Part shown: one piece after another, positions 1-64,000 of the stretch
How positions within the stretch are numbered: position 1 is the stretch's first letter
Layout: every line of letters begins with the position of its first letter
DNA from: Methanoregula sp.
GTDB lineage: Archaea > Halobacteriota > Methanomicrobia > Methanomicrobiales > Methanospirillaceae
Reading direction: 5' to 3'
Assembly (NCBI GenBank): GCA_030651815.1
Contig: JAUSBW010000271.1
Span: forward strand, 4,137 to 68,136
DNA length: 64,000 nt
Notes under the pieces: generated by a model
Seen by the model: the letters and a program-made list of their open reading frames with translations, nothing else
Database searches by the model: none
Told to the model about the DNA's origin: nothing
Position numbers and translations under genes: made by a program

Positions 1-146
1 AACGATATTTAATGTTTCCTCCTAAACACGCCGAAAATGCAGGACAATTGGTATCCGGGTGGTAAAAACCGGTTAAAACACGTAATCGCAGAAGATTGAT
101 ACGTGTGCCGGGCAATTGAACACATCAGGAACGGGGGTGAGAAAGA

Positions 147-335
147 ATGGTTAAAGTGATCTACGAAGGGGACGATTTCAAACGTATGTTAAGGACGGAT
201 TTGCAGAAACTTGAGCGTCTTGTCGAATCAAAAAAGGTTGGCATCTTTGAAGTGGACTATAAGGAAGGAAAGATCAAGGTGGAAATTAAAAAGAAGGGAA
301 ATGACATTGTTGTAAAACGCTTCAGGGCGACCTGA
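147..335 (+). CDS. hypothetical small protein (62 aa)
   Basis: Intact ORF with a purine-rich GGGGGTGAG stretch a few nt upstream of the ATG. K/E-rich product, no motif recognised. Confidence 0.3.
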   Translation: MVKVIYEGDDFKRMLRTDLQKLERLVESKKVGIFEVDYKEGKIKVEIKKKGNDIVVKRFRAT

Positions 336-441
336 TCTCATATTTTTGAGAGATTATCTGGTTATGCCCTGCAAGTACTGGAAAAAACGTACGTGTTTTA
401 ACAAAACGGGCTGAGATGGTTTTTAAAAGTCCAGAAAAAGA

Positions 442-831
442 TCAGATCTCTTTTTTGTAATCAGAGTGCACCTTTGGCATCTTCATCTTTTGTGCTTTCT
501 GGATCTTTTTTATGGTCTCTTCTCTGGTCCGGGTGACTTTTTCTTCTGCAGATAATCCGTTTCCTGATTCCTGTTCACCTGTTTTTTTTAAGGAAAGGAA
601 ATGTTGGTACTCTTCAGAAGAAATGCCGATCTTTTTCAGTTCAGTTCCTGTAAAAAAACCATGCATGTATTTTACATGGTGATCCGGGCATATGGGAAGT
701 GTACAGTCTCCTTCTGCTGTCTTCCCTGTTACCGGCAAAAGGGTACCGGTAACTTTTTCCGGCTGCCGGCATATGCAGCAGCGGTAGTGGTGTCTGCGTC
801 GGATTGCGTCAAATTCTGCACTGTCAGTCAT
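442..831 (-). CDS. hypothetical Cys/His-rich protein (129 aa)
   Basis: ORF with a CCICRQP...CTLPICPDHH Cys/His cluster suggesting zinc binding, and a Lys-rich tail. Family not recognised. Confidence 0.4.
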   Translation of the reverse strand: MTDSAEFDAIRRRHHYRCCICRQPEKVTGTLLPVTGKTAEGDCTLPICPDHHVKYMHGFFTGTELKKIGISSEEYQHFLSLKKTGEQESGNGLSAEEKVTRTREETIKKIQKAQKMKMPKVHSDYKKEI

Positions 832-892
832 ATTTGGTCTCTTTTTTTAACAACCTGAAGTTATCAGGATTTCAGAATCAGTCAAAACCGGA

Positions 893-967
893 TGCTGCTA
901 TGGGGATTCGAACCCCAGTCGCGAGCGTGAGAGGCTCGCATGATTGGCCGGACTACACTATAGCAGC
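893..967 (-). tRNA. tRNA-Glu (anticodon CTC)
   Basis: Minus-strand cloverleaf: acceptor GCTGCTA/TAGCAGC, D-loop AGTCCGGCCAA, anticodon stem CGAGC/GCTCG with loop CTCTCAC. T-arm TGGGG-TTCGAAT-CCCCA, discriminator A, CCA not encoded. Confidence 0.85.
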
Positions 968-1216
968 GCAATTGCCCAGTAATTTGGGTGATATTTTTAC
1001 TTATAGTTTATTACGTCCTTTATCATGTTCGTTACCGCTTCCATGCCATTCATTCCGTGAAATGGGTGCAATAACGTAAGGAATCTTCGTTACGGTTAAT
1101 TTTTTTATGAAATCTGTTTCTACCAGAACTTTATCGCTTCCACCCCTTGGAAAGTCACAAACGGTATCTCTTTTCCACAACAACTATATCTCGCACATGC
1201 GGCGATTAATATAGGA

Positions 1217-2329
1217 ATGAGTAGCCTTGAGGAACAGATTAAAGAGCTCGAGGATGAGCTTGTCAAAACCCCGTATAACAAGGCTACTTCCAAGCATATC
1301 GGACGGATAAAGGCAAAGATCGCACGTCTCAGGGACGAAGCGGTAAGCCGCGCGATGAAGGCCAGCGGGGGCGGCGAAGGTTTCAATGTCAAGAAGTCCG
1401 GTGATGCCACCGCGGTCCTTGTCGGGTTCCCTTCTACGGGTAAGAGTACGCTCCTGAACAAAATGACCGGCACGGATAGTGCGGTAGCGGCGTATGCCTT
1501 CACCACGCTCACCGTTGTTCCGGGTGCCCTTGAACATAAAGGGGCAAAGATCCAGATACTCGATATTCCCGGACTTATTGCCGGCGCCGCGATGGGCAAA
1601 GGCCGGGGCAAGGAAGTTATTGCCGTGGTCCGTGGGGCGGATATCATCATCATTCTCGTGGATGTCTTCAACGAGCGGCATTTCGATGTGCTCATCAAGG
1701 AACTCTACGATGCGGGTATCCGTATCAATGTGCCAAAACCGGACATCACCATCAAGAAATCCTCGCACGGAGGAATCCGGCTCAATGCGGTCGGCACCCT
1801 GGATCTCGAAATTGAAGAAGTCCGGTCTATCCTTGCCGAGAGTAAGATGATGAACGCAGATATCCTGATCCGTGGGAACGCAACACAGGATGATCTCATC
1901 GATGCGATACAGGGCAACCGCGTGTATGTTCCGGCGTTCATCGCGGTGAATAAGGTCGATCTCGTGGATAAGGAACGGTTCCTGGAGATCGAACATGACA
2001 TCGCAGAACGGTTCGGCAACCCGCCGCTCATGATATCAGCCCATGTCGGTTATCACATTGAGGAGACAAAAGATGCGATCTATGACAGTCTCGGTTTCAT
2101 CCGTGTCTATCTCAAACCCCATGGTGGCGAAGCGGATCTTGAAGAACCCCTCATTGTCAGGAAAGGCAGCACAATAGAGGATGTCTGTACCAAGCTCCAC
2201 CGCGAATTTGTCCAGAAGTTCCGCTATTCAAGGGTCTGGGGCAAATCAGTCAAGCACCCGGGGCAGAGGGTCGGGCTCTCCCACAAACTGATCGACAGCG
2301 ATCTGATCACAATCATTGTAGAGCACTGA
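1217..2329 (+). CDS. DRG/OBG-family GTP-binding protein with C-terminal TGS domain
   Basis: G1 GFPSTGKST, G3 ILDIPGLI, G4 NKVD. N-terminal KTPYNKATSKHIGRIKAKIARLR segment typical of DRG/Rbg1. TGS-like C-terminus. Confidence 0.9.
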   Translation: MSSLEEQIKELEDELVKTPYNKATSKHIGRIKAKIARLRDEAVSRAMKASGGGEGFNVKKSGDATAVLVGFPSTGKSTLLNKMTGTDSAVAAYAFTTLTVVPGALEHKGAKIQILDIPGLIAGAAMGKGRGKEVIAVVRGADIIIILVDVFNERHFDVLIKELYDAGIRINVPKPDITIKKSSHGGIRLNAVGTLDLEIEEVRSILAESKMMNADILIRGNATQDDLIDAIQGNRVYVPAFIAVNKVDLVDKERFLEIEHDIAERFGNPPLMISAHVGYHIEETKDAIYDSLGFIRVYLKPHGGEADLEEPLIVRKGSTIEDVCTKLHREFVQKFRYSRVWGKSVKHPGQRVGLSHKLIDSDLITIIVEH

Positions 2330-2604
2330 TCCCCTGAAAAAACCGGCCAGACCGCAACCTCTTTTTTCCCAGATCTGTTTAGAAAAATAAATTTTTGCCA
2401 AAAACCGGGTATGGTCTGTACTTGTACATAAAATTCCTGCAATCCCCGGTTTTACCATAACAGAGACGGGCACTACGGGAAAAGGGTGTGCGGTTTGAGA
2501 TCGTTGTGCCTTCAGGTTCATTCAGGTCAGGAGAAAAGAAGCAGCAATAACAACGATGAGCAGATTCGCGTTGCTTGTCGGTTTTCTTTGTTTTATTCTG
2601 TTTT

Positions 2605-3726
2605 TCACCGGGTACCCGGTTGAATAGCAGATTTGATGATCTCAAGCGGCGCTTCTGTTTTGATCCCGTACCCGGAGAAATGTGTCCGGGTGGCGGCATA
2701 TCCCGCAGCCCGGATACGTTCGAGAACGGTATGGATGTCCGGAGGAGAGCAATTCAGAATTTTTGCGATATGGTGATAATCGTAGAACGATGAGGTGGGG
2801 AGTTCTTCGATGCAGAGTTCGAGAAGTTTTTTGAGATCTTTTTTCGTGCCGGGTTCCAGAGTATTCAGCTGCTCCTGCATCTGGAGGAGCGTCTCGTAGT
2901 TCCGGATACTGCCAAGCCACAGGGGGCCGATGAATCCGAGTGGTTCATTGCAGTGCGGGCATGATACGGTGGGGGGAACCATGCCCGGATGCTCCTCCCG
3001 ATACGGGCATTTCGGGCACTGGAGGATGAACCCGATCTGCTTTAAGGTATTGTCCGCTGCACCAGCTCCCCGGAGTAACCGGAGGTGGAGCCGTACGAAA
3101 TGCTCGCGGGCATAACAGAACACTGGCTCAACACCCCGGTCGTACTTGACCGTCTCGCGGACAACAAACCCGAGCAGGATCCGGAGACCCACTTCACTAT
3201 GGTACTCGGTGTTTTGTGGTCGCGCGAAATACCTCCTTATTCCCGCTTTAAGGTGTGCTCCACAGAGAGGAGCCGTATCGGTAGCGGTGACAAAGAGAAA
3301 CCTGCGCGTACCCCGGATCGCCGCATCCACCACCATTGCCGGTGTGCCGAACGGATCGAGATCCACGGCATCAAACGATCGTTCCGAGAGCAGGGCGTTA
3401 ACATCCCGCTGCACAATCTCCACCGGCAGGTTCGCATGGCTCGCATTGTACGTGATCAGTTCGATTGCTTCGGGCTCACGGTCATTGATCGTAACTGGGA
3501 TGCCACATTCATTCAACACCCGCATCCCGCGTATGCCGGTTGCCCCCATGGCGTCGAGGTATTCGGAGGGTTTGAGAATCGAGAGCAGAAGCACGGTGGC
3601 ATCGCGGTTCAGTTCCATCCGCCGGTTGAAAAAGATCGGGGCCGACCCGGGAGGAAACTGTGTAGTATTGTCCTGAACCGGAATAAAAAACCGGGTTTTT
3701 CCTTCCGTTGCCTCAATTAGCTCCAT
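2605..3726 (-). CDS. trm1: tRNA (guanine(26)-N2)-dimethyltransferase
   Basis: 373 aa. N-terminal FFNRRMELNRD and a SAM-MTase core typical of Trm1. C-terminal Cys cluster CPKCPY...CPHC. Confidence 0.9.
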   Translation of the reverse strand: MELIEATEGKTRFFIPVQDNTTQFPPGSAPIFFNRRMELNRDATVLLLSILKPSEYLDAMGATGIRGMRVLNECGIPVTINDREPEAIELITYNASHANLPVEIVQRDVNALLSERSFDAVDLDPFGTPAMVVDAAIRGTRRFLFVTATDTAPLCGAHLKAGIRRYFARPQNTEYHSEVGLRILLGFVVRETVKYDRGVEPVFCYAREHFVRLHLRLLRGAGAADNTLKQIGFILQCPKCPYREEHPGMVPPTVSCPHCNEPLGFIGPLWLGSIRNYETLLQMQEQLNTLEPGTKKDLKKLLELCIEELPTSSFYDYHHIAKILNCSPPDIHTVLERIRAAGYAATRTHFSGYGIKTEAPLEIIKSAIQPGTR

Positions 3727-3787
3727 TGCGAGACAATTATTGCAGCGCGCAAACCTTATACATATTCCTCCACAATTGGTATGGGCA

Positions 3788-3862
3788 GGGCGAGTGGCTT
3801 AGCCCGGACATAGCGTCAGCCTCCTAAGCTGAATGCCGGGGGTTCAAATCCCCCCTCGCCCG
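3788..3862 (+). tRNA. tRNA-Arg (anticodon CCT)
   Basis: 75 nt. Acceptor GGGCGAG/CTCGCCC, anticodon stem TCAGC/GCTGA with loop CTCCTAA, T-arm GGGGG-TTCAAAT-CCCCC, discriminator G. Followed by a T6 run. Confidence 0.85.
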
Positions 3863-4083
3863 TTCATGTCCGTTTTTTAGTGCATTTTATCCTCCACAGC
3901 AGAAGACCCCGCTACTGATGGCGGGGATGAATGCGTCATCATACCAAACTATTATTATGCAATACTACAAATATTAATATCCTGAGATTGGGAACACAAT
4001 CTCTGTCCGAAAGAAGGACTAGAAGCCCCGTCCTTTAGGGTGGGGAGTGTTCACTACCCTGACAACGAGATATCTGGTATCGG

Positions 4084-4923
4084 ATGAGTGCAGCAGGATT
4101 TTTCACCATCACCCGCCCGGCGAATGCGCTGGTATCCGGAATAACGGCGATCATAGCCTACCTGATCGCAACCGGAACTATTATTCCCTCTACCGTTCTC
4201 CTGCTTGTCATTGTCACCCTGATTACCGCAGCCGGAAATGTGATCAATGATTATTTCGATGCAGACATCGATCGGATCAACCGCCCTGAACGCCCGATCC
4301 CTTCCGGGATCGTAAGCCCCATGGCTGCATGGGGTTTTGCAGTTACGCTGTTTCTTTTTAGTATACTGGCAGCCCTTTTTACCCCCCCGCTCTGCCTGTC
4401 CATTACTCTGATAAATACACTGATTCTGGTACTGTATGCGGCAAAGCTCAAGAGCATGCCGGTGGTTGGCAATGCAGCAGTCGCGTATCTTGCGGCCAGC
4501 ATCTTTCTCTTCGGGGGAGCGTTTGCCGGCTGGCATGCACTTGTACTGATGCTCCCGCTTGCCGTAATCACGTTCCTTGCGACAATGGTCCGGGAAATCT
4601 TAAAAGATGCTGAGGATGTGGAGGGTGATGCTGCGGGAGGTGCCGATACTCTTCCGATCCGTATAGGTATCCGGCCGGCTACCCGCATTGCTCTGGGATT
4701 TGCTCTTGTTGCTGCTGTTGCAAGTGTTGTTCCTTATCTCTGGTGGGGGATGTGGTACCTCGTCGGTATTGTCATTGTCGATATCATCATTCTCGTGGCA
4801 GCAATCAGGACGCTGCCCTGTAAAACACCTGCCTCTGTCAGGGCAACCCGATCAACCACGCTCATCAAGGCGGGTATGTTTGCCGCTCTCGTGGTATTTG
4901 CACTGTCGGCAATTTTCCTGTAA
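4084..4923 (+). CDS. UbiA-family prenyltransferase, digeranylgeranylglyceryl phosphate synthase-like
   Basis: Polytopic membrane protein with the Asp-rich motif NVINDYFDADIDRINRPERPIPSG and a second acidic motif KDAEDVEGD. Confidence 0.8.
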   Translation: MSAAGFFTITRPANALVSGITAIIAYLIATGTIIPSTVLLLVIVTLITAAGNVINDYFDADIDRINRPERPIPSGIVSPMAAWGFAVTLFLFSILAALFTPPLCLSITLINTLILVLYAAKLKSMPVVGNAAVAYLAASIFLFGGAFAGWHALVLMLPLAVITFLATMVREILKDAEDVEGDAAGGADTLPIRIGIRPATRIALGFALVAAVASVVPYLWWGMWYLVGIVIVDIIILVAAIRTLPCKTPASVRATRSTTLIKAGMFAALVVFALSAIFL

Positions 4924-5010
4924 AAAAAGTCCGGCCACTTATGGGAGACCGGTTTTTCTTAAAGCAACAAGTTTATCCCCTGATCATACCTCAATTACCT
5001 TGAGGGAGCA

Positions 5011-5424
5011 ATGCCGACACTTTTCCAGAAAGGTAATATTTTTTTTGCACAAAAAGGAGCGTATTTTGAAGGGAACGTGAAGATTGACGGGGATTTTATC
5101 GTCCCTGCCCACACCCATTTCTGGGGGAGGCTCACAGTCACCGGAACACTTGAACTGGGTCCGCGCTCCAGTGTTGCACTCGATATCAGCTGCTGGAATG
5201 CGATCATCGGCAGCCAGTCCCGGATCAAAGGGCCGATTGTTGCGCAGGGGGATGTCACGATCCTCGATCATGCAGCAGTCCATTCTGTAAAGGCGGGCGG
5301 CAAGGTGATCCTGCGTACCGGTGTCCACGTCGGGGATGTGACCAGTGAGGACACGATCATTGTTCATGGCAAGATCAAAAGCGGGAAATTAACTGGCAAG
5401 AATATAAAGGTCCTCGGGAATTGA
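5011..5424 (+). CDS. bactofilin-like polymer-forming protein
   Basis: 137 aa of repetitive beta-helix-like segments (G-x-V/I-x-G patterns such as GNVKIDGDF, GRLTVTGTL, GDVTILD, GKVILRTG, GKIKSGKL). Confidence 0.5.
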   Translation: MPTLFQKGNIFFAQKGAYFEGNVKIDGDFIVPAHTHFWGRLTVTGTLELGPRSSVALDISCWNAIIGSQSRIKGPIVAQGDVTILDHAAVHSVKAGGKVILRTGVHVGDVTSEDTIIVHGKIKSGKLTGKNIKVLGN

Positions 5425-6105
5425 TGCGGGATCCACCCCAAGCATTGCCACTTCATAGACATCCGCCCAGTTCACAATTGTTTCCACGCATCCTTCTTTG
5501 AGTGTCACAACACCCATCACGATGAGCCCCATCTTGTCGGCCATGTCGATACCCTCTTTGACCTCAGAAAGGCACCCGACCCCGATGATCGCCTTTGGGC
5601 GGTATTTTTTTACCATGCGCTTGATAAATGACGAGCCCGGCACAATGAAGATGCGGTAGCCCATTTTCTCAAGTATACTCCGTGCTTCACCTACTGAACA
5701 CTGCCCGCAGGACCGGCATTTGAGACCTTCCGGAGTGAGATGGGCAGGACAGCGGGATGAGCGCAGGCACTGCGGCATAAAGATTGCCCGTTCTGTAACC
5801 GGGATGCGCGAAAACCCGGTCGTGTTCATGGTATTATGGATCTTGATCAAAAACGTGAGCATCTCCCGGTCTTCAAGGCCGAGAAACCGGAAGAACGCTT
5901 TCATCAGCCCCTCAAAAAAGACGAGGCCAGCCTTGATCAGCCGGGGAAAATAGAGATGCCCCCTCTTTATCGAGTAGAGCGATATCAGGGCAAGAATGAA
6001 CGCGATGACCAGCGCTCCGATTATGATAAGAACCGTGAGTTCCCCGATGAGGAACATCAGTTGGTTGTAGGGGGTGAAATCGAAATCCATAGGAACCGGA
6101 GCCAT
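5389..6105 (-). CDS. DUF116-family membrane protein
   Basis: N-terminal TM segments, then CPAHLTPEGLKCRSCGQC and a C-terminal GVGCL...KEGC region characteristic of DUF116. Start placed at the internal ATG (MAPVPMDF) to avoid overlapping the upstream gene. Confidence 0.65.
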   Translation of the reverse strand: MAPVPMDFDFTPYNQLMFLIGELTVLIIIGALVIAFILALISLYSIKRGHLYFPRLIKAGLVFFEGLMKAFFRFLGLEDREMLTFLIKIHNTMNTTGFSRIPVTERAIFMPQCLRSSRCPAHLTPEGLKCRSCGQCSVGEARSILEKMGYRIFIVPGSSFIKRMVKKYRPKAIIGVGCLSEVKEGIDMADKMGLIVMGVVTLKEGCVETIVNWADVYEVAMLGVDPASIPEDLYILAS

Positions 6106-6115
6106 TTTTTTAGAA

Positions 6116-7159
6116 TTATGTGGTGCTATGATGCGATAAGAGTTTATGTATATCAATGGGAGGGCGCAGCACACCCGTTTCCGTGATGACTGCAGTCACC
6201 AGTTCCATTGGAGTAGCATCGAAGGCATAGTTCTTCACATGTGCTCCCTCGGGTACATAGGTGCGTCCGCCCATGATGGTCACCTCATCGCGTCCACGCT
6301 CCTCGATGATCACATCCTTCCCGGCGTTTTTTGGATCAAATGTGGAGAGCGGTGCGGCAACATAAAACGGGATATTGTGATGATGTGCACAGATGGCATG
6401 CATGTAGGTGCCGATCTTGTTAAAGACCGCATCGCGGGTGATGCGATCAGCCCCGACAACCACGACATCGATCGCTCCTTTGCGCATGAGGTGTGCAGCA
6501 GCGGAATCCGGGATCGTGGTCACGTCGATCCCATCACGTGCAAGTTCCCATGCGGTGAGCCGGGCACCCTGCAGGAGCGGGCGTGTCTCGCAGGAGATCA
6601 CTTTCACATTTTTTCCGGCCGATACTCCTGAACGTATAACCCCAAGTGCTGTGCCCCACGATGAGCAGGCAAGGGCTCCGGCATTGCAATGGGTAAGCAC
6701 CGTGCAGGTGTCGGGCAGAAGAGCGGCTCCGTGTTTACCGATCGCGTGGCAGCACGCGGTATCCTCGCGGGCGATTCCCTCTGCTTTGGCAATTGCCCGT
6801 AAGCAGGCTTCATTGCAGTCATGTGTGTGTGCCATCGCCCCAAGCACCCGGTCAATGCCCCATGCAAGGTTAATTGCAGTCGGACGGGTTGACCGAAGTA
6901 TGTCTGCATCCCTTTGCACTGCTGCCATAAATGATTTCAGATCTTTTCCATCTGCAAGCACAGCGGCAAGTGCTACGCCATATGCTCCTGCAACACCGAG
7001 CGCGGGAGCGCCGCGTATCTCCAGCCGACGGATTGCGGTTGCCAGCCTTTCGATGCTGCGGCATTCGACAATCGAGTACTCATTGGGAAGGAGCGTCTGT
7101 TCGATATAGTGGATGCTCATGTTCTCTGCATCCCACCAGAGGGTGGCAGTCTCATTCAC
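6116..7159 (-). CDS. mtnA: S-methyl-5-thioribose-1-phosphate isomerase / eIF-2B-like family protein
   Basis: N-terminal IEQTLLPNEY...AIRRLEIRGAPALGVAGAYG, matching the MtnA/eIF2B-related fold. 347 aa. Confidence 0.8.
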   Translation of the reverse strand: MNETATLWWDAENMSIHYIEQTLLPNEYSIVECRSIERLATAIRRLEIRGAPALGVAGAYGVALAAVLADGKDLKSFMAAVQRDADILRSTRPTAINLAWGIDRVLGAMAHTHDCNEACLRAIAKAEGIAREDTACCHAIGKHGAALLPDTCTVLTHCNAGALACSSWGTALGVIRSGVSAGKNVKVISCETRPLLQGARLTAWELARDGIDVTTIPDSAAAHLMRKGAIDVVVVGADRITRDAVFNKIGTYMHAICAHHHNIPFYVAAPLSTFDPKNAGKDVIIEERGRDEVTIMGGRTYVPEGAHVKNYAFDATPMELVTAVITETGVLRPPIDIHKLLSHHSTT

Positions 7160-8436
7160 GCGGATCGCGCCCTTACCGCATCGATATATGCCCGCATAGC
7201 TGCAGATCCTCCGGATGCTACACTATCCGGTATATCGCGGGGAGCGGTTGCAGTGCCTGCAACATAGATTCCGGGACGCAGGGTTGCAACCGTGTCCATG
7301 GCATCATGCACGGATTTGAAAAAACCGGTGGTTTCGAGGGAGATCCCGCACTTCACAGCAATGCCGGCAGCATTATCCGATGGGCCAATCCCAATCGAGA
7401 GCACCACAAGATCCGGGTGGAGGATGAGGACTTCTGAGGTTTCGGTGTTTTCCAGCTGAAGGATTAAACCGTTCCGGTCAGCGAGGATATCTGCGGGCAT
7501 ACCCCGCAGGAACCGGATCCCCAGTGCTTTTGCGCGCTCGTAATACTCCTCGTAGCCTTTGCCATATGCCCGGATGTCCATATAGCAGAGAGTGATCTCA
7601 ATTGCCGGCTGCTTCTCTTTGATGAGCATCGCGTTCTTCATTGCCTGCATACAGCAGATACACGAGCAGTAAGGTCGATCAATGGACATATCGCGTGAAC
7701 CTACACACTGGATGAACACAATGCTCTTTGGCACTGCCCCGTTGCTTAAGCGTTTGATCTTTCCCCCGGTAGGGCCGCTGGCATTGATCATCCGTTCCAG
7801 TTCGAGGCTGGTTATTACATCCGGCAGAATGAGGTGGCCGAACTGTTCTTTGATCCTGGCATCAAAGACCGCATAGCCGGTCGTAATCACGATACTTGCC
7901 GCATTGATGGTGATCTTCTTTCCTTCATCCTTGCGCAGTATCGCATTGGGGCCACAGGCATCATAGCAGAGTCCGCATTCAATGCAGTGTTCTGCATCCT
8001 TGACCACGATATCCGGAACAGCCTGTGCGTGGGGCTTGTAAATTGCTTTCCTTACGCCGATACCTGCATCAAACCGGTTATACACTTCAACAGGGCAGAT
8101 CTCAATACAGTCACCGCAGCCATTACAGAGTTCTGCGTCTACGTATCTCGGATGCTCTTTTATCGTGACCGTGAAATGCCCGACTTCTCCTTCGATCGTT
8201 TCAACTTCTGCGCAGGTATGGATGGTGATGAGCGGGTGGCGTGATACGTCTACCATCTTTGGGGAGAGGATGCACATCGAGCAGTCGTTTGTCGGGAATG
8301 TTTTGTCAAGCTGGGCCATATGGCCGCCAATACTCGGTTCGCGCTCGATCAGGTGCACCTGAATACCGTGACCTGCGATATCGAGCGCTGCCTGGATACC
8401 TGCGATACCAGCGCCGATGACTACCACATCACTCAT
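7156..8436 (-). CDS. HdrA-like FAD-dependent iron-sulfur oxidoreductase (short form)
   Basis: VVIGAGIAGIQAA dinucleotide fold, the HdrA signature DKTFPTNDCSMCIL, and ferredoxin motifs CNGCGDCIEICP and CIECGLCYDACG. Start placed at MSDVVVIG. Confidence 0.8.
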   Translation of the reverse strand: MSDVVVIGAGIAGIQAALDIAGHGIQVHLIEREPSIGGHMAQLDKTFPTNDCSMCILSPKMVDVSRHPLITIHTCAEVETIEGEVGHFTVTIKEHPRYVDAELCNGCGDCIEICPVEVYNRFDAGIGVRKAIYKPHAQAVPDIVVKDAEHCIECGLCYDACGPNAILRKDEGKKITINAASIVITTGYAVFDARIKEQFGHLILPDVITSLELERMINASGPTGGKIKRLSNGAVPKSIVFIQCVGSRDMSIDRPYCSCICCMQAMKNAMLIKEKQPAIEITLCYMDIRAYGKGYEEYYERAKALGIRFLRGMPADILADRNGLILQLENTETSEVLILHPDLVVLSIGIGPSDNAAGIAVKCGISLETTGFFKSVHDAMDTVATLRPGIYVAGTATAPRDIPDSVASGGSAAMRAYIDAVRARSA

Positions 8437-8926
8437 GGTGGGCGTACTCCCCGGCAAGTTCAATGTATGACGCAGCGTTTTTAAGGATCAGTTCCTGTTG
8501 CGCGGAGTCTGCCTCTTTGACAATCTTTCCTGGAACGCCTACTACTACGGATCGCGGGGGGATCAGTTTGCCCTCGGTAATCACGGCTCCTGCGCCAATG
8601 ACGGATCCCTCGCCAACTGTTGCACCGTTCAAGACGATCGATCCCATACCTACAAGCACACGGTTTCCTATAGTGCAGCCGTGCAGGATCGCACCATGCC
8701 CGACCGACACATCGGTTCCCAGTATGACCGGATGTCCTTTACTTGTATGCACAACACAATTGTCCTGGATGTTGGACCTGTCCCCAATCACGATCCGGTC
8801 CTTGTCAGCCCGGATAACAGCGCCAAACCAGACCCCCACCTGTTTTCCGATCGTGACATCGCCGATGATCGTTGCGTTCCCCGCTGCAAAGAGCGGCACG
8901 CCGGAGACTTTTCCATCCATATGCAT
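8429..8926 (-). CDS. gamma-carbonic-anhydrase-family / hexapeptide-repeat protein
   Basis: Left-handed beta-helix hexapeptide repeats throughout (IGDVTIG, IGDRSNIQD, VGHGAILHG, VGMGSIVLNG, IGAGAVI). Confidence 0.85.
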   Translation of the reverse strand: MHMDGKVSGVPLFAAGNATIIGDVTIGKQVGVWFGAVIRADKDRIVIGDRSNIQDNCVVHTSKGHPVILGTDVSVGHGAILHGCTIGNRVLVGMGSIVLNGATVGEGSVIGAGAVITEGKLIPPRSVVVGVPGKIVKEADSAQQELILKNAASYIELAGEYAHHE

Positions 8927-8956
8927 AATAACATAAGGAATTAAGAATCAAAGAGC

Positions 8957-9415
8957 ATGAAGGTTATGGTTGGGGGTACCTTCGATCCCTTTCACGATGG
9001 GCATAAAGTCCTGCTCGGTCGGTCATTTGAGATCGCCGGATCGCATGGTCATGTGGTGATCGGACTTACCACCGACAGCTTTGCCAGCCGGAAGACCCAT
9101 CCAGTCCGCCCGTTTGAGGTCCGGAAATCCGAACTTGAACAGTATATCAAAAGCAGTAATTTTTCAACCCCGTTTGTTGTTGAGCCCCTGCAGGACCGTT
9201 TCGGTTCTGCACTCGATGCAGATTTCGATGCGATTATTGTATCAGAAGAGACTCTTCCCGTTGCTGTTGAAATTAACAAGCTTCGCAGACAAAACGGGAG
9301 AAAGAAAGTCGATATCCACCAGATCAGCTGTGTGCTTGCTGAAGACGGTCGCTGGATCTCAAGCACCCGGATTTTTCGCGGAGAGATCGATATCCACGGG
9401 CACCTGATGCGATGA
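8957..9415 (+). CDS. coaD: archaeal phosphopantetheine adenylyltransferase
   Basis: Cytidylyltransferase motif GGTFDPFHDGH at the N-terminus. 152 aa, matching archaeal PPAT size and layout. Confidence 0.75.
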   Translation: MKVMVGGTFDPFHDGHKVLLGRSFEIAGSHGHVVIGLTTDSFASRKTHPVRPFEVRKSELEQYIKSSNFSTPFVVEPLQDRFGSALDADFDAIIVSEETLPVAVEINKLRRQNGRKKVDIHQISCVLAEDGRWISSTRIFRGEIDIHGHLMR

Positions 9416-9504
9416 GATTGCCGTCAGGCGCTCTTTGTAATTATCTGAACGTGTGACCGGTATTTATCGCCCTGTCATCAAAAAAACTAAATGAAAAACA
9501 AATT

Positions 9505-9981
9505 TCAGATGATATAACTGGTCAGATCTTTTGTAATCACCCAGTCACAGTAGTGACAGTGAAGTCCTGTGGGCAGCACCCGGAACTTGCTCTGGATTGG
9601 TTCATTGGTATTCGAGATGCAGCCCGGGTTGGGGCAGCGGACGAGCCCCTGGATCAGGTTTGGGATCTCGACTCCCTTCTTCTCGCAGACTTTAAAGTTC
9701 CTGATGATATTGATCGTTGCATGGGGTGAGATGAGGGCAATACGGTCAACTTCTTCTTTTGAGAGTTCCCGGTTGGTAAGCTTGACGATGTCCTTTCGCC
9801 CCATGTCCCGGCTCGGGACATTGGTGGCAATCGAGAGCGCTTCCTGCGTTGTTCCGGTGATTCCGAGGATCTTTACGACATTGAGCGCTTCGCCGCCATC
9901 GATGTGATCGATCACAGTGCCGTTCCTGATCCTCCGGATAAGAAGCCTTTCATTCTCATCAGCAGTGCCGGTATGGGTCAT
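9505..9981 (-). CDS. pyrI: aspartate carbamoyltransferase regulatory subunit
   Basis: IRNGTVIDHI allosteric domain and the C-terminal zinc cluster CPNPGC...CHYC. 4-nt overlap with pyrB. Confidence 0.9.
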   Translation of the reverse strand: MTHTGTADENERLLIRRIRNGTVIDHIDGGEALNVVKILGITGTTQEALSIATNVPSRDMGRKDIVKLTNRELSKEEVDRIALISPHATINIIRNFKVCEKKGVEIPNLIQGLVRCPNPGCISNTNEPIQSKFRVLPTGLHCHYCDWVITKDLTSYII

Positions 9982-10880
9982 TGCATCACATCCATGAGCA
10001 TCGCCATCCGCACAGGGACACCATTTTTAGACTGTTCAAAGTACCGGGCGTGCGGTGACTCATCTACACGCGGATCGATCTCATCCACTCGCGGGAGGGG
10101 GTGTAGCACAATGAGATGTTCTTTGGCCCCGCTCAGTAGTTCAGGTGTGATCCGGTAACTTGATGCAACGTTGAAGTAAGAGGCCGAATCTGGGAATCGT
10201 TCGCGCTGCATACGGGTAACATAGAGCACATCAATTGTCCCTATCATCTCCTCAATGGAATCGTGGTTCACGATCTCCATGCCCTTGCTGGTGAGCTCGT
10301 TAACGAGCGTGTCGGGAAGTTCGAGTCCTGTGGGGGAGAGAGTGTGCAACCGGGCATTGTATAACGAGAGTGCGGACGCAAGCGAGTGCGCAGTGCGCCC
10401 ATACCGGAGATCTCCAATCAGCGCCACATCGATCTTATCAATCGGCATTGACTGGCGGATGGTGTAGAGGTCAAGCAGTGTCTGGGAAGGGTGCTGACCG
10501 GCACCGTCACCGGCGTTGATCACCGGCACAGTGGCAAACTCTGCGGCAAGGCGCGCTGCCCCTTCTTTGGGATGCCTGATAACGATCGCATCTGCGTACC
10601 CGCTCACCACCCGGATAGTGTCTGCGAGCGTCTCGCCTTTTGCCATGGAGCAGGCATCCACACTCCCCACAGAGAGGGATGTTCCCCCCAGTCGTGCAAT
10701 GGCTGATTCAAAGGACATCCGTGTTCTGGTACTGGGTTCAAAAAAGAGAGCAGCAAGGATCTTGCCATTGAGTGCATTCCTGTCGTACTTTTTGCTGTCG
10801 ATCTGCCGCGCATGATCCAACAGGCGGTCAATTTCGCTCCTGTTAAAATCCCCGATTGAAATGATGTGTCGCGTTGCCAC
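9978..10880 (-). CDS. pyrB: aspartate carbamoyltransferase catalytic subunit
   Basis: FFEPSTRTRMSFE carbamoyl-phosphate motif, GQHPSQ, LHPLPR. 300 aa. Confidence 0.95.
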   Translation of the reverse strand: MATRHIISIGDFNRSEIDRLLDHARQIDSKKYDRNALNGKILAALFFEPSTRTRMSFESAIARLGGTSLSVGSVDACSMAKGETLADTIRVVSGYADAIVIRHPKEGAARLAAEFATVPVINAGDGAGQHPSQTLLDLYTIRQSMPIDKIDVALIGDLRYGRTAHSLASALSLYNARLHTLSPTGLELPDTLVNELTSKGMEIVNHDSIEEMIGTIDVLYVTRMQRERFPDSASYFNVASSYRITPELLSGAKEHLIVLHPLPRVDEIDPRVDESPHARYFEQSKNGVPVRMAMLMDVMQ

Positions 10881-11090
10881 CCCTCCACTTGTCGTTCGTA
10901 CGATTATATGATCGTCTCCTGCTAATTAGATATCTTTCGCAGGTGCCGGGATGATAGCAGGAATGGGTGACTGTGATAACGTCTTTGAAAAATGAGGAAT
11001 GTCCCTTGTTTTTTTTGGCTGACAGGAATGATATTATTGGATGCTTACGCATTTTTTATCTGGATTATCCAGTATTTGTGAGAGTGAAGT

Positions 11091-12185
11091 GTGGTCAACA
11101 TACCCATTGCGCGACCGGCAATCGGTCAGGAAGAGATCTCGGCAGTCACTGCGGTGCTTGAATCAGGCATGCTCGCTTCCGGTGACAAGGTGATCGAACT
11201 AGAGACGAAATTTGCTGATTACTGTGGTGCTACGTACGGGGTTGCAATCAACAACGGAACTGCGGCCCTCCATGCGGCTCTCCTTGCCGCAGATATTGGT
11301 CATGGGGATGAAGTAATTGTACCGTCATTCTCTTTCATTGCTACTGCATCGGCAGTCCTGATGTGCGGGGCAAAGCCGATCTTTTGTGATGTCAATGACC
11401 AGACCTATACGATAGATACCGGACAGCTCGAAGAGCGGGTAACCCCGCGAACCCGGGCGGTTATTGGTGTGCACCTTTTTGGCCAGCCGTTTGATGTGCA
11501 GGGAGTGCAGAAAGTGTGCGAGCTGCACAACCTTAAGTTAATTGAGGATGCAGCACAGGCACATGGTGCACTTTACAATGGCAGTAAAGTCGGAAGTTTC
11601 GGGCACTTTGGTTGTTTCTCCTTCTATGCCACAAAAAACATGATCACCGGCGAAGGAGGGATGGTCACTACTAGCGAGAAGGCGTACGCTGAGCGTCTGC
11701 GCCTGATCATCAATCATGGCCAGAGTGAAAAATATGTCCATACCCGGCTTGGCTACAACTACCGGATGACTGATATGGCAGCGGCATTGGGAATTGTCCA
11801 GTTAAAAAAGTTAGAGAAGTTCAACCTGCGGCGCAGGAAGAATGCCGATTTCTATAATGCGAACCTCTCGGTAAAAGGGCTGGTCACCCCGGTTGTCGCG
11901 CCGGGGATGCACCATGTCTACCACCAGTATGTCATCCGTCTCACTGATGAGTTCCCGATGAAGCGCGATGCATTCATCGATTACTTAAAGTCCAAAGGGA
12001 TCGGCTCTGCTGTGCATTATCCCATACCTATTCACCGGCAGCCGGTCTTCGGGCTGACGAATTATCCTGATCCCTGCCCTGTCTCAACCCAGCTCTCATC
12101 GTCCGTCCTGAGCCTGCCGGTGCACCCATTGCTCGATCAAAAAGAGCTTGCCTTTATCTGTGATACGATCAACCGGGTGAAGTGA
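11091..12185 (+). CDS. DegT/DnrJ/EryC1-family PLP-dependent sugar aminotransferase (WbpE-like)
   Basis: GTG start. Family-typical IARPAIGQEE N-terminus and PLP-lysine region FSFYATKNMITGEGG. Confidence 0.9.
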   Translation: MVNIPIARPAIGQEEISAVTAVLESGMLASGDKVIELETKFADYCGATYGVAINNGTAALHAALLAADIGHGDEVIVPSFSFIATASAVLMCGAKPIFCDVNDQTYTIDTGQLEERVTPRTRAVIGVHLFGQPFDVQGVQKVCELHNLKLIEDAAQAHGALYNGSKVGSFGHFGCFSFYATKNMITGEGGMVTTSEKAYAERLRLIINHGQSEKYVHTRLGYNYRMTDMAAALGIVQLKKLEKFNLRRRKNADFYNANLSVKGLVTPVVAPGMHHVYHQYVIRLTDEFPMKRDAFIDYLKSKGIGSAVHYPIPIHRQPVFGLTNYPDPCPVSTQLSSSVLSLPVHPLLDQKELAFICDTINRVK

Positions 12186-13097
12186 ATGGACGTTGGTGTG
12201 ATCGGTGTCGGGACGATGGGAAGGAACCACGTCAGGGTCTACTCCGAACTTAAAAGTGTGAATTCCGTGGGTGTTTTTGACTTAAACACTGCAGGGGCTA
12301 AGGAGACAGGGGAAAAACACGGGGCAACTGTGTATAGTTCTGTGGCAGAACTGCTTGCCCGGTCCGATGCGGTGAGTGTCTGTGTTCCCACACAGTTCCA
12401 TAAGAATGTTGTCGGCCAGGTTTTTTCCGCCCGCAAATCTGTGCTGATCGAAAAACCGATCTGCGCCACAGCTGAGGAAGCTACGCAGCTCATGACGACA
12501 GCCCCGGAAGGGATCACGATTGGCGTTGGCCATATCGAACGGTTCAATCCGATTGTCGAAGAGATCAGAAAGATCGTAAAAAAACCACTCTATGTGGAGA
12601 TGAAGCGGCACAATCCCGCATCAGCACGGGTCACCGGAAGCACGGTGATTGAAGATCTGATGATCCACGACATCGATATCCTGCTGAACCTCTTTTTTCC
12701 GTCTCCGGGTGCGATCTGCAGTGCCGGAAATGCCGATGTGTGCAGCGTGCTGATGCGATGCGGAAATGTGCCTGTCTCGCTCTCCGCGAGCCGGAAATCG
12801 TCTAAGAAGATCCGCATGATCTATGTTGAGGAAGAGGAGTTCACCATCGAAGGGGACTTCATGTCGCAGGAGGTGACCATCTACCGCAAGCCGGGGCAGT
12901 ACCAGTTTGAGGCAGAGCGGTATGTGCAGGAGAATATCATTGAGAAGGTGATGGTGAACAAACTCGAACCTCTTAAACGGGAGCTTTCGACGTTCATCGA
13001 ATGTGTGGAACACGGACGCCCCTTCCCCATCACACCGGAACAGGCAATTCACAACCTGCGGATATGCGAAGAGATACAGGCAGGTCTTGCGAAATAG
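12186..13097 (+). CDS. Gfo/Idh/MocA-family NAD-dependent sugar oxidoreductase (WbpB-like)
   Basis: Rossmann GVIGVGTMGRNH and the LIEKP motif. Starts immediately after the aminotransferase stop. Confidence 0.85.
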   Translation: MDVGVIGVGTMGRNHVRVYSELKSVNSVGVFDLNTAGAKETGEKHGATVYSSVAELLARSDAVSVCVPTQFHKNVVGQVFSARKSVLIEKPICATAEEATQLMTTAPEGITIGVGHIERFNPIVEEIRKIVKKPLYVEMKRHNPASARVTGSTVIEDLMIHDIDILLNLFFPSPGAICSAGNADVCSVLMRCGNVPVSLSASRKSSKKIRMIYVEEEEFTIEGDFMSQEVTIYRKPGQYQFEAERYVQENIIEKVMVNKLEPLKRELSTFIECVEHGRPFPITPEQAIHNLRICEEIQAGLAK

Positions 13098-13115
13098 GTA
13101 CATGGGGTCACCGGT

Positions 13116-14546
13116 ATGACGCTTGATGCAATCCTTAAGAAAAAAGGGCCGATCAGGACGATTGGGGTACTTGGCATGGGATATGTGGGAATCCCTGCAG
13201 CGGCTCTTTTTGCCGATGTGCCGCAGTACGAGCGGGTCTATGGGTTCCAGCGCGATTCACCCTCGTCCGGTTATAAGATTGCCATGCTCAACCGTGGCGA
13301 AAGCCCGCTCCAGGGGGTGGAACCGGGGCTTGAAGAATTATTGCTAAAGGTGACTGCAGCACAGAAGTTTGTCTGCACCTCAGACTTCTCCAGGATCGCA
13401 GAACTAGACGCGGTTACCCTCTCGATTCAGACACCATTTCTGAACAAGGAAGACCTGCTGCCGGATTTTTCCGCATTGTTCGACGGAATAAAAAATGTCG
13501 GCCGCTATCTCCAGCCTGGCATGCTCGTGGTGCTGGAATCCACGATCACGCCCGGAACGACTATCGGGATCGCCCGCGAGCTCCTTGAGAAGGAGTCCGG
13601 GCTTAAGGCGGGTGTTGATTTCGCTCTTGCCCATGCACCCGAACGGGTGATGGTCGGGAGACTGCTTCGCAATATCCGTGAGCATGACCGGATTGTCGGT
13701 GGAATTGACGACGTGAGTACGCAGAGAGCAACTGAACTGTATTTCCCCGTACTGACCATGGGAAAAATTATCCCTATGTCTGCTACGGCAGCGGAAGTGA
13801 CCAAGACTGCGGAGAATACATTTCGGGATCTCCAGATCGCTGCGATCAACGAGCTGGCACTCTATTGCGAGGCGATGGGGATCAATGTCTACGATGTCCG
13901 GAACGGGATTGACAGCCTCAAAGGTGAAGGCATCACCCGTGCTATGCTCTGGCCCGGTGCCGGTGTCGGAGGGCACTGCCTCACAAAGGACACCTACCAT
14001 CTTGAACGGGGTGTCCAGCAGCTCGGGAACGGTACACTTGATTACCCGGCAAACGAACCGTCGCTCTATGTGCTTGCCCGGCACATCAACGATTTCATGC
14101 CCACCCACATGTTCCGGCTCACAAAAGATGCCATGCAGCGGGCGGGAGTACCGTTAAAAGGCGCAAAGGTTGCTCTTCTCGGCTGGGCATTTCTTTCCAA
14201 TTCGGATGATACGCGCAACACGCCCGCAGAACCGTACCGCGATCTCCTTGTTCAGGAGGGTGCGATTGTATCAGTCCACGATCCCTATGTAGCGGACTAT
14301 CCCGGCGTGCCGTTCGTTCCCTTTGTCGAGGAAGCCCTGCAGGATGCCGATGCGATCGTGATATTTACCGGTCATCACCAGTACCATACCCTGAACCCTC
14401 TCGTACTTAAGCAGCTCTCCGGCAGGAAGCACCCGGTTATCATTGACGGGCGGAACATGATCGACCCGGATGTATACATTAAAAATGGTTTTATTTACAA
14501 AGGCATAGGGCGGGGCGACAGGAACGGGCATACGATTGTGGAATGA
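13116..14546 (+). CDS. UDP-N-acetyl-hexosamine 6-dehydrogenase family (WbpA/WecC-like)
   Basis: Rossmann GVLGMGYVGIPAA and catalytic Cys motif GGHCLTKD. 476 aa. Confidence 0.9.
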   Translation: MTLDAILKKKGPIRTIGVLGMGYVGIPAAALFADVPQYERVYGFQRDSPSSGYKIAMLNRGESPLQGVEPGLEELLLKVTAAQKFVCTSDFSRIAELDAVTLSIQTPFLNKEDLLPDFSALFDGIKNVGRYLQPGMLVVLESTITPGTTIGIARELLEKESGLKAGVDFALAHAPERVMVGRLLRNIREHDRIVGGIDDVSTQRATELYFPVLTMGKIIPMSATAAEVTKTAENTFRDLQIAAINELALYCEAMGINVYDVRNGIDSLKGEGITRAMLWPGAGVGGHCLTKDTYHLERGVQQLGNGTLDYPANEPSLYVLARHINDFMPTHMFRLTKDAMQRAGVPLKGAKVALLGWAFLSNSDDTRNTPAEPYRDLLVQEGAIVSVHDPYVADYPGVPFVPFVEEALQDADAIVIFTGHHQYHTLNPLVLKQLSGRKHPVIIDGRNMIDPDVYIKNGFIYKGIGRGDRNGHTIVE

Positions 14547-14607
14547 ACTTTTTTTTAATCAGGATTTTTTTCGTTACAATCTGGCCTGATGTTGTTGTAT
14601 CTCTTCA

Positions 14608-15024
14608 TTATTCCTGCACCACGCGGACCGGTGCCTGACTGAAATGCCGGTCGAAAGTATAGATCTCATCAATTCCCTGTTGTTCCATGACAACCAGTGC
14701 CAGGGCATCATTGATGCTGATGGAATATTTTTGTGCCAGCCGGGTACTTTCCCGGTAGTTGTCAGCTGAGACCGACTGGACAGTAATCGAGGGTTTTGAC
14801 AGGAGTGCGGAGAGGAGATCGCATGCAAACCCGGGACCCGCCGCATCTTCGAGGACATTTGCTACTTCGCTGAGATGTACGGTCGTCGTGGTGACATGTT
14901 CCCCGGTATTTACCCGCAGGAAAATTTCTTTTGCCGCAGTTTCTCTCTTTAAGACAGCATCCGGAAGGGCTGTTTTTGGCCTGAGGACGGCATAGATGAA
15001 TACGTTTGCATCAATAAACCGCAT
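14608..15024 (-). CDS. vapC: PIN-domain toxin
   Basis: N-terminal FIDANVFIY with the PIN Asp, C-terminal IYTFDRHF. Overlaps the upstream antitoxin ORF. Confidence 0.85.
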   Translation of the reverse strand: MRFIDANVFIYAVLRPKTALPDAVLKRETAAKEIFLRVNTGEHVTTTTVHLSEVANVLEDAAGPGFACDLLSALLSKPSITVQSVSADNYRESTRLAQKYSISINDALALVVMEQQGIDEIYTFDRHFSQAPVRVVQE

Positions 15025-15247
15025 CTTTTCTCAGTTCCTTGCGCAGTGCGTGATAATCGTCAAAATGCTTGCCTTCAACTTCGACCGCGTCAACAAATCG
15101 TGAAAGATCGGTATCAGCCGGGCGGATCTCAAGCCGGTCATCCTCATCGATGATCATGACGTTCTTTGTCTTTAACCGGTTCCGCCACGCTTTTGGCAGG
15201 ATGATCCGGCCCTGTGCATCAACCTGCTTAATCTCCACTTTTGTCAT
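15011..15247 (-). CDS. vapB: AbrB/SpoVT-type antitoxin
   Basis: VDAQGRIILPKAWRNRL swapped-hairpin motif. 78 aa, overlaps vapC by 14 nt. Confidence 0.8.
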   Translation of the reverse strand: MTKVEIKQVDAQGRIILPKAWRNRLKTKNVMIIDEDDRLEIRPADTDLSRFVDAVEVEGKHFDDYHALRKELRKDAVY

Positions 15248-15591
15248 AGTTCCCCATAATTACTGTGATTAACCAGAATATTAATTTTCCCCAATGCATA
15301 GGAACGGTTGTGATGAGCGGGAGTGAGATGGGAGCAAAAATGATTATTCGCTGACACTGGCTCAATTTCCTATACACCCAACAATAAGGGACATTCCTGT
15401 CATGCGTCTCTGGAGGTACTATGAGGGGTCCCTTCGCACCGATCCCTCTCTTAGTAAATGGACCCCAGCTTTTACCGGTTCCTCTCCCGCACGATCAGAT
15501 CGTGAGTATGTACCTTCCGGACCAGCCCGGCTACCTTGTCCCCAAATTTCCCAGTGATCACCTTAAATCCCAAAAAGGAATATTGCCATAC

Positions 15592-16365
15592 ATGGACGTT
15601 GATCTCCGCGATCACTTCACGGCCTTATGGCAGAACTATTTTCCCGGCACAGAACTGCCGATCACGTTTGAATTCAGGAAAGAATCAGGCACCGCCAAAA
15701 AAGTTCCCCCTCCGGATGGCTGGCGCTGTATCATCTGCCAGATCGGCCGGGTCAGGAACGGGACACCACTTGTTTTTGATGCCCGGTCAGTCACCTGCAA
15801 GGGTGGACTCATGTATACGGGCTATTCACATGAGCGACCACCAAATTTCCGGTACTTCCTCTCTCAAGGGAAACCGGGCGTTGTGGAAGGAGAGCGCTAT
15901 AAGCAAACGCCGGAGATGGTTGATGCATGGCAGAAGAATCTCATCCCCCTGCCCTCAGAGGGAAAGGATATCGTCTTCACCCGCTGGGATCAGCTGACCG
16001 AACAGGACAATCCCGAAGTGGTGATCTTCTTTGCCCGTCCTGAAGTCATGAGCGGGCTTTTCACGCTTGCGAATTTCGACCAGAGAGATCCGAACGGGGT
16101 CATCTGCCCTATGGGGGCCGGGTGCAGTTCCATCATCTATTACCCGTGGCTCGAACAGCAGAAGGTAAATCCCAAGGTCGTACTGGGCATGTTCGATCCT
16201 TCAGCCCGTCCCTGTGTACCGCTTGATATCCTGACGATGGCGTTTCCCATGAAGAAATTTGCCCGGGTTATCGGGTACATGGAGGAGAGTTTTCTGATCA
16301 CAAAGACATGGGATACGGTAAAAAAGAAGATTGAGCGGAGTGCAGCGCTCGGTCAGAAGAGCTGA
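15592..16365 (+). CDS. DUF169-like protein
   Basis: 258 aa counted from the internal ATG (MDVDLRDHF). Layout resembles DUF169/COG2043, recognised only loosely (PEVVIFFARPE, CPMGAGCSS). The upstream 57 codons of the track ORF look non-coding. Confidence 0.45.
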   Translation: MDVDLRDHFTALWQNYFPGTELPITFEFRKESGTAKKVPPPDGWRCIICQIGRVRNGTPLVFDARSVTCKGGLMYTGYSHERPPNFRYFLSQGKPGVVEGERYKQTPEMVDAWQKNLIPLPSEGKDIVFTRWDQLTEQDNPEVVIFFARPEVMSGLFTLANFDQRDPNGVICPMGAGCSSIIYYPWLEQQKVNPKVVLGMFDPSARPCVPLDILTMAFPMKKFARVIGYMEESFLITKTWDTVKKKIERSAALGQKS

Positions 16366-16454
16366 CCATTCTTATTCCCGGTACTTACCGGGTTTCTACA
16401 GCCTCGAATCATGCACTGGTTGTAATGGTTTTAAGTATTTACAATGTTTACAGC

Positions 16455-16661
16455 ATGATCATGTCAGCGGTAAAGCGGTTGCCGGTCTCCGAGAAAGTCT
16501 GGAAAGAGCTGGGGGCAATGAAGGGGGCAGGCCAGACCTATGACGATCTCCTTGAGGATATGATTGAACGGGTCAAGAAAGCCCGGCTTGATGAAGATGT
16601 GAAGATGTGGGAAAGCCGCCCGGATTCGGAGTACGTGTCCCTGTCGGAGATTAAGGATTGA
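16455..16661 (+). CDS. putative antitoxin of RelE-type pair
   Basis: Small acidic protein directly upstream of the RelE-like ORF and overlapping it by 4 nt. Architecture shared with the ORF at 24371. Confidence 0.5.
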   Translation: MIMSAVKRLPVSEKVWKELGAMKGAGQTYDDLLEDMIERVKKARLDEDVKMWESRPDSEYVSLSEIKD

Positions 16662-16948
16662 CCTTCGAAGTGAAGGTACGGAATACGGTTGATGCGTTTA
16701 TCGGTTCCGTACCGGAAAAATCCCGGCGCATCATCAGAAACGCTCTCCAGGGTCTTTGTGAGAATCCTTTTCCCGGGAGCGGCGGGGATCAGGAGAGACT
16801 GGTCTTACGGGGCGGCAGGGAGATATACCGGCTCCATATTGCCCGTACTTACACTGCATTCTATTCCATTGATGACGAGAACCGTATTGTCAGGGTCCAT
16901 GAGATTCTTCCCATTGAGCAGGCGCATAAGAAGTACGGGCGGTTGTAA
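16658..16948 (+). CDS. relE: RelE/ParE-superfamily toxin
   Basis: 96 aa, TTG start. C-terminal IYRLHIARTYTAFYSIDDENRIVRVHEILPIEQAHKKY resembles archaeal RelE. Confidence 0.7.
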   Translation: MTFEVKVRNTVDAFIGSVPEKSRRIIRNALQGLCENPFPGSGGDQERLVLRGGREIYRLHIARTYTAFYSIDDENRIVRVHEILPIEQAHKKYGRL

Positions 16949-17130
16949 TCAGCCACTTTTTATGGTACAAGCATTGATCCAGGTAGGGAGTGGAAGGTTA
17001 ATGGTTGTTTGACGTGAATTTTTCAGAAACAATTCTGAAAACATCCTCAATCAGTCACGAAATTGAATAGTGCGACAAATAAATAAAACCAGATTACAAT
17101 AACACACTATTATGATAAAGAGGGTTGACC

Positions 17131-18204
17131 ATGATTTCTCATTTAAAAATTGAACATTTTAAATCAATTGAATCTCTGGATATTGATTGTAATCAAATCA
17201 ATATTTTTATCGGTGAACCCAATACCGGAAAATCAAATATTCTTGAAGCGCTGGCACTTTTTACTTATATCGATCAAACATATGCTAGTGGTCATTCCGA
17301 ATTATCTTGGTATATCCGGTTTAAAGACCTCTCAAATCTGTTCACTGATGGGATCTTGGATCGAAATGTTATCCTTGAGATTAGAAGGCAGGATATTAAT
17401 AAGCAAATTACACTTGATGAATTAACGAAAGAATTTATTCAGAGAAAAATTAACGATATTACCGAAAAAATAACAATTATTCCAGAATCAGAATCCTATA
17501 AACTGTCAGATCAAGTAAAAATCAATGCTGACTTTGTAAATAAACGGGATATAAAATTTGATTTTTCCGGAAATCCCCATGGTGGGGGTGGTAATACTGG
17601 TAGTCCTTCAGGGATAAAATATTATTTTTATAAAGAATTTTCAGAGTACATTGATCTTACTTCAGATGCACTCAAACCGCCATTTGGTGAAAATCTTGTT
17701 GCCCTGATTCAAGCGCATAAACCACTCAGGAAAAAGGTCAGTGATATCCTTAAAGCTGAAGGATATCGCCTTCTTATAAAACCTCATGGGAAACAGATAG
17801 AGATTATCAAGGATATAGATGAAGTTTCATTTGGTTATCCCTATACAATTTTGTCGGATACTCTAAAACGTATTATTTTCTTCACGCTCGTGATCCAGTC
17901 TAATAAAAACGCCACTATTGTTCTCGAAGAACCAGAGTCCTGTACATTCCCTTATTACACAAAACATCTTGCCGAAATGATTGCACTTGATGACCAGAAC
18001 CAGTACTTCATTGCCACCCACAACCCGTATCTCCTTCGTTCAATCATCGAAAAAGCGCCCAAAGAAAAGGTGAATATCTTTGTGATTTCAATCAAAGATT
18101 ATCTTACACAAGTCTCCAAGATCGATTCGAAAAGGATCCCCGATCTCCTCGATTCCGACCCATTTTTTAACCTGTCGTTATTTATCGAGGAGGAGACGGG
18201 ATGA
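17131..18204 (+). CDS. ABC/SMC-type (AAA_15/21-like) ATPase
   Basis: IEHFKSI...IFIGEPNTGKSNILEAL (Walker A), signature-like LSDTLKR, Walker B IVLEEPE, H-loop IATHNP. AT-rich relative to flanks. A TTG at 17125 is an alternative start. Confidence 0.8.
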   Translation: MISHLKIEHFKSIESLDIDCNQINIFIGEPNTGKSNILEALALFTYIDQTYASGHSELSWYIRFKDLSNLFTDGILDRNVILEIRRQDINKQITLDELTKEFIQRKINDITEKITIIPESESYKLSDQVKINADFVNKRDIKFDFSGNPHGGGGNTGSPSGIKYYFYKEFSEYIDLTSDALKPPFGENLVALIQAHKPLRKKVSDILKAEGYRLLIKPHGKQIEIIKDIDEVSFGYPYTILSDTLKRIIFFTLVIQSNKNATIVLEEPESCTFPYYTKHLAEMIALDDQNQYFIATHNPYLLRSIIEKAPKEKVNIFVISIKDYLTQVSKIDSKRIPDLLDSDPFFNLSLFIEEETG

Positions 18205-18674
18205 TCATTGTCGAATGCAATAACGATGAATTTGTCCTTCTGGTGTTTGGGGTTGGAAAAAAGCGTATAAAACATGAGTCCTGTAAAGGTGATGTCCTTC
18301 GAAAAGCCGGAAAAAATTCACCGGTTCTGGCATTTATCGACGATGATCCCGATAGTGAACAACCGAGGGAATTGAGCAAATATTTAGTGACAAGTGAGGG
18401 AGAGACCCTAAAACATGGCATTCATTCCGATGATCCGCACAGGCGTATTATTATCGTTTCTCCATATCTTGAAAGATGGTTGCTTATTCGGGCAAAACGA
18501 AGCGGTATTAATCCAAAGACATATGGGTTGCCCGACGAACCAAAAGAATTGAAATCCATCCCACATCTGGAGAAAAACAAAGGATTTAAACAATTCGTAG
18601 AGGATTTAACAAAGAAAGATGCAGAAATCGCAAAAATTTTGAATTGGATCTCGGACTATCGGAGAATTGAATAA
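18201..18674 (+). CDS. small Toprim-like (DUF4435/OLD-nuclease-like) protein
   Basis: 157 aa, ATGA overlap with the ATPase. N-terminal IIVECNNDE (E-x3-D, as in the EGxxD motif) and AFIDDDPD (DxD) fit a Toprim metal-binding pattern. Fold not verified. Confidence 0.55.
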   Translation: MIIVECNNDEFVLLVFGVGKKRIKHESCKGDVLRKAGKNSPVLAFIDDDPDSEQPRELSKYLVTSEGETLKHGIHSDDPHRRIIIVSPYLERWLLIRAKRSGINPKTYGLPDEPKELKSIPHLEKNKGFKQFVEDLTKKDAEIAKILNWISDYRRIE

Positions 18675-18720
18675 TTATTTCGATTGAATAAAATCCTCTT
18701 TTTGGAATTTTACAATTTTT

Positions 18721-19446
18721 CTATTTCCTCGCAATCGTCACATACCCCGAGTGGCTCACCGAGGTAGAAGGCCGGGTCCCTCTCTTCGACCGGGTCATCT
18801 CCCGCTCGATCAGTTCATGGGTGTGCACCTCGCGGAACAGCGGAGTGGCTTCATCGACAACGATTGCCATCTGCTCCAGAAACGGGGTGTAACACGCAAG
18901 ATACCCCCCGGATCGCAGCAGTGAGAATGCATGTCTCACATGCTCGGGCAGGATCTGGAGATCAAGATGCACCACATCATACATGCCATCAGCGGTAAGG
19001 AAATCTGCAGCCACCGCTTCCACATTCGTGAGTTTCGACTCAGTGATGTTCTTCATCGCGAGCGTGGAAAACTCCGGCCGGATCTCGTAGGTCTTTACAG
19101 TCTTTGCCACGCCGCCAAAGTAGATCGCGGCAATCCCGCTGCCGGTACCGGCATCGAGAACATCGTCGTTGTGGTTCATGCCGGTATACGCGATGACGAG
19201 CCCGATATCCTTGGGCAGCATCGGGGCTCCTGACCGTTTACCATACGTGAAAAAATCCGTAGGGCGGGGGATGCGGATGGTGAACTGCGCACCGTTATGG
19301 GTGGTGACTGTATCGCCGCCCGATGCTCCTACCAACTGGTTAAGGTCAATTTGTCCTTTATCGGTACCGAGCGAGCCCGGCCCGGCCTTGACAAAAAATT
19401 CCCTGCCCTCTCCTACGAGCAGTACGCGATCGCCCGGTTCGATCAT
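18721..19446 (-). CDS. trmI: tRNA (adenine-N1)-methyltransferase TrmI/GCD14 family
   Basis: N-terminal beta-barrel segment (GDRVLLVGEGREFFV), SAM motif VLDAGTGSG. 241 aa. Confidence 0.9.
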   Translation of the reverse strand: MIEPGDRVLLVGEGREFFVKAGPGSLGTDKGQIDLNQLVGASGGDTVTTHNGAQFTIRIPRPTDFFTYGKRSGAPMLPKDIGLVIAYTGMNHNDDVLDAGTGSGIAAIYFGGVAKTVKTYEIRPEFSTLAMKNITESKLTNVEAVAADFLTADGMYDVVHLDLQILPEHVRHAFSLLRSGGYLACYTPFLEQMAIVVDEATPLFREVHTHELIEREMTRSKRGTRPSTSVSHSGYVTIARK

Positions 19447-19793
19447 GAGCCGGAGAGGCGCATGATCGCTTCTGCGATATCGCCTTTGGTCGCGACAAGA
19501 GCTTCTTTTGCCTTCTCTTCAGAAACTTTTGCCTGTGCCGCCACCATGGTGATATCCTCTTTTAAGATCTCTGCCGCTGCCGGTTCAAACCGGACATCCC
19601 CGACAACCTGGTACGTGGTGGTTCCCTGCATGGTCATAGCAGACACTTCTGCAGAATCAAAGATGTAATTGCCCTTTGGTGTCTTGATGACAATACTCTG
19701 CACGTCTTCAATCGGCTCGACATTCATGCCGAGCTTCTTCATCATCGCCTTCATCTGGCGTGGATTGATATTTCCCGGAAGCATCTTTTTCAC
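19443..19793 (-). CDS. nac: nascent polypeptide-associated complex protein
   Basis: N-terminal NPRQMKAMMKKLGM, NAC domain, C-terminal UBA-like EEKAKEALVATKGDIAEAIMRL. Confidence 0.9.
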   Translation of the reverse strand: MKKMLPGNINPRQMKAMMKKLGMNVEPIEDVQSIVIKTPKGNYIFDSAEVSAMTMQGTTTYQVVGDVRFEPAAAEILKEDITMVAAQAKVSEEKAKEALVATKGDIAEAIMRLSGS

Positions 19794-20262
19794 TACCCTG
19801 CCGTACTCTTACAGCTACTCCATAATTAAATGCAAGCATCTCTATGCCTGAAACGACCGCTGCGCCGCAGGCAATCAGGCGATCTTCACCTGCAACGACC
19901 ATCACGTCATCGCCCGCGCGGATTTCTGGATCAGCTGCGATCACATGTTTTGCAAACGCATTCTTACCCTTTGCCACGAACTCTGCAACATCCTCCCTGA
20001 TGACCACCCTGTAGGCCGGTACGGGCAGGCAGGCATGGAGGCGTTTTGCCCCAACGATTCCCAGCGTCAGCCTGCCGTCCGAAGCCCGGACGGTTGCGAG
20101 ACGCACGCCATCAAACCCAATCTGGCGGATACGCCCGGTGGTGGAGTAGATGAACGCGCAGCCTTCGGGAAATAGCCCTGTTCCCGCCAGCCCGCCGAAC
20201 TGGTGATCAGCGATTGCCTGAACCCGCCGCAGCGAACTGTTCTCCGAGTATCCTGTTGACAC
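19708..20262 (-). CDS. PUA-domain protein (archaeal conserved)
   Basis: LRRVQAIADHQFG...TGRIRQI...FAKHVIAADPEIRAGDDVMVV...GVAVRVRQG, typical of the stand-alone archaeal PUA protein. The 3' tail overlaps nac by 86 nt. Confidence 0.75.
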   Translation of the reverse strand: MSTGYSENSSLRRVQAIADHQFGGLAGTGLFPEGCAFIYSTTGRIRQIGFDGVRLATVRASDGRLTLGIVGAKRLHACLPVPAYRVVIREDVAEFVAKGKNAFAKHVIAADPEIRAGDDVMVVAGEDRLIACGAAVVSGIEMLAFNYGVAVRVRQGSEKDASGKYQSTPDEGDDEEARHECRAD

Positions 20263-21607
20263 GAATCACAAACTCCTCTTCTGCTGTTTTCGGGATATAC
20301 GCGCCCGCCGCGATCTTGTGCCCCCCGCCCCCGCCGCCATACTCTGCTGAAGCGCAGTTGAGCGCCTGCTGGAGATCGATTCCCTGTTCCACCACGCGTT
20401 CATTGGTTCTCATGGATACCTTGGTAAGATTGGGATCTTCGGGCACCTCGCACATGATCAGGATAGGTTTTTTGGCATTGAGTTTCGAGAGTGCCATACC
20501 TGCCCCGATACCCACAATGGTATCCGGGTATCGCCCGCCCACATGGAGATACTGGAGATTTTCGAGTTCTTTAACGCCGGTATCAATGATGTACTCGAGC
20601 AGGTTTCTGATGATCGCACGGTGGTTTTTTAACATGTGCTCGGCTTCCCGGTACGCAGTACCGCGATCCCCGCGCAGGATAGCACTCCCGATCTGCGGTT
20701 TTGCCCAGCGACCACATGCATTGAGCACAGTCGCATACTCCTGTGCATTGCGGAGCGGCGTGCGGGGGGTTTCATCAGGGAACCCATAGGTCTCGGCAAA
20801 GAGCCGGTCCACCTTTTCACCGTTTGCGATCAGCTGCTCTGCGAGTGCGGAGATGATGATACGCTTTTCTTCCTGAGAGATCTCTTCCCAGACATACCAG
20901 CGGCCATTTTCCGTCTGCTGCCGGATGCCGAGTTTCTTTAAGAACTGTCGGGCGCCTTCGGGATTGTTGCTGATCCCATGGACGAACGGATCATCGTTGT
21001 AGGTAAGGGAGAGATGCACCGGGCGCGTAGCGGTGCCGTAACAGTTGAGATCGCGTTTGTGTACCTCGACATTGCCGTGGCGTACCCCGTCTTTCACGAT
21101 AATATCGCGCGCAGGGCCGACGAGCCCGCACTTCTCCCGGGCCATCATATCGCCAACGTTACCGACAATGGCGAGTTTGGCGAGATCGGTATTTGCCGAG
21201 TCCAGCTGCTTTGCGATCAGGTACGAGACACCGGCAGCGCTCATACGGTCATAGCCGTATGGCAGGCAGTTCACCTGCGTGTATTGCCGTTCGCAGGGCT
21301 GGCTTACGTGGTGATCAACGATAAGCACTTCTTTTTCTGAAAAACCGCGTTCCATAAACAGGTTCTGCTGACCCGCGCCGAGATCAGAAAAAACCTTGAG
21401 CGTATTATCCGAGGGCACCTGAGGCATGGTCAGGGGTTCGAGTTGCCGGACAAAAACCGATTTTACACGGATTTCCTGCCGCGAGATTGCCTGCGAAAGT
21501 ATCGCTTCGCACGAGATACCGTCAGCGTCGATGTGCGAGATGATGGTAATTTCGGGCGCATCCGCGATCTGCTCTGCGGCTGCTTTCACATCATCGCTAA
21601 AACCCAT
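20207..21607 (-). CDS. DHH/DHHA1 phosphoesterase, archaeal RecJ/GAN-like
   Basis: ISHIDADGIS, IVDHHVS (DHH) and the DHHA1 glycine motif YGGGGGGHKIAAG. Confidence 0.85.
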   Translation of the reverse strand: MGFSDDVKAAAEQIADAPEITIISHIDADGISCEAILSQAISRQEIRVKSVFVRQLEPLTMPQVPSDNTLKVFSDLGAGQQNLFMERGFSEKEVLIVDHHVSQPCERQYTQVNCLPYGYDRMSAAGVSYLIAKQLDSANTDLAKLAIVGNVGDMMAREKCGLVGPARDIIVKDGVRHGNVEVHKRDLNCYGTATRPVHLSLTYNDDPFVHGISNNPEGARQFLKKLGIRQQTENGRWYVWEEISQEEKRIIISALAEQLIANGEKVDRLFAETYGFPDETPRTPLRNAQEYATVLNACGRWAKPQIGSAILRGDRGTAYREAEHMLKNHRAIIRNLLEYIIDTGVKELENLQYLHVGGRYPDTIVGIGAGMALSKLNAKKPILIMCEVPEDPNLTKVSMRTNERVVEQGIDLQQALNCASAEYGGGGGGHKIAAGAYIPKTAEEEFVIRVNRILGEQFAAAGSGNR

Positions 21608-21651
21608 TGCATAGTATTTAGTGAGGTTCCTACAGATGAATTGTACGGGAA

Positions 21652-23046
21652 ATGTTGCCGTTTACGATTGATGGGTTCCTTAAGGCGGGGATCATCAGCC
21701 CTGCCCGGATGCGTGCGGTGGATAAAAACGCCATTGCGCTCGGTGTGACAGAGCTCCAGCTGATGGAGAGCGCCGGAAGGGCGCTCGCAGACATGGCTCA
21801 TGCAGACTCGCCCGCCCGGGTGCTTGTAATCTGTGGCAGGGGCAATAATGGCGGGGATGGGATGGTTGCCGCCCGGCACCTCCAGCGCGGTGTGGATACC
21901 GATGTGTGTTATCTCGATTACGGAAAACGAAGCGCTGGCTGCGAACACCAGCTCAGCGCGCTGAAACACTGCCGTGTCGGACTGTACCCGTTCACCTGCC
22001 GTGATGATCTTGAGGTGTTGCACCCACTGTTTGAAAAGGCGGATCTGATCATTGACGCTATGCTGGGAATCGGTGCTTCGGGTGAAGTGACAGAGCCGTT
22101 AAAGTCCTGCGTGAATATGGCAAATGCATCGCGGGCAAAGATTATCGCAGCTGATGTGCCGACACCGGGCATGCGGGCGGATCGTATCTGCGCTTTTTAC
22201 CGGGCAAAGTGTGAAGGTTCAACGGTGGTCGATATCGGCATTCCGGTTGAAGCGGAGTGCTGTGTCGGGCCCGGAGATCTCACCCTCCTTCGGCCCCGCC
22301 ATCGTAAGGCACATAAAGGGCATGGCGGTGAAGTGCTGGTGATTGGCGGCGGGCCCTACCAGGGGGCTCCCTACCTTGCCGGGCTGGGAGCATTACGGGC
22401 AGGTGCTGATATTGTCCGGATAGCTTCTCCGGTCTTTGAACCGGTGCCCGACCTGATTTATGAACGGCTCGATGGAAAAAAGATAGGTGAGGAACATACC
22501 GAACTCCTGATCACCCTTGCCGGGCGTGCAGATGTTGTTGTCTGCGGGAACGGGCTCGGGACGGAGAGCCATGCAGTGGTAACTGCCATTGCCCCGCACT
22601 GCAAGCGTGCCGTCTTTGATGCCGATGCCCTCAGGCTCCCGCTTCCGGCTGCGCAGGAAGAGACGATCTATACCCCGCATGCCGGTGAATTTGCCCGGAT
22701 AACCGGAAAAACCCTGCCTATGGATACGATCGGGCGTGCCCATGCGGCCCGGGGTGCAGGGATCTGCGGAACGCTTCTTCTCAAGGGTCACATCGATGTG
22801 ATCACGGATGGCACGCGGGTGCGGTTCAACCGTACGGGGGACCCTGCTATGACTGTCGGAGGCACTGGAGATGTGCTAGCGGGAGTTGCGGGCGCTCTTC
22901 TCTGCCATCTGCCCGCGTTCGATGCCGCCTGCATTGCCGCGTACGTGAATGGCAGGGCAGGAGAACGGGTTGCAGCGGAACGCGGGAGCGGTATGCTGGC
23001 ATCGGATCTCGTGGACAGGATTCCGGCAGAATTATTCAGGACTTGA
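21652..23046 (+). CDS. nnr: bifunctional NAD(P)H-hydrate epimerase / ADP-dependent dehydratase
   Basis: YjeF_N motif CGRGNNGGDG, and a C-terminal carbohydrate-kinase domain with GGTGDVLAG. Confidence 0.9.
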   Translation: MLPFTIDGFLKAGIISPARMRAVDKNAIALGVTELQLMESAGRALADMAHADSPARVLVICGRGNNGGDGMVAARHLQRGVDTDVCYLDYGKRSAGCEHQLSALKHCRVGLYPFTCRDDLEVLHPLFEKADLIIDAMLGIGASGEVTEPLKSCVNMANASRAKIIAADVPTPGMRADRICAFYRAKCEGSTVVDIGIPVEAECCVGPGDLTLLRPRHRKAHKGHGGEVLVIGGGPYQGAPYLAGLGALRAGADIVRIASPVFEPVPDLIYERLDGKKIGEEHTELLITLAGRADVVVCGNGLGTESHAVVTAIAPHCKRAVFDADALRLPLPAAQEETIYTPHAGEFARITGKTLPMDTIGRAHAARGAGICGTLLLKGHIDVITDGTRVRFNRTGDPAMTVGGTGDVLAGVAGALLCHLPAFDAACIAAYVNGRAGERVAAERGSGMLASDLVDRIPAELFRT

Positions 23047-23065
23047 ATGCAGGCAGAGTGAGTAC

Positions 23066-23533
23066 ATGGTCGAGTTTACCCATATTCAGGATGACAAGGC
23101 ACAGATGGTGGATATCAGCGGCAAGGGAGATGTGGTGCGCGAAGCAGTTGCAGCCGGTAAAATTTACTTACGGCCGGCCACACTCGCCGCAATACGTGAG
23201 GGGGCAGTTGTGAAAGGCAATGTGCTTGCCACTGCCCGTGTTGCTGCAACGCTCTCGGTGAAGAACACTCCCAACCTGATCCCGATGTGCCATTCCATTC
23301 CCATCAGTGCGATTGCCGTGGATTTCTCTGATGGAGATGGTTACATTGAGGCCAGTGTGCGGGTAAAGTCAGCCGGAAAGACCGGTGTTGAGATGGAGGC
23401 CCTGACCGGAGTGTCTGTCGCACTGCTCACCATCTGGGATATGGTGAAGTCTGCGGAGAAGGATGCGGACGGGCAATACCCGGTCACCCGGATTGAAGAT
23501 ATCCGGGTGATTGAGAAGAAGAAGGGGAAATGA
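23066..23533 (+). CDS. moaC: cyclic pyranopterin monophosphate synthase
   Basis: [35 protein letters not shown]. Start placed at the internal ATG (MVEFTH); the track ORF upstream overlaps nnr. Confidence 0.9.
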   Translation: [155 protein letters not shown]

Positions 23534-23615
23534 ACCAGATTTTATGTCGTGATTTGACTAAATATCAGAACTTATTTTTTGGGGTATGTGACGGCTCATG
23601 AAGGAACGCAGGTTG

Positions 23616-24035
23616 TCAGAAACTAAGATTTTCAGGGATGGTTGCAGAACAACCATCGATCCGGTTGAAGTGTTCGCAGTTTCTGGTTACGATCTCACGC
23701 ATTCCCAATGATTGTGCGGTGGCGGCGATCAGGCAGTCGTTGAATTCAATTTTCCTCCCGGCTTTTGAGAGTTTTGCATAAATTCTTCCGCCGGCCATTG
23801 CAACAGATTCGTCAAGTTCAACGATCCGGACATAGGCAAGAAGTTCTTCGGTCTTTTTCATCGCATCATTCCGTGGAGAGAGTGCAGCACCTGCGCTGAG
23901 ATCGGCGATCGTGATAACTGAGATAATCCCGGTATTTTTTTCTTCAGAAAAACTTTCGAAGAGTTCAAAAGACTTCTGGGGTCCGTTCGTCCGGAGCACA
24001 TCAACGCAGATACTGGTGTCCAGAAAAAAGTTCAT
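23616..24035 (-). CDS. vapC: PIN-domain toxin
   Basis: MNFFLDTSICVDVL N-terminus with the PIN Asp, C-terminal IVTRNCEHF. ATGA overlap with the upstream antitoxin. Confidence 0.85.
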   Translation of the reverse strand: MNFFLDTSICVDVLRTNGPQKSFELFESFSEEKNTGIISVITIADLSAGAALSPRNDAMKKTEELLAYVRIVELDESVAMAGGRIYAKLSKAGRKIEFNDCLIAATAQSLGMREIVTRNCEHFNRIDGCSATIPENLSF

Positions 24036-24235
24036 AATGGTTCGATCGTTCTGGATTTTCGCAGGGTATCAACAAAGTCTGCACTATCCACATCATAACC
24101 CCAAGCTCCACAGAGTGATGTGATTGGTTTTTTGTCGATAATTTTTATGAAAACCTCATCACCGGTTTTTGTCGGAATTCCCGTCTCAAGTTCGAGGTGG
24201 AAGCCATCGATGACTTTTGCTTTTATTGTTGTCAT
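24032..24235 (-). CDS. vapB: small antitoxin (DUF104/AF2212-like)
   Basis: 67 aa. MTTIKAKVIDGFHLELE...GDEVFIKI resembles the DUF104-type antitoxin beta-barrel. Translationally coupled to vapC. Confidence 0.65.
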   Translation of the reverse strand: MTTIKAKVIDGFHLELETGIPTKTGDEVFIKIIDKKPITSLCGAWGYDVDSADFVDTLRKSRTIEPL

Positions 24236-24370
24236 ACCGGATACCGTACACTACGTATCACGCCCATTGCCATTAAGATTTGTGCGAATGGACGGGGTTT
24301 GCGAATTATACGTGAAGCACAGGTTTATTTTTAAAAGGACAAAAGGTACATTTAGACTAAAAAGGAGAAT

Positions 24371-24652
24371 ATGACCATGGCAAAGAACACCACCCCTCTT
24401 ACCGAGAAAGTACTCGTTTCGACGGACACCAAACAAGCCCTGATGTCTATCAAGGAGCCGGGGGAACGGTACGGGGATGTGATTGGCCGGGTGTTGCAGG
24501 ACCGGAAGCGTCATGACTTCATTGCACACCTGGACAAGATCGCAGAGGAAGGAGAATTCGTTCCGCTTGACAGCGATCCCGAATACGCAAGCCTGAAAAA
24601 AGAGATGCGCCATGACAGTAAACATCGACAAGCTGGCGCTGCAGTACGTTAA
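24371..24652 (+). CDS. putative antitoxin of RelE-type pair
   Basis: 93 aa, upstream of and overlapping the RelE-like ORF. Same architecture as 16455-16661. Confidence 0.5.
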   Translation: MTMAKNTTPLTEKVLVSTDTKQALMSIKEPGERYGDVIGRVLQDRKRHDFIAHLDKIAEEGEFVPLDSDPEYASLKKEMRHDSKHRQAGAAVR

Positions 24653-24878
24653 CGGTCTGCCAGAGAAGGATCGCAGGATCGTCAAGCAGCAGTTGCTGAA
24701 ACTTGAAGATCCGTATATTGCCACGGATGTGGAGTTGTTGCAGAACGGTCACTGCCGGATGCATATCGCCCATACCTATACTGCGTTCTTCGATGTTCTG
24801 TCCGGGGGCATTGTGAACATTCTCGAAGTGATGACGGTTGAGGAAGCGCATAAGCGGTACAAGCGGTTTGGGAGGTAA
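24612..24878 (+). CDS. relE: RelE/ParE-superfamily toxin
   Basis: 88 aa. CRMHIAHTYTAFFDVLSGGIVNILEVMTVEEAHKRY parallels the toxin at 16658. Confidence 0.7.
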   Translation: MTVNIDKLALQYVNGLPEKDRRIVKQQLLKLEDPYIATDVELLQNGHCRMHIAHTYTAFFDVLSGGIVNILEVMTVEEAHKRYKRFGR

Positions 24879-25046
24879 CCGTACCGGGCAGGGGTAACCC
24901 GGAATAAAAATCCTGATATCCCTGATGTATTGGGAGTTCCCTCCAGTTCCCCATCCGGAAGATTCATGATTTTGTTAGATTTTCCCCACTCGTAATAGGT
25001 AATTTTATCTATTTTTATCCATTATACTGATTAAGATGTGCAGATT

Positions 25047-26315
25047 ATGACAGTCCGTGACATCATTCTCGTCCAGGAGCGGGACCTGAAACGAACCCTT
25101 GACGAACCCTACATCGAACGGGTGACCGGGATAACCGGAGCAGACAGTCCCCTCATCAAGGTGATAATCGGTCCGCGCCGGGCAGGAAAATCATTCTTTG
25201 CCATCCACCATCTCTCCCGCAACCGGAATTTCGGGTATGTCAACTTCGATGACGAGAGACTGGCCGATCTTCCCGATTATGACGAGATCCTTGTCGCAGT
25301 CGACTCCGTGTACGGGAACCCGAAAGCACTGCTTCTCGACGAGATCCAGAATCTCCCAAAATGGGAGATCTTCGTCAACCGCCTTGCCCGGCAAGGATAT
25401 GATCTCGTTATCACCGGAAGCAACTCGCACCTGCTCAGCTCCGAGCTTGCCACCCATCTCACGGGGCGTTACCTCCAGACGACCATCATGCCGTTTTCCT
25501 TCCGCGAGTACCTCAGCCTCTCGCCGCATGAACTTACCACGCAGGAGAAAGTATCGGCCCTGTACCAGTATGCACAGGGTGGTGGGTTTCCCGAACCGCT
25601 GGTAAAAAAATTTCCTGCACGCGATTACCTTGTCACCCTGTTCGATTCCATAGTGTACAAGGACATCGTCAGGAGGTTCCGCATCCGTTCGGTGCAGGGC
25701 ATCGAAGACCTTGCCATGTACCTCCTGTCCAACGTAGCATCCGAATATTCCTATACATCACTTGCCCGGGTCACCCGGAGCAAAAGCCCGATGACCGTCC
25801 GGAAATATCTTAATTATCTTGAGGAAGCCTTCCTCTTCTTCTCCCTCCCCCGGTTCTCGTTCAAGGTCAGAGAGCAGGTTGCGGCAAACAAGAAGATCTA
25901 CTGCACGGACACCGGCTTTGTTGCGGCAAAGGCGTTCCGTGTCTCGGAGAACCGCGGGAAGATGTACGAGAATCTCGTTGCCATCGAGATGTGGAGATTG
26001 CAGCAGCAGAACGAAGCGTCGGTCTGGTACTGGAAGAACGCCCAGCAGGAGGAGGTGGATTTTGTCGTTCAGCAGGAGAACCGGATCATGGCGCTCATCC
26101 AGGTCTGCGCTGAGCTGCACGATGAGCGGACACGGTCCCGCGAGATCCGGGCTCTGCTCAAGGCTTCACGCGAGCTGCTGTGCAATAATCTCCTCATTCT
26201 TTCGGAACAGGAGGAGAAGATCGAAGAGGCCGAGTGGTTCGGGATGAAGGGGACGATCCGGTATGTGCCGCTCTGGAAATGGCTGGAGAGGCCGGATATT
26301 AAGGATACCGGATAA
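25047..26315 (+). CDS. AAA+ ATPase with DUF4143 domain (COG1373-like)
   Basis: Walker A GPRRAGKS, Walker B LLLDEIQ, and a C-terminal nuclease-like/DUF4143 region. A GTG at 25038 is an alternative start. Confidence 0.85.
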   Translation: MTVRDIILVQERDLKRTLDEPYIERVTGITGADSPLIKVIIGPRRAGKSFFAIHHLSRNRNFGYVNFDDERLADLPDYDEILVAVDSVYGNPKALLLDEIQNLPKWEIFVNRLARQGYDLVITGSNSHLLSSELATHLTGRYLQTTIMPFSFREYLSLSPHELTTQEKVSALYQYAQGGGFPEPLVKKFPARDYLVTLFDSIVYKDIVRRFRIRSVQGIEDLAMYLLSNVASEYSYTSLARVTRSKSPMTVRKYLNYLEEAFLFFSLPRFSFKVREQVAANKKIYCTDTGFVAAKAFRVSENRGKMYENLVAIEMWRLQQQNEASVWYWKNAQQEEVDFVVQQENRIMALIQVCAELHDERTRSREIRALLKASRELLCNNLLILSEQEEKIEEAEWFGMKGTIRYVPLWKWLERPDIKDTG

Positions 26316-26460
26316 GTATCCGTAGATTCTTTCTCACGAATATTTCACAACCTGTTTACCGCATTGCACGGAATTTTTCTATCCTATGGCCGGACGCCTG
26401 ATTTTCCCTGAGAACCTGAGGAGGCCACTACTTGTAGCGGTTGCTTTGTGCATCATGATG

Positions 26461-26583
26461 GTGTCTGTCGCATTGCTCACCATCTGGGACAGGGTGAAGT
26501 CTGCGGAAAAGGATGCGGACGGGTAGTATCCGGTCACCCGGATTGAGGGGATACGGGTGATAGAGAAGAAGAAGGGGAAGTGA
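26461..26583 (+). pseudogene. moaC: moaC 3'-terminal fragment
   Basis: Translates to [39 protein letters not shown]. It is homologous to the last 40 codons of moaC but has an in-frame TAG at 26524-26526 and no 5' part. Confidence 0.8.
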
Positions 26584-26707
26584 ACCAGATTTGCTCTTGT
26601 GATGGGAAGAGATATCTGGAATTTGCTTTTTTTGGTTTTTGAGGAACCGGTTTTCCCATGTTGATTCACTTTGGGGTACGTGCCGGTTCACTGAGGAACA
26701 CAGGTTA

Positions 26708-27127
26708 TCAGAAATTGAGTTTTTCAGGTATGATTGCTGAACAACCATCGATCCGGTTGAAGTGCTCACAGTTTCTGGTTACGATCTCACTTATTCCCAA
26801 CGATTGTGCGGTGGCGGCGATCAGGCAGTCATTGAATTCAATTTTCTTCCCGGCTTTTGAGAGTTTTGCATAAATTTTCCCGCCGGCCATTGCAACAGAT
26901 TCGTCAAGTTCAACGATCCGGACATAGGCAAGAAGTTCTTCGGTCTTTTTCATCGCATCATTCCGTGGAGAGAGTGCAGCACCTGCGCTGAGCTCTGCGA
27001 TCGTGATCACTGAGATAATCCCGGTATTTTTATCATCAGAAAAACTTTCGAAGAGTTCAAAGGACATCTGGGGTCCGTTCGTCCGGAGCACATCAACGCA
27101 GATACTGGTGTCCAGAAAAAAGTTTAT
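26708..27127 (-). pseudogene. vapC: vapC copy with lost ATG start
   Basis: About 90 percent identical by eye to the protein at 23616-24035. The position equivalent to the ATG reads ATA (T at 27125 versus C at 24033). The next start (GTG 27091) would delete the N-terminal FLDTS Asp. Confidence 0.65.
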
Positions 27128-27327
27128 AATGGTTCGATCGTTCTGGATTTCCGCAGGGTATCAACAAAGTCTGCACTATCCACATCATAACGCCAAGATC
27201 CGCGGAGTGATGCGTTCGGTTTTTTCTCGATAATTCTTATGAAAACCTCATCACCGGTTTTTGTCGGGATTCCCTTCTCAAGCTCGAGGTGGAAGCCATC
27301 GATGACTTTTGCTTTTATTGTTGTCAT
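27124..27327 (-). CDS. vapB: small antitoxin copy (DUF104-like)
   Basis: 67 aa, intact paralogue of 24032-24235. Its stop codon is TAA instead of TGA, through the same substitution that removes the vapC start. Confidence 0.65.
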   Translation of the reverse strand: MTTIKAKVIDGFHLELEKGIPTKTGDEVFIRIIEKKPNASLRGSWRYDVDSADFVDTLRKSRTIEPL

Positions 27328-27998
27328 ACCGGGTACCGTACACTACGTATCACGCCCGTTGCCATTAAGGTTTGTACGAGGAATTAGGGAGTTGATACTC
27401 CCATACCTCCTGATTACGATGAATGTCGTTACCCTTGACGGGGCGCCCCCACGGCGGTTCGGAACGGTTAAGCCCTTTTCCAATCTGCCCAATGAGGCCC
27501 CGACAAAATAACGGAGCAACCCATTGGGGGGTGGGAGCCTGTCCTGCTGAGGACGGGGGGGTAGGGGGTCCCTCGCTCTTTTTAGAGAGGGGGTGGGTAC
27601 CCCTTCAGGCCTATGAGAGGCCCCCCCTTCACTGAAGCTGATGTTTGATGATGATCATGGGAAAATGCCGAACTGACAACTATGCAAATAAAATATCACA
27701 ATCTCTTTTCCGCGTAGCACGGATTTTTTCTAAACCTAATTGCGCTCCTGATTTCATCTGAGGGTTTCAACAAAGTCGTTTTTGATTTTTAATTTTAAAA
27801 ATTGATTTGTATTTTCCAAGATTTCTTTCTCTAAATGGATTATTTCATCTTCGGCATATGATTTATTGCTTGCCCAAGAGAACCGCCAACAGAAACGCGA
27901 TGGTAAGGATCTGCTGTCTATTGTGGTAGATTGATCTGCAGGTACAAGCCTGACATCAAATAAGAAAATATATCGTCACTCAAATGAAAAGAGGGGAT

Positions 27999-28817
27999 AT
28001 GAAATATCTTCTTTTTATTGTCTTACTTGTGGCAACAATAATAACTGCCGGGTGTGTTGGAGGAAATCAAAATTCCGTTGTTACACCATCCCCGCCAACG
28101 TTAACAGTTACAATCACCTCAACAACGACCCAACAAACAAATCCACAACTTGAAAGTGACAAATTGTTCTTGTCAACAGCAATCGAATACAATGATGAAT
28201 TTTCTATTGCAACGCAGATATTTGCCAAGATACTCAAAGAAGAGAATCGTTGGCTCTCAAATGTCAAACAGACAGAACGGGACTATCAAAACGCGCTCGA
28301 CGATTTAGAGATGGAAAAGAGTATTGCTTCTGATCTCAACCTTAAATATAATAGAAATATGCAGAATGCAGGAAGTGATGTTTCATTAGCGCGAATTTAC
28401 ACAATGGCCTATAATCAGAATACAGCAGACCAGACCAAATTGATTACTCTCGCTCAAAACGTAGTTGACGTTAAGAAAGCTGTAATGGATGCTGCAAAAA
28501 AACCAATTGATCTTAAATCTAAGGGACTTGATGTAAATGTATTAAATGCAACTTGTACTAGAGCAATAGATCAATTAACCCCAATTGAAGTTTCTTCCGA
28601 ATTACAGCCGACAAAAGATCAATATCTTACCGCGATATCTAATTTTAAGAAAGGTGGAGACTGTGTTGCAACTGCTGTCAATTATTATAATCAGGGACAA
28701 GTATCATCAGGTACTGACTCTTATGACAAAGGAATTGCTTATATAGAGACTGGAACGAATCAACTGGATTCATCCACCCTATTACTTCAACAATACAAAA
28801 CAAGAATGGGAAAATAA
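27999..28817 (+). CDS. putative secreted lipoprotein
   Basis: Signal peptide with lipobox-like LVATIITAGC, Thr-rich linker, then an Asn/Gln-rich helical region. Lies in the AT-rich island. Confidence 0.55.
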   Translation: MKYLLFIVLLVATIITAGCVGGNQNSVVTPSPPTLTVTITSTTTQQTNPQLESDKLFLSTAIEYNDEFSIATQIFAKILKEENRWLSNVKQTERDYQNALDDLEMEKSIASDLNLKYNRNMQNAGSDVSLARIYTMAYNQNTADQTKLITLAQNVVDVKKAVMDAAKKPIDLKSKGLDVNVLNATCTRAIDQLTPIEVSSELQPTKDQYLTAISNFKKGGDCVATAVNYYNQGQVSSGTDSYDKGIAYIETGTNQLDSSTLLLQQYKTRMGK

Positions 28818-29043
28818 TTTTTTCACCTTTATTATTGTATATCATTGTATGGGCTCGTCCTCAAACTTACCGTTTTCATTCATTGCGTTTGTACGTCCCT
28901 CATGCGGAAGAAACGCCAATAGTAACACAATAGCGGGGCATTTTTAACATCTCTATGATTAAGTAAGACGTGGACGGGTGTTCAAATCCCACCTCTCACA
29001 GTTATTATAAAATATTTATACTGGTATAGTATACACTCACTCT

Positions 29044-29985
29044 ATGCATAAGATTACAATATTATCACTGGTTTCCCTGTTGCTTATCCTAGCGTTCATA
29101 GTTCCGGTAATAGCGATAGATCCGGCCCTCTTTTCGAACAAAGATTCTTTGGTCAGAAGTCAGAAAGAGTCAGGCGGTTTTGATGGAAATGCGTTTATGA
29201 TCGCATATGAGGGTGCACAAAGGAATTCGATATATGATGTATATTTCAATGATGGCGATGTTTCCGGGATTATACCCCCAACACTATTAGTGAAAGAAAC
29301 ATTGTTGGCACATACCAACGTCACTACTATATCCGCTGGACACTTCCAAATGTCAATCGGAGACCTTACAGCAGGCATCATATATTTTGCGACCAATTCG
29401 CAGACTACTCCTATGATATACACCATTAAGGTTGTAGATCCCACTGGGAAGGTACCCCCCGCGCAGACTACTGTCAAGATCCTTGCAGTTGCTCCGACAC
29501 CAACCCCGATCCCCACCCCGTCAATCGGGAATATTGTTGTACAATCGAGCCCGGCGGGAGCAACAATTTTCCTCGATAACGCGATCAAAGGGATTACTCC
29601 ATTAACTATCAACTCCGTTCCCAATGGAGCTCATGTTGTGCTTCTCCGGCTTGATGGGTATCAGGATTCATCGAGCAGCATAAACGTTCTCGGAGATACT
29701 CAGACAATTAATCCGACGTTCACACCAAAAACCACAACCATTGGGGCAACAACCATTCCCACGACAGTTTCTGTTACCACAACCACGACGATCGGGGCCA
29801 TCATAACAGAATTAACGACGACTGGCACAACCGCAACTCCAGAACCAACGGCGACTGTGAATTACAGTGCAACAATCGCCGCGATGCAAAGTCAAATCGC
29901 CGAACAGAACGCGAAGATCACTGAGCAGGGAAACATTTTGGATCAAATAACCCACTTTTTAAGGAATGTTTTTGGTTGGAAATAA
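29044..29985 (+). CDS. secreted PEGA-domain protein
   Basis: N-terminal signal/TM. PEGA-like segment IVVQSSPAGATIFLDNAIKGITPLTINSVPNGAHVVLLRLDGYQD. Thr-rich linker and a C-terminal coiled segment. Confidence 0.65.
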   Translation: MHKITILSLVSLLLILAFIVPVIAIDPALFSNKDSLVRSQKESGGFDGNAFMIAYEGAQRNSIYDVYFNDGDVSGIIPPTLLVKETLLAHTNVTTISAGHFQMSIGDLTAGIIYFATNSQTTPMIYTIKVVDPTGKVPPAQTTVKILAVAPTPTPIPTPSIGNIVVQSSPAGATIFLDNAIKGITPLTINSVPNGAHVVLLRLDGYQDSSSSINVLGDTQTINPTFTPKTTTIGATTIPTTVSVTTTTTIGAIITELTTTGTTATPEPTATVNYSATIAAMQSQIAEQNAKITEQGNILDQITHFLRNVFGWK

Positions 29986-30035
29986 CTTTTTAAACAATTT
30001 TTATGTTATTTTTAAAAATTAAATCAATTCATTGA

Positions 30036-30554
30036 ATGATATTCGGAAAAATCAATATGGAAGAAAAATTTATCAGATGCCCTACATGTGAGATAGGAGA
30101 ACAGATATCTGGTATTATTAATGATGGCCCTAATGGCGAGTATCAAGAAATTTATTATTATTCTTGTGGGCATAAGGCTCGCAATTGTGTTTTACCCACA
30201 TTGATGCCTATTGGAACACCTCAAATACCATCATATACACTAGAGAGTGAAGAGAAAGTAGGAAGGAAAAATAATCCAAAATATAAAATTGAAAATAAAG
30301 TTAAATATAACGATTTAGACAATCCAAATCGACCTTGTCACTATATTTGGTATTGGGATCGAAAATGCGGTTCGACAAATGTATTTCAAATAATTCAGTA
30401 TCCCTCTGGTGAAATAAAACATGTCGATTGTAAAACCTGCGATACAAACTGGGATTACCGTCAAAAATTTGGATATAATGATTTGTTTATTCTTAATCTA
30501 GAGGGCAAAACAAATATCGAATGTTTATACTGTCATGCGAAATTCGAGCAATAA
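30036..30554 (+). CDS. hypothetical Cys-rich protein
   Basis: 172 aa with CPTC...CGH, CKTC and CLYC pairs (zinc-ribbon-like). Very AT-rich. No family recognised. Confidence 0.4.
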   Translation: MIFGKINMEEKFIRCPTCEIGEQISGIINDGPNGEYQEIYYYSCGHKARNCVLPTLMPIGTPQIPSYTLESEEKVGRKNNPKYKIENKVKYNDLDNPNRPCHYIWYWDRKCGSTNVFQIIQYPSGEIKHVDCKTCDTNWDYRQKFGYNDLFILNLEGKTNIECLYCHAKFEQ

Positions 30555-30865
30555 TCTTGTTGAAAAAATTGACGAAGTATTCGAACAAAAGATCAGTCAT
30601 GGACGAAGCTTACTATTAATCAGAATTTAAAAAAGGGACTAGGCCGTTAATAAATGTTGTTTTAGGGATTTAGTTTTTGAAAATATCAAATTCTTTTTTT
30701 ATTTAATTACAGCTAATTATGTATTATTTTAAAAAACTCAAAAAACTCGTTTGTCCAATTGCCACAGCTCTTTAATATCCGTCCACCCTATCTATAAAGG
30801 CATACGGGATGCGTCCCGTTGAAAGGAATGTAGCTCAGCAATGAGCCGAACCTTAGGTGATCACC

Positions 30866-31456
30866 ATGGTAAAATCGATGTACGCCTTCGTCAGGGAGGC
30901 ATGGAAAGTACCCGCAAAGAGTGGAGTTAAGGAACTCCTCTGGAACCGCATGCAGGAATGGCGCCGTGAAGGCAGCGTTGTCAGGGTCGAGCGCCCCACC
31001 CGTATTGACCGTGCACGCACCCTTGGCTACAAGGCCAAACAGGGCATTGCCGTTGCACGTGTCCAGGTCCGCCGAGGAGGCCGCCGGGCATCAAGGTATG
31101 TCCGTGCGCGCCGTACAGCAGCGATGGGCAAGAACAGCAAGACTATGGGTAAAAGCATCCAGCGCATTGCAGAAGAGCGCGCGTCCAAGAAATTCCCCAA
31201 CATGGAAGTGCTCAACTCCTACTGGGTAGGGCAGGATGGGAAGCTCAAATACTACGAAGTAATTCTCGTAGACGGACACCACCCCTCAATAAGAGCCGAC
31301 AAGAACCTTGCATGGATGGCAAACGCCACCCATCGCGGTCGTGCAGAGCGCGGAAAGACCTCAGCAGGTCGCAAGGGTCGCGGTATGAGGGAGAAGGGTA
31401 TCGGAACTGAAAAGACCCGCCCGAGCATCCGTTCCCACGCGAACCAGGGCAAATAA
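30866..31456 (+). CDS. rpl15e: 50S ribosomal protein L15e
   Basis: [16 protein letters not shown]..., a highly basic protein. Unmistakable L15e N-terminus. Confidence 0.95.
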
Positions 31457-31487
31457 TCTTATCCTCTTTTTACGCAAAGATAACTTC

Positions 31488-32132
31488 ATGAAGATCACCG
31501 ATGCCGCTGTATACCCGTACCCGATCGGAGATGCATCGGTCCGCAGGCTCGCGCTCGAAGCCGCTGCGCTTGGATTCGACAGCATTGTAGCTGTTGACAC
31601 CCCTTCTGGCACGTACGGGGGAGTTGAGGTGCGATCAGGGCTGATGATCCGGGATGTCCCGGTAAAGGATGTCATCTCTGCTGTGAAACGCTCGAAAGAT
31701 TCCGGCAGGGTGATCTCGGTCAATGCGGCAAATAACAATTTCAACCGTGCCGTGATTGGTCTCAAAGGTGTACACATCCTGCGCGGCATCCAGTCAGCGG
31801 ACAAACTCGCGTTCGATCATGTGGCGGCAAAGATGGCAGCCGATAACCGGGTAGCGGTGGATATCGATCTCTCCCCCATCATCATGGGAAGGAGTGTCGC
31901 ACGACAACGCGCGATTCACCGGTATATGGATATCATGGTGCTGGAACAGCGCTTTGAGTTCCCGATCACGCTCTCAACGCATGCCCGCTCTGTTCTCGAC
32001 ATGCGGAATGTCCGGGACATCGCAGGGCTCTGCAGTCTCATCGGCATGGATGTACCGGATGTTGAACGTGCGCTTGCCGGCGTCGGGAGCGTTCTCACTC
32101 CCCCGGTACCGAGCGTGAGGGTGATCGCATGA
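31488..32132 (+). CDS. rnp3: RNase P protein component 3 (Rpp30)
   Basis: 214-aa TIM-barrel-like protein in the conserved position after L15e. N-terminal DAAVYPYP...LGFDSIVAV. Confidence 0.8.
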   Translation: MKITDAAVYPYPIGDASVRRLALEAAALGFDSIVAVDTPSGTYGGVEVRSGLMIRDVPVKDVISAVKRSKDSGRVISVNAANNNFNRAVIGLKGVHILRGIQSADKLAFDHVAAKMAADNRVAVDIDLSPIIMGRSVARQRAIHRYMDIMVLEQRFEFPITLSTHARSVLDMRNVRDIAGLCSLIGMDVPDVERALAGVGSVLTPPVPSVRVIA

Positions 32133-32692
32133 GTATCCGCCCGCCCACGCTGCGTGAGAAGCACCGTTATATCCTCGCACGGATTGAACCTGCCGGAACC
32201 CTGCTTGAGCAGAAAGAGCTGTATTATGCAATTTCTGATGCGACCACATCGCTCTGGGGCGATGCAACAACGGCAATCATCACACCCGCAGTTGTTGCGC
32301 TTGAATATGGGCATGTGGTCATCCGGTGCCGGCGGGGGACCGAACGCGAGCTGGCGATTGCTGTGTCTACTGTCACCGCATGTCGTGATGTGCGCATCAG
32401 CCTGCGTATCATCGCAGCATCCGGTACCATCGAAAGCCTGCGCGAACGATTCAGGCCAAAAAAAATCCCTAAAATTAAATCTGAACCTGAAAAAACAGCA
32501 ACAGGGACCGATTCAGGAGAAGAACACGTGCTGCCGGAATGCAGTTTTGCAAAAAAAACCTTCCTTGTCCTGCAATGTAACGGTCATAAGGTTGATGTGA
32601 TTGAAAAGGGATTTAAAAATACAAACCGATTGTTCTTAACAAAAGATGATCTGGAGGATTTGAATGCAACCACAATATCAGACAGGATATGA
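32129..32692 (+). CDS. rnp2: RNase P protein component 2 (Pop5), with a C-terminal extension
   Basis: N-terminal PPTLREKHRYILARIEP is the Pop5 signature. 187 aa, with the last ~60 aa beyond the usual domain. 4-nt overlap with rnp3 and 29-nt overlap with psmA. Confidence 0.75.
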   Translation: MSIRPPTLREKHRYILARIEPAGTLLEQKELYYAISDATTSLWGDATTAIITPAVVALEYGHVVIRCRRGTERELAIAVSTVTACRDVRISLRIIAASGTIESLRERFRPKKIPKIKSEPEKTATGTDSGEEHVLPECSFAKKTFLVLQCNGHKVDVIEKGFKNTNRLFLTKDDLEDLNATTISDRI

Positions 32693-33386
32693 CCGGGCGA
32701 TCACCGTTTTTTCCCCCGATGGCAGGCTCTACCAGGTAGAGTATGCCAGAGAAGCAGTAAAGCGGGGAACCACCGCGGTAGGTATCAAGGCAAAGGACGG
32801 CGTTGTCCTGATTGTTGACAAGCGGGTGAGCTCCAAGCTCCTTGAGGCTTCTTCGATTGAGAAAATTTTCAAGATCGATGAGCACATCGGTGTTGCCTCT
32901 TCCGGTCTTGTCGGGGATGCACGGGCACTGGTGGACCGGGCTCGGGTCGAGTGCCAGATCAACCGTGTTTCCTATGATGAACCGATCGAGGTCGAAGCGC
33001 TCTCCAAAAAACTCTGCGATCACATGCAGACGCTCACGCAGTACGGTGGCATCCGCCCGTACGGCACTGCCCTGCTCATTGCGGGTGTAAGTGACGGCGA
33101 CTGTCGCCTTTTCGAGACGGACCCCTCCGGCACCCTGCTAGAGTACAAGGCAACGGGAATCGGGATCGGCCGCCCGGCCGCCATGAAGGTATTTGAGGAG
33201 GAATACAATCCTGAAATCGAGGTCAAGGACGCGATCCTTCTGGGCTTAAAGGCACTCCACTCTGCAACCGAAGGCAAGTTCGATGTTGATACCGTTGAAA
33301 TCGGTGTCATCGGGCGCGAGATCCCTGTCTTTAAGAAGATGAGCAGGGAAGAAGTCGCCTCGTATGTAGAACAGTTCAAACAGTGA
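32664..33386 (+). CDS. psmA: proteasome subunit alpha
   Basis: YDRAITVFSPDGRLYQVEYAREAVKRG N-terminus. 240 aa. Confidence 0.95.
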   Translation: MQPQYQTGYDRAITVFSPDGRLYQVEYAREAVKRGTTAVGIKAKDGVVLIVDKRVSSKLLEASSIEKIFKIDEHIGVASSGLVGDARALVDRARVECQINRVSYDEPIEVEALSKKLCDHMQTLTQYGGIRPYGTALLIAGVSDGDCRLFETDPSGTLLEYKATGIGIGRPAAMKVFEEEYNPEIEVKDAILLGLKALHSATEGKFDVDTVEIGVIGREIPVFKKMSREEVASYVEQFKQ

Positions 33387-33401
33387 TCAGCCTGACCTGA
33401 T

Positions 33402-34106
33402 ATGATACCGCTTGAAAAGTCCACCGTTGCGCGCCTCGAGAGTTTTGGGGAGCGCTTCGAGATTCTCGTTGACCCTGATAAGGCTGCATTAGTAAGGCAG
33501 GGACAGGCTGTTGACATTGAGGATGTAGTCGCAGCCCTCAATGTGTTCAGCAATACCTCCAAGGCAACCCGCGCTCCTGACGAGGCACTCATAAAAGTCT
33601 TCCACACCACGGACTTCGACACGATCGCGCGCCGTATCATAACGAAAGGTGAGATCCATCTCACTTCCGATCAGCGCAAACACATGATTGAGGAGAAGCG
33701 CCGTCAGGTGGTAAATTTCATCGCGCGCAATGCAGTCAACCCGCAGACCGGACACCCGCACCCGCCGCACAGGATCGAGATGGCGATGGAAGAGGCGCGC
33801 GTGAACATTGATCCGTTCAAGCATCTCGATGAACAGGTAAAAGAGACGGTAAAGGCACTGCGTCCTCTCCTGCCGATCAGGTTCGAAGAACTCCGGCTCG
33901 CCATCCGGATTCCGGCAGACTTTGCAGCAAAAGCCTACGGGGATATTGCTGCCGGATGCACCATGGAAAAAAACGAGTGGCAGAAGGACGGTTCATGGGT
34001 TTGTGTGGTGCGCATTCCTGCCGGGATACAGGGCGATTTCTATGATCTCATCAATAAACTCTCCAAAGGCGAGGGTCAGGTAAAAATCCTCAATCAGGTA
34101 TATTAA
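33402..34106 (+). CDS. ribosome maturation protein SDO1/SBDS
   Basis: 234 aa. FEILVDPDKA ... three-domain SBDS layout, in the conserved superoperon position. Confidence 0.85.
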   Translation: MIPLEKSTVARLESFGERFEILVDPDKAALVRQGQAVDIEDVVAALNVFSNTSKATRAPDEALIKVFHTTDFDTIARRIITKGEIHLTSDQRKHMIEEKRRQVVNFIARNAVNPQTGHPHPPHRIEMAMEEARVNIDPFKHLDEQVKETVKALRPLLPIRFEELRLAIRIPADFAAKAYGDIAAGCTMEKNEWQKDGSWVCVVRIPAGIQGDFYDLINKLSKGEGQVKILNQVY

Positions 34107-34149
34107 TTCAGACGACAAATACAAGAAGACAGATCGGGGAATATCCATT

Positions 34150-34446
34150 ATGGCAAGCTCCACACATAAAGCAAAAGGAAAAGTGACAAGAAGTGCCGGG
34201 CGTTTTGGGTGCCGGTACGGCAGATTTGTACGTAAGCGAGTAGCAGATATTGAAGCTGTTTCACGAGCACTTCACACCTGTCCGAAGTGTGATATGGTGT
34301 CTGTTCAGCGCCGGGGAACCGGTATCTGGGAATGCCGCAAATGCGGGTTCAAGTTCGCTGGCGGGGCATACGTGCCGCAGACGCCGGCTATGAAGATTGC
34401 CAAGCGTGCAATTGAGAGAACCGTTGCTGAACACAGGATTAAATAA
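34150..34446 (+). CDS. rpl37ae: 50S ribosomal protein L37Ae (eL43)
   Basis: Zinc ribbon CPKC...CRKC with the [11 protein letters not shown] motif. Confidence 0.9.
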
Positions 34447-34457
34447 ACGGATCGTAT

Positions 34458-34592
34458 ATGGCAAGTTCCTACAAATGTGCACGGTGCAAGCAGAAAGTTG
34501 AAGTCGACGTCAACGTGCGGTGCCCATACTGTGGTCACCGGATTCTTTTTAAAGAACGTGGCGCGGCGATCAAAGAACTGAAAGCCAGGTAA
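34458..34592 (+). CDS. rpoP: DNA-directed RNA polymerase subunit P (Rpo12)
   Basis: 44-aa ORF below the track cutoff: [44 protein letters not shown]. CxxC...CxxC ribbon, in the conserved position after L37Ae. Confidence 0.8.
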
Positions 34593-34601
34593 CCAATGCG
34601 C

Positions 34602-34645
34602 ATTCAGGTTAGCTGCCTGAATCAACATACTTTATCTTCTTTTTT
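34602..34645 (+). terminator. hairpin plus T-run after rpoP
   Basis: ATTCAGG-ttagctg-CCTGAAT stem-loop (34602-34622), followed by a T-rich stretch ending in T6 (34640-34645). Confidence 0.35.
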
Positions 34646-34672
34646 ACCCTACTCTGCAGAGGGATTCTTTGT

Positions 34673-34918
34673 ATGTCGTACCATGAAGCGATATTCCGGT
34701 TTTCAACGGAACATGCCGTTTTAATCCATAAGGCACTGCTACCGGAACTCTCCGATGAAGTGAACCCGCGTTCAAAGACGAGCTGCTGGCTGGAAGGAGA
34801 AAACATACTCCTGCTCAAAATTGAAGCGGAAGATACCGCAGCGCTCCGGGCAGCACTCAATATGGCATTGCGTCTCGTGAATGTAGCAGATGAGATGCAG
34901 CAGATCGCCACGCAATAA
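34673..34918 (+). CDS. KEOPS complex subunit Pcc1
   Basis: 81 aa. Pcc1/CTAG-like pattern (A...LPE...R...L...EDTAALRAALNMALRL) in the conserved neighbourhood. Confidence 0.7.
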   Translation: MSYHEAIFRFSTEHAVLIHKALLPELSDEVNPRSKTSCWLEGENILLLKIEAEDTAALRAALNMALRLVNVADEMQQIATQ

Positions 34919-35083
34919 ACCTGCCAGCACCTGCGGATATTCTGACGACGGCCATCTCTTTGCTCCCTATACTACACTTTATGTTGTACTGTGTTCAAGA
35001 CTACCGTGAGCAGGTGAAGCATTTCACTTTACCGGCGCAATCCTCAATACCTTTACTGGCAGAAATGTAGAGGGAGAACGATC

Positions 35084-35446
35084 ATGAACAATATATCACC
35101 CAAAGTACAGAACCAGCTGGGCATGCTCCAGCAAATCCAGCAACAGCTCCAGACCATCCTCCAGCAGAAGGCCCAGTATGAAATGGCAGTGCGTGAGGCA
35201 AAGCGTGCCCAGGAAGAGATCAGCGATGCTGCTGAGGATGCAGTCATGTACATGACTGTCGGCACTGTCATGATGCAGAAGAAGAAAGACGTAGTGAATG
35301 TAAAGCTTACTGATAAGTTAGAGTCCCTTGAACTGCGCATCAAATCATTAGAGAAACAGGAAAAGATGCTGCAGGGCAAATTCGAGCAGCTGCAGGCGCA
35401 GATCAAGGCAGCACTCGAAGGCAAGGGCGCCCCGTCTGCTGCCTAA
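35084..35446 (+). CDS. pfdB: prefoldin subunit beta
   Basis: 120-aa coiled coil-beta hairpin-coiled coil protein. N-terminal PKVQNQLGMLQQIQQQLQ. Confidence 0.9.
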   Translation: MNNISPKVQNQLGMLQQIQQQLQTILQQKAQYEMAVREAKRAQEEISDAAEDAVMYMTVGTVMMQKKKDVVNVKLTDKLESLELRIKSLEKQEKMLQGKFEQLQAQIKAALEGKGAPSAA

Positions 35447-35491
35447 TCTTTTTTTAATCCCGAATCGTAAAACCCATATGTTCTTGGTATC

Positions 35492-36358
35492 GTGCATACC
35501 AGTCCTTTTGTGAGTCATCTGGCAGACTTCCTGACGACGGACCCGGTCAACCGGTGCGGGAGAGTGTCCGAAGCGTCACAAACCGCCGCAACAGGTGTTG
35601 CGCCGTTGGCACTTGCATTGTTCACATTGGTATCTGTCATCATTGCCCGGTACAGTGCCATCCTCTTCCATGAATGGTCGCATAGTACTATGGCCTGGTT
35701 CTTCGGCGTCTTCCCTGCTGCAAACCCGCTTGCCATCCATTACGGTGACTGGACGCTTCTCGAGGCCAATGCCCTTGCATTCTCCCACATGAGCGAGACG
35801 GCATTTTACACATCGCTGATGCAGAACGGGATGAATCTGCAGGCTGTGACAATCGCAATGGCCGGTCCATCAATGAATATCCTGCTTGCGATCCTCTGCT
35901 TTGCGGTGATCTGGTGCAGTTTCACCAAGGGTCACCCGTTTGCCGCTACGTTTGTTTTCTGGGTCTTTGTCTTTAACTTCGGTGCAGTGTGGGCATTTGC
36001 GCTGCTCAGGGTTTTCTCGATCCATTCGGACATCGGGTATATCGAAACAGCGACCGGTGTACCCCCGCTGATAATCTTCGTTCCGGCCGTGCTCATTGTT
36101 GTTGCTGCAGTCGGGCTGCTCTTCCTACTCCTGATCCCCCGGTATTTTCAACAGGCCGGTATCACAGGCAAAAGGCTGAAGCAGGCAATAGTCGTCCTCG
36201 TTTTTCTTATCCTGTGGCTGTATTATACAATCCTGCCATCGGGCATACTCGATGACGGCACCGGCACGATAAATGGGGTGATGGGAGTGACAGGGAGCCT
36301 TATCCTTGTCATATGTGTCTTCATGGCGGGAAAGCGTGTGTCAGCTGCTTCCGGTTAG
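35492..36358 (+). CDS. polytopic membrane protein with HExxH motif (possible intramembrane metalloprotease)
   Basis: GTG start. Several TM helices. HEWSH lies inside or next to a TM segment. Family not recognised. Confidence 0.45.
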   Translation: MHTSPFVSHLADFLTTDPVNRCGRVSEASQTAATGVAPLALALFTLVSVIIARYSAILFHEWSHSTMAWFFGVFPAANPLAIHYGDWTLLEANALAFSHMSETAFYTSLMQNGMNLQAVTIAMAGPSMNILLAILCFAVIWCSFTKGHPFAATFVFWVFVFNFGAVWAFALLRVFSIHSDIGYIETATGVPPLIIFVPAVLIVVAAVGLLFLLLIPRYFQQAGITGKRLKQAIVVLVFLILWLYYTILPSGILDDGTGTINGVMGVTGSLILVICVFMAGKRVSAASG

Positions 36359-36402
36359 CAGGCTCCGGCAGGTTTTTTGTATCAGGACACGAAACAGCAT
36401 GT

Positions 36403-36978
36403 ATGGATACGGCTCCCGCAGCCTTGCGGTTTTTTTCGATCAAATCTACGGCGGATCATGCTTCCTGTGCGCATAAAGGACAATTCCGCAAGGATCGGAG
36501 AACGCCTTACATAGTCCACCCGGCCCGGGTAGCGGGATACGTGAGTATGTTTGGCGGCTCGCCTGTTGCGATCATCTCTGCCTGGCTTCACGATGTCTAT
36601 GAGGATTGTACGCCTGAATGGTTCTCCTTAACGGACTCTTTTATTGCAGCCCTGCCCCTGCATGAGGATGAACAGCAGGAGATATCTGCAATTGTCGACG
36701 CCCTGACAAAAAAGAACACCATTTCCGGAAAAGCAGCCCGGCTTTCCGACAGCATCGGGAGGATTCTTAATGCCCCGCCCGAAGCTACACTTGTCAAGGT
36801 CTGTGATCGGATCGATAATTTTTTAGATACTGCCTGTCGCGATGGTCAGGTCAGGAAACACTATCTCGTTTCAACGGATGAGATCATCGATCGGCTCTCT
36901 GTGCGTGCAGACTTGTACGGGTACGAAAAAGCCATGGATACGCTCAAAGAGATCCGGTACGCATCATTAAAAAAATGA
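36403..36978 (+). CDS. HD-domain phosphohydrolase
   Basis: YIVHPARVA ... WLHDVYEDC (H...HD motif of HD_4/SpoT-like hydrolases). Start placed at the internal ATG (MDTAPA). Confidence 0.7.
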   Translation: MDTAPAALRFFSIKSTADHASCAHKGQFRKDRRTPYIVHPARVAGYVSMFGGSPVAIISAWLHDVYEDCTPEWFSLTDSFIAALPLHEDEQQEISAIVDALTKKNTISGKAARLSDSIGRILNAPPEATLVKVCDRIDNFLDTACRDGQVRKHYLVSTDEIIDRLSVRADLYGYEKAMDTLKEIRYASLKK

Positions 36979-36986
36979 GTAAATGA

Positions 36987-38507
36987 TTATTTCCGGCTGG
37001 TCAGGTTGATCGCATTGACCAGCGCCTCAACCGATGAGAGTACAATGTCGTCCCCGCTCCCGCTGGCATCGTAGATCTTCCCGTGTTCGTCTTCTACGGC
37101 AATCGTGACGTGACACATCGCGTCCGAACCCCCGGCAATCGCTTCGATGTTGAACTCCTTTAGCTGGATTCGGGTCGGTACGATCCCGAAGATCGCTTTT
37201 AAGGCGGCATCAACCGGGCCATTACCAACCGCGGAAAAAACATGCTCTTTGCCGTTTACCATCGCCTTTACACTCGCGGTGGGGATCATGTGATTTCCGG
37301 TCATGATCGCGATGTCCTTTAAGTCAAGCATCTTGTGGTTCAGTTCGATCTCCATAACGGTTTGCGCGATCTCGTAGAGATCTGCATCGGTCACCCGCTT
37401 GCCCTTATTGGCGATTGCCTTGACTTTCTCGACAATGGCATCCAGCTGGTGATCATCAGGACTGATCCGGACATCGGAGAGCATCTGGTGCACTGCGTGC
37501 CTGCCGACATGTTTTCCAAGGGTGAGCCTCCGCCGGTGTCCGACCATCTCCGGAGTCATGATGCCGGGTTCGAAAGTCGCGGTATTTTTTATGACGCCAT
37601 GCGAGTGTATGCCGCTTTCATGGGAGAAGACATTCTCGCCAACAACCGGTTGGGTTGGAGGAATGGTGATGCCACTGAAACGGGATACGAGGCGCGAGGT
37701 CTCAACGAGCCGTTCCTTTCTGATACCGGTATTAATCCCATAGATCGACTCCATGATCATCGTGGTCTGCGCAAGGTCGGCATTACCTGCCCGCTCACCG
37801 AGCCCGTTCACCGTGACCTGTACCTGCGAAGCACCGGCTTCCACTGCGGCGATGGTGTTTGCTACAGCGAGGCCGAAATCATTGTGACAGTGCACATCTA
37901 TGGGACAATCAACATCCCGGTGTATCCGGGTGATGAGCGTCTTCATACCTGATGGTGAGATGACGCCTACCGTGTCCGGTACATTGATGATGGTAGCACC
38001 GGCGTCTGCTGCGGTCCGGAAGACTTCTATAAGATAGTCCCAGTCAGTCCGCGTCGCATCCATGGCAGAGAACATACACTTGTCCGAATGCTCACGGATA
38101 TAGCCGATGATCTCGCCCGTTATTGAGAGCACTTCTTTACGGCTCTTGTTGATCGTGTTCTCCCGCTGGATATCCGATGTAGGGATGAACACGTGCACCA
38201 TGTCGACATCGCAGTCAAGACATGCATCAACGTCTGCTTTGACCGAGCGTGCGAGTCCGCAGATGGTAGACCCGAGATCAAGTTTTTTGATAGCGGCCAC
38301 TGTCTCTTTCTCGGCTTTTGACGATGCAGGAAATCCTGCCTCTATCACGTGAACGCCGATGTCAGACAGCTGACGTGCGATCTGGAGTTTTTGTTCAAAA
38401 GTGAACGCAATTCCCGGGGTCTGTTCTCCGTCCCGGAGCGTAGTGTCGAATACGGTCACGTCTTTCTTCGCCGAGCTATCGGAGAAGATGACGATCCCCC
38501 GCAACAT
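36987..38507 (-). CDS. 2-isopropylmalate synthase / (R)-citramalate synthase family
   Basis: [17 protein letters not shown], and a C-terminal LeuA-dimer regulatory domain. 506 aa. LeuA and CimA cannot be distinguished by eye. Confidence 0.9.
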
Positions 38508-38656
38508 CCTTGCGAGCAGTCATACTATTTTGTTGGGATGCGAATTATTTAAAGAAACCCCAAAATCGGGAAAAAATCAGGACAATTGCGCCGTTATATT
38601 GATGCAATTAGCGATATGTTTAATACTGAACTATCCCTACATTAATAGCGCAGTGC

Positions 38657-38762
38657 CCCGCCTTAACTCAGCTCGGTAGAGTGCGCGGCTGTAGATTGGT
38701 TTACCGTATCAGGTAACTGTGCGGCTACCGCGATGTCCCCGGTTCGAATCTGGGAGGCGGGA
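38657..38762 (+). tRNA. tRNA-Tyr (anticodon GTA) with a ~32-nt intron
   Basis: Acceptor CCCGCCT/AGGCGGG (C1:G72, as in archaeal tRNA-Tyr), D-arm ACTC-AGCTCGGTA-GAGT. Anticodon stem CGCGG...CCGCG interrupted after CTGTAG by an intron at about 38695-38726. T-arm CCCGG-TTCGAAT-CTGGG. Confidence 0.85.
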
Positions 38763-38777
38763 TTACTGTTTGAATGT

Positions 38778-38850
38778 GCCCGGGTAGTGTAGTGGCCTAT
38801 CATGATTGCCTGTCACGCAATCGACTCGGATTCGAATTCCGACCCGGGCG
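38778..38850 (+). tRNA. tRNA-Asp (anticodon GTC)
   Basis: Acceptor GCCCGGG/CCCGGGC, anticodon stem ATTGC/GCAAT with loop CTGTCAC, T-arm TCGGA-TTCGAAT-TCCGA, discriminator G. Confidence 0.9.
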
Positions 38851-39079
38851 TTACTACGATTTTTCTCATTTTGCTGTTCTTCTGTGAATAGTTCCTTCAG
38901 CCGAAAGCGGAATGTATTTGCTTTCCGGCAGAGGACAGAAGATAAGCCAGAGTTTGGCCACCCTCTTGTGGAAAAATTGTTGGTGAAGGGTAAGTGGTAC
39001 CCCCTTCAATCAGGAAACAGCTCGACCGGATAATAGATCTTCAGGACTGTACAAGACCATTTTTACTTAGAGAAGGTCA

Positions 39080-39574
39080 TCATTCCACCCGGTACCCTTT
39101 TGCCTGTAAAAATGTGGCCAGCCATTTTTCTGCCGGATCTTCGTGCTTTGGCCTTGTTCTCTCTGCCTCTTCCCACGCAGTCCGGAGATCTGGATCATCG
39201 GAATGTAGTGAGAGTGTACCGGTTACAACCCCTATGCTGTTTCCCGCCATATCAGACACCCGCATCACCACGCAACGATAGAACTTGCACTGGGCCGGGC
39301 TGTCCCGGTGAATGGTGCAGCGGATAAGATCCCCGTCCGGCCGGAGAAAGCGGCACGCTGTCGGGTGCTGGTCCGGAAAAGTGCGATCAGCAAACAGGTG
39401 TCGCTTGTCCTCATCGATCCCGGCGATAAACGGTGTGCCGGTTGAGACTGATTCACCCGCAAAGGTAAATGGCCCGAGCTGCTGTTCGATTACAATGTAG
39501 TCGCCCAGATACATGCAGCACGTACCGCACTGCCGGCAGGTAAATACCAGAGACTCACCCTCGCATAAACTCAA
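39080..39574 (-). CDS. YkgJ-family (UPF0153) cysteine-cluster protein
   Basis: N-terminal CRQCGTCC motif plus later Cys residues (CRFL, CTIH, CKFYRC). Confidence 0.7.
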   Translation of the reverse strand: MSLCEGESLVFTCRQCGTCCMYLGDYIVIEQQLGPFTFAGESVSTGTPFIAGIDEDKRHLFADRTFPDQHPTACRFLRPDGDLIRCTIHRDSPAQCKFYRCVVMRVSDMAGNSIGVVTGTLSLHSDDPDLRTAWEEAERTRPKHEDPAEKWLATFLQAKGYRVE

Positions 39575-39657
39575 TAGGATGCGATACTTTAAAAAAAAAG
39601 CGAGTCTGGATTGTATATACCGGAAAAAACCACGGGTGGTGTTTCGGAGGGGAAAAA

Positions 39658-40278
39658 TTACTGGATCTTGTCTGCCGCTTTACGCACCACATCCTTTAAC
39701 ATTTCATAATCCGTTGTTGTGCCGCCCATGGTAATTGTTTCAAACACGTTCTTCTTTTTGAAAATTACGGTGTATACTGGGAGATCCATGGGATCCCCGA
39801 CCCGGGTTTCGCGAAAGGCCATGCTCTTGTCGCCGATTGCGGGGAACGGGATCTCATACCGGGTGGTACCCTTTTCGTTAGAAAGGATCCCTTCAGTCTC
39901 GATAGCATAGACCTTGTCCATGTTCTCTGGTGGATAAATACTGATGGACTGGCGGATACCGGTTATATCATCTTTCTCCCGGTTCATCCGGTAGAACGTG
40001 ACCCTGTATCCCTGCTGCCAGCCAAGATCGTGGGCGAGTTGGGATACTTCGCTGTAGGCGATCACCGTGCGGTCTTTGATCAGGTAATCCAGAGGCACAT
40101 CCGTTAACTGGAGTGCCATACCTCCCGGAGGGACGATGGCACTTGTGCTCTCGGGTATCGGTAGAGTTGGAGGCAGCGATGTCTGCTGGGGGGGAGAAGC
40201 CGGAGCCGGAGAGAGGCAACCTGCAGAACTGATCGCCAGTTGCACAACAAGAATGAGTGCAATGAACCGGATATTCAT
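39658..40278 (-). CDS. putative secreted lipoprotein
   Basis: Signal peptide ending in lipobox-like ISSAGC, Pro-rich linker. No family recognised. Confidence 0.5.
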   Translation of the reverse strand: MNIRFIALILVVQLAISSAGCLSPAPASPPQQTSLPPTLPIPESTSAIVPPGGMALQLTDVPLDYLIKDRTVIAYSEVSQLAHDLGWQQGYRVTFYRMNREKDDITGIRQSISIYPPENMDKVYAIETEGILSNEKGTTRYEIPFPAIGDKSMAFRETRVGDPMDLPVYTVIFKKKNVFETITMGGTTTDYEMLKDVVRKAADKIQ

Positions 40279-40413
40279 ATCGTACTCCATCACCGGGTGG
40301 ATTTAAAATCCTGCCGGAACCTGCATTGGTACCCCCTGCTGAGCACAAGCGCTTTATTGAGGGGAGCAGAAGATCAACATACGGTGAGTTGTTTGACAAA
40401 AACCAGCATTGCC

Positions 40414-40842
40414 ATGCTTGACAAGGATCATCACATCCACCTGATCCCCGGCGAACGCATACTCATGATGAGCATTGAACACTCGGCGATAAAAAAAGTC
40501 GAGAATGAACGGTTTGAAGTGGAGTGTTTCATAAAACTCTCAGTTGAGAGTTTCCCGCATCCGCTTGAAGATGTGATCCGCTTCACGTTCGCATGCGTAA
40601 AGACGCCCGGTCTGCAGATGATGACCGAACTGACATTTGTCCAGAATCATATCATCAAGTTCATCTTCGACCAGGGCATGTCCGGGGAACTCTGTGACTG
40701 CACACCAGATGATCCCGAATCACTGTTGTGCGGGATTACGATCTCATCTGAAATTAAAAAGCATATGCTCGCTTCAAAGCAGTTCAGGGAAGCACTCGCA
40801 CGGCACGGTGCGCTGTCGGACACGGTAGTATTTATAAAATAA
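40414..40842 (+). CDS. hypothetical protein (142 aa)
   Basis: ORF counted from the internal ATG (MLDKDHH). No motif recognised. The track ORF's upstream part overlaps the divergent lipoprotein gene. Confidence 0.35.
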   Translation: MLDKDHHIHLIPGERILMMSIEHSAIKKVENERFEVECFIKLSVESFPHPLEDVIRFTFACVKTPGLQMMTELTFVQNHIIKFIFDQGMSGELCDCTPDDPESLLCGITISSEIKKHMLASKQFREALARHGALSDTVVFIK

Positions 40843-40988
40843 TTTTTTGGTACGGATATTCCGCAGGGTTCAGGCGTGCAAGTGTTTCACCTATAAGGTT
40901 ATCTGGAAAATACCGGTAAACGCTGATAAATATCTTTTTCTCGCAATACATACAACCTGAAAGGAAGACTTACTTATGGAGTGGTATT

Positions 40989-42608
40989 ATGGGTGATCCA
41001 GATCTGCGCAGTGATGAGACGGTACTCGTGCGGACGCAGGGGGTGTATGTCAAGTCGATACAGTTTGAAGGCATTATCACCAACAAACGGATTGTTCTGG
41101 TCGACCGGGCAAAAAACCTCCTGCCCCCAAAAGAGATCCCGCTTGCCACGATCAAGGATGTTGAGGGTGGAGAGAATGCGATCCGTGATCCGGTTGTCAC
41201 AGTAACGGTAATCACAAGGACAGGTGAGACCCGGCAGATGATTCTCACCTTTTCCCGCACCGCAGGAGGTAACAGGAACAAGGAACGGGACGAGTGGGTA
41301 AAAACCTTAAAAGAGAATGTCTCATCCTCGTATGAACAGGTGATCAGAAAAGGAATTCCCGGGCTTGATCAGCCCCATAAAAGGCCCGAACCCATACTCT
41401 CTCCAAGGATTGAATTTGTCGGAGATCCGGTTCAACCGGCTGCTGCCCGTCCCTTGCCGAAAAAAGAGGCGGACATGATCCACCCCATCAAAAAGATCAT
41501 CGACAATGCACCTTCAAAAACCCCGGCAGCAGTAAAAGAGTCTGATGCACCTGCACCCGGATTTGGCACGTTCTGTTCCCGGTGTGGCAACAAAGTGCCG
41601 GAGGGTTCAGGCTTTTGCAACCGCTGCGGATCTTCGATCATTCCGCCCGGCAGTACTGCCCCTGCGGCACCTGCAGTCCCCGATTACCGGGTTCAGGCCC
41701 AACGCCCGATCGACCGGGAAATACAGACAATCGAGCCGCTCATCGAACGCTCATCGGTAAAGGTACCTGCCGATCCACTGAGATCCGTACCTCCTGAATC
41801 TCCGGTGCAGAAAACCGCACAACCTGCCCAATCCCCGCTGTACGATAATCCCCCGGAACCCGTTGCAACTCAAGAGTCCGCACCTGCGGTAACCGCGCCT
41901 AAGCAGAAACCTGCAAAAAAAACCCTGATACCCCGGTTGTTCACCCCAAAAGAGCTCGCTCCAACTCCCCTCAACCCGGCGTCGATGCCTACAGCAGCAT
42001 CGCCCCCACCTAAAAAACCGCGTCGTGCAATTCGTATGCCCGGCAAAAAAGTGTTCATGGCGATTGGCGTGATTATTCTCCTCATCGCGATAGCGGTGGC
42101 AGGTGTGGTCTTTGTTTACCCGATGATTTCGGGCAGCGGAACACCCATACCCGGTTCCGCAACGGGAGTACCTGCAACCACTTCCACCCCGGTCACAACG
42201 TCCACTCCTGCATCCTCCGGCACGATTGTTATCCCTGTGGAAACTACAGCACCCGGTGTGCCGGCTACCGGGGTTTATGCTCATATCAGTTATATCGGAA
42301 GCTGGAAAGGGACCTATGGTATGCCCGTGGCATTGCAGACCGATACAAATTCCGGTGACCGGTTTTTTGAGATTGAGAGTGCGATCGGTCCTGTTGAAGT
42401 GACCGCTGAAAAGCTGGACGGCTCTACCCGACACGAACTCGTTGTTGAGATCTACAGGAATGGCGGGCTGCTGACAACCGGTAAAACCAGTGAAGGGTAT
42501 GGTAAAGTGACTGTGTCAGCCGATGCGACAACCGGTGTGGCGCAAGCCCCACAGATTGGGGTGGGTACCCTGACTACAACCGCAGCACCAACACCCGCAT
42601 CAGGCTAA
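40989..42608 (+). CDS. membrane protein with N-terminal PH/GRAM-like domain, zinc ribbon and extracellular domain
   Basis: N-terminal VLVRTQGVYVKSIQFEGIITNKRIVLV (PH-like), FCSRCGNKVPEGSGFCNRCG double-CxxC, Pro-rich linker, one TM (VFMAIGVIILLIAIAVAGVVFV), then a Thr-rich region and a beta-rich domain. Confidence 0.6.
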   Translation: MGDPDLRSDETVLVRTQGVYVKSIQFEGIITNKRIVLVDRAKNLLPPKEIPLATIKDVEGGENAIRDPVVTVTVITRTGETRQMILTFSRTAGGNRNKERDEWVKTLKENVSSSYEQVIRKGIPGLDQPHKRPEPILSPRIEFVGDPVQPAAARPLPKKEADMIHPIKKIIDNAPSKTPAAVKESDAPAPGFGTFCSRCGNKVPEGSGFCNRCGSSIIPPGSTAPAAPAVPDYRVQAQRPIDREIQTIEPLIERSSVKVPADPLRSVPPESPVQKTAQPAQSPLYDNPPEPVATQESAPAVTAPKQKPAKKTLIPRLFTPKELAPTPLNPASMPTAASPPPKKPRRAIRMPGKKVFMAIGVIILLIAIAVAGVVFVYPMISGSGTPIPGSATGVPATTSTPVTTSTPASSGTIVIPVETTAPGVPATGVYAHISYIGSWKGTYGMPVALQTDTNSGDRFFEIESAIGPVEVTAEKLDGSTRHELVVEIYRNGGLLTTGKTSEGYGKVTVSADATTGVAQAPQIGVGTLTTTAAPTPASG

Positions 42609-42773
42609 TCTGCTGCAGGGAATGTGACTGCAACCAGTACGCCTGCAAATAATGTTACAACGGTTACTACTATAATGACAACCGTACCGGTGACGAATAC
42701 CACAACCACCTCATCATAACTTTTTTCCGATACATTTTTTCACTTCAGAAAATACATACAAGTAAGATTTCGT

Positions 42774-43394
42774 ATGGCCCCAGAAACCCATTTTCCCATG
42801 AGTACCCCGTTCAAGCCTGCACCGGCACTGGTCAACTGGTTTATTATTGATTTCGCCCTCATTATGATCTTTATCCTTGCGTGCACGGTATTTCCGGTTC
42901 TCCTCTCATCGCCTGCTGATGCACTGTTTACTGCAGTTTTCTTGTTTTGTCTGGTTGTAGTGTTCGGGCTCTTTGCATACTGGGTGAAGCTGTATTACCA
43001 GAGCATGTGGTATGAGCTCCATGAAGACGAGATGCGGTGGAAGCGCGGTGTCTGGTTCCGCACCACCGGTATTGTACCGTATAACCGGATCACGAACCTG
43101 GATCTCAAGCAGGGCCCCGTCATGCGATGGCTCAACATATCCACGCTCTCCATCCAGACTGCCGGCTATTCGGGGCAGGCAGTACCGGAGATTCGGATTG
43201 AAGCGATCGAACATGCAGAGGAACTTCGTGAGCTGATTCGCACCCTGGTGCGGCAGTCAGGTTCCGGTGTCCACAATGATGGAACCGGTACCCGTGCGCC
43301 TGTTCAATCATCAACAGGTTCTATGAGCACCAACCTGCTGATGCTCGATGAGCTAAAAAAGATCCGCTTCCTCTTGGAACAGAAGAACAAATAA
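42774..43394 (+). CDS. bPH_2 (DUF304/YdbS-like) membrane PH-domain protein
   Basis: Two N-terminal TM helices, then RTTGIVPYNRITNLDLKQGPVMRWLNISTLSIQTAG, typical of the bacterial PH domain. Confidence 0.75.
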   Translation: MAPETHFPMSTPFKPAPALVNWFIIDFALIMIFILACTVFPVLLSSPADALFTAVFLFCLVVVFGLFAYWVKLYYQSMWYELHEDEMRWKRGVWFRTTGIVPYNRITNLDLKQGPVMRWLNISTLSIQTAGYSGQAVPEIRIEAIEHAEELRELIRTLVRQSGSGVHNDGTGTRAPVQSSTGSMSTNLLMLDELKKIRFLLEQKNK

Positions 43395-43399
43395 AAAAA

Positions 43400-44329
43400 T
43401 TATTTCTTTTCTGTCAGTTCAGCCGGGACAGCTGCCGGTTTATTTCCTTTTCTCCAGCGGTAAATACCGTACCCGATGCCACCGAGAATGATGAGCGGGA
43501 GCAGTGCTAAGAAAATGATAATGATTGCATCGATCATACCGAAGAACCCGGCAATCCCTTCATTAATGGTAGTGACGAAGTTATGTCCGGTGACGCCGCC
43601 TACCGGTTCAGGTTCCTGCAGGTTGACAGTTATAGTCGAGAGATCGATCCGGCTGTTGAGATATTTAATCCGCCCTTCGAGCCGGTTCAGTTCAGTCTGG
43701 ACGCGGTCGATCTGTTCCTGCACCTTGATGATGTCTTCGATCCTGGTGCTCTGCTTCATAATTGCATTGTACTGGGCGAGCTGGTTCTGGTACGAAGTTA
43801 TCTGGGCCTGTAGATCCACATATTCCTCAGTGACGTCCTGTCCCTGCGTTGAGATGGATTTGACCGTACCTATCGCTCTCACCCCAATAAGGGCATTTTC
43901 AAATTCCGCCTGTGGTATGCGTATGACCACAGAACCCGTGAGCCGGTCGTTGTAGCCCTTCTGGACATTGGTTGAGGAGAGATACCCGCCTTTCTGGGCA
44001 GCGATACTTTTCAGGCTCTCGACCGCGCCGGGGATATCCTTTACTTCAAGCGTGAGGGACGCGGTTTTTATGATCTTTGTCTCAATAACGGATGTTCCCG
44101 AACCGGATTGTGAAGGGGTCATCGTAGGCACTGGCATGGGGGCTCCATTGCCGGCATAAGACATCTTTGCCTCTGACTGGTAGCGGACACTGTTATCGTA
44201 CGTCGGGGAGTCTTGCGACGAGGTTGAACTCCCGGCAGGAAAACCCATGCAGCCGGTTGCTGCAACTACTGCAATACACACCACAAGGAGTGCGATGACT
44301 TTGAAGTTCATACCATGAAATAGTTGCAT
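43400..44329 (-). CDS. DUF4349-domain protein
   Basis: Lipoprotein-like N-terminus (AATGC), LTLEVKD...GGYL...V.IRIP, a coiled-coil segment and a C-terminal TM anchor, as in DUF4349. An ATG at 44311 is an alternative start. Confidence 0.7.
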   Translation of the reverse strand: MQLFHGMNFKVIALLVVCIAVVAATGCMGFPAGSSTSSQDSPTYDNSVRYQSEAKMSYAGNGAPMPVPTMTPSQSGSGTSVIETKIIKTASLTLEVKDIPGAVESLKSIAAQKGGYLSSTNVQKGYNDRLTGSVVIRIPQAEFENALIGVRAIGTVKSISTQGQDVTEEYVDLQAQITSYQNQLAQYNAIMKQSTRIEDIIKVQEQIDRVQTELNRLEGRIKYLNSRIDLSTITVNLQEPEPVGGVTGHNFVTTINEGIAGFFGMIDAIIIIFLALLPLIILGGIGYGIYRWRKGNKPAAVPAELTEKK

Positions 44330-44682
44330 GAAATATAAATGTAATGTGTTAACTTCGATTTTTTTGGTAGTTTAAAACAATTTATCCGGTATCGATATTT
44401 GATTGATTCGCCAGAGTGGCAAAGCGAAAAAAAAGGAGTTATCCAATAATCGGAGAAGATTACTGCGAGCCTGTGAGCAAGGGGCCACACCTTACGACCA
44501 TAAGAACAGAACAATCCTCATCACCGTCCAATATTGCAGTAACTTTTGAAAAAAAACAGGAAATTTTATGGTGGAGATCAAAAGCCTAAACCTTTTTTCC
44601 CAGCCCGGATTCTGTTAAATTTTACCCGGCAGGGATCGATCGCAATTAAATAACAAAACGGGAGATATTTCAATGAGCGATC

Positions 44683-45285
44683 ATGGAAGCACAAAATGTA
44701 CCAGATAAACCCGAAGGAGCAGAGGAACTCGAGAAACTGAATCTTGAAGGGTTGATAAAATCCCTTCTCGACAGCACTGATCCAAATGTCCGGCAATATG
44801 CTGCATACCTGCTGGGACAGGCAAAGAATCCTCGTGCAATCGAACCCCTTATTCGTGCACTTGCGGATTTCGACAAGTCCGTACGTGAACAGGCGATGCT
44901 TGCCCTCTCCTCGCTGGGAAAATCAGCAATAGCACCGCTTTCTGAAGCAATGAAGGAGCCCAAATGGGAGACCCGGTACCGTGCAGCCGAAGCGCTCGGA
45001 AAGATTGCCGATGAAAAAGCAATCCAGCCGCTGATCCAGGGACTCAAGGACAACCGTGAACATGTACGGTATATGGCAGCAAAAGGGCTGCGTGAATTCG
45101 GGGACTCCGATACGATCGATCCAATGATCATCCTGCTCAAAGATGAGAATATTTATGTCCGGATGATGGTAGCGCGGGCACTCGGAGCAATCGGTGGAAA
45201 GAAGGTAAATGCCGCGCTAGCAAAAGCTCTTGAAGCTGAACAGGATGATAAGGTAAAAGAAGCGATCCGTGAATCAATGAGTTAA
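44683..45285 (+). CDS. HEAT-repeat (PBS-lyase-type) protein
   Basis: Five-plus repeats of the D..VR..AA.ALG.....AI.PLI..L pattern. Confidence 0.8.
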   Translation: MEAQNVPDKPEGAEELEKLNLEGLIKSLLDSTDPNVRQYAAYLLGQAKNPRAIEPLIRALADFDKSVREQAMLALSSLGKSAIAPLSEAMKEPKWETRYRAAEALGKIADEKAIQPLIQGLKDNREHVRYMAAKGLREFGDSDTIDPMIILLKDENIYVRMMVARALGAIGGKKVNAALAKALEAEQDDKVKEAIRESMS

Positions 45286-45358
45286 TTTTCATTTCATTTA
45301 AAAAACCATTTTTTCCCGGTAAATCCGGGCACTTCCGGAATCTGTGTTCCCACAAAAT

Positions 45359-46666
45359 TCAGATCAGGTACATGTCCTCTGCCTGTCTCATCAGTTCATG
45401 CCGGAACTTTGGATGAGCCAGTGAGATGATCGCAAGTGCCCGTTCACGGGTTGATTTTCCTTTCAGGTTGACAATCCCATGCTCGGTTGCAAGGTAATGG
45501 GTATCTGCTCTCGGAGTAGTGACAACCGATCCCGAAGCAAGGCGCGGCACAACCCGGGAGATGGTGCCTGATTTTGCCGTGGAATAAAAAGCAAGAAACG
45601 ATTTTCCCCCTCGTGACGCAAATGCACCGCGGACAAAATCCAGCTGGCCACCGGTTCCTGAGAATGTTGCCCCCTCCAGGTACTCGGCATTTGCCTGCCC
45701 GAGAAGATCCACTTCGAGCACCGAATTGATAGAGATCATATTCTCGTTTTGTGCGATCACGGATGGCGAACAGACATAGGAGGCGGCATAGCTTTCCATA
45801 CTGGGATTGTCGTTCATGAACTCGTACATCCGCTTTGTTCCTGCCGCCGTTGTATATACGTGTTTTAGCGGGTGGAGGTTCTTTTTCCTGCCATTTGCCA
45901 CGCCCGCCTCAATGAGATTGACCATCCCCTCCGTCAGCAACTCAGTGTGGATCCCGATATCCTTATGATCCATAAGGTATCGTGCGACTGCATTCGGAAG
46001 GTTCCCGATGCCAAGCTGTATGGTGGCACCGTCCGGTACCATTGCCGCAATTGCCGGCCCGATGATCTCGTCTTCAGGTTTTGCATCTGCTATGCGGAGC
46101 TCCATGAGCGGGACATGGTTCTCTACTACAGCATCCACTTCGGAGATATGGATGAGGGAATCGCCAAAGACCCGTGGCATATTCCGGTTCACTTCAACAA
46201 AGAGTCGTTTGCAGTGCCGGGCTGCTGTTGAAAAATAATCGTTTGCCGTGCCAAGGCTGAAGAATCCTGCCTTGTCCATGGGAGAGACAGTAGCCATCGC
46301 GATATCAGTATCCATGTATTCAGACACAATCTGTGGAATCTGGTGCAGGTACGAAGGAACATGATAATTCAGTCCAACTTTTACAGAATCGCGATCCGCT
46401 GCTCCGACAAACCAGGAATAGTTCTCAATGCAGTCGCACAGGTCCGGGGAAAGGACGGTAGTTGTGGCGTGTTCACGGGGAAGGAATGTATAGACTTTGA
46501 GATCTCTGACATTCCCGCTCCTTGCCCGCTCTGCAAGGGCTGCAAGAAGTGCCGGGGGCTGTGCAATACTCATGCCATACACGATGGTATCGTCGCTTTT
46601 CACCTGTTCCATTGCCTGTCGGGGGCTGATCGTTTTCTCCTCGTATTGCTGCATGGTTGTTTTCAT
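45359..46666 (-). CDS. acetyl-CoA hydrolase/transferase family (4-hydroxybutyrate CoA-transferase-like)
   Basis: 435 aa, N- and C-terminal CoA-transferase halves, SGTGGQLDFVRGA motif. Confidence 0.85.
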   Translation of the reverse strand: MKTTMQQYEEKTISPRQAMEQVKSDDTIVYGMSIAQPPALLAALAERARSGNVRDLKVYTFLPREHATTTVLSPDLCDCIENYSWFVGAADRDSVKVGLNYHVPSYLHQIPQIVSEYMDTDIAMATVSPMDKAGFFSLGTANDYFSTAARHCKRLFVEVNRNMPRVFGDSLIHISEVDAVVENHVPLMELRIADAKPEDEIIGPAIAAMVPDGATIQLGIGNLPNAVARYLMDHKDIGIHTELLTEGMVNLIEAGVANGRKKNLHPLKHVYTTAAGTKRMYEFMNDNPSMESYAASYVCSPSVIAQNENMISINSVLEVDLLGQANAEYLEGATFSGTGGQLDFVRGAFASRGGKSFLAFYSTAKSGTISRVVPRLASGSVVTTPRADTHYLATEHGIVNLKGKSTRERALAIISLAHPKFRHELMRQAEDMYLI

Positions 46667-46774
46667 GATATCGCATTTGAGGAATAGTGCGGGGGTAGTG
46701 ATAAAATGGATGGGATCTGTATGGGGTGTTCAGGAACGATGCCGGACAAGGTGCGGGATTCGAGAGGACGGTGC

Positions 46775-46803
46775 AAAAAAGGGATGTACCGGTTTTCCGG
46801 TAC
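46775..46803 (-). terminator. hairpin + T6 downstream of the 4-gene operon
   Basis: Perfect GTACCGG-tttt-CCGGTAC palindrome (46786-46803), followed on the minus strand by T6 (46775-46780). Confidence 0.5.
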
Positions 46804-46853
46804 GTTGCCTGAAAAATGAATACGGATAGTGTTATTCAGTAAATGCTACCTGC

Positions 46854-47438
46854 TCAAATCCCCATTCCCGTAATAATCCCCACCACCTGCTGCGCCGTCA
46901 TCGGATCCACCACCCGGGCCAGCACGAGGCCCGCCATCGCAACAAACAACGACCAGAATACTTTCTTCACCTGCTCATTCTTCCCGAACGCTTCAATCAC
47001 AATATCCATGTCAGCATGCAGCCCCCGTTGGATAAGCTTCGGCAGGAACACAAACAAAGGAAGAAACAGAACCGCCGCCCCGATGAATGCAAGTGTGATC
47101 TCCGCCCGGCCTGCAAGGAAGCACCCGACCGGGACCGCAAACACACCGGCCAGCATCGAGGCCATCCCGACCTCGCCAAACCAGAAGTAATGCCGCTTAT
47201 CGGAATAGTTCAATCGCTCTTCATTCGTAAGCGCTGACAAGTCAAAGATGCCGAGCGTGTTCAGCATCCCGTACCAAACCGCGTGCGTCTCCTCCGGGTC
47301 CGCAACGAGACCAAGAAACAGAACCGCGATCGGTACAATCAGAAGAAGAAGGGGAAGGTGAGCCAGCACCAGGACCAGCCCGAGCAGGCACCCGGTCCCG
47401 CAGATCGCACACCGGGTCTGCAACTCATTCTCGAACAT
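46854..47438 (-). CDS. hypothetical polytopic membrane protein (194 aa)
   Basis: Counted from the internal ATG (MFENELQ). About five hydrophobic helices. 14-nt overlap with the upstream ORF. The first 96 codons of the track ORF lie out of frame over the upstream gene and are Arg/Ser/Gly-rich, like shadow sequence. Confidence 0.5.
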   Translation of the reverse strand: MFENELQTRCAICGTGCLLGLVLVLAHLPLLLLIVPIAVLFLGLVADPEETHAVWYGMLNTLGIFDLSALTNEERLNYSDKRHYFWFGEVGMASMLAGVFAVPVGCFLAGRAEITLAFIGAAVLFLPLFVFLPKLIQRGLHADMDIVIEAFGKNEQVKKVFWSLFVAMAGLVLARVVDPMTAQQVVGIITGMGI

Positions 47439-47907
47439 CAGGATTCTCCGCAATCCGGATCTCGAACACCGGGCTCGTGTATCCGCCATTCGCCGCGCTG
47501 AAATCCCGGACCCGCCCCATCTGGGCGAACTTGCGCCGACCGGTCCGGATCTGAATCGTGTGGATACCCGGCGCTCGCGGGTAAACCCGGCGACAATCGA
47601 TGTCATGCATCTCCTCATATGGTGGGATGTCGAACCAGTCCGGCCAGAACCGGACCCCTCGCGGAATGTCCGTTCCACAGCGCAGGTCCTGCAACCGCAT
47701 GGGCGAGAGGTTATCGTAGCGCACATCGATGATCAGATTCTCATCGCACTGCTCCGGGTGCAGGTCCAGTTCATAGAAGATCGGATTGCGCCGCACCTCG
47801 TCCCGTGTGAGTGGGGTGCGGACCGTGAGCAGCTCAAGCCCGTCGAACTTTCCCCGGTAGAGGCCGGTCACTGTAGCGATTGGCTGCATCGCGCTCTCAG
47901 CTTCCAT
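47425..47907 (-). CDS. hypothetical soluble protein (160 aa)
   Basis: Counted from the internal ATG (MEAESAMQ). Overlaps neighbours on both sides (11 and 14 nt), implying translational coupling. No motif recognised. Confidence 0.5.
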   Translation of the reverse strand: MEAESAMQPIATVTGLYRGKFDGLELLTVRTPLTRDEVRRNPIFYELDLHPEQCDENLIIDVRYDNLSPMRLQDLRCGTDIPRGVRFWPDWFDIPPYEEMHDIDCRRVYPRAPGIHTIQIRTGRRKFAQMGRVRDFSAANGGYTSPVFEIRIAENPDVRE

Positions 47908-48061
47908 GACACTCCTCCTTGTGGTGATCGTGCTCGTTCCGGTGTTTCTTGAACTCCTCGACAACCTCATCATACCTGCCGATCTTCTGGTAGATGGCAA
48001 ACAGCATGGGATAGAGCGGGAGCACGGCTCCAAGCATAATCCCTAAAACTTCAGTGTCCAT
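47897..48061 (-). CDS. small membrane protein with His-rich tail (54 aa)
   Basis: MDTEVLGIMLGAVLPLYPMLFAIY TM helix, then KKHRNEHDHHKEECHGS. GGAGGG Shine-Dalgarno-like sequence about 7 nt upstream. Confidence 0.4.
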   Translation of the reverse strand: MDTEVLGIMLGAVLPLYPMLFAIYQKIGRYDEVVEEFKKHRNEHDHHKEECHGS

Positions 48062-48072
48062 AACGGCCCTCC

Positions 48073-48127
48073 AAAAAAAAGACGAGAGGACCAAAAAGGG
48101 AGGTGACCAAAAGATAGGTCTCCTCCC
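48073..48127 (-). terminator. intra-operon hairpin + T-runs (attenuator/terminator) after the 167-aa gene
   Basis: 11-bp stem with one mismatch (48098-48108 / 48117-48127), followed on the minus strand by T5 (48093-48097) and T8 (48073-48080). Confidence 0.45.
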
Positions 48128-48153
48128 CCCTGGTCTTTTCGCCCAAAGCGATT

Positions 48154-48657
48154 CTAAGCGAGTGCCGCTACGGTGTCTGCCCAGGTTTCGACCTTTGTCC
48201 GGATGCCATCATCCGAATAGGAGGTGAGGGAAACCCGCTCCCGGCCGAAGTTCACCATGAACAGTTCACCGTTCGGGTCATGGCACTTGAGGGTCGCGCT
48301 GAACGTCTCGTTGTCGGAGTCACGGGCCGCAGTGCCGCCATGGGCGGTTGAAAGGGCCGTGTCTGCGAGAATCGCTGTGGCTCCTGCATCGAAACCGGCG
48401 ATGGTGGCGAACTTGTCCGACAGGCTGCCGACAGTCTTTGCCATGGCGTCCTGGTAGACAATCTTCACGGTGTAACCTTCCTTTGTCTTCTCAACCGGGT
48501 CATGGGTTACACCTGCGGTCATATACGATACACATGCAAACGGGTTGTCGGTAATGACCGACTGGACGATCGTGTTGAAGGTCGTAACATCTGCAATCGG
48601 GCTCGCGAGTTCGCGAACCGCACTCTTTGTTACATTGCTCTGTACGAAATCTGCCAT
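48154..48657 (-). CDS. hypothetical acidic Thr/Ala/Asp-rich protein (167 aa), possibly abundant/structural
   Basis: Clean ORF with an AGGA ~12 nt upstream, its own promoter-like region and a downstream attenuator-like hairpin. No signal peptide, no family recognised. Confidence 0.6.
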   Translation of the reverse strand: MADFVQSNVTKSAVRELASPIADVTTFNTIVQSVITDNPFACVSYMTAGVTHDPVEKTKEGYTVKIVYQDAMAKTVGSLSDKFATIAGFDAGATAILADTALSTAHGGTAARDSDNETFSATLKCHDPNGELFMVNFGRERVSLTSYSDDGIRTKVETWADTVAALA

Positions 48658-48758
48658 GTTGTTTTCATTCCTTTTTTTGTCTGTTTTTCTCCCCTTGGGC
48701 CCTTGGGTTATAATATTACTCTATATGACTGGGGACTTAGGTTTTACTGAAGGGGGGG
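48640..48758 (-). promoter_or_regulatory. promoter/operator region, copy A (includes the first 6 codons of the 167-aa gene)
   Basis: On the minus strand: conserved block CCCCTTCAGTAAAACCTAAGTCC, the AT-rich TATA-like AGTAATATTATAA, a tandem 8-mer (plus-strand CCCTTGGG at 48692-48699 and 48700-48707), then ATGGCAGATTTCGTACAG. Repeated at 50739-50832. Confidence 0.6.
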
Positions 48759-48958
48759 AATAAAAAGAATAAAAAAATGTCTTAAGAGATGAGGCTGTTG
48801 CACAGTTCGAAAAAAAGGATGGTTGTTTATATACTCGACAGGAAAATCTCTTCAATTTGCGACTTGTTTAGACATTTTTTGCATTTGTGCAACGACCTCA
48901 GATGGCGATGGTGATACACCCTTTAAAAATGGGGAGGCTGATGGAAAGGTAAGTTTCT

Positions 48959-49472
48959 TCAGAGGTCAGGGGGATTTATTTCCCATTTTTTAATCAGTCG
49001 TTCAGACTCTGCACGGGGCAGCCAGCGTTTGTTGGCGAGCATTGTCCGTAATGCCCGTGCCGCTTCCTGTGGAGGGAGGAGTTCCCGGTGAATCATCTCT
49101 TCTAATAGCCAGAGAGTGCCGTGATATTCAACTTTATGGGAATCGGCCAGTTCACGAAGGGGACCATCACCGGATATGAGAAGTGAGCGATGCCGGCGTG
49201 CAAGAATATACACTAAAGAGATCGTTTGGGGATAATTCGATGTGTTCGATCTGAAGTGTTTCGATCATGAGGACCTGTTCTGCTTCAAGTCCGAGGATTT
49301 TCAAACCAAGCGCATGCAGTTCAGAGGGGGAATACGACCGGGAAATTTCATCCGCAACGATATCTGATGTAGAAAAATCAAACGGGAGAGAAAAGAGAGT
49401 ATCAAAGATACCTCCCTCAATAAAATCAAGGAGGATGGACGCATCGATAATACATTTTTTCTGCCCGGTCAT
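48959..49472 (-). pseudogene. PIN-domain (DUF3368/PIN_3-like) gene split by a frameshift
   Basis: ORFs 49167-49472 (CIIDASILLDF, DIVADEI) and 48959-49213 (YILARRHRSLLISGDG...YHGTLWLLEE) together form one PIN domain. The frames switch inside the GTGTATAT run (plus-strand 49206-49213). Confidence 0.7.
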
Positions 49473-49482
49473 TTAGTCATCC

Positions 49483-50523
49483 TCAGGCACAGGGCTCTGC
49501 GGCGTTTGCATTCTCATCTCCGAGAAGCTCCGTGAACCGGGATTGGGAAATTGTATGTTCGCTGACTGCCCTAAATAGCAGGAGTCTCATCAGTGTTGGC
49601 GACTCTTCTGAAACTTGTTTGTCCGGTTCAGTCTTGTGCCATCCCCGGGCCCGCAGATCAATCCAGTATCGTTTGGCAGCTGCCTGAGTAATAATACCCA
49701 GATCTGCTGCACGGTGAATCCAGGCCGCCATGCTCATCCCGTATTTGTGCTTCAAAAGATACAACTCCCGGAAGTCCAGCACATTTCTCTGTTTACCGAG
49801 TTCGAAGGTTGCCATGTCTTCCGGTACGAGAAATGCTCCTGCAAACCGGTGGGCTGCTGCTTCTTCCTCCATGTCGGATTCGATGTGTAAGACAAGGTGC
49901 CCGAGTTCATGGGCAAGATTGTAGCGCTGCCGGTCGCCGGGGAAGTGTTTGTTCACCACAATGACGGGGCACTTCTCATTATACCAGAGCGTCAGGGCAT
50001 CGAACTTTTCCGGTGCATCGACCACGCCGACTTTGATGCCGTGCTGCTCGAGTATGTCCATCACATTCTCAATGGGATCGGATCCAAGGTTCCATTCTTT
50101 CCGGATCCGCTGCGCTATTCTCTCGATGTCGCCAGCGGTCTTTACCCTGCACTGTTCCGGCTGGGGGAGATCCAGGGGTTTTTTTGCACCCGTGAGATGC
50201 TCGATCATGAGATACCGCTCCAGCCACTCCGCTGTTTTCCCGAGAATCTTTGTCTCGTCTTTCTTTGCCAGGGCTTTCCTGCACCGGTACGAGGGTCTTG
50301 TGAGTTTCACGCTGGTAGACCGGAAGAAGTACTCCATCTTGATTTCAAGTGCTTTTGACAATGCGATCAGCACGGTTGAGTTGGGGGTAACTGTCCCCGT
50401 CTCGTATTTTGATATCGCCATTTTGGAGATCCCCATCTTCTCTCCCAGATCATCCTGGGACAATCCGGCAATTATGCGGGCTGCCTTGATCCGCTCACCA
50501 ATAGATGTCATATTTTTATTCAT
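49483..50523 (-). CDS. XRE-family HTH fused to ImmA/IrrE-type metallopeptidase
   Basis: N-terminal IGERIKAARIIAGLSQDDLGEKMGISKMAISKYETG (HTH_XRE). HExxH motif LAHELGHLVLH in a COG2856-like domain. Confidence 0.85.
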   Translation of the reverse strand: MNKNMTSIGERIKAARIIAGLSQDDLGEKMGISKMAISKYETGTVTPNSTVLIALSKALEIKMEYFFRSTSVKLTRPSYRCRKALAKKDETKILGKTAEWLERYLMIEHLTGAKKPLDLPQPEQCRVKTAGDIERIAQRIRKEWNLGSDPIENVMDILEQHGIKVGVVDAPEKFDALTLWYNEKCPVIVVNKHFPGDRQRYNLAHELGHLVLHIESDMEEEAAAHRFAGAFLVPEDMATFELGKQRNVLDFRELYLLKHKYGMSMAAWIHRAADLGIITQAAAKRYWIDLRARGWHKTEPDKQVSEESPTLMRLLLFRAVSEHTISQSRFTELLGDENANAAEPCA

Positions 50524-50738
50524 CCCTTCTTTTTGTTCTGTTATTCTTCCATCTGGTTTACAAATTTTAGAAATTTTGGGTATAAGTAAACTATGTGCAG
50601 ATGTATAAGATAAAATCTGTGGTGAGAGGGGAGGAAAAAGGTGGCGGGAATGAAATTATTTAGAATTTGCACTCAGTGCGTGCAAAATCTGCAATCGGGT
50701 CTGTAATTTCAATGGATCACGCTTTTGGTTTCTGAACA

Positions 50739-50832
50739 CTGTACGAAATCTGCCATTGATTTTCTCCCACCCTTGGGCCCTCGGGCTGAATATTACTCTT
50801 TAGGAGAGAGGACTTAGGTTTTACTGAAGGGG
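50739..50832 (-). promoter_or_regulatory. promoter/operator region, copy B (with 15-codon remnant ORF)
   Basis: Same conserved blocks as copy A. The tandem 8-mer is CCCTTGGG (50770-50777) + CCCTCGGG (50778-50785). The identical ATGGCAGATTTCGTACAG then diverges to a stop after 15 codons (50709-50756). Lies ~230 nt upstream of the XRE-ImmA ATG. Confidence 0.6.
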
Positions 50833-50933
50833 AAGGGGGAGGAAGACGACAATAATTAATTCCACTTTCTTTTCTCAATAACTTCGGAATCTTCATCATC
50901 ATATCTTCACGATACTATTCCACAGAGGAACCA

Positions 50934-52475
50934 ATGGCACAATCTCAAAACAATACAAAACTGGACATCACCACCCTTGAGGGCTGGCTCTGGGAAGCCG
51001 CCTGCAAAATCCGTGGAGAGATCGATGCCCCGAAATACAAGGATTATATCCTGCCGCTCATTTTTTTAAAGCGGTTGTCCGATGTCTTTGATGACGAAGC
51101 GAAAAAGATGGAGAGCAAATATGGTAACCGCGATCTTGTGGAAAAAATCCTTGCGGAGGACCACCAGCTTGTACGGTTTTACCTGCCACCCGAATCCCGC
51201 TGGGATGCCATTGCCAAAAAGAGCGCAGGACTTGGAGAGAATATAACGGACGCGATGCGATCCATCGCCCGCGAGAATCCCAAACTTCAGGGCTCGATTG
51301 ACATCGTGGATTTCAACGCGACCGCAGCAGGGCAACGGATCATACCCGATGACTCTCTCAAGACACTGATCGGTGTCATGGGAAAACACCGGCTGGGTCT
51401 TTTAGATGTTGAGCCGGATATCATCGGCCGGGCCTACGAGTACCTGCTCCGGAAGTTTGCGGAAGGATCCGGCCAGAGTGCCGGTGAGTTCTATACGCCG
51501 CGTGAGGTCGCCATCCTCATGGCACAGATCCTCAATCCGAAACCGGGTGAGGAGGTCTATGATCCATGCTGCGGGTCCGGGGGTCTGCTGATCAAGTGTG
51601 CGATGAACTTCCGGGAAAAATATCACAATGATCCCGAAGTTGCCCCTCTCCAGTTCTGCGGGCAGGAGAACCAGCATGCTACGTTTGCCATGGCGAAGAT
51701 GAACACGTTCATCCACGATATGGAGGCGCAGATCTCTCTTCAGGATACCATGAAGTTCCCCCGGTTCCTGAACAAGGACGGTTCGCTCCGGCAGTTTGAC
51801 ATTGTGACAGCAAACCCGATGTGGAACCAGGATTTCGAGCAGAAGATATACGAGACCGACACCTACAACCGGTTCGCGCATGGCTACCCGCCTTCAAGCA
51901 GCGCAGACTGGGGATGGATCCAGCATATGTTCGCCTCGCTCAAGCAGAACGGACGGATGGCGGTGGTGCTGGATACCGGTGCAGTCTCGCGGGGCAGCGG
52001 AAATACCGGAAAGAACCGGGAGCGAGATATCAGGAAATATTTCGCGGAGCACGATCTTGTGGAAGCGGTCATTCTCCTGCCGGAGAACCTGTTCTATAAC
52101 ACTACGGCACCGGGGATTGTCCTTGTCATCAACCAGAAGAAGCCGCACAAGGGGGAGATCCTGCTGGTCAATGCTGCGAAACTCTTCCAGAAAGGGCGGC
52201 CGAAGAACTTTATGCCGGACGAGAGTATTGCGCAGGTTGCCGGGATTTTCCGGGAATGGAAGGTGGTGGACGGGATCAGCACGATTGTCTCTGCTGCTGA
52301 TATTGCGAAGAATGATTTCAACCTGAGTCCATCCAGGTACGTTGCACAGAATGGCAAGGATGAGACGCTTCCCTTGGAGGATGCGGTTGTGCTGCTGCGG
52401 GAAGCTGAGGAGGAGCGGCAGGAAGCGGATGTGCGGTTGAACAAGGTACTGGCGGGTTTGGGGCTGGATGTGTAA
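50934..52475 (+). CDS. hsdM: type I restriction-modification system methyltransferase subunit
   Basis: HsdM_N helical domain, motif I YDPCCGSGGLL, motif IV ANPMWNQ. 513 aa. Confidence 0.95.
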   Translation: MAQSQNNTKLDITTLEGWLWEAACKIRGEIDAPKYKDYILPLIFLKRLSDVFDDEAKKMESKYGNRDLVEKILAEDHQLVRFYLPPESRWDAIAKKSAGLGENITDAMRSIARENPKLQGSIDIVDFNATAAGQRIIPDDSLKTLIGVMGKHRLGLLDVEPDIIGRAYEYLLRKFAEGSGQSAGEFYTPREVAILMAQILNPKPGEEVYDPCCGSGGLLIKCAMNFREKYHNDPEVAPLQFCGQENQHATFAMAKMNTFIHDMEAQISLQDTMKFPRFLNKDGSLRQFDIVTANPMWNQDFEQKIYETDTYNRFAHGYPPSSSADWGWIQHMFASLKQNGRMAVVLDTGAVSRGSGNTGKNRERDIRKYFAEHDLVEAVILLPENLFYNTTAPGIVLVINQKKPHKGEILLVNAAKLFQKGRPKNFMPDESIAQVAGIFREWKVVDGISTIVSAADIAKNDFNLSPSRYVAQNGKDETLPLEDAVVLLREAEEERQEADVRLNKVLAGLGLDV

Positions 52476-52536
52476 TTCAATAAACAGGTATATAGCCAGA
52501 GCACGAATAATACAAGAATAACAGGAGCATGACATC

Positions 52537-52677
52537 ATGTCACCCTCGACAACAAAAAAACGTATTTACAACCCACTGACTGGCAAATATTACGAGATTC
52601 GCCAGCGTTCCAGCGCCTATGGGGTGGCTGGTCAGATCAAGGGATTGTGGAGCTCGAAAAAGAAGAAACAATCGTAA
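52537..52677 (+). CDS. small basic ORF (46 aa), in frame with the downstream PIN-like ORF
   Basis: AGGAG 8 nt upstream of the ATG. MSPSTTKKRIYNPLTGKYYEIRQRSSAYGVAGQIKGLWSSKKKKQS. A single TAA (52675-52677) separates it from the PIN reading frame. Confidence 0.35.
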   Translation: MSPSTTKKRIYNPLTGKYYEIRQRSSAYGVAGQIKGLWSSKKKKQS

Positions 52678-53403
52678 TCCCTGAAGGTCGATACAATTCC
52701 CCCTCAACGCTGGTATATTGATACAAATGTCATAGCGCACTGGGTTCTTGGCAAAGGGGGAGTTCTTCAGTTATTATGCGAACAATCCTCTCTTCCAGAC
52801 CAATTTTTTGAGATTTATTCAAATAGATATGAATCCTCTTTGACTTTTGTAAACACTGTAATCGATAAGAAAAACCAGAGAATTATTGATCATTTTTTTG
52901 TCTCCCATCTTGCGATCAATGAGCTGTTTTCAGCAATTCGCGACGAGATGCGAAGTATTCTTCTCTTCAATAAAGGGTGTCCCATTTCTATGTGGAGAAA
53001 TCCGAGATACGATCCAATTATCGCAGCAATAGATTACCAAGCGGTATATCAGCAAACCCTTCAGGCATTCATCCCCCTGTTTGAAAACGGCGAAAAAGAA
53101 GACAGTGTTATTCAGTTGATGGTAGAACAATCTCCAGAAAGTCCGAATTACTGGGATGTCTATTCGTCCATTTTGTTCATGGTTAAAGAGGCAAAAACCC
53201 ATGATGCAACATTATTAACGTCGGCGATTCTCGATAAGGCTGATTACTTTGTGACCCTCGATAAATCCCTGATAAAAAATGCAAAGAAGATGCTCAATGA
53301 CGAATATCATATCCTTCTTGTTACCCCGAAAGAGGCGATGAACATCTTCCGGACGAAACGGAAAAGTGGTGGGAAGCAGCAATCGAAGAAACAAGTGGTT
53401 TGA
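52678..53403 (+). CDS. PIN-like nuclease domain protein lacking a canonical start upstream of its catalytic N-terminus
   Basis: WYIDTNVIAHWVLG (first PIN Asp) is encoded at about 52711-52752. The first ATG/GTG/TTG in frame is the TTG at 52840. The C-terminal DATLLTSAILDKADYFVTLDKSL matches the last PIN motif. Confidence 0.5.
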   Translation, partial: SLKVDTIPPQRWYIDTNVIAHWVLGKGGVLQLLCEQSSLPDQFFEIYSNRYESSLTFVNTVIDKKNQRIIDHFFVSHLAINELFSAIRDEMRSILLFNKGCPISMWRNPRYDPIIAAIDYQAVYQQTLQAFIPLFENGEKEDSVIQLMVEQSPESPNYWDVYSSILFMVKEAKTHDATLLTSAILDKADYFVTLDKSLIKNAKKMLNDEYHILLVTPKEAMNIFRTKRKSGGKQQSKKQVV

Positions 53404-53431
53404 TCCAGATTAGAACTCTTATGAAAATCTC

Positions 53432-53884
53432 GTGTCGTATTCTCAGCGGCGTGCGGAATTGACCGGCATTGTGCTTTCCATTAAACCAAAATATGTAAAA
53501 GAGATCCTGAGCGGAGCAAAACAGTACGAGTTCCGCAAGCAGATCTTTAAAAATGACTCTGCAAAAACGGTGTTCATTTATTCCTCCTCGCCGCAAAAGA
53601 AAATTGTCGCCTGCTTCCGTGTGGGAAAAATCGTTGAGGGGCATCCCGATTTCCTGTGGGAGCAGTTCTGGGATGTTTCCGGCATCAGCGAGCAGGAGTT
53701 CTTCGAATATTTTTCTGACCGTGTTACCGGGTATGCTATCCGGATCGAAGATCTGGAACCGTTCCCAGAGCCGGTTGATCCGCACGTGATGTTCGAGCGG
53801 TTTGTTGCGCCGCAGTCTTTTTGTTATGTGGATTATCCCTACAATAACCAACTATTAAGGATTGTGAACTCAATCTCTTCCTGA
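53432..53884 (+). CDS. ASCH-domain protein
   Basis: LSIKPKYVKEILSGAKQYEFRKQ N-terminus typical of ASCH (PUA-like fold). 150 aa, GTG start. Confidence 0.75.
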   Translation: MSYSQRRAELTGIVLSIKPKYVKEILSGAKQYEFRKQIFKNDSAKTVFIYSSSPQKKIVACFRVGKIVEGHPDFLWEQFWDVSGISEQEFFEYFSDRVTGYAIRIEDLEPFPEPVDPHVMFERFVAPQSFCYVDYPYNNQLLRIVNSISS

Positions 53885-53906
53885 TAGTTTCAGAATTGTG
53901 ATCGAA

Positions 53907-55706
53907 ATGCCGGACACGAATGATACTCTAATTAATCTCTCCTTCTCGATGCACTCAGGCCCGGGAACATTTGCCCTCCTTCTTGGTTCTGGGATCTCAC
54001 AGGGTGCTGAAATTCCTACAGGATGGGAGATTGTTTGTGACTTAATTCGTAAGCTGGCGACTCTCGAAGGAGAACCAGATATCGATAATCCTGAACCGTG
54101 GTTTGAGGAAAAATATCATGAAGCGCCTAAGTATTCTTTCCTGATAGAAAAAGTCGCTCCATCTCCAACTGCCCGACAAAACCTGTTGAAACAATATATC
54201 GAACCTACCGATTCGCAACGAGAACAAGGGTCGAAGGTTCCCTCTCAATCTCATAAGTCAATTGCACAACTCGTGAAAAATGGAACGATTCGAGTCATCC
54301 TGACAACAAATATTGATCGATTACTCGAAACCGCTTTGGGGGAAGTGGGTATTACACCAGTTGTTATTTTTAATGATGATTCTCTCGAAGGTGCGATGCC
54401 CTACGTTCATTCTCCGTGTACAATCATCAAACTTCACGGCGATTACCTGGACACCCGGATTAAAAATACTCCCGACGAGCTTGCCAAATATAGCGAGAAG
54501 ATGAACACCTGTCTCGACAGAATTTTTGATGAATTTGGCCTGGTAATATGCGGCTGGTCTGCAAAGTGGGACATCGCTCTGCGAGATGCACTTTACCGGC
54601 GGCAGAACAGACGGTTCTCTTCCTATTGGGCGTACCCACGAAATTTGAGTTCCGAGGCATCGGACTTGAAAGATCATCTTCAAGCTATACCTTTGCAAAT
54701 CGAAACTTCTGACAATTTTTTCCAGAAACTTTCGGAAAATATCGGGGCATTGCAAACATTTGAACGTCCCCATCCTCTTTCTGTTCCGCTTGCAGTTGCA
54801 CAGGTGAAAAAATATCTTTCAGAAAATAAGTACCAAATTCAGCTTCATGATTTCATTCAAGAGGAAACGAATTACCTTTGCGATCAATTAAGATCTGAAC
54901 GATTCAACATTAAAAACCTGCAAATACAAAAAGGTCAATATAAACCGATTTTTCAAAACCGGATGCATGAATATGAAGAATTGTTGAAAATGCCAATGGG
55001 AATTTTTACTACTTATGTATATTTTGGCACAAACCATTCCCCAAAGCCGATTGTTGATGCAATGGAAAGACTTCTTCAAAAACCTTACACCGAAGGACTG
55101 GTAATATTTGTCAATCTTCAACATTATCCGGCGCTTCTTTTAAACTACTCAGTTGGGATTGCTGCTTTAGAAGCAGAAAATTTTGGTGCTCTGTTCTCTC
55201 TATTATCAAAACCAATTAGTAATGAAAATGGAAGACCGGAGAATTCACTTAAACATCTTCAGGCTGGGTATATTTTTGGTTCTGATGCAACAAAATTAGT
55301 TCCAACTCCCCAGGAAGATATTGACTATTATACTCCTGTGAGCGATTATGTTCATGGATTTCTTGGAGAACAGTTAAAGGATTTGATTCCCGATTCAAGA
55401 AAATTTGATAAAACATTTGATCTCTTCGAATATCTGGTCGGATTGATATTCGTCGATCAAAACTTCCAGGATTTAACAAATGCAAGGCTTTACGGCCCCG
55501 TTGGAAGGTTTAAGTGGAAATACAGACTGTATGGTTTGGCGGACAGACCTTCTCCGATAGAAGAATTCTTTCAACGGGGGATTTCTCAAGGAAATAATTG
55601 GGGCTTGTTACATGCAGGATTTTTTAATGGATCGGTTGAACGTTTATCGGCGTGTAAAACTGCATATGACACGTATCTGAATTCGGTTGGCCAACATTGG
55701 CTTTAA
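53907..55706 (+). CDS. SIR2_2-family protein with a ~330-aa uncharacterised C-terminal region
   Basis: LLLGSGISQGAEIPTGWEI, ILTTNIDRLLE and IIKLHGDY motifs of the SIR2-like (SIR2_2) NADase/deacetylase fold. A GTG at 53898 is an alternative start. Confidence 0.8.
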   Translation: MPDTNDTLINLSFSMHSGPGTFALLLGSGISQGAEIPTGWEIVCDLIRKLATLEGEPDIDNPEPWFEEKYHEAPKYSFLIEKVAPSPTARQNLLKQYIEPTDSQREQGSKVPSQSHKSIAQLVKNGTIRVILTTNIDRLLETALGEVGITPVVIFNDDSLEGAMPYVHSPCTIIKLHGDYLDTRIKNTPDELAKYSEKMNTCLDRIFDEFGLVICGWSAKWDIALRDALYRRQNRRFSSYWAYPRNLSSEASDLKDHLQAIPLQIETSDNFFQKLSENIGALQTFERPHPLSVPLAVAQVKKYLSENKYQIQLHDFIQEETNYLCDQLRSERFNIKNLQIQKGQYKPIFQNRMHEYEELLKMPMGIFTTYVYFGTNHSPKPIVDAMERLLQKPYTEGLVIFVNLQHYPALLLNYSVGIAALEAENFGALFSLLSKPISNENGRPENSLKHLQAGYIFGSDATKLVPTPQEDIDYYTPVSDYVHGFLGEQLKDLIPDSRKFDKTFDLFEYLVGLIFVDQNFQDLTNARLYGPVGRFKWKYRLYGLADRPSPIEEFFQRGISQGNNWGLLHAGFFNGSVERLSACKTAYDTYLNSVGQHWL

Positions 55707-55726
55707 TTAATAATTTTTCGAGGAAT

Positions 55727-57022
55727 ATGAAATATTCAAATGATGTTCCTGATGGATATAAGGCAACGGAGTTAGGTGTGTTACCGGAGGAGTGGGATAT
55801 CATAGCCATTGGTAAATTTGCATCCTCTAAATCTGGGGGTACACCATCCACATTAAAGGAAGAATATTGGAAAAATGGGACTGTTCCATGGGTAAATTCA
55901 GGAGCTCTCAAAGATAATTTTGTAAATCAACCGAGTACTTTGATTACAAAGCTTGGATTAGAGAATAGTTCTGCAAAGTTATTTCCAAAAAAAACCGTTC
56001 TAATTGCATTAACTGGTGCAACAACCGGTAGGGTTGGGATATTAGATATTGAATCTTCAACAAATCAGTCAGTTGTCGGAATTTTACCTAATTCAAAATT
56101 TATTTCAGAATTTTTGTTTTATACCTTAATGTATTCTAGAGAGCAAGTATTGAAATTGTGTACAGGAGCTGCCCAGCCTCACATCAACAAAGCGATTGTT
56201 GAGAATTTCCTCGTTCCCTTTCCCCCGCTCCCCGAACAGCACGCCATCTCCACCACCCTTCGCACCTTGCAGGAAGCAAAGGAGAAAACCGAAGATGTGA
56301 TCGCAGCGACAAAGGCGCTCAAAGCGGCGATGATGAAGCACCTGTTCAGGTACGGTCCGTTACCTACGGAACTGGCGGAGCGGGTGGCGATAAGGGAAAC
56401 CGAGATCGGACAGGTGCCGGAGGGGTGGGATCTTCAGCCTTTAGGCAATATATCAAAAATTTCTTCTGGAGGTACTCCGAGCAGAACTGAGCCAAGTTAT
56501 TGGAATGGAGAAATTCCATGGATCAGGACTGGAGAAATCAATTATTCGATAATTGAAAAAACTGAAGAAAAAATTACCAAAGCGGGGCTAGATAATTCAT
56601 CAACTCGAATTGTTCCCAAAGGTACTCTCTTGATGGCAATGTATGGTGAGGGAGTTACTCGTGGTCGGGTTGGAATTACGGGAATTGACGCATCGATAAA
56701 TCAAGCAGTGGCAGCAATATTTCCTTCAGAAAAATTGTTAACGCCTTTTCTTTATTACTACCTCGAATTTAGTTACGAAAAAAATCGATTGCTTGGACAT
56801 GGCGCTCATCAGAGGAATTTAAGCGCAACGATCATCAAAACAATTTTAGTTCCAGTTCCTACCGAAAAGACTCAACAACAAATTGTTGAAATCCTTTCTT
56901 CCATCGATCAAAAACTCGCCGCCGAACAATCCCGCAAGGAAGCGCTCGACACCCTGTTCACATCGCTCCTGGACGATCTCATGACCGCGAAAATTCGAGT
57001 CAAACCTGCTGAAATTGCTTAA
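55727..57022 (+). CDS. hsdS: type I restriction-modification system specificity subunit
   Basis: Two target-recognition halves, each starting LGN/IGKF...SGGTPS. Conserved central and C-terminal helices (PPLPEQHAISTTL..., VPTEKTQQQIVEIL...). Confidence 0.9.
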   Translation: MKYSNDVPDGYKATELGVLPEEWDIIAIGKFASSKSGGTPSTLKEEYWKNGTVPWVNSGALKDNFVNQPSTLITKLGLENSSAKLFPKKTVLIALTGATTGRVGILDIESSTNQSVVGILPNSKFISEFLFYTLMYSREQVLKLCTGAAQPHINKAIVENFLVPFPPLPEQHAISTTLRTLQEAKEKTEDVIAATKALKAAMMKHLFRYGPLPTELAERVAIRETEIGQVPEGWDLQPLGNISKISSGGTPSRTEPSYWNGEIPWIRTGEINYSIIEKTEEKITKAGLDNSSTRIVPKGTLLMAMYGEGVTRGRVGITGIDASINQAVAAIFPSEKLLTPFLYYYLEFSYEKNRLLGHGAHQRNLSATIIKTILVPVPTEKTQQQIVEILSSIDQKLAAEQSRKEALDTLFTSLLDDLMTAKIRVKPAEIA

Positions 57023-57047
57023 CCATATTTCAGGAAAATGTGAAAAC

Positions 57048-57251
57048 ATGGACCGCAATCTTCTTCAAATTTTATTAATTCTCGGATTCGTGTTCGTATT
57101 CGGAGGTTTCCAGGGATTATACAATATTAGTATCGCGATCTGGTTTATCCTTGGACTCCTTATCCTTATCATGATCGACTTCTTCATGGGTGACATGATA
57201 ATGGCCGTATTGAAGATCATTTTTCATAAAGTTGTGAAACAAAGACGATAG
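57048..57251 (+). CDS. small membrane protein
   Basis: Two hydrophobic helices (LLQILLILGFVFVFGGF, IAIWFILGLLILIMIDFF). No family recognised. Confidence 0.35.
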   Translation: MDRNLLQILLILGFVFVFGGFQGLYNISIAIWFILGLLILIMIDFFMGDMIMAVLKIIFHKVVKQRR

Positions 57252-57297
57252 AATAGCGATAAAGATATCCTATGATAAATACAACCAATCGTTTAAC

Positions 57298-58323
57298 ATG
57301 ACGCTCTGGATGGTTCGGGCAGGCAAATACGGCGAATGGGAAAACCTTGCTCTGGAAAAAAATATGGCAATTCTGGGGTGGGTGAAAACACCGGACCTCA
57401 CCAATGTTCAAACCCGGGAACAGTTGCGGGAAATTCTGAATAAAGCATATCCGGACGAGAAAAACAGGGCACTCATCAACTTCGAGAGCCAGATATGGCC
57501 CTTCATTCGTGTGATGGAGAAAGGGGATCTTGTTGCAATGCCTCTGAAATCCAGATCTGCAATTGCATTTGGAATAATTGATGGACCTTACATATATCGC
57601 ACGGATCTTCCAGAAAATTCCCGACATACAAGGAAAGTGAACTGGTTCAAGGAAATTCCCCGCGATAAATTCGATCAGGATCTCCTCTATTCCCTCGGGG
57701 CATTCATGACCGTCTGCCGTATTCATCGCAATGATGCCGAAGACCGGATTAAAGCATTACTCGAAGGGAAACCACTCCCGGTAAAAAAACGGGGAACCGG
57801 TAAACAACCTGAAGAGGAAATAGAATCTGAAGATCTTCCTGTTCCTATCGAAGAGATGGCAACTGATGAAATCCGGAAATTCATCAGCAGGAAATTCAGA
57901 GGGCATGAACTGACCCGCCTGGTAGGTGCAATACTTGAGGCACAGGAATATACTACGAACATCTCCCCTCCGGGTGCTGATGGCGGTGTCGATATCATTG
58001 CAGGAAAAGGACCGCTCGGTTTTGATCACCCCCGTCTCGTAGTCCAGGTCAAGTCCAGCGACAGTCCGTGTGATGTGAAGATTGTCCGGGAACTGCAGGG
58101 AGTCATGAAGAATTTCCAGGCCGAACATGGCTTGTTGGTATCATGGGGTGGCTACAGCGGAACGGTACCAAAAGAAACCGCAACCAAATTTTTCGAGATA
58201 CGACTCTGGAATGCGGATGATCTCATTCAGATGATCCAGACCTATTACGATAAAATCCCTGATGAGATCAAAGCGGAACTGCCATTAAAGCGGATCTGGA
58301 TTCTTGTTCCGGAAGAGGAGTGA
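57298..58323 (+). CDS. Mrr-family restriction endonuclease
   Basis: C-terminal Mrr_cat core GADGGVDIIA...LVVQVKS (D...QxK), N-terminal recognition-type domain. Sits between hsdS and hsdR. Confidence 0.85.
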   Translation: MTLWMVRAGKYGEWENLALEKNMAILGWVKTPDLTNVQTREQLREILNKAYPDEKNRALINFESQIWPFIRVMEKGDLVAMPLKSRSAIAFGIIDGPYIYRTDLPENSRHTRKVNWFKEIPRDKFDQDLLYSLGAFMTVCRIHRNDAEDRIKALLEGKPLPVKKRGTGKQPEEEIESEDLPVPIEEMATDEIRKFISRKFRGHELTRLVGAILEAQEYTTNISPPGADGGVDIIAGKGPLGFDHPRLVVQVKSSDSPCDVKIVRELQGVMKNFQAEHGLLVSWGGYSGTVPKETATKFFEIRLWNADDLIQMIQTYYDKIPDEIKAELPLKRIWILVPEEE

Positions 58324-58326
58324 TAC

Positions 58327-61220
<2,894 letters not shown>

Positions 61221-61224
<4 letters not shown>

Positions 61225-61487
61225 TCTCACCGGAATCCTTCAAGCGTTCTGTCGGAGAATGGGCGAAAACCTGCAAGGTTGAAATAAAAGAGATCCACCT
61301 GCGTAAAATGAGGAACAAGTGGGCGAGTTGTTCAAGCAGGGGCCGGTTAACTTTTGACCGTTCAATTTTACGACAATCCAAAAACGAGCGGACAAAAATT
61401 ATTGTTCACGAATTGCTTCACCTGAAATATCCCAATCACGGCAAGATGTTCCGGGCGATGTTGAAAGCGTATACTGCTGACAAATGA
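61221..61487 (+). CDS. short DUF45/YgjP-like (M48-related) metallopeptidase-motif protein
   Basis: WASCSSRGRLTF...IVHELLHLKYPNHGKMF (HExxH). ATGA overlap with hsdR, a common hsdR partner. Confidence 0.65.
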
Positions 61488-61674
61488 ATTGTTTAAGACA
61501 GTCCATTCAATCTAAAAAAACTCTCCCGCTCCAACCGCTCATGATACCGTTTCGAAAACTACCGTTTGATTTTGGGATCGAGAGGGGGAGTGACGCTGAT
61601 AAAAGGATGGGGAAAATTCGAAATCGATGATCATAATGAATATGTGAAAAAACCTATATTGTTGAGAGCTTCCG

Positions 61675-62193
61675 ATGATTAAAATCGTAAGTATGGTAAC
61701 AATTTGCACATTAGATGAACCTCTTGATTTGCTCTATCTGTCTAACAATATTGAAGGGGCCATATTACCTAAAAAACTGGGAAGTTGGGTCAAATATCGA
61801 ATTAAACCAGAAAATTACTATATCGCGTTTTACAAATCTGGAAAATTTCTAATTACCGGTGTAAAATCATTAGAGACAATTAAAAATACTGCACAGCGAG
61901 TTCTAAAAATATTGGATGATGCAGGGGTTCGTAAAAGTATCACGAAAACTGAGATTGTCAACATTGTATGTCTCGGAACGTTGCAACTTAACACCACGCT
62001 GGAAAAAATAGTTTTTCATTTAGATAGCAGCGATGCAAGTTATGAACCGGAAATATTTCCAGGACTAATTTACAAAAAATGGGGTGCAACATTCCTTATA
62101 TTTTCAACAGGGAAGGTAATTATTACAGGTATAAGAGATTTTGAAAAAGCAAAAATAGTATTTGAAAAACTTGAAAAATTATTAAATTTTTAA
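61675..62193 (+). CDS. divergent TATA-box-binding protein (TBP) paralogue
   Basis: Two TBP-like repeats. Repeat 2, IVNIVCLGTL...YEPEIFPGLIYKKWGATFLIFSTGKVIITGIRDFEKA, is close to canonical. Repeat 1, IVSMVTICTL...YIAFYKSGKFLITGVKSLE, lacks the EQFPGL motif. AT-rich. Confidence 0.7.
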   Translation: MIKIVSMVTICTLDEPLDLLYLSNNIEGAILPKKLGSWVKYRIKPENYYIAFYKSGKFLITGVKSLETIKNTAQRVLKILDDAGVRKSITKTEIVNIVCLGTLQLNTTLEKIVFHLDSSDASYEPEIFPGLIYKKWGATFLIFSTGKVIITGIRDFEKAKIVFEKLEKLLNF

Positions 62194-62205
62194 TCGGTCT
62201 TTATT

Positions 62206-64000
62206 TCAGGCGTTGCATCCGATCTCCCTTGCCTTCTCCCTCACCCCCCTCCCGTAACAATGCTCACACAACTTCACCCCAGCCTCCCGGTCAATCCACT
62301 CAGCTCTCACCAACCCACATACCGAACACTTCCCCACATCCGCAGTAACCCGCTCACACCGGGAAGCAACCACCGTCCCCGGCAATGGAACTAAAGCCAT
62401 CTGCTCAACCTTCACCGCCTCATTGAAACACGAGCGGCACACCCGCCGGGCTTCCTGCTTATCCTTTGACCGGGCTCTACGCTCATTGGTATATTTTTCA
62501 ATGAACCAGGAGCCTTTCCTCCCGCAGACATAACACGCGGTCTTTGGTTCCGAAGATTCGAGTTTCTTGTAATCCCGAACATCAATGGACCGGGCCGGTT
62601 CTGGTTTTTCAGCAACGGGTTCTGTTTTCAGCACACTTTCAGCATCTTTCGTACGGCTGCTGAAAGAACCCGGGGCGGAATTTGCCACCGGTTTACCCAA
62701 TTGTGCAGTTCCGGGCAGAGATCGTTTTTCGTTTTCAGCAGATCGCAGATTATGCAGATACTGAGATGAATTCATTTCAGATTTCAAAACACCTGCATTA
62801 TTCCGGTTTTGCTGAAAACCACCTTCTCTTAGTACAGAATTATTTGTACAATCATCTCCTTTGTTGGAATCGGGACCGCAGGAAGCAGCGATCTCATTTT
62901 CAGCAGTTGCTGAAAAACTGCTGAAACCCTGCTGAAACTGCTGAAAATGACCAGCATCATCATCATCGTTCTTCGGATTGCGGTCAAGCCAGCATGCTCC
63001 GCCGTTCTTCCACTGCCGGTAGAGCTCCCGGTCCCATAAAAACGCTTCGGTCCTGCGGCGGACCGAATATCCGTCAGTCTCGGTTACGGTCACCGTCCGG
63101 TCAGTGAATGAAAGGGCCGGGCATTTTTCGAGAAGCCCCGTATAGTTCCTGCCCCGGCTGTCGTAGCCTTTCACCGTTTTGTAAATGCAGGAGTAGGACC
63201 AGCCGGTGAGCCGTTGCAGGTCCTGGATGGTGAATTCCGTCAGAACCGCCTTCTCGATGGTTACAAGCAGGTCCGACTCTTTCTTTGTCATCTTCGATTC
63301 CTGCCCCCCCGCAGTTCCGTTCAGGAGCGTAAAGACTTCAGTTGCCGCAGCGAAATCCGCTTCATCCGCGTACACGCAGAGCGTCCCGTCACTACCGGTC
63401 TTCTGCTGTCGCTGCATGAAGAAGAGGGCCGCATGGCTCTTGATCAGATCGTAGAGCATGTCGGGATTGCGCCGGTTGCTGATTGTCTGGAACCGGATCT
63501 GTGTTGAAAAGGGAATGATCACCCAGATCATCTGCTCGTGCAGGATCTCCCAGATCTCCTTACAGACTGCCAGTTCAGGAGACTCCTCTATGAATGTGTC
63601 CGGGTCCTGTCCCTCCTTCTCCTGCTTTGATGCGAGAACGCGGGCATCCTGATCGGCAGACTCATCAATCCAACAGGTCAGCATCCGGTTCATCACCTGG
63701 TCGTCTCCGGTCCCTTCCTTCTTTGAAATCCACCAGACGCACCGCTCTGGAATCGTGCAGACCCGCGAGGTCAGATCCTTTGTAACAGTAGTGTGTGTGA
63801 TCGGTTCGTTGAAGTTTGAGGTGGCAGACTTCAGGATCTCCTGAATCCCGTCCGACAACTCGGTATCATCACTCATAAGTACCGTGCGGGGCCGGAGATC
63901 TTTCATATAGTAAAGAGCCTTGTTGCTCACTGTGCCATTTACTTTATACCGGTCCGGGACCTGCTGCATCATCTTCTTAAACGCGTGCGTCTTCCCCTTG
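62206..64000 (-). CDS. P-loop NTPase, replication-initiator/helicase-like, with wHTH and C-terminal zinc ribbons (5' end outside window)
   Basis: The frame stays open upstream of the track ATG to the window edge and reads ...KGKTHAFKK (Walker A-like GK[ST]). Walker B-like TVLMSDD. C-terminal CYVCG...CRSC and CSVCG...CEHC. Confidence 0.55.
   Translation of the reverse strand, partial: KGKTHAFKKMMQQVPDRYKVNGTVSNKALYYMKDLRPRTVLMSDDTELSDGIQEILKSATSNFNEPITHTTVTKDLTSRVCTIPERCVWWISKKEGTGDDQVMNRMLTCWIDESADQDARVLASKQEKEGQDPDTFIEESPELAVCKEIWEILHEQMIWVIIPFSTQIRFQTISNRRNPDMLYDLIKSHAALFFMQRQQKTGSDGTLCVYADEADFAAATEVFTLLNGTAGGQESKMTKKESDLLVTIEKAVLTEFTIQDLQRLTGWSYSCIYKTVKGYDSRGRNYTGLLEKCPALSFTDRTVTVTETDGYSVRRRTEAFLWDRELYRQWKNGGACWLDRNPKNDDDDAGHFQQFQQGFSSFSATAENEIAASCGPDSNKGDDCTNNSVLREGGFQQNRNNAGVLKSEMNSSQYLHNLRSAENEKRSLPGTAQLGKPVANSAPGSFSSRTKDAESVLKTEPVAEKPEPARSIDVRDYKKLESSEPKTACYVCGRKGSWFIEKYTNERRARSKDKQEARRVCRSCFNEAVKVEQMALVPLPGTVVASRCERVTADVGKCSVCGLVRAEWIDREAGVKLCEHCYGRGVREKAREIGCNA
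62607..62946. repeat. iteron-like array of the 8-mer TGCTGAAA / TTTCAGCA (11 copies)
   Basis: TTTCAGCA at 62607, 62626, 62637, 62733, 62898. TGCTGAAA at 62658, 62810, 62908, 62919, 62930, 62939. The last four are spaced 11, 11 and 9 nt. 62898-62915 forms an inverted pair. Confidence 0.7.

Follow-up and report, generated by a model that had tools for sequence, protein, structure and literature searches.

A compact ABC ATPase and its small, probably Toprim-type partner form a predicted two-gene conflict module of archaea and bacteria

What is the role of two overlapping genes that lie, as an AT-rich patch, between a toxin-antitoxin cassette and a methyltransferase gene on a Methanoregula sp. 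contig (JAUSBW010000271.1), and do they belong to a defence system that already has a name? I addressed this question in a window of 64,000 nucleotides (the whole stretch of DNA analysed) and in homologous loci from other genomes. A preliminary description of the window had reported a 357-residue ATPase coupled through an ATGA overlap to a 157-residue protein, in a pair more AT-rich than both flanks and wedged between a RelE toxin-antitoxin pair and trmI, and each of these observations is borne out. The overlap is present as described (Table 1), and the pair has 37% GC (0.369, vs 0.499 for the whole window) against ∼52–56% in its flanks; along the sequence, GC is 0.32–0.42 over positions 17000–18800 and 0.51–0.56 on either side. 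The upstream neighbour is a ParE_toxin gene (of a ParE/RelE pair) with its antitoxin, and the downstream neighbours, on the opposite strand, encode a GCD14/TrmI-like methyltransferase and NAC.

Table 1. Features of the gene pair and its upstream region, in window coordinates.
Feature	Coordinates	Strand	Remarks
Inverted repeat TTTTCAGAA-ACAA-TTCTGAAAA	17020..17041	.	Perfect 9-bp arms, 4-nt spacer; 5' of the conserved probable promoter
A/T-rich upstream block ..ATAAAA..AGAT.GCAATAAC	17071..17104	+	Contains columns that are invariant among five aligned related loci
GAGGG, Shine-Dalgarno-like	17120..17124	+	6 nt 5' of the ATPase ATG; position kept in relatives
ABC ATPase gene	17131..18204	+	357 aa; ORF from ATG 17131, alternative start TTG 17125
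GAGGAGGAG, internal ribosome-binding site of the small gene	18187..18195	+	Predicted from sequence; within the ATPase 3' end, 5–13 nt before ATG 18201
ATGA start/stop overlap of both genes	18201..18204	+	Read from sequence; translational coupling
Small partner gene	18201..18674	+	157 aa; N-terminal alpha/beta catalytic-type domain 1–100, C-terminal helical domain 101–157

Of the two possible ATPase starts, the ATG at 17131 aligns with the ATG of relatives, and the invariant block upstream of it is probably the archaeal promoter of the operon, with a TATA-like element. The palindrome further upstream, which had been pointed out previously, is exact, and the probability of finding one such repeat by chance in the 182-nt spacer is ∼1.4%; however, it is missing at all four related loci (L001, L002, L003 and L005). 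The repeat is specific to this window and probably not part of the module, with which it is not conserved, and I dropped it as a candidate operator.

The motifs previously listed for the ATPase can be read directly from its sequence, namely GEPNTGKSN at residues 29–37 (Walker A), LSDTLKR at 241–247 (signature-like), IVLEEPE at 263–269 (Walker B/D-loop) and ATHNP at 295–299 (with H297 in the H-loop), and they are conserved in 31 homologues. The protein scores above the cut-offs of both Pfam AAA_15 (47.7 bits, cut-off 32.1) and AAA_21 (39.3 bits, cut-off 27), shows weak RecF/RecN/Rad50 similarity at its N-terminus, and ends ∼60 residues past the H-loop, with no fused domain. Its sequence thus places it among the ABC ATPases of AAA_15/AAA_21 type, in the OLD/PARIS/Gabija/AbiL group. 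Among the PADLOC models, it matches HEC-01A, NsnB, AbiLi, AriA and GajA at 40–64 bits, with HEC-01A the best (E = 4e-18). Across the family ATPases the same five models score alike, at a modest 45–80 bits, and none wins consistently.

The small partner carries the motifs IIVECNNDE (residues 2–10) and AFIDDDPD (residues 44–51), and belongs to a family that forms 822 clusters at 50% identity and whose proteins almost all have 150–160 amino acids. Two residues, E5 and E91, are invariant in this family, and C6, D9, H25, D47, D49, P50, P88 and W93 are each at least 90% conserved. The small protein matches no Pfam, NCBIfam or PHROG model, and the family consensus finds nothing in Pfam. In PADLOC, it gives weak matches only, to mad4 (DUF4276-like), AbiLii and NsnC. 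A sample of 124 family members yields 15 PADLOC matches at E ≤ 0.01, where ∼1.2 would be expected by chance, and 11 of these 15 are to mad4, AbiLii or NsnC. Taken singly, PADLOC mad4 is matched weakly by six of the 124 (best E = 2e-3; family consensus, E = 1.3e-3), AbiLii by just four (best E = 3e-4) and NsnC by one, while NCBIfam MAD4 is matched weakly by three further members (best E = 2e-4). None of the 124 matches Pfam Toprim, DUF4276, RloB or DUF4435. As for the previously proposed likeness to DUF4435 and AriB, no similarity to either is detectable in the small protein or these relatives.

These matches raise the possibility that the pair is a divergent member of a system already named, most plausibly HEC-01 (Hma-embedded candidate 01, consisting of the ABC ATPase HEC-01A and the DUF4276/TOPRIM protein HEC-01B; Payne et al., bioRxiv 10.1101/2024.01.29.577857), or alternatively AbiL or the MAD3-MAD4 submodule of MADS, the methylation-associated defence system. 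The best PADLOC match of the window ATPase, the overlap of the two genes in the type HEC-01, the weak mad4 and AbiLii matches, and the presence of a DUF499 (Hma-type) gene directly downstream of the pair in four loci, the context in which HEC-01 was found, all point in this direction. However, HEC-01B models match none of the 124 partners nor the consensus, although a true HEC-01B matches nine of these models, and the type HEC-01A aligns locally with the window ATPase in BLASTP at just 27% identity over 78 residues. The lack of a consistent best model among the family ATPases also argues against membership, and for MADS the ATPase reaches 40 bits with NCBIfam MAD3 against a cut-off of 420, with no other mad genes and no Pfam RloB or DUF4276 match. 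I therefore regard membership of a named system as unlikely.

The preliminary description had also proposed a Toprim-type metal site in the small protein. The Toprim signature consists of a glutamate directly after strand 1 and D-x-D directly after strand 3, and Mad4/DUF4276 and RloB have been placed in the same superfamily (PMC12065111). The partner family displays this arrangement: the predicted strands 2–4 and 42–47 end at E5 and at D47/D49, respectively. An AlphaFold2 model with a pLDDT of 97.3 (an earlier one, from 12 close sequences, was poor at pLDDT 71 and was discarded) has the order b1-a1-b2-a2-b3 ... b-a and places the acidic residues at strand ends, strand 1 being followed by E5 and D9, strand 3 by D47-x-D49 and the last strand by E91. 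This secondary-structure order fits that of a Toprim domain, whose fold has three alpha/beta layers and the sheet order 2-1-3-4. Structure and profile comparisons, on the other hand, gave no significant Toprim match. Foldseek searches with the confident model returned nothing significant from PDB (best E = 0.27) or BFVD (best E = 0.11), and their top 50 contained no Toprim protein; the best of these non-significant matches were flavodoxin/receiver-like sandwiches. When PDB sequences were searched with HMM profiles, built from the whole family or from its N-terminal domain, only spurious matches to coiled coils and designed TIM barrels appeared. In hhalign, the family compared locally and globally with the HEC-01B sequence and a 30-sequence DUF4276 alignment gave E = 0.2, which is not significant, and the sole part aligned with DUF4276 was an 'LE-x-aromatic' motif; a hmmsearch of the partner family with the DUF4276 profile gave E > 0.4 throughout.

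Alternatively, the small protein might be a metal-dependent nuclease whose Rossmann-like fold is not Toprim but PIN-like or distinct, in a module that works alike with an effector of a different lineage. The lack of a significant Foldseek neighbour for the confident model, whose best non-significant matches are flavodoxin/receiver-like, and the missing profile-profile signal to DUF4276 would be in keeping with this, as would the E-C motif in place of the usual Toprim E-G, the conservation of C6 and H25, the one member matching NsnC, whose N-domain is PIN-like, and the existence of ABC ATPases with PIN and NERD effectors. Nonetheless, the residues after strands 1 and 3 are those of the Toprim signature, and the weak matches that recur concern mad4 and AbiLii and no PIN family. 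The Foldseek miss is itself weak evidence, because even among AriB, OLD and GajA the Toprim domains can be superposed over only 20–26 C-alpha pairs. A non-Toprim fold seems improbable to me; from the motif order, the secondary-structure order and the weak mad4, AbiLii and NsnC matches, the partner fold is probably Toprim, a grade that reflects the Foldseek and hhalign results.

The co-occurrence of the two genes, suggested earlier as a check on the module, is strict. In each of the 30 informative loci from GTDB genomes, and in all five loci of close relatives, an ATPase of the same ∼330-residue family lies directly upstream of the partner and on its strand. Of 37 gene junctions in the family, 26 are NTGA overlaps and four are TAATG (30 of 37 together), and one in-frame ATPase-partner fusion was found (P0034). 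The distances among ATPases and among partners are strongly correlated (Mantel r = 0.89), and the two proteins co-evolve. Nothing else is kept around them: in 35 loci there is no third conserved gene, and no methyltransferase, other mad gene or helicase is linked. The GTDB sample comprised 32 loci, 19 archaeal and 13 bacterial; the pair is widely but patchily distributed across archaeal and bacterial phyla, and its earlier designation as an archaeal form is too narrow.

The mobile or defence-like context proposed for the pair is also seen, in its low GC, its toxin-antitoxin and DUF499 neighbours, and a copy carried by a pleolipovirus provirus of Geoglobus ahangari (gp15-16 of GahPV1). Among 27 diverse loci, 22 have a pair that is lower in GC than its flanks, as is the pair in every close relative; the surrounding genes vary even among the close relatives, where one locus (L002) holds a pseudogenised copy inside a defence-like island. 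tblastn of PLSDB plasmids with the small protein and its consensus found nothing, and plasmid matches to the ATPase proved to be unrelated larger ATPases without a partner; IMG/VR scans with the sequence patterns tried gave no confirmed relatives. Four Methanoregula-like genomes have the pair at the same chromosomal position, beside trmI/NAC, and hence point to vertical retention within this lineage; a host function would be consistent with this as well. A housekeeping or other non-defence role, as a small RecF/Rad50-like pair for DNA repair or RNA processing, or as a selfish, toxin-antitoxin-like addiction cassette, would agree with this shared position, with the weak N-terminal similarity of the ATPase, with the annotation of AAA_21 as a putative AbiEii-type toxin domain, with the neighbouring toxin-antitoxin cassettes and with the lack of protection by HEC-01, the closest analogue in architecture, in published E. 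coli assays (Payne et al., bioRxiv 10.1101/2024.01.29.577857), but it is the least probable of the alternatives given the patchy spread over very distant phyla, a GC content 13–22 points under the host flanks, the varying surroundings, the pseudogenised copy in a defence-like island and the provirus-borne copy.

The reading I favour, with somewhat better than even confidence, is that the pair is a self-contained, horizontally mobile conflict module of the anti-virus or abortive-infection type, in which an OLD-type ABC ATPase acts with a nuclease encoded in trans. In this model, which draws on published work on PARIS, AbiL, MADS3-4 and HEC-01, the genes would be transcribed together from a promoter of their own, with coupled translation, giving a fixed stoichiometry between the ATPase, as proposed sensor or regulator subunit, and the small partner, as proposed metal-dependent nuclease effector. 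By analogy with the PARIS, Septu and Menshen models, the ATPase would oligomerise through its ABC head and keep the small protein inactive, probably via the C-terminal helical domain of the latter. An infection cue may then be sensed by the ATPase, whose binding or hydrolysis of ATP would release or activate the partner. As its acidic residues lie at strand ends as in Toprim-type two-metal nucleases, the partner would most likely cleave RNA (tRNA-like targets) or DNA, and the outcome would be an arrest of the cell or of the invader. A more far-reaching proposal, which I hold only tentatively, is that the 155-residue partner founds an unrecognised nuclease family, either the most compact Toprim-type effector known or a distinct fold lacking any relative of solved structure, strictly wedded to its own compact ATPase clade in an uncatalogued, archaea-rich defence system of at least 800 clusters (50% identity) that is borne by archaeal viruses too.

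Apart from CRISPR and restriction-modification, the immunity of archaea has been little mapped. About a third of archaeal genomes are without any other known system (PMC12988326). As a candidate module, the pair is widespread, well delimited and very small (∼1.5 kb), and its effector side is missed by the libraries covered here (Pfam, NCBIfam, PHROGs and PADLOC). With models for its two genes, hundreds of families now labelled 'hypothetical protein' would gain an annotation. Being so compact, the pair would serve well as a minimal system in which to ask how an OLD-type ABC ATPase gates a predicted trans-encoded nuclease. The pleolipovirus copy suggests that viruses of hyperthermophilic archaea compete with one another.

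How, then, does the pair compare with known systems? The claim that it is undescribed stands in so far as no named system's models, including those of PADLOC, take up the pair; the general architecture, an ABC ATPase with a small Toprim-type partner in trans, is however already described for AbiL, MADS3-4 and the candidate HEC-01. HEC-01 is similar in its overlapping gene pair, with the ABC ATPase first and a small partner (<200 residues) second, in the motif order E ... DxD ... LE-x-aromatic of that partner, and in the DUF499/Hma genes that adjoin some copies of the present pair, but its proteins are longer (192 residues in HEC-01B vs 155 here, and 395 in HEC-01A vs ∼330–357). Membership of DUF4276 (PF14103), MAD4 or HEC-01B was rejected on the profile results given above.

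AbiL and MADS3-MADS4 likewise combine an ABC ATPase with a DUF4276/RloB-type small protein, and are the sole families with recurrent, though weak, HMM matches to the partner. AbiL was set aside as Pfam RloB (PF13707) is not matched and the AbiLii model is matched by so few members, and MADS, a multi-gene locus with a methyltransferase and mad1-8, as MAD3 falls far under its cut-off, mad4 E-values are just 1e-3 to 5e-3, and conservation is limited to two genes, with no linked methyltransferase or other mad genes. In Menshen (NsnABC), NsnB, an ABC ATPase with DUF3696, aligns with the ATPase over its full length yet weakly (54 bits), and the system, whose NsnA is a ParB-like DUF262 protein, was rejected for want of DUF262 and DUF3696 matches and of a conserved third gene.

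PARIS shares an AAA_15/21 ABC ATPase with a Toprim-type effector in trans (here predicted), co-evolution of the pair, viral or satellite carriage, and occasional gene fusion (AriAB, and the one fusion found here). AriB, a DUF4435 Toprim tRNA nuclease, is however ∼300 residues long, and AriA has ∼480 residues with coiled-coil inserts, against ∼330 here; AriA models match the family ATPases only in part (49–69 bits), which together with the missing DUF4435 signal excluded PARIS. OLD (class 1) and Gabija GajA (class 2) have an ATPase of the same clade and the proposed E/DxD metal-site logic, but there the Toprim domain is fused to the ATPase C-terminus, whereas here the nuclease-like protein is separate. 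Gabija further requires the UvrD-like helicase GajB, and was rejected for the unfused ATPase and the two-gene locus. By the models of PARIS, AbiL, MADS3-4, HEC-01, Menshen and Gabija, the pair is none of these, and its sequences mark it as new at the family level: a variant of the known kind of defence that joins an ABC ATPase to a trans-encoded nuclease, with its function predicted.

The two genes overlap, the partner start lying within the ATPase stop as ATGA. In an alignment with four related loci, the ATPase ATG coincides with the point where their homologous gene begins. Every motif cited in the preliminary description was found: GEPNTGKSN (residues 29–37), LSDTLKR (241–247), IVLEEPE (263–269) and ATHNP (295–299) in the ATPase, and IIVECNNDE (2–10) and AFIDDDPD (44–51) in the partner. 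Alignment with the related loci identified an A/T-rich block and the GAGGG as the conserved upstream parts, probably corresponding to the promoter and ribosome-binding site. The upstream palindrome noted earlier is exact and locally unlikely (∼1.4% chance of one in the 182-nt spacer), but it is absent from all four related loci examined, and is therefore not counted in the module. Two more perfect inverted repeats were seen inside the ATPase ORF, the second being terminator-like with a T-rich tail; the 1.77-kb AT-rich segment thus holds three perfect 9-bp-arm repeats, against 0.23 expected. A distant cluster of overlapping repeats (TTTTCAGCAGTTGCTGAAAAACTGCTGAA) has an arm, TTTTCAG, similar to that of the palindrome (TTTTCAGAA).

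Coordinates of the paired genes and surrounding features (window positions, except where a locus is named: L-numbers are other loci carrying the pair, with positions within the locus)
Feature	Position	Strand	Basis or remark
PIN toxin and AbrB/MazE-like antitoxin	14608-15247	-	farther upstream
DUF169 protein	15421-16365	+	farther upstream
Antitoxin and ParE/RelE toxin	16425-16948	+	upstream of pair
9+4+9 palindrome	17020-17041		
A/T-rich block	17071-17104		alignment
GAGGG before ATPase ATG	17120-17124	+	sequence
ATPase ORF	17125 (TTG) or 17131 (ATG) to 18204	+	ORF list and sequence; 357 aa from ATG
Inverted repeats in ATPase ORF	17180-17204; 17743-17767		9-bp arms
GAGGAGGAG ahead of partner start	18187-18195	+	sequence
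Small partner ORF	18201-18674	+	ORF list and sequence; 157 aa
Partner C6 and H25 codons	18216-18218; 18273-18275		
GCD14/TrmI-like methyltransferase and NAC	downstream of pair	-	
Second local GC dip	~23800-24400		GC 0.415-0.45, surroundings 0.5-0.6
Cluster of perfect 9-bp inverted repeats	62897-62925		
HTH protein, 284-288 aa	L003 4363-5217; L004 225-1079; L005 5956-6822		divergent, directly upstream of pair
DUF499 gene	L010 4090-6210; L011 4465-5412; L013 455-1399; L014 1399-3942		directly after pair

The ATPase matches Pfam AAA_15 and AAA_21, each above the gathering score, and its sequence cluster carries the name 'AAA family ATPase [Methanoregula sp.]'. PADLOC, proposed earlier as a check, returned many modest matches of comparable strength: 63.5 bits for HEC-01A, the ATPase of Hma-embedded candidate 01 (Payne et al., bioRxiv 10.1101/2024.01.29.577857), 61 for ATPase-Toprim_I-B, 54 for NsnB (full length), 50.5 for AbiLi, 49 for AriA and 42 for GajA. 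NCBIfam matches (retron Eco8 effector, MAD3, RecF) fall far under the cut-offs. Ten family members from other phyla give a similar picture, the top PADLOC model varying by protein (NsnB, AbiLi, AriA, HEC-01A or PDC-M07A). By sequence, the family is thus a distinct clade of OLD-type ABC ATPases, within none of the modelled families. Conservation among 31 homologues (319–363 aa; 33–45% identical when from different phyla) covers Walker A, the signature-like motif, Walker B/D-loop and the H-loop but not the middle insert.

The partner matches no model in Pfam, NCBIfam or PHROG, and its sole PADLOC match is mad4 (E = 0.0045). A word-indexed search found just 15 close clusters. Profile searching across 1.84 billion representatives recovered 822 clusters at E ≤ 1e-3, 377 of them at E ≤ 1e-10; database names of family members are 'hypothetical protein' or none. 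Nearly all clusters are 150–160 aa in length, so that the 'half-size' partner is indeed short but represents the family norm, not a truncation. Across 124 diverse members, E5 and E91 never vary, and conservation reaches 90% or more at C6, D9, H25, D47, D49, P50, P88 and W93. C6, directly after the invariant Glu, and H25, at the end of strand 2, may provide an additional metal or catalytic ligand.

An AlphaFold2 model of the partner from a deep alignment (pLDDT 97.3, pTM 0.90) has the order b1(2–4)-a1-b2(23–25)-a2-b3(42–47)-a3-hairpin(61–75)-b(81–86)-a(90–100), then a helical tail. In it E5 comes just past b1, D47-x-D49 closes b3, and E91 follows the last strand; the same acidic arrangement is given for Toprim domains, including DUF4276 and RloB (PMC12065111). 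By eye, the motif order is that of the type HEC-01B/DUF4276 sequence (LLEE for VEC, FEGKQD for H-x-x-GKG, MRDQD for IDDDPD and ACRELE-x-F for SP-x-LE-x-W in the family). A PADLOC scan of the 124 members at E ≤ 0.01, in which ∼1.2 chance matches are expected in total, gave 15, including six to mad4, four to AbiLii and one to NsnC; three members match NCBIfam MAD4. The family consensus matches mad4 at E = 1.3e-3, and a genuine DUF4276 protein reaches only E = 0.018 against the same model. Against a Toprim identity, Foldseek of the model against PDB and BFVD found nothing significant (the best were flavodoxin- or receiver-like sandwiches), a PDB sequence search with the family profiles found nothing, and hhalign against a narrow DUF4276 alignment (Neff 2.8) was not significant. 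A Cys, not the usual Toprim Gly, follows the catalytic-position Glu. The lack of a Foldseek neighbour counts only weakly against Toprim, since among AriB, OLD and GajA the Toprim domains themselves superpose over just 20–26 C-alpha atoms. I therefore regard a Toprim-type (DUF4276/RloB-like) nuclease as the probable identity of the partner, the smaller remaining share of probability going partly to a different fold of acidic-cluster nuclease and partly to other identities. The architecture and context put forward in the preliminary description are largely right, but the Toprim fold stays a probable assignment.

The same overlapping pair is present in four close relatives, three of which share the trmI/NAC/PUA/DHH neighbourhood with differing intervening genes; a fifth copy is situated elsewhere, its ATPase broken. 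In locus L002 (56–3175, 6940–8001) the ATPase, split into three ORFs, is likely a pseudogene; the contig also carries fragmented SLFN-g3 helicase genes, a D12 methyltransferase and a DUF6996/DUF6997/DUF7226 protein, and looks like a decaying defence island. A GTDB pattern scan, with one genome per species, gave 32 loci. The preliminary description spoke of an archaeal form, and the sampled distribution is archaea-rich (19 loci, in Methanoperedens, ANME-2c and other Methanosarcinales, Methanothrix, Thermoplasmatota, Hydrothermarchaeota, Thermococci, Bathyarchaeia, Thaumarchaeota and Thermoproteota), yet 13 loci are bacterial (Planctomycetota, Acidobacteriota, Cytophagales, Peribacteria and Woesebacteria). 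Synteny, on which the earlier reading depended, holds throughout: in each of the 30 loci having upstream DNA, the gene directly before the partner, in the same orientation, encodes a homologue of the window ATPase (phmmer E 1e-20 to 1e-85). Neighbour comparison across loci found no gene common to all besides the pair. Of 37 junctions, 26 are NTGA overlaps and four are TAATG, and pairwise distances of the two proteins are correlated (Mantel r = 0.89, p ≤ 5e-4). One metagenomic protein, P0034 (277 aa), is an in-frame fusion of the C-terminal half of the ATPase with the full partner. Another, P0121 (227 aa), consists of a short stretch of ATPase and the C-terminal half of the partner together with an N-terminus that is unrelated.

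The reported AT-richness is borne out, with GC of 0.32–0.42 over 17000–18800 and 0.51–0.56 on either side (0.369 for the pair, 0.499 for the window). The pair is lower in GC than the flanking DNA in 22 of 27 diverse loci, and it is 17–22 points lower in Methanoregula-like relatives. Gene annotation confirmed the RelE and trmI neighbours. The genes from 14608 to 16948 form a small variable island, in place of which close relatives have other genes. In three close relatives an HTH protein with weak or faint Pfam matches to HTH_27/PadR, which may regulate the pair, occupies the place of the window's RelE/ParE cassette.

In four archaeal genomes the pair is directly followed by a DUF499 gene, presumably encoding the ATPase component of Hma systems, which suggests embedding in Hma-like systems, the setting where 'Hma-embedded candidates' were defined. 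A phage collection gave one match, the integrated pleolipovirus Geoglobus ahangari pleomorphic virus 1 (L041, BK065157.1, 5020–7174), whose gp15 and gp16 are the same ATPase-partner pair (38% identity, E = 2e-79, and 28%, E = 6e-21, to the window proteins); the paper describing this virus does not discuss them. Two winged-helix regulator genes bracket the viral pair, and at a distance of 2.5 kb there is a gene for a RelE/ParE toxin, paralleling the window's RelE neighbour. Several patterns scanned against IMG/VR gave no confirmed relatives, and a plasmid search no matches.

Operon structure, translational coupling and co-evolution of the pair, the intact ATPase catalytic set and the invariant acidic cluster of the partner are established at the level of sequence. 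By analogy with PARIS, Septu and Menshen, an ATPase oligomer would sequester the putative nuclease until a viral cue, or the loss of another defence, shifts the nucleotide state. The two-metal nuclease, freed or activated, would then cut tRNA, RNA or DNA, leading to growth arrest or destruction of the invader. The C-terminal helical domain of the partner (101–157) would likely serve as a docking or dimerisation element.

An ABC ATPase with a Toprim-type partner in trans has already been described in PARIS (DUF4435), AbiL (RloB), MADS3-4 (DUF4276) and the candidate HEC-01 (DUF4276). Judged by family models, the pair qualifies for none of these systems, and it lacks the extra genes that Gabija, Menshen and MADS possess. 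HEC-01, the nearest architectural analogue, did not protect E. coli when assayed, so even this analogue is without functional proof. The pair is best described, from its sequence relationships, as a new family-level variant of this architecture, distinguished by two unusually small subunits (∼330 and 155 aa), strict pairing, and a sampled distribution rich in archaea but not specific to them.

Follow-up and report, generated by a model that had tools for sequence, protein, structure and literature searches.

A conserved array of 8-bp words inside the replication protein gene of a Methanoregula integrative element: a candidate intragenic origin

Results

The rep gene and its genomic context

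The window, by which we mean the whole 64,000-nucleotide stretch of DNA analyzed here, stems from Methanoregula, an abundant peatland methanogen, and ends within a gene for a replication protein (Rep). The 3' part of this gene (597 codons plus the stop codon) occupies positions 62206 to 64000 of the minus strand. The open reading frame (ORF) does not start at 63972: it remains open upstream of the ATG in question (...KGKTHAFKKMM), past the window end, and leaves the window at the Walker A motif (KGKTHAF). A protein homolog search returned more than 750 relatives of Rep (752 proteins), besides 354 metagenome hits; full-length ones are ~1030 amino acids (aa) long, and the window holds the C-terminal 597 aa.

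The domain order of Rep was established as AEP/PrimPol, zinc, P-loop NTPase, winged helix, disordered linker, and C-terminal zinc domain. The N terminus, which lies outside the window, matched Prim-PolC, LigD-Pol, CAPP, RepB', and Pri1 with a Foldseek probability of 1.00 (E values down to 3e-4), and the motifs IDIDP and SGNGAH, also outside the window, are invariant in the PrimPol part of the homologs. The NTPase part contains the Walker A motif GKGKT; its Pfam match (AAA_22) is at or below the threshold, and its AF2 model is poor (pLDDT of 29 to 50). The winged helix is encoded at positions 63007 to 63285 (minus strand; P0001 residues 671 to 763), with secondary structure in the AF2 model and a pLDDT of ~70 to 83 in parts; in P0001 numbering, H3 comprises residues 701 to 709 and the wing comprises residues 728 to 754. 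The adjacent interdomain linker of ~135 aa (62566 to 62982, minus strand; window aa 340 to 478), the coding region of which holds the entire cis-element described below, is predicted to be disordered: P0001 residues 765 to 900, which separate the winged helix from the zinc domain, have a pLDDT of 21 to 31 and no secondary structure in the AF2 model. Finally, CxxC pairs characterize the C-terminal zinc-ribbon domain (62209 to 62565, minus strand; pLDDT of ~80). The AF2 domains, the AEP fold, and homology to plasmid Reps bear out the original view of the gene product: a replication protein that has a winged helix and ends in a zinc domain. While PF27228 ("MTBMA_p00010_2nd") is present as a precomputed annotation on all homologs listed (n of at least 120), searches of the window fragment against Pfam (in a set without PF27228), NCBIfam, and PHROGs yielded no usable family, and a sequence search of the PDB yielded no match.

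The rep gene belongs to a Methanoregula integrative element. A tyrosine integrase is encoded 4 to 8 kb upstream in 9 of 20 loci, all placeable copies of the element are integrated, and a search for circular contigs found terminal overlaps in 0 of 18 whole-contig loci. The annotated conserved neighbors, which include several small ORFs without a Pfam match, contain no ParA/ParB-like gene. A TBP paralog beside rep was considered as a core gene of the element and ruled out, being absent from one of the loci (L042). Our literature search did not turn up any publication on this family of elements, and, to our knowledge, origins of archaeal mobile elements have been described for only a few plasmids and for none from Methanoregula.

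An array of 8-bp words in the linker-coding region

Exact motif counting over the 64-kb window yielded 11 copies of the 8-mer TGCTGAAA/TTTCAGCA inside 340 nucleotides (62607 to 62946), compared with ~0.01 expected by chance. TGCTGAAA is found on the plus strand at 62658, 62810, 62908, 62919, 62930, and 62939 and on the minus strand at 62607, 62626, 62637, 62733, and 62898, a recount that agrees with the sequence-only reading in all positions and orientations. That reading would have had to be abandoned if the 8-mer were common, and within the window it is not: only four copies (24694, 52928, 54005, and 57007) are present in the remaining ~63.7 kb. In dinucleotide shuffles of the whole window, the 8-mer occurred 2.78 times on average and 8 times at most, and 15 copies were reached in 0 of 100. 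The array does lie inside coding sequence, as had been proposed, with its words read in three frames of the minus-strand ORF (FQQ, FSS/FSA, AEN/AES/AEK, and LK). The repeat unit is TGCTGNAA with a favored ninth A, and conservation of the flanks is not longer than that.

The promoter-proximal array (62898 to 62946) consists of four direct words (62939, 62930, 62919, and 62908), whose spacings of 9, 11, and 11 nucleotides are those first described, and an inverted word at 62898. The last two words of this array (62908 and 62898) make up the palindrome TTTTCAGCA-GT-TGCTGAAAA, that is, the inverted pair previously noticed at 62898 to 62915, here recovered as TTTCAGCA-GT-TGCTGAAA. In the distal array (62607 to 62665), the word at 62658 is followed by three oppositely oriented words (62637, 62626, and 62607; spacings of 21, 11, and 19), making this array a mirror image of the promoter-proximal one. 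Two single words, site 6 (62810 to 62817) and site 7 (62733 to 62740), form the inner left and inner right arms, respectively, of a central dyad.

A comparison of 89 distinct homologous linkers showed that site position, orientation, and helical phasing are kept. Each linker contains 5 to 13 family words (median, 11), where 0.15 would be expected, and start-to-start spacings peak at 10 to 11 bp (318 cases) and at 19 to 21 bp (76 cases); two conserved pairs of sites are only 2 nucleotides apart. The orientation layout is a mirror image (<<<<> < > <>>>), and the sites are positionally conserved down to 55 to 65% protein identity. In loci of ~20 kb, the word clusters of a clade occur in the linker only, and no second word array was found within ~10 kb on either side of it. 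The array is real and unique within its locus, and its sites are positionally orthologous.

Constraint on the DNA rather than on the peptide

The sequence-only reading had held that conservation acts on the DNA and not on the peptide and had proposed a comparison of homologous elements. This comparison strongly supports it: homologs conserve the array and keep the word while the peptide changes, and a peptide repeat with synonymous variation was not seen. Between the window and L001, 0 of 88 motif bases differ, compared with 75 of 326 other linker positions (p = 3e-9), and the clades with T- and C-type words (see below) show the same pattern. In a codon alignment of 29 homologs from GTDB genomes, conservation at codon positions 1, 2, and 3 amounts to 0.91, 0.93, and 0.74 in the folded domains and to 0.85, 0.78, and 0.83 in the motif columns; the excess at positions 1 and 2 is absent from the latter, and codon periodicity of conservation is lost in the linker. 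A compensated frameshift in L001 and L034, by which HFQQFQQG becomes HLSAVSAG, leaves both words intact. An antisense overlapping gene was ruled out as the cause of this odd conservation, since no frame is consistently open and no antisense periodicity was found. Constraint on the array acts at the DNA level. As the linker appears to be a disordered tether, its peptide, evidently tolerant of change, would be free to follow the DNA. We regard the array as a clear case of a disordered linker in which selection on the DNA outweighs selection on the protein, a case that matters for the reading of conserved "motifs" in such linkers.

The segment between the arrays

In 67 of 68 full-length homologs, the 60-bp stretch with the lowest duplex stability in the ~3.1-kb gene is located in the linker, between the arrays. 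In the Methanoregula window, this candidate unwinding element (62797 to 62856) holds site 6 and the block CCTTCTCTTAGTACAGAATTATT (62822 to 62844), which is near-identical in most homologs, third codon positions included. The central segment is only moderately AT rich (mean nearest-neighbor dG, -1.22 kcal/mol per step), and less stable regions occur elsewhere in the 64-kb window.

The central dyad (62731 to 62819; arms at 62731 to 62757 and 62793 to 62819) reads as a word, 8 nucleotides, ATTATGCAG, 35 nucleotides, CTGCATAAT, 8 nucleotides, and a word. Over 66 homologs, its flank arms are 77% complementary, compared with 32 to 52% in slid registers, and show no compensatory change; in the flanking stem, only one pair varies (GC in 20, CG in 10, GG in 18, and CC in 13 cases), and pairing in the segment from word to stem amounts to 51%, similar to that of slid controls. 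For words 6 and 7 themselves, 98% of cells are paired, the variable position being AT, TA, or GC. A further stem around sites 6 and 7, in which the window and the T clade appeared to differ by compensatory changes, did not hold up over the 66 sequences and was discarded. Folded as single-stranded DNA (ssDNA), the coding strand reaches -66.3 kcal/mol, compared with -47.0 ± 4.3 kcal/mol for shuffles (z = -4.5), and the two arrays pair with each other in this fold; the excess is explained by the inverted words. An Rfam scan returned sub-threshold chance matches only (SNORD69, histone 3' stem-loop, and mir-232), and a scan for bacterial-type promoters and terminators gave nothing informative for an archaeon.

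Word classes and the winged helix of Rep

De novo word discovery in each homolog returned TGCTGAAA, TGCTGTAA, TGCTGCAA/TGCAGCAA, TGCTGGAA, or TGCCGCAA, base 6 of the word being clade specific (TGCTG-A/T/C/G-AA). This variable base switches together in both orientations and in all reading frames, i.e., it changes in concert among the sites; the window array is purely A-type (11 of 11 words). Since homogenization of an 8-bp word by gene conversion does not seem plausible, a trans-acting reader is implied, and since different word classes are found in one MAG, this reader is likely encoded by the element: MAG fen_34 contains two T-type copies (L003 and L007) plus a C-type copy (L017), and MAG SWC_42 contains a C-type copy (L008) and a T-type copy (L010).

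Columns tracking the word class, defined by an MI of ≥0.5, were determined in a set of 87 proteins of three word classes. Such columns account for 20 of the 24 variable columns in the winged helix and for 13 of 25 in the preceding segment but for 0 of 48 in PrimPol and 0 of 43 in the C-terminal zinc domain, even though the latter is equally adjacent to the linker. On these grounds, the zinc domain was ruled out as the specificity reader, as were the small upstream proteins C3 and C4, which have no class-tracking columns.

While the winged-helix region of Rep tracks the word class family-wide, its recognition helix is uncoupled from the class in recombinants. In the window, a patch of the winged-helix coding region (approximately 63040 to 63234, minus strand), delimited by sequence identity to C-type versus A-type elements, is 90 to 97% identical to the C-type L008 and only 60 to 83% identical to A-type relatives; the window Rep therefore has a C-type H2-H3-wing beside an A-type array. 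Its residue at position 763 is K. Similarly, P0039 has an H3 of the T type and an array of the A type. Across recombinants, only residues ~753 to 772 remain linked to the word class; these are encoded no more than 20 codons from the linker, close enough for simple genetic linkage to account for the association. A residue-to-base code at position 763 or in helix H3, suggestive family-wide, was rejected, as it is broken by the window, P0039, and L059.

Discussion

Relation to known origins

Lambdoid phages fall into ori/O specificity types, in which the iterons move as a unit with the DNA-binding domain next to them. The lambdoid origin, iterons plus an AT-rich tract, lies centrally within the initiator gene O; in lambda, it encodes a dispensable interdomain stretch, and changes in site number alter the peptide harmlessly (PMC7466680). 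The Methanoregula element likewise has a site array and an easily melted segment inside the replication protein's own ORF, in an interdomain stretch that is predicted to be disordered and flexible. It differs in that its Rep is an archaeal AEP PrimPol-NTPase-winged helix fusion, whereas a lambda O-type protein recruits DnaB through P, and in that its sites are not four 19-bp palindromic iterons but single words of 8 to 9 bp, in both orientations and at 5 to 13 per element. In addition, its candidate DNA-binding domain is encoded upstream of, and adjacent to, the array.

Although sequence searches detected no similarity of Rep to ORF904 of pRN1 (Sulfolobus), the two share a modular design (AEP PrimPol, SF3 helicase, and winged helix in pRN1) and a candidate cis-site on the 3' side of the gene, and assembly of Rep beside its own gene, as envisaged below, has been proposed for pRN1 as well (PMC4234260). 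The pRN1 origin is a ~100-nucleotide stem-loop downstream of the stop codon, without iterons and with low sequence but high structure conservation (PMC4234260). The Methanoregula element, in contrast, is intragenic, has a conserved word sequence, and lacks compensatory support outside the words; a structure that is kept while its sequence is not, as in pRN1, is not what the linker shows.

Closer relatives are the Reps of the Methanothermobacter plasmids pME2001/pMTBMA4 and pMTB1 (~24.5% identity over ~300 to 340 aa; E values of 1e-10 to 1e-11), in which the NTPase-winged helix part is homologous and which share PF27228. Unlike P0001, these plasmid Reps (~800 aa) have no match to the PrimPol part, the sole tblastn match beginning at P0001 residue 385. 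No comparable word array was found in pMTBMA4 and pMTB1, the nearest true plasmids; two exact copies of TGCAGAAA in the non-coding region are within shuffle expectation. These plasmids were considered as outgroups and set aside, the few TGCAGAA words of their non-coding region being within shuffle expectation.

Short words in both orientations, arranged as mirror images around a melting region, are also known from the GAGGC pentanucleotides bound by SV40 large T and from papillomavirus E1 sites; in such viral origins with SF3 initiators, the mirror-image sets are thought to direct the head-to-head assembly of two helicase oligomers. Phage P4, with its alpha primase-helicase, has octamer iterons. 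The Methanoregula words resemble these sites in being short, in occurring in both orientations, and in forming mirror-image sets around the least stable duplex, but those origins lie between genes and involve unrelated DNA-binding domains, and the AAA_22 match of the Methanoregula NTPase is sub-threshold. Finally, repABC plasmids have oriV inside repC, and their initiator is an incompatibility determinant (PMC3155836). The candidate Methanoregula origin is similarly positioned within initiator-like coding sequence, whereas the repC origin is A+T rich without iterons and bacterial, and its protein is unrelated.

Interpretation of the array

A word cluster far above chance, helical phasing, and an adjacent least stable segment are features of an iteron-type origin, and the phased mirror-image arrays flanking the least stable duplex of the gene bear out the origin-like arrangement recognized in the sequence-only reading. 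We consider it rather likely that the 8-mers are double-stranded DNA iterons for an element-encoded protein, most likely the winged helix of Rep, and that they form, together with the melting segment, the element's origin; here, we infer both the identity of the site-binding protein and that its binding starts replication. Rep molecules would load onto the two mirror-image arrays of helically phased sites, and P-loop/helicase modules might then assemble at the central dyad and least stable duplex between them and open the DNA. The N-terminal PrimPol of Rep would prime on the exposed strands, after which host replication proteins might take over, either in situ or once the integrase has excised the element. 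Such an origin could sit within a gene because the stretch appears to encode nothing more than a disordered tether that joins the winged helix to the zinc domain. We speculate that the clade-specific sixth base sets incompatibility-like specificity classes, which would allow related elements to share a host. If the array is an origin, it would represent, as far as the literature was searched, the first archaeal case of lambda-style iterons inside an initiator gene, and a minimal replicon (rep alone) would be defined for a family of more than 750 members, which might be useful for vectors in methanogens without genetic tools.

A concertedly evolving array of sites under DNA-level constraint would fit equally well with a cis-acting protein-binding region, read by Rep or by another element-encoded factor, that serves a purpose other than initiation, such as copy-number or incompatibility control (handcuffing), rep autoregulation or a transcriptional roadblock, centromere-like partition, or control of excision. 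The broken link between H3 and word class in recombinants and the presence of different classes in one MAG, as expected of incompatibility determinants, also agree with such a role. Still, we think it unlikely, since a ParA/ParB-like gene is missing from the annotated conserved neighbors, C3 and C4 do not track the class, no second array that might be the true origin is present within ~10 kb on either side, and the arrays flank the least stable duplex in 67 of 68 homologs, which a pure operator or centromere would not need. It seems improbable that what is recognized is, as in pRN1, a secondary structure (a large cruciform or stem-loop, or an mRNA fold) rather than the duplex word, the concerted change then being compensatory covariation. 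While the ssDNA fold (z = -4.5) with its two pairing arrays, an orientation string that is almost a balanced bracket expression, the pairing of words 6 and 7 in 98% of cells with AT, TA, or GC at the variable position, and the ~100-nucleotide stem-loop origin of pRN1 beside a related type of Rep (PMC4234260) would all suit such a structure, stems need not share one word, and identical stems would be expected to invite misfolding, yet the 5 to 13 sites do share a word and switch in concert. Moreover, two conserved site pairs are 2 nucleotides apart, a distance at which no hairpin loop can form and which is characteristic of dimer sites; compensatory support is absent outside the words, the word-stem segment pairs at the control level, Rfam matches were sub-threshold only, and pairing does not explain direct repeats phased at 10 to 11 bp.

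In archaeal chromosomal origins, an AT-rich region is surrounded by short boxes that recur in both orientations, a layout similar enough to suggest that a host factor, e.g., an Orc1/Cdc6 paralog acting on mini-ORB-like boxes, might read the sites and that the element borrows the host initiator. With word classes coexisting in the same MAG and the class following the Rep segment of the element rather than the host, we regard this as highly improbable. As for a peptide-level low-complexity repeat (FQQ/FSS/AEN) or a functionless product of chance or slippage, either of which would suit a disordered, compositionally simple linker, the chances are practically nil, both being already refuted by the comparative sequence data: the words occur on both strands and in three frames, a compensated frameshift alters the peptide and spares them, their third codon positions are as conserved as the first and second, and the sites hold their positions down to 55 to 65% protein identity. 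In addition, conservation of the motif bases far exceeds that of the other linker positions, and there is neither a consistently open antisense ORF nor antisense periodicity.

Under the preferred reading, an iteron origin bound by Rep, it is conceivable, though doubtful, that the four word classes correspond to incompatibility-type groups in which the base switch in 5 to 13 sites co-evolves with the C-terminal edge of the winged helix (around position 763, with M, V/A, or N) and not with the recognition helix, so that helix-swap recombinants such as the window copy would remain functional. If true, this would provide, in the coding region of a disordered linker, an initiator-origin pair from archaea whose specificity code is simple, can be read, and can be reprogrammed. 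The single-base classes, intermediates, and domain-swap recombinants make up a natural series and, with that, a ready-made experiment on the evolution of initiator-origin specificity and incompatibility. Two elements, L009 and L059, combine intermediate helix sequences with mixed A/T arrays.

A repeated 8-bp word in the linker-coding part of rep

An exact-match recount on both strands found 11 copies of TGCTGAAA or its complement at 62607-62946, each at the position and in the orientation that the sequence-only reading had assigned to it, and the spacings of the last four words (11, 11, and 9 nt) and the inverted pair at 62898-62915 were likewise right. The word is otherwise rare, as only four more copies occur in the remaining ~63.7 kb of the window; dinucleotide-preserving shuffles of the whole window averaged 2.8 copies, and none had as many as 15. 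Stacking all oriented sites yielded a repeat unit of TGCTGNAA plus a favored ninth A, beyond which no conserved flank was seen. On the coding strand, the layout opens with a promoter-side set (62946 down to 62898) in which four direct words precede an inverted one, the fourth direct word and the inverted word forming a 9+2+9 palindrome; then come a conserved block at 62822-62844, word 6, a central dyad (ATTATGCAG, 35 nt, CTGCATAAT), word 7, and a distal set of one word and three of opposite orientation (62665 down to 62607). In the homologous loci, no clustering of the clade's word was found elsewhere within ~10 kb on either side of the array.

The host gene, rep, ends at 62206 on the minus strand and is cut off by the window edge at 64000, its frame continuing upstream of the ATG chosen by the ORF finder into a Walker A motif (KGKTHAFKKMM). 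The encoded fragment had no usable match in local Pfam, NCBIfam, or PHROGs searches. More than 750 relatives of ~1030 amino acids were found in Methanoregula/Methanomicrobiales genomes and metagenomes, all 120 of those listed bearing a precomputed annotation with PF27228, a recent Pfam family named MTBMA_p00010_2nd from the large ORF of the Methanothermobacter plasmid pMTBMA4. In the AlphaFold model of P0001, a full-length homologue with 86% identity (mean pLDDT of 57, safe at domain level only), the N-terminal domain is confident and matches AEP/Prim-Pol structures (Prim-PolC, LigD-Pol, CAPP, RepB', and Pri1), and the NTPase is poorly modeled; a winged helix (residues 671 to 763; recognition helix H3, 701 to 709; wing, 728 to 754) is followed by a wholly unstructured stretch (765 to 900; pLDDT, 21 to 31) and a folded C-terminal zinc domain. 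The array would thus sit in the segment encoding a predicted disordered interdomain linker.

The NTPase-winged-helix part shares ~24.5% identity with the Rep ORFs of pMTBMA4/pME2001 and pMTB1, plasmids of 4.4 to 4.9 kb, the last of these ORFs being annotated "putative Rep protein." A tyrosine integrase (Pfam Phage_integrase, 3e-25) lies 4 to 8 kb upstream of rep in 9 of 20 related loci, and the related loci also share small conserved ORFs near rep and carry, downstream of it, variable cargo (Dam-like methyltransferase, restriction-modification, and defense genes) and a conserved tail module. The contigs that carry rep copies reach 2.9 Mb in length, and no sign of circularity was seen in the 18 loci that cover a whole contig. 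On the basis of the integrase, the plasmid homology, and the AEP and winged-helix domains, the gene initially called rep-like therefore codes for an integrative element's replication protein.

Conservation of the array at the DNA level

For comparison, we retrieved loci from GTDB genomes (41) and metagenomes (80), which gave 89 distinct linker sequences. In almost every one, the top repeated strand-symmetric 8-mer, found without prior knowledge of the word, belonged to a single family (TGCTGAAA, TGCTGTAA, TGCTGCAA/TGCAGCAA, TGCTGGAA, or TGCCGCAA). Linkers contain 5 to 13 family words (median, 11), versus 0.15 expected, and codon-threaded alignment showed the sites to be positionally orthologous, with orientation kept family-wide. 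Between the window and its homologous locus L001, 0 of 88 word bases differ, versus 75 of 326 in the rest of the linker (p = 3e-9); in the T and C clades (named for base 6 of the word), word bases are likewise far more conserved than other linker positions. Conservation by codon position (1/2/3) is 0.91/0.93/0.74 in the folded Rep domains; this periodicity is absent from word columns (0.85/0.78/0.83), and nonword linker columns retain only a faint sense-frame signal (0.70/0.72/0.64). Moreover, L001 and L034 carry a compensated +1/-1 frameshift spanning the first two words (~11050-11080, corresponding to window 62920-62950); the peptide HFQQFQQG of the window becomes HLSAVSAG there, with both DNA words unchanged. 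No antisense or alternative frame in the linker was consistently open across homologues. The claim that conservation acts on DNA is thus strongly supported, the array being kept while the peptide diverges across the 89 linkers; with words surviving a frameshift, codon periodicity gone, and no peptide conserved, we excluded a peptide repeat.

Word classes and a candidate reader

The identity of base 6, which defines A-, T-, C-, and G-type arrays (the window copy being A-type), is clade specific and switches in all copies jointly, regardless of strand and in each of the three frames; accordingly, clades encode AEN/FQQ/FSA, AVN/LQQ/FTA, or AAN/FAA. Since gene conversion is an implausible homogenizer of 8-bp words scattered over 340 bp, a trans-acting reader with shifted specificity is the natural explanation. 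This reader appears to be element encoded, because the single metagenome-assembled genome (MAG) fen_34 holds T-type and C-type copies together, as does SWC_42, barring errors in MAG binning. One subclade (L015, L102, L105, L107, and L108), with the helix LTGWSYISIYRALKGY and intact rep ORFs, has only ~5 to 6 family words of mixed base-6 identity per linker, its array either decaying or being read with relaxed specificity.

Among 87 full-length Rep proteins classed by array type, columns tracking class (mutual information [MI] of ≥0.5) were confined to P0001 residues ~559 to 772. They make up 20 of 24 variable winged-helix columns and 13 of 25 in the segment before it, versus 0 of 48 in the PrimPol domain and 0 of 43 in the zinc domain, though the latter is equally adjacent to the linker. 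The small proteins C3 and C4, whose genes lie immediately before rep, tracked class like the PrimPol baseline, and intermediate helix sequences (L009 and L059) go with mixed A/T arrays. These patterns favor the winged-helix region as the putative reader, but recombinants blur the picture. In the window, a ~200-nt patch (about 63040-63234, minus strand) covering the coding sequence of H2, H3, and the wing is 90 to 97% identical to the C-type element L008, the rest of the gene being A-type; Rep has K at position 763, and the array is nonetheless pure A-type. Similarly, in homologue P0039, H3 is T-type and the array A-type. Across recombinants, class linkage persists only for residues ~753 to 772, which abut the linker, so that physical linkage would be a sufficient explanation. 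The window patch itself shows modular exchange between co-resident element lineages.

A putative intragenic origin

Across all linkers, word spacings peak at 10 to 11 and 19 to 21 bp, i.e., one and two helical turns. In 67 of 68 full-length homologues, the linker also contains the 60-bp duplex of lowest stability in the ~3.1-kb gene (62797-62856 in the window). This least stable part includes the block at 62822-62844, CCTTCTCTTAGTACAGAATTATT (coding strand, AATAATTCTGTACTAAGAGAAGG; peptide, NNSVLREG), located between the inverted word and word 6 and nearly identical in most homologues, third codon positions included. The block constitutes a DNA-level element in addition to the 8-mers, with candidate roles as an unwinding element, a primase start site, or a site of another protein. 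By analogy with SF3-helicase viral origins, mirror-image phased short sites around a melting region would be the expected layout for loading two helicase assemblies head to head.

Alternatively, the inverted words might act purely structurally, by strand pairing, which would also make an origin. As single-stranded DNA, the linker does fold more stably than its shuffles (z = -4.5), one array pairing with the other, and the orientation string of words is nearly balanced; pRN1, with a Rep of similar modular design, has a ~100-nt stem-loop downstream of the gene (PMC4234260). However, a structural element gives no reason for one identical word in every stem, and two conserved site pairs are just 2 nt apart; the sole variable pair of the flanking stem lacks compensation (GC, 20; CG, 10; GG, 18; CC, 13), the stretch separating word from stem pairs no more than controls do, and Rfam returned no match above threshold. 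We consider pairing alone improbable. Of the iteron-type origin originally proposed, the phased, DNA-level array stands and is joined by a melting segment, the reader being putative and the origin role a candidate one; on anatomy, comparative evidence, and precedent, an origin bound by its reader is the best-supported mechanism and, in our judgment, a reasonably likely one.

In function, the lambdoid origin comes closest: its O-binding iterons and AT-rich tract are situated midway through initiator gene O, and added iterons merely lengthen the protein by some residues (PMC7466680); repABC plasmids likewise have oriV within repC (PMC3155836). Unlike in these systems, the Methanoregula initiator is an archaeal PrimPol-NTPase-winged-helix-zinc fusion, and each site is one very short word in either orientation, in mirror-image arrays with explicit base-6 classes. 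The nearest true plasmids have no array comparable to that in the rep linker. Several CTGCAG/TGCAGAA words resembling the TGCWGNAA family occur in the noncoding region of pMTBMA4 (3865-4440), where the two exact 8-mers are within shuffle expectation. Our literature search found no publication describing these elements or their origin. The array would represent an iteron origin located within its initiator gene, in a family of methanogen integrative elements that is abundant and undescribed.

Element neighborhood

Two minus-strand ORFs without Pfam matches, of 290 (46854-47726) and 167 (48154-48657) amino acids, make up the tail module in the window; other members of their clusters (C9 and C2) also lie downstream of rep, in 6 to 8 related loci, which suggests an element extending from at least ~46.8 kb to beyond 64 kb. 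The nearest tRNA gene is that for tRNA-Asp (38777-38851). Because it is located between rep and the tail genes, a plus-strand type I restriction-modification operon reading towards rep (53898-61487) is probably cargo. It comprises three ORFs (53898-55706, 55697-57022, and 57298-58323), HsdR (58327-61224; SWI2_SNF2, HSDR_N, and T1R_D3-like domains), and a truncated YgjP-like metallopeptidase ORF (61221-61487) overlapping the HsdR stop codon. Several MAGs carry two to four rep-element copies, sometimes of mixed classes (fen_34, with L003, L007, L017, and L029; SWC_42, with L008 and L010; BinA087, with L020 and L021), the family being multicopy within hosts. Finally, a 172-amino-acid TATA-binding-protein paralogue (61675-62193, plus strand; Pfam TBP, 4.7e-32) is convergent with rep, ends 13 nt from its stop codon, and lies in a low-GC stretch (0.42 at 61001-62000 versus ~0.52 around it). 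We rejected it as a core element gene, since L042 has an unrelated ORF of equal size in its place, which points to cargo or host DNA.
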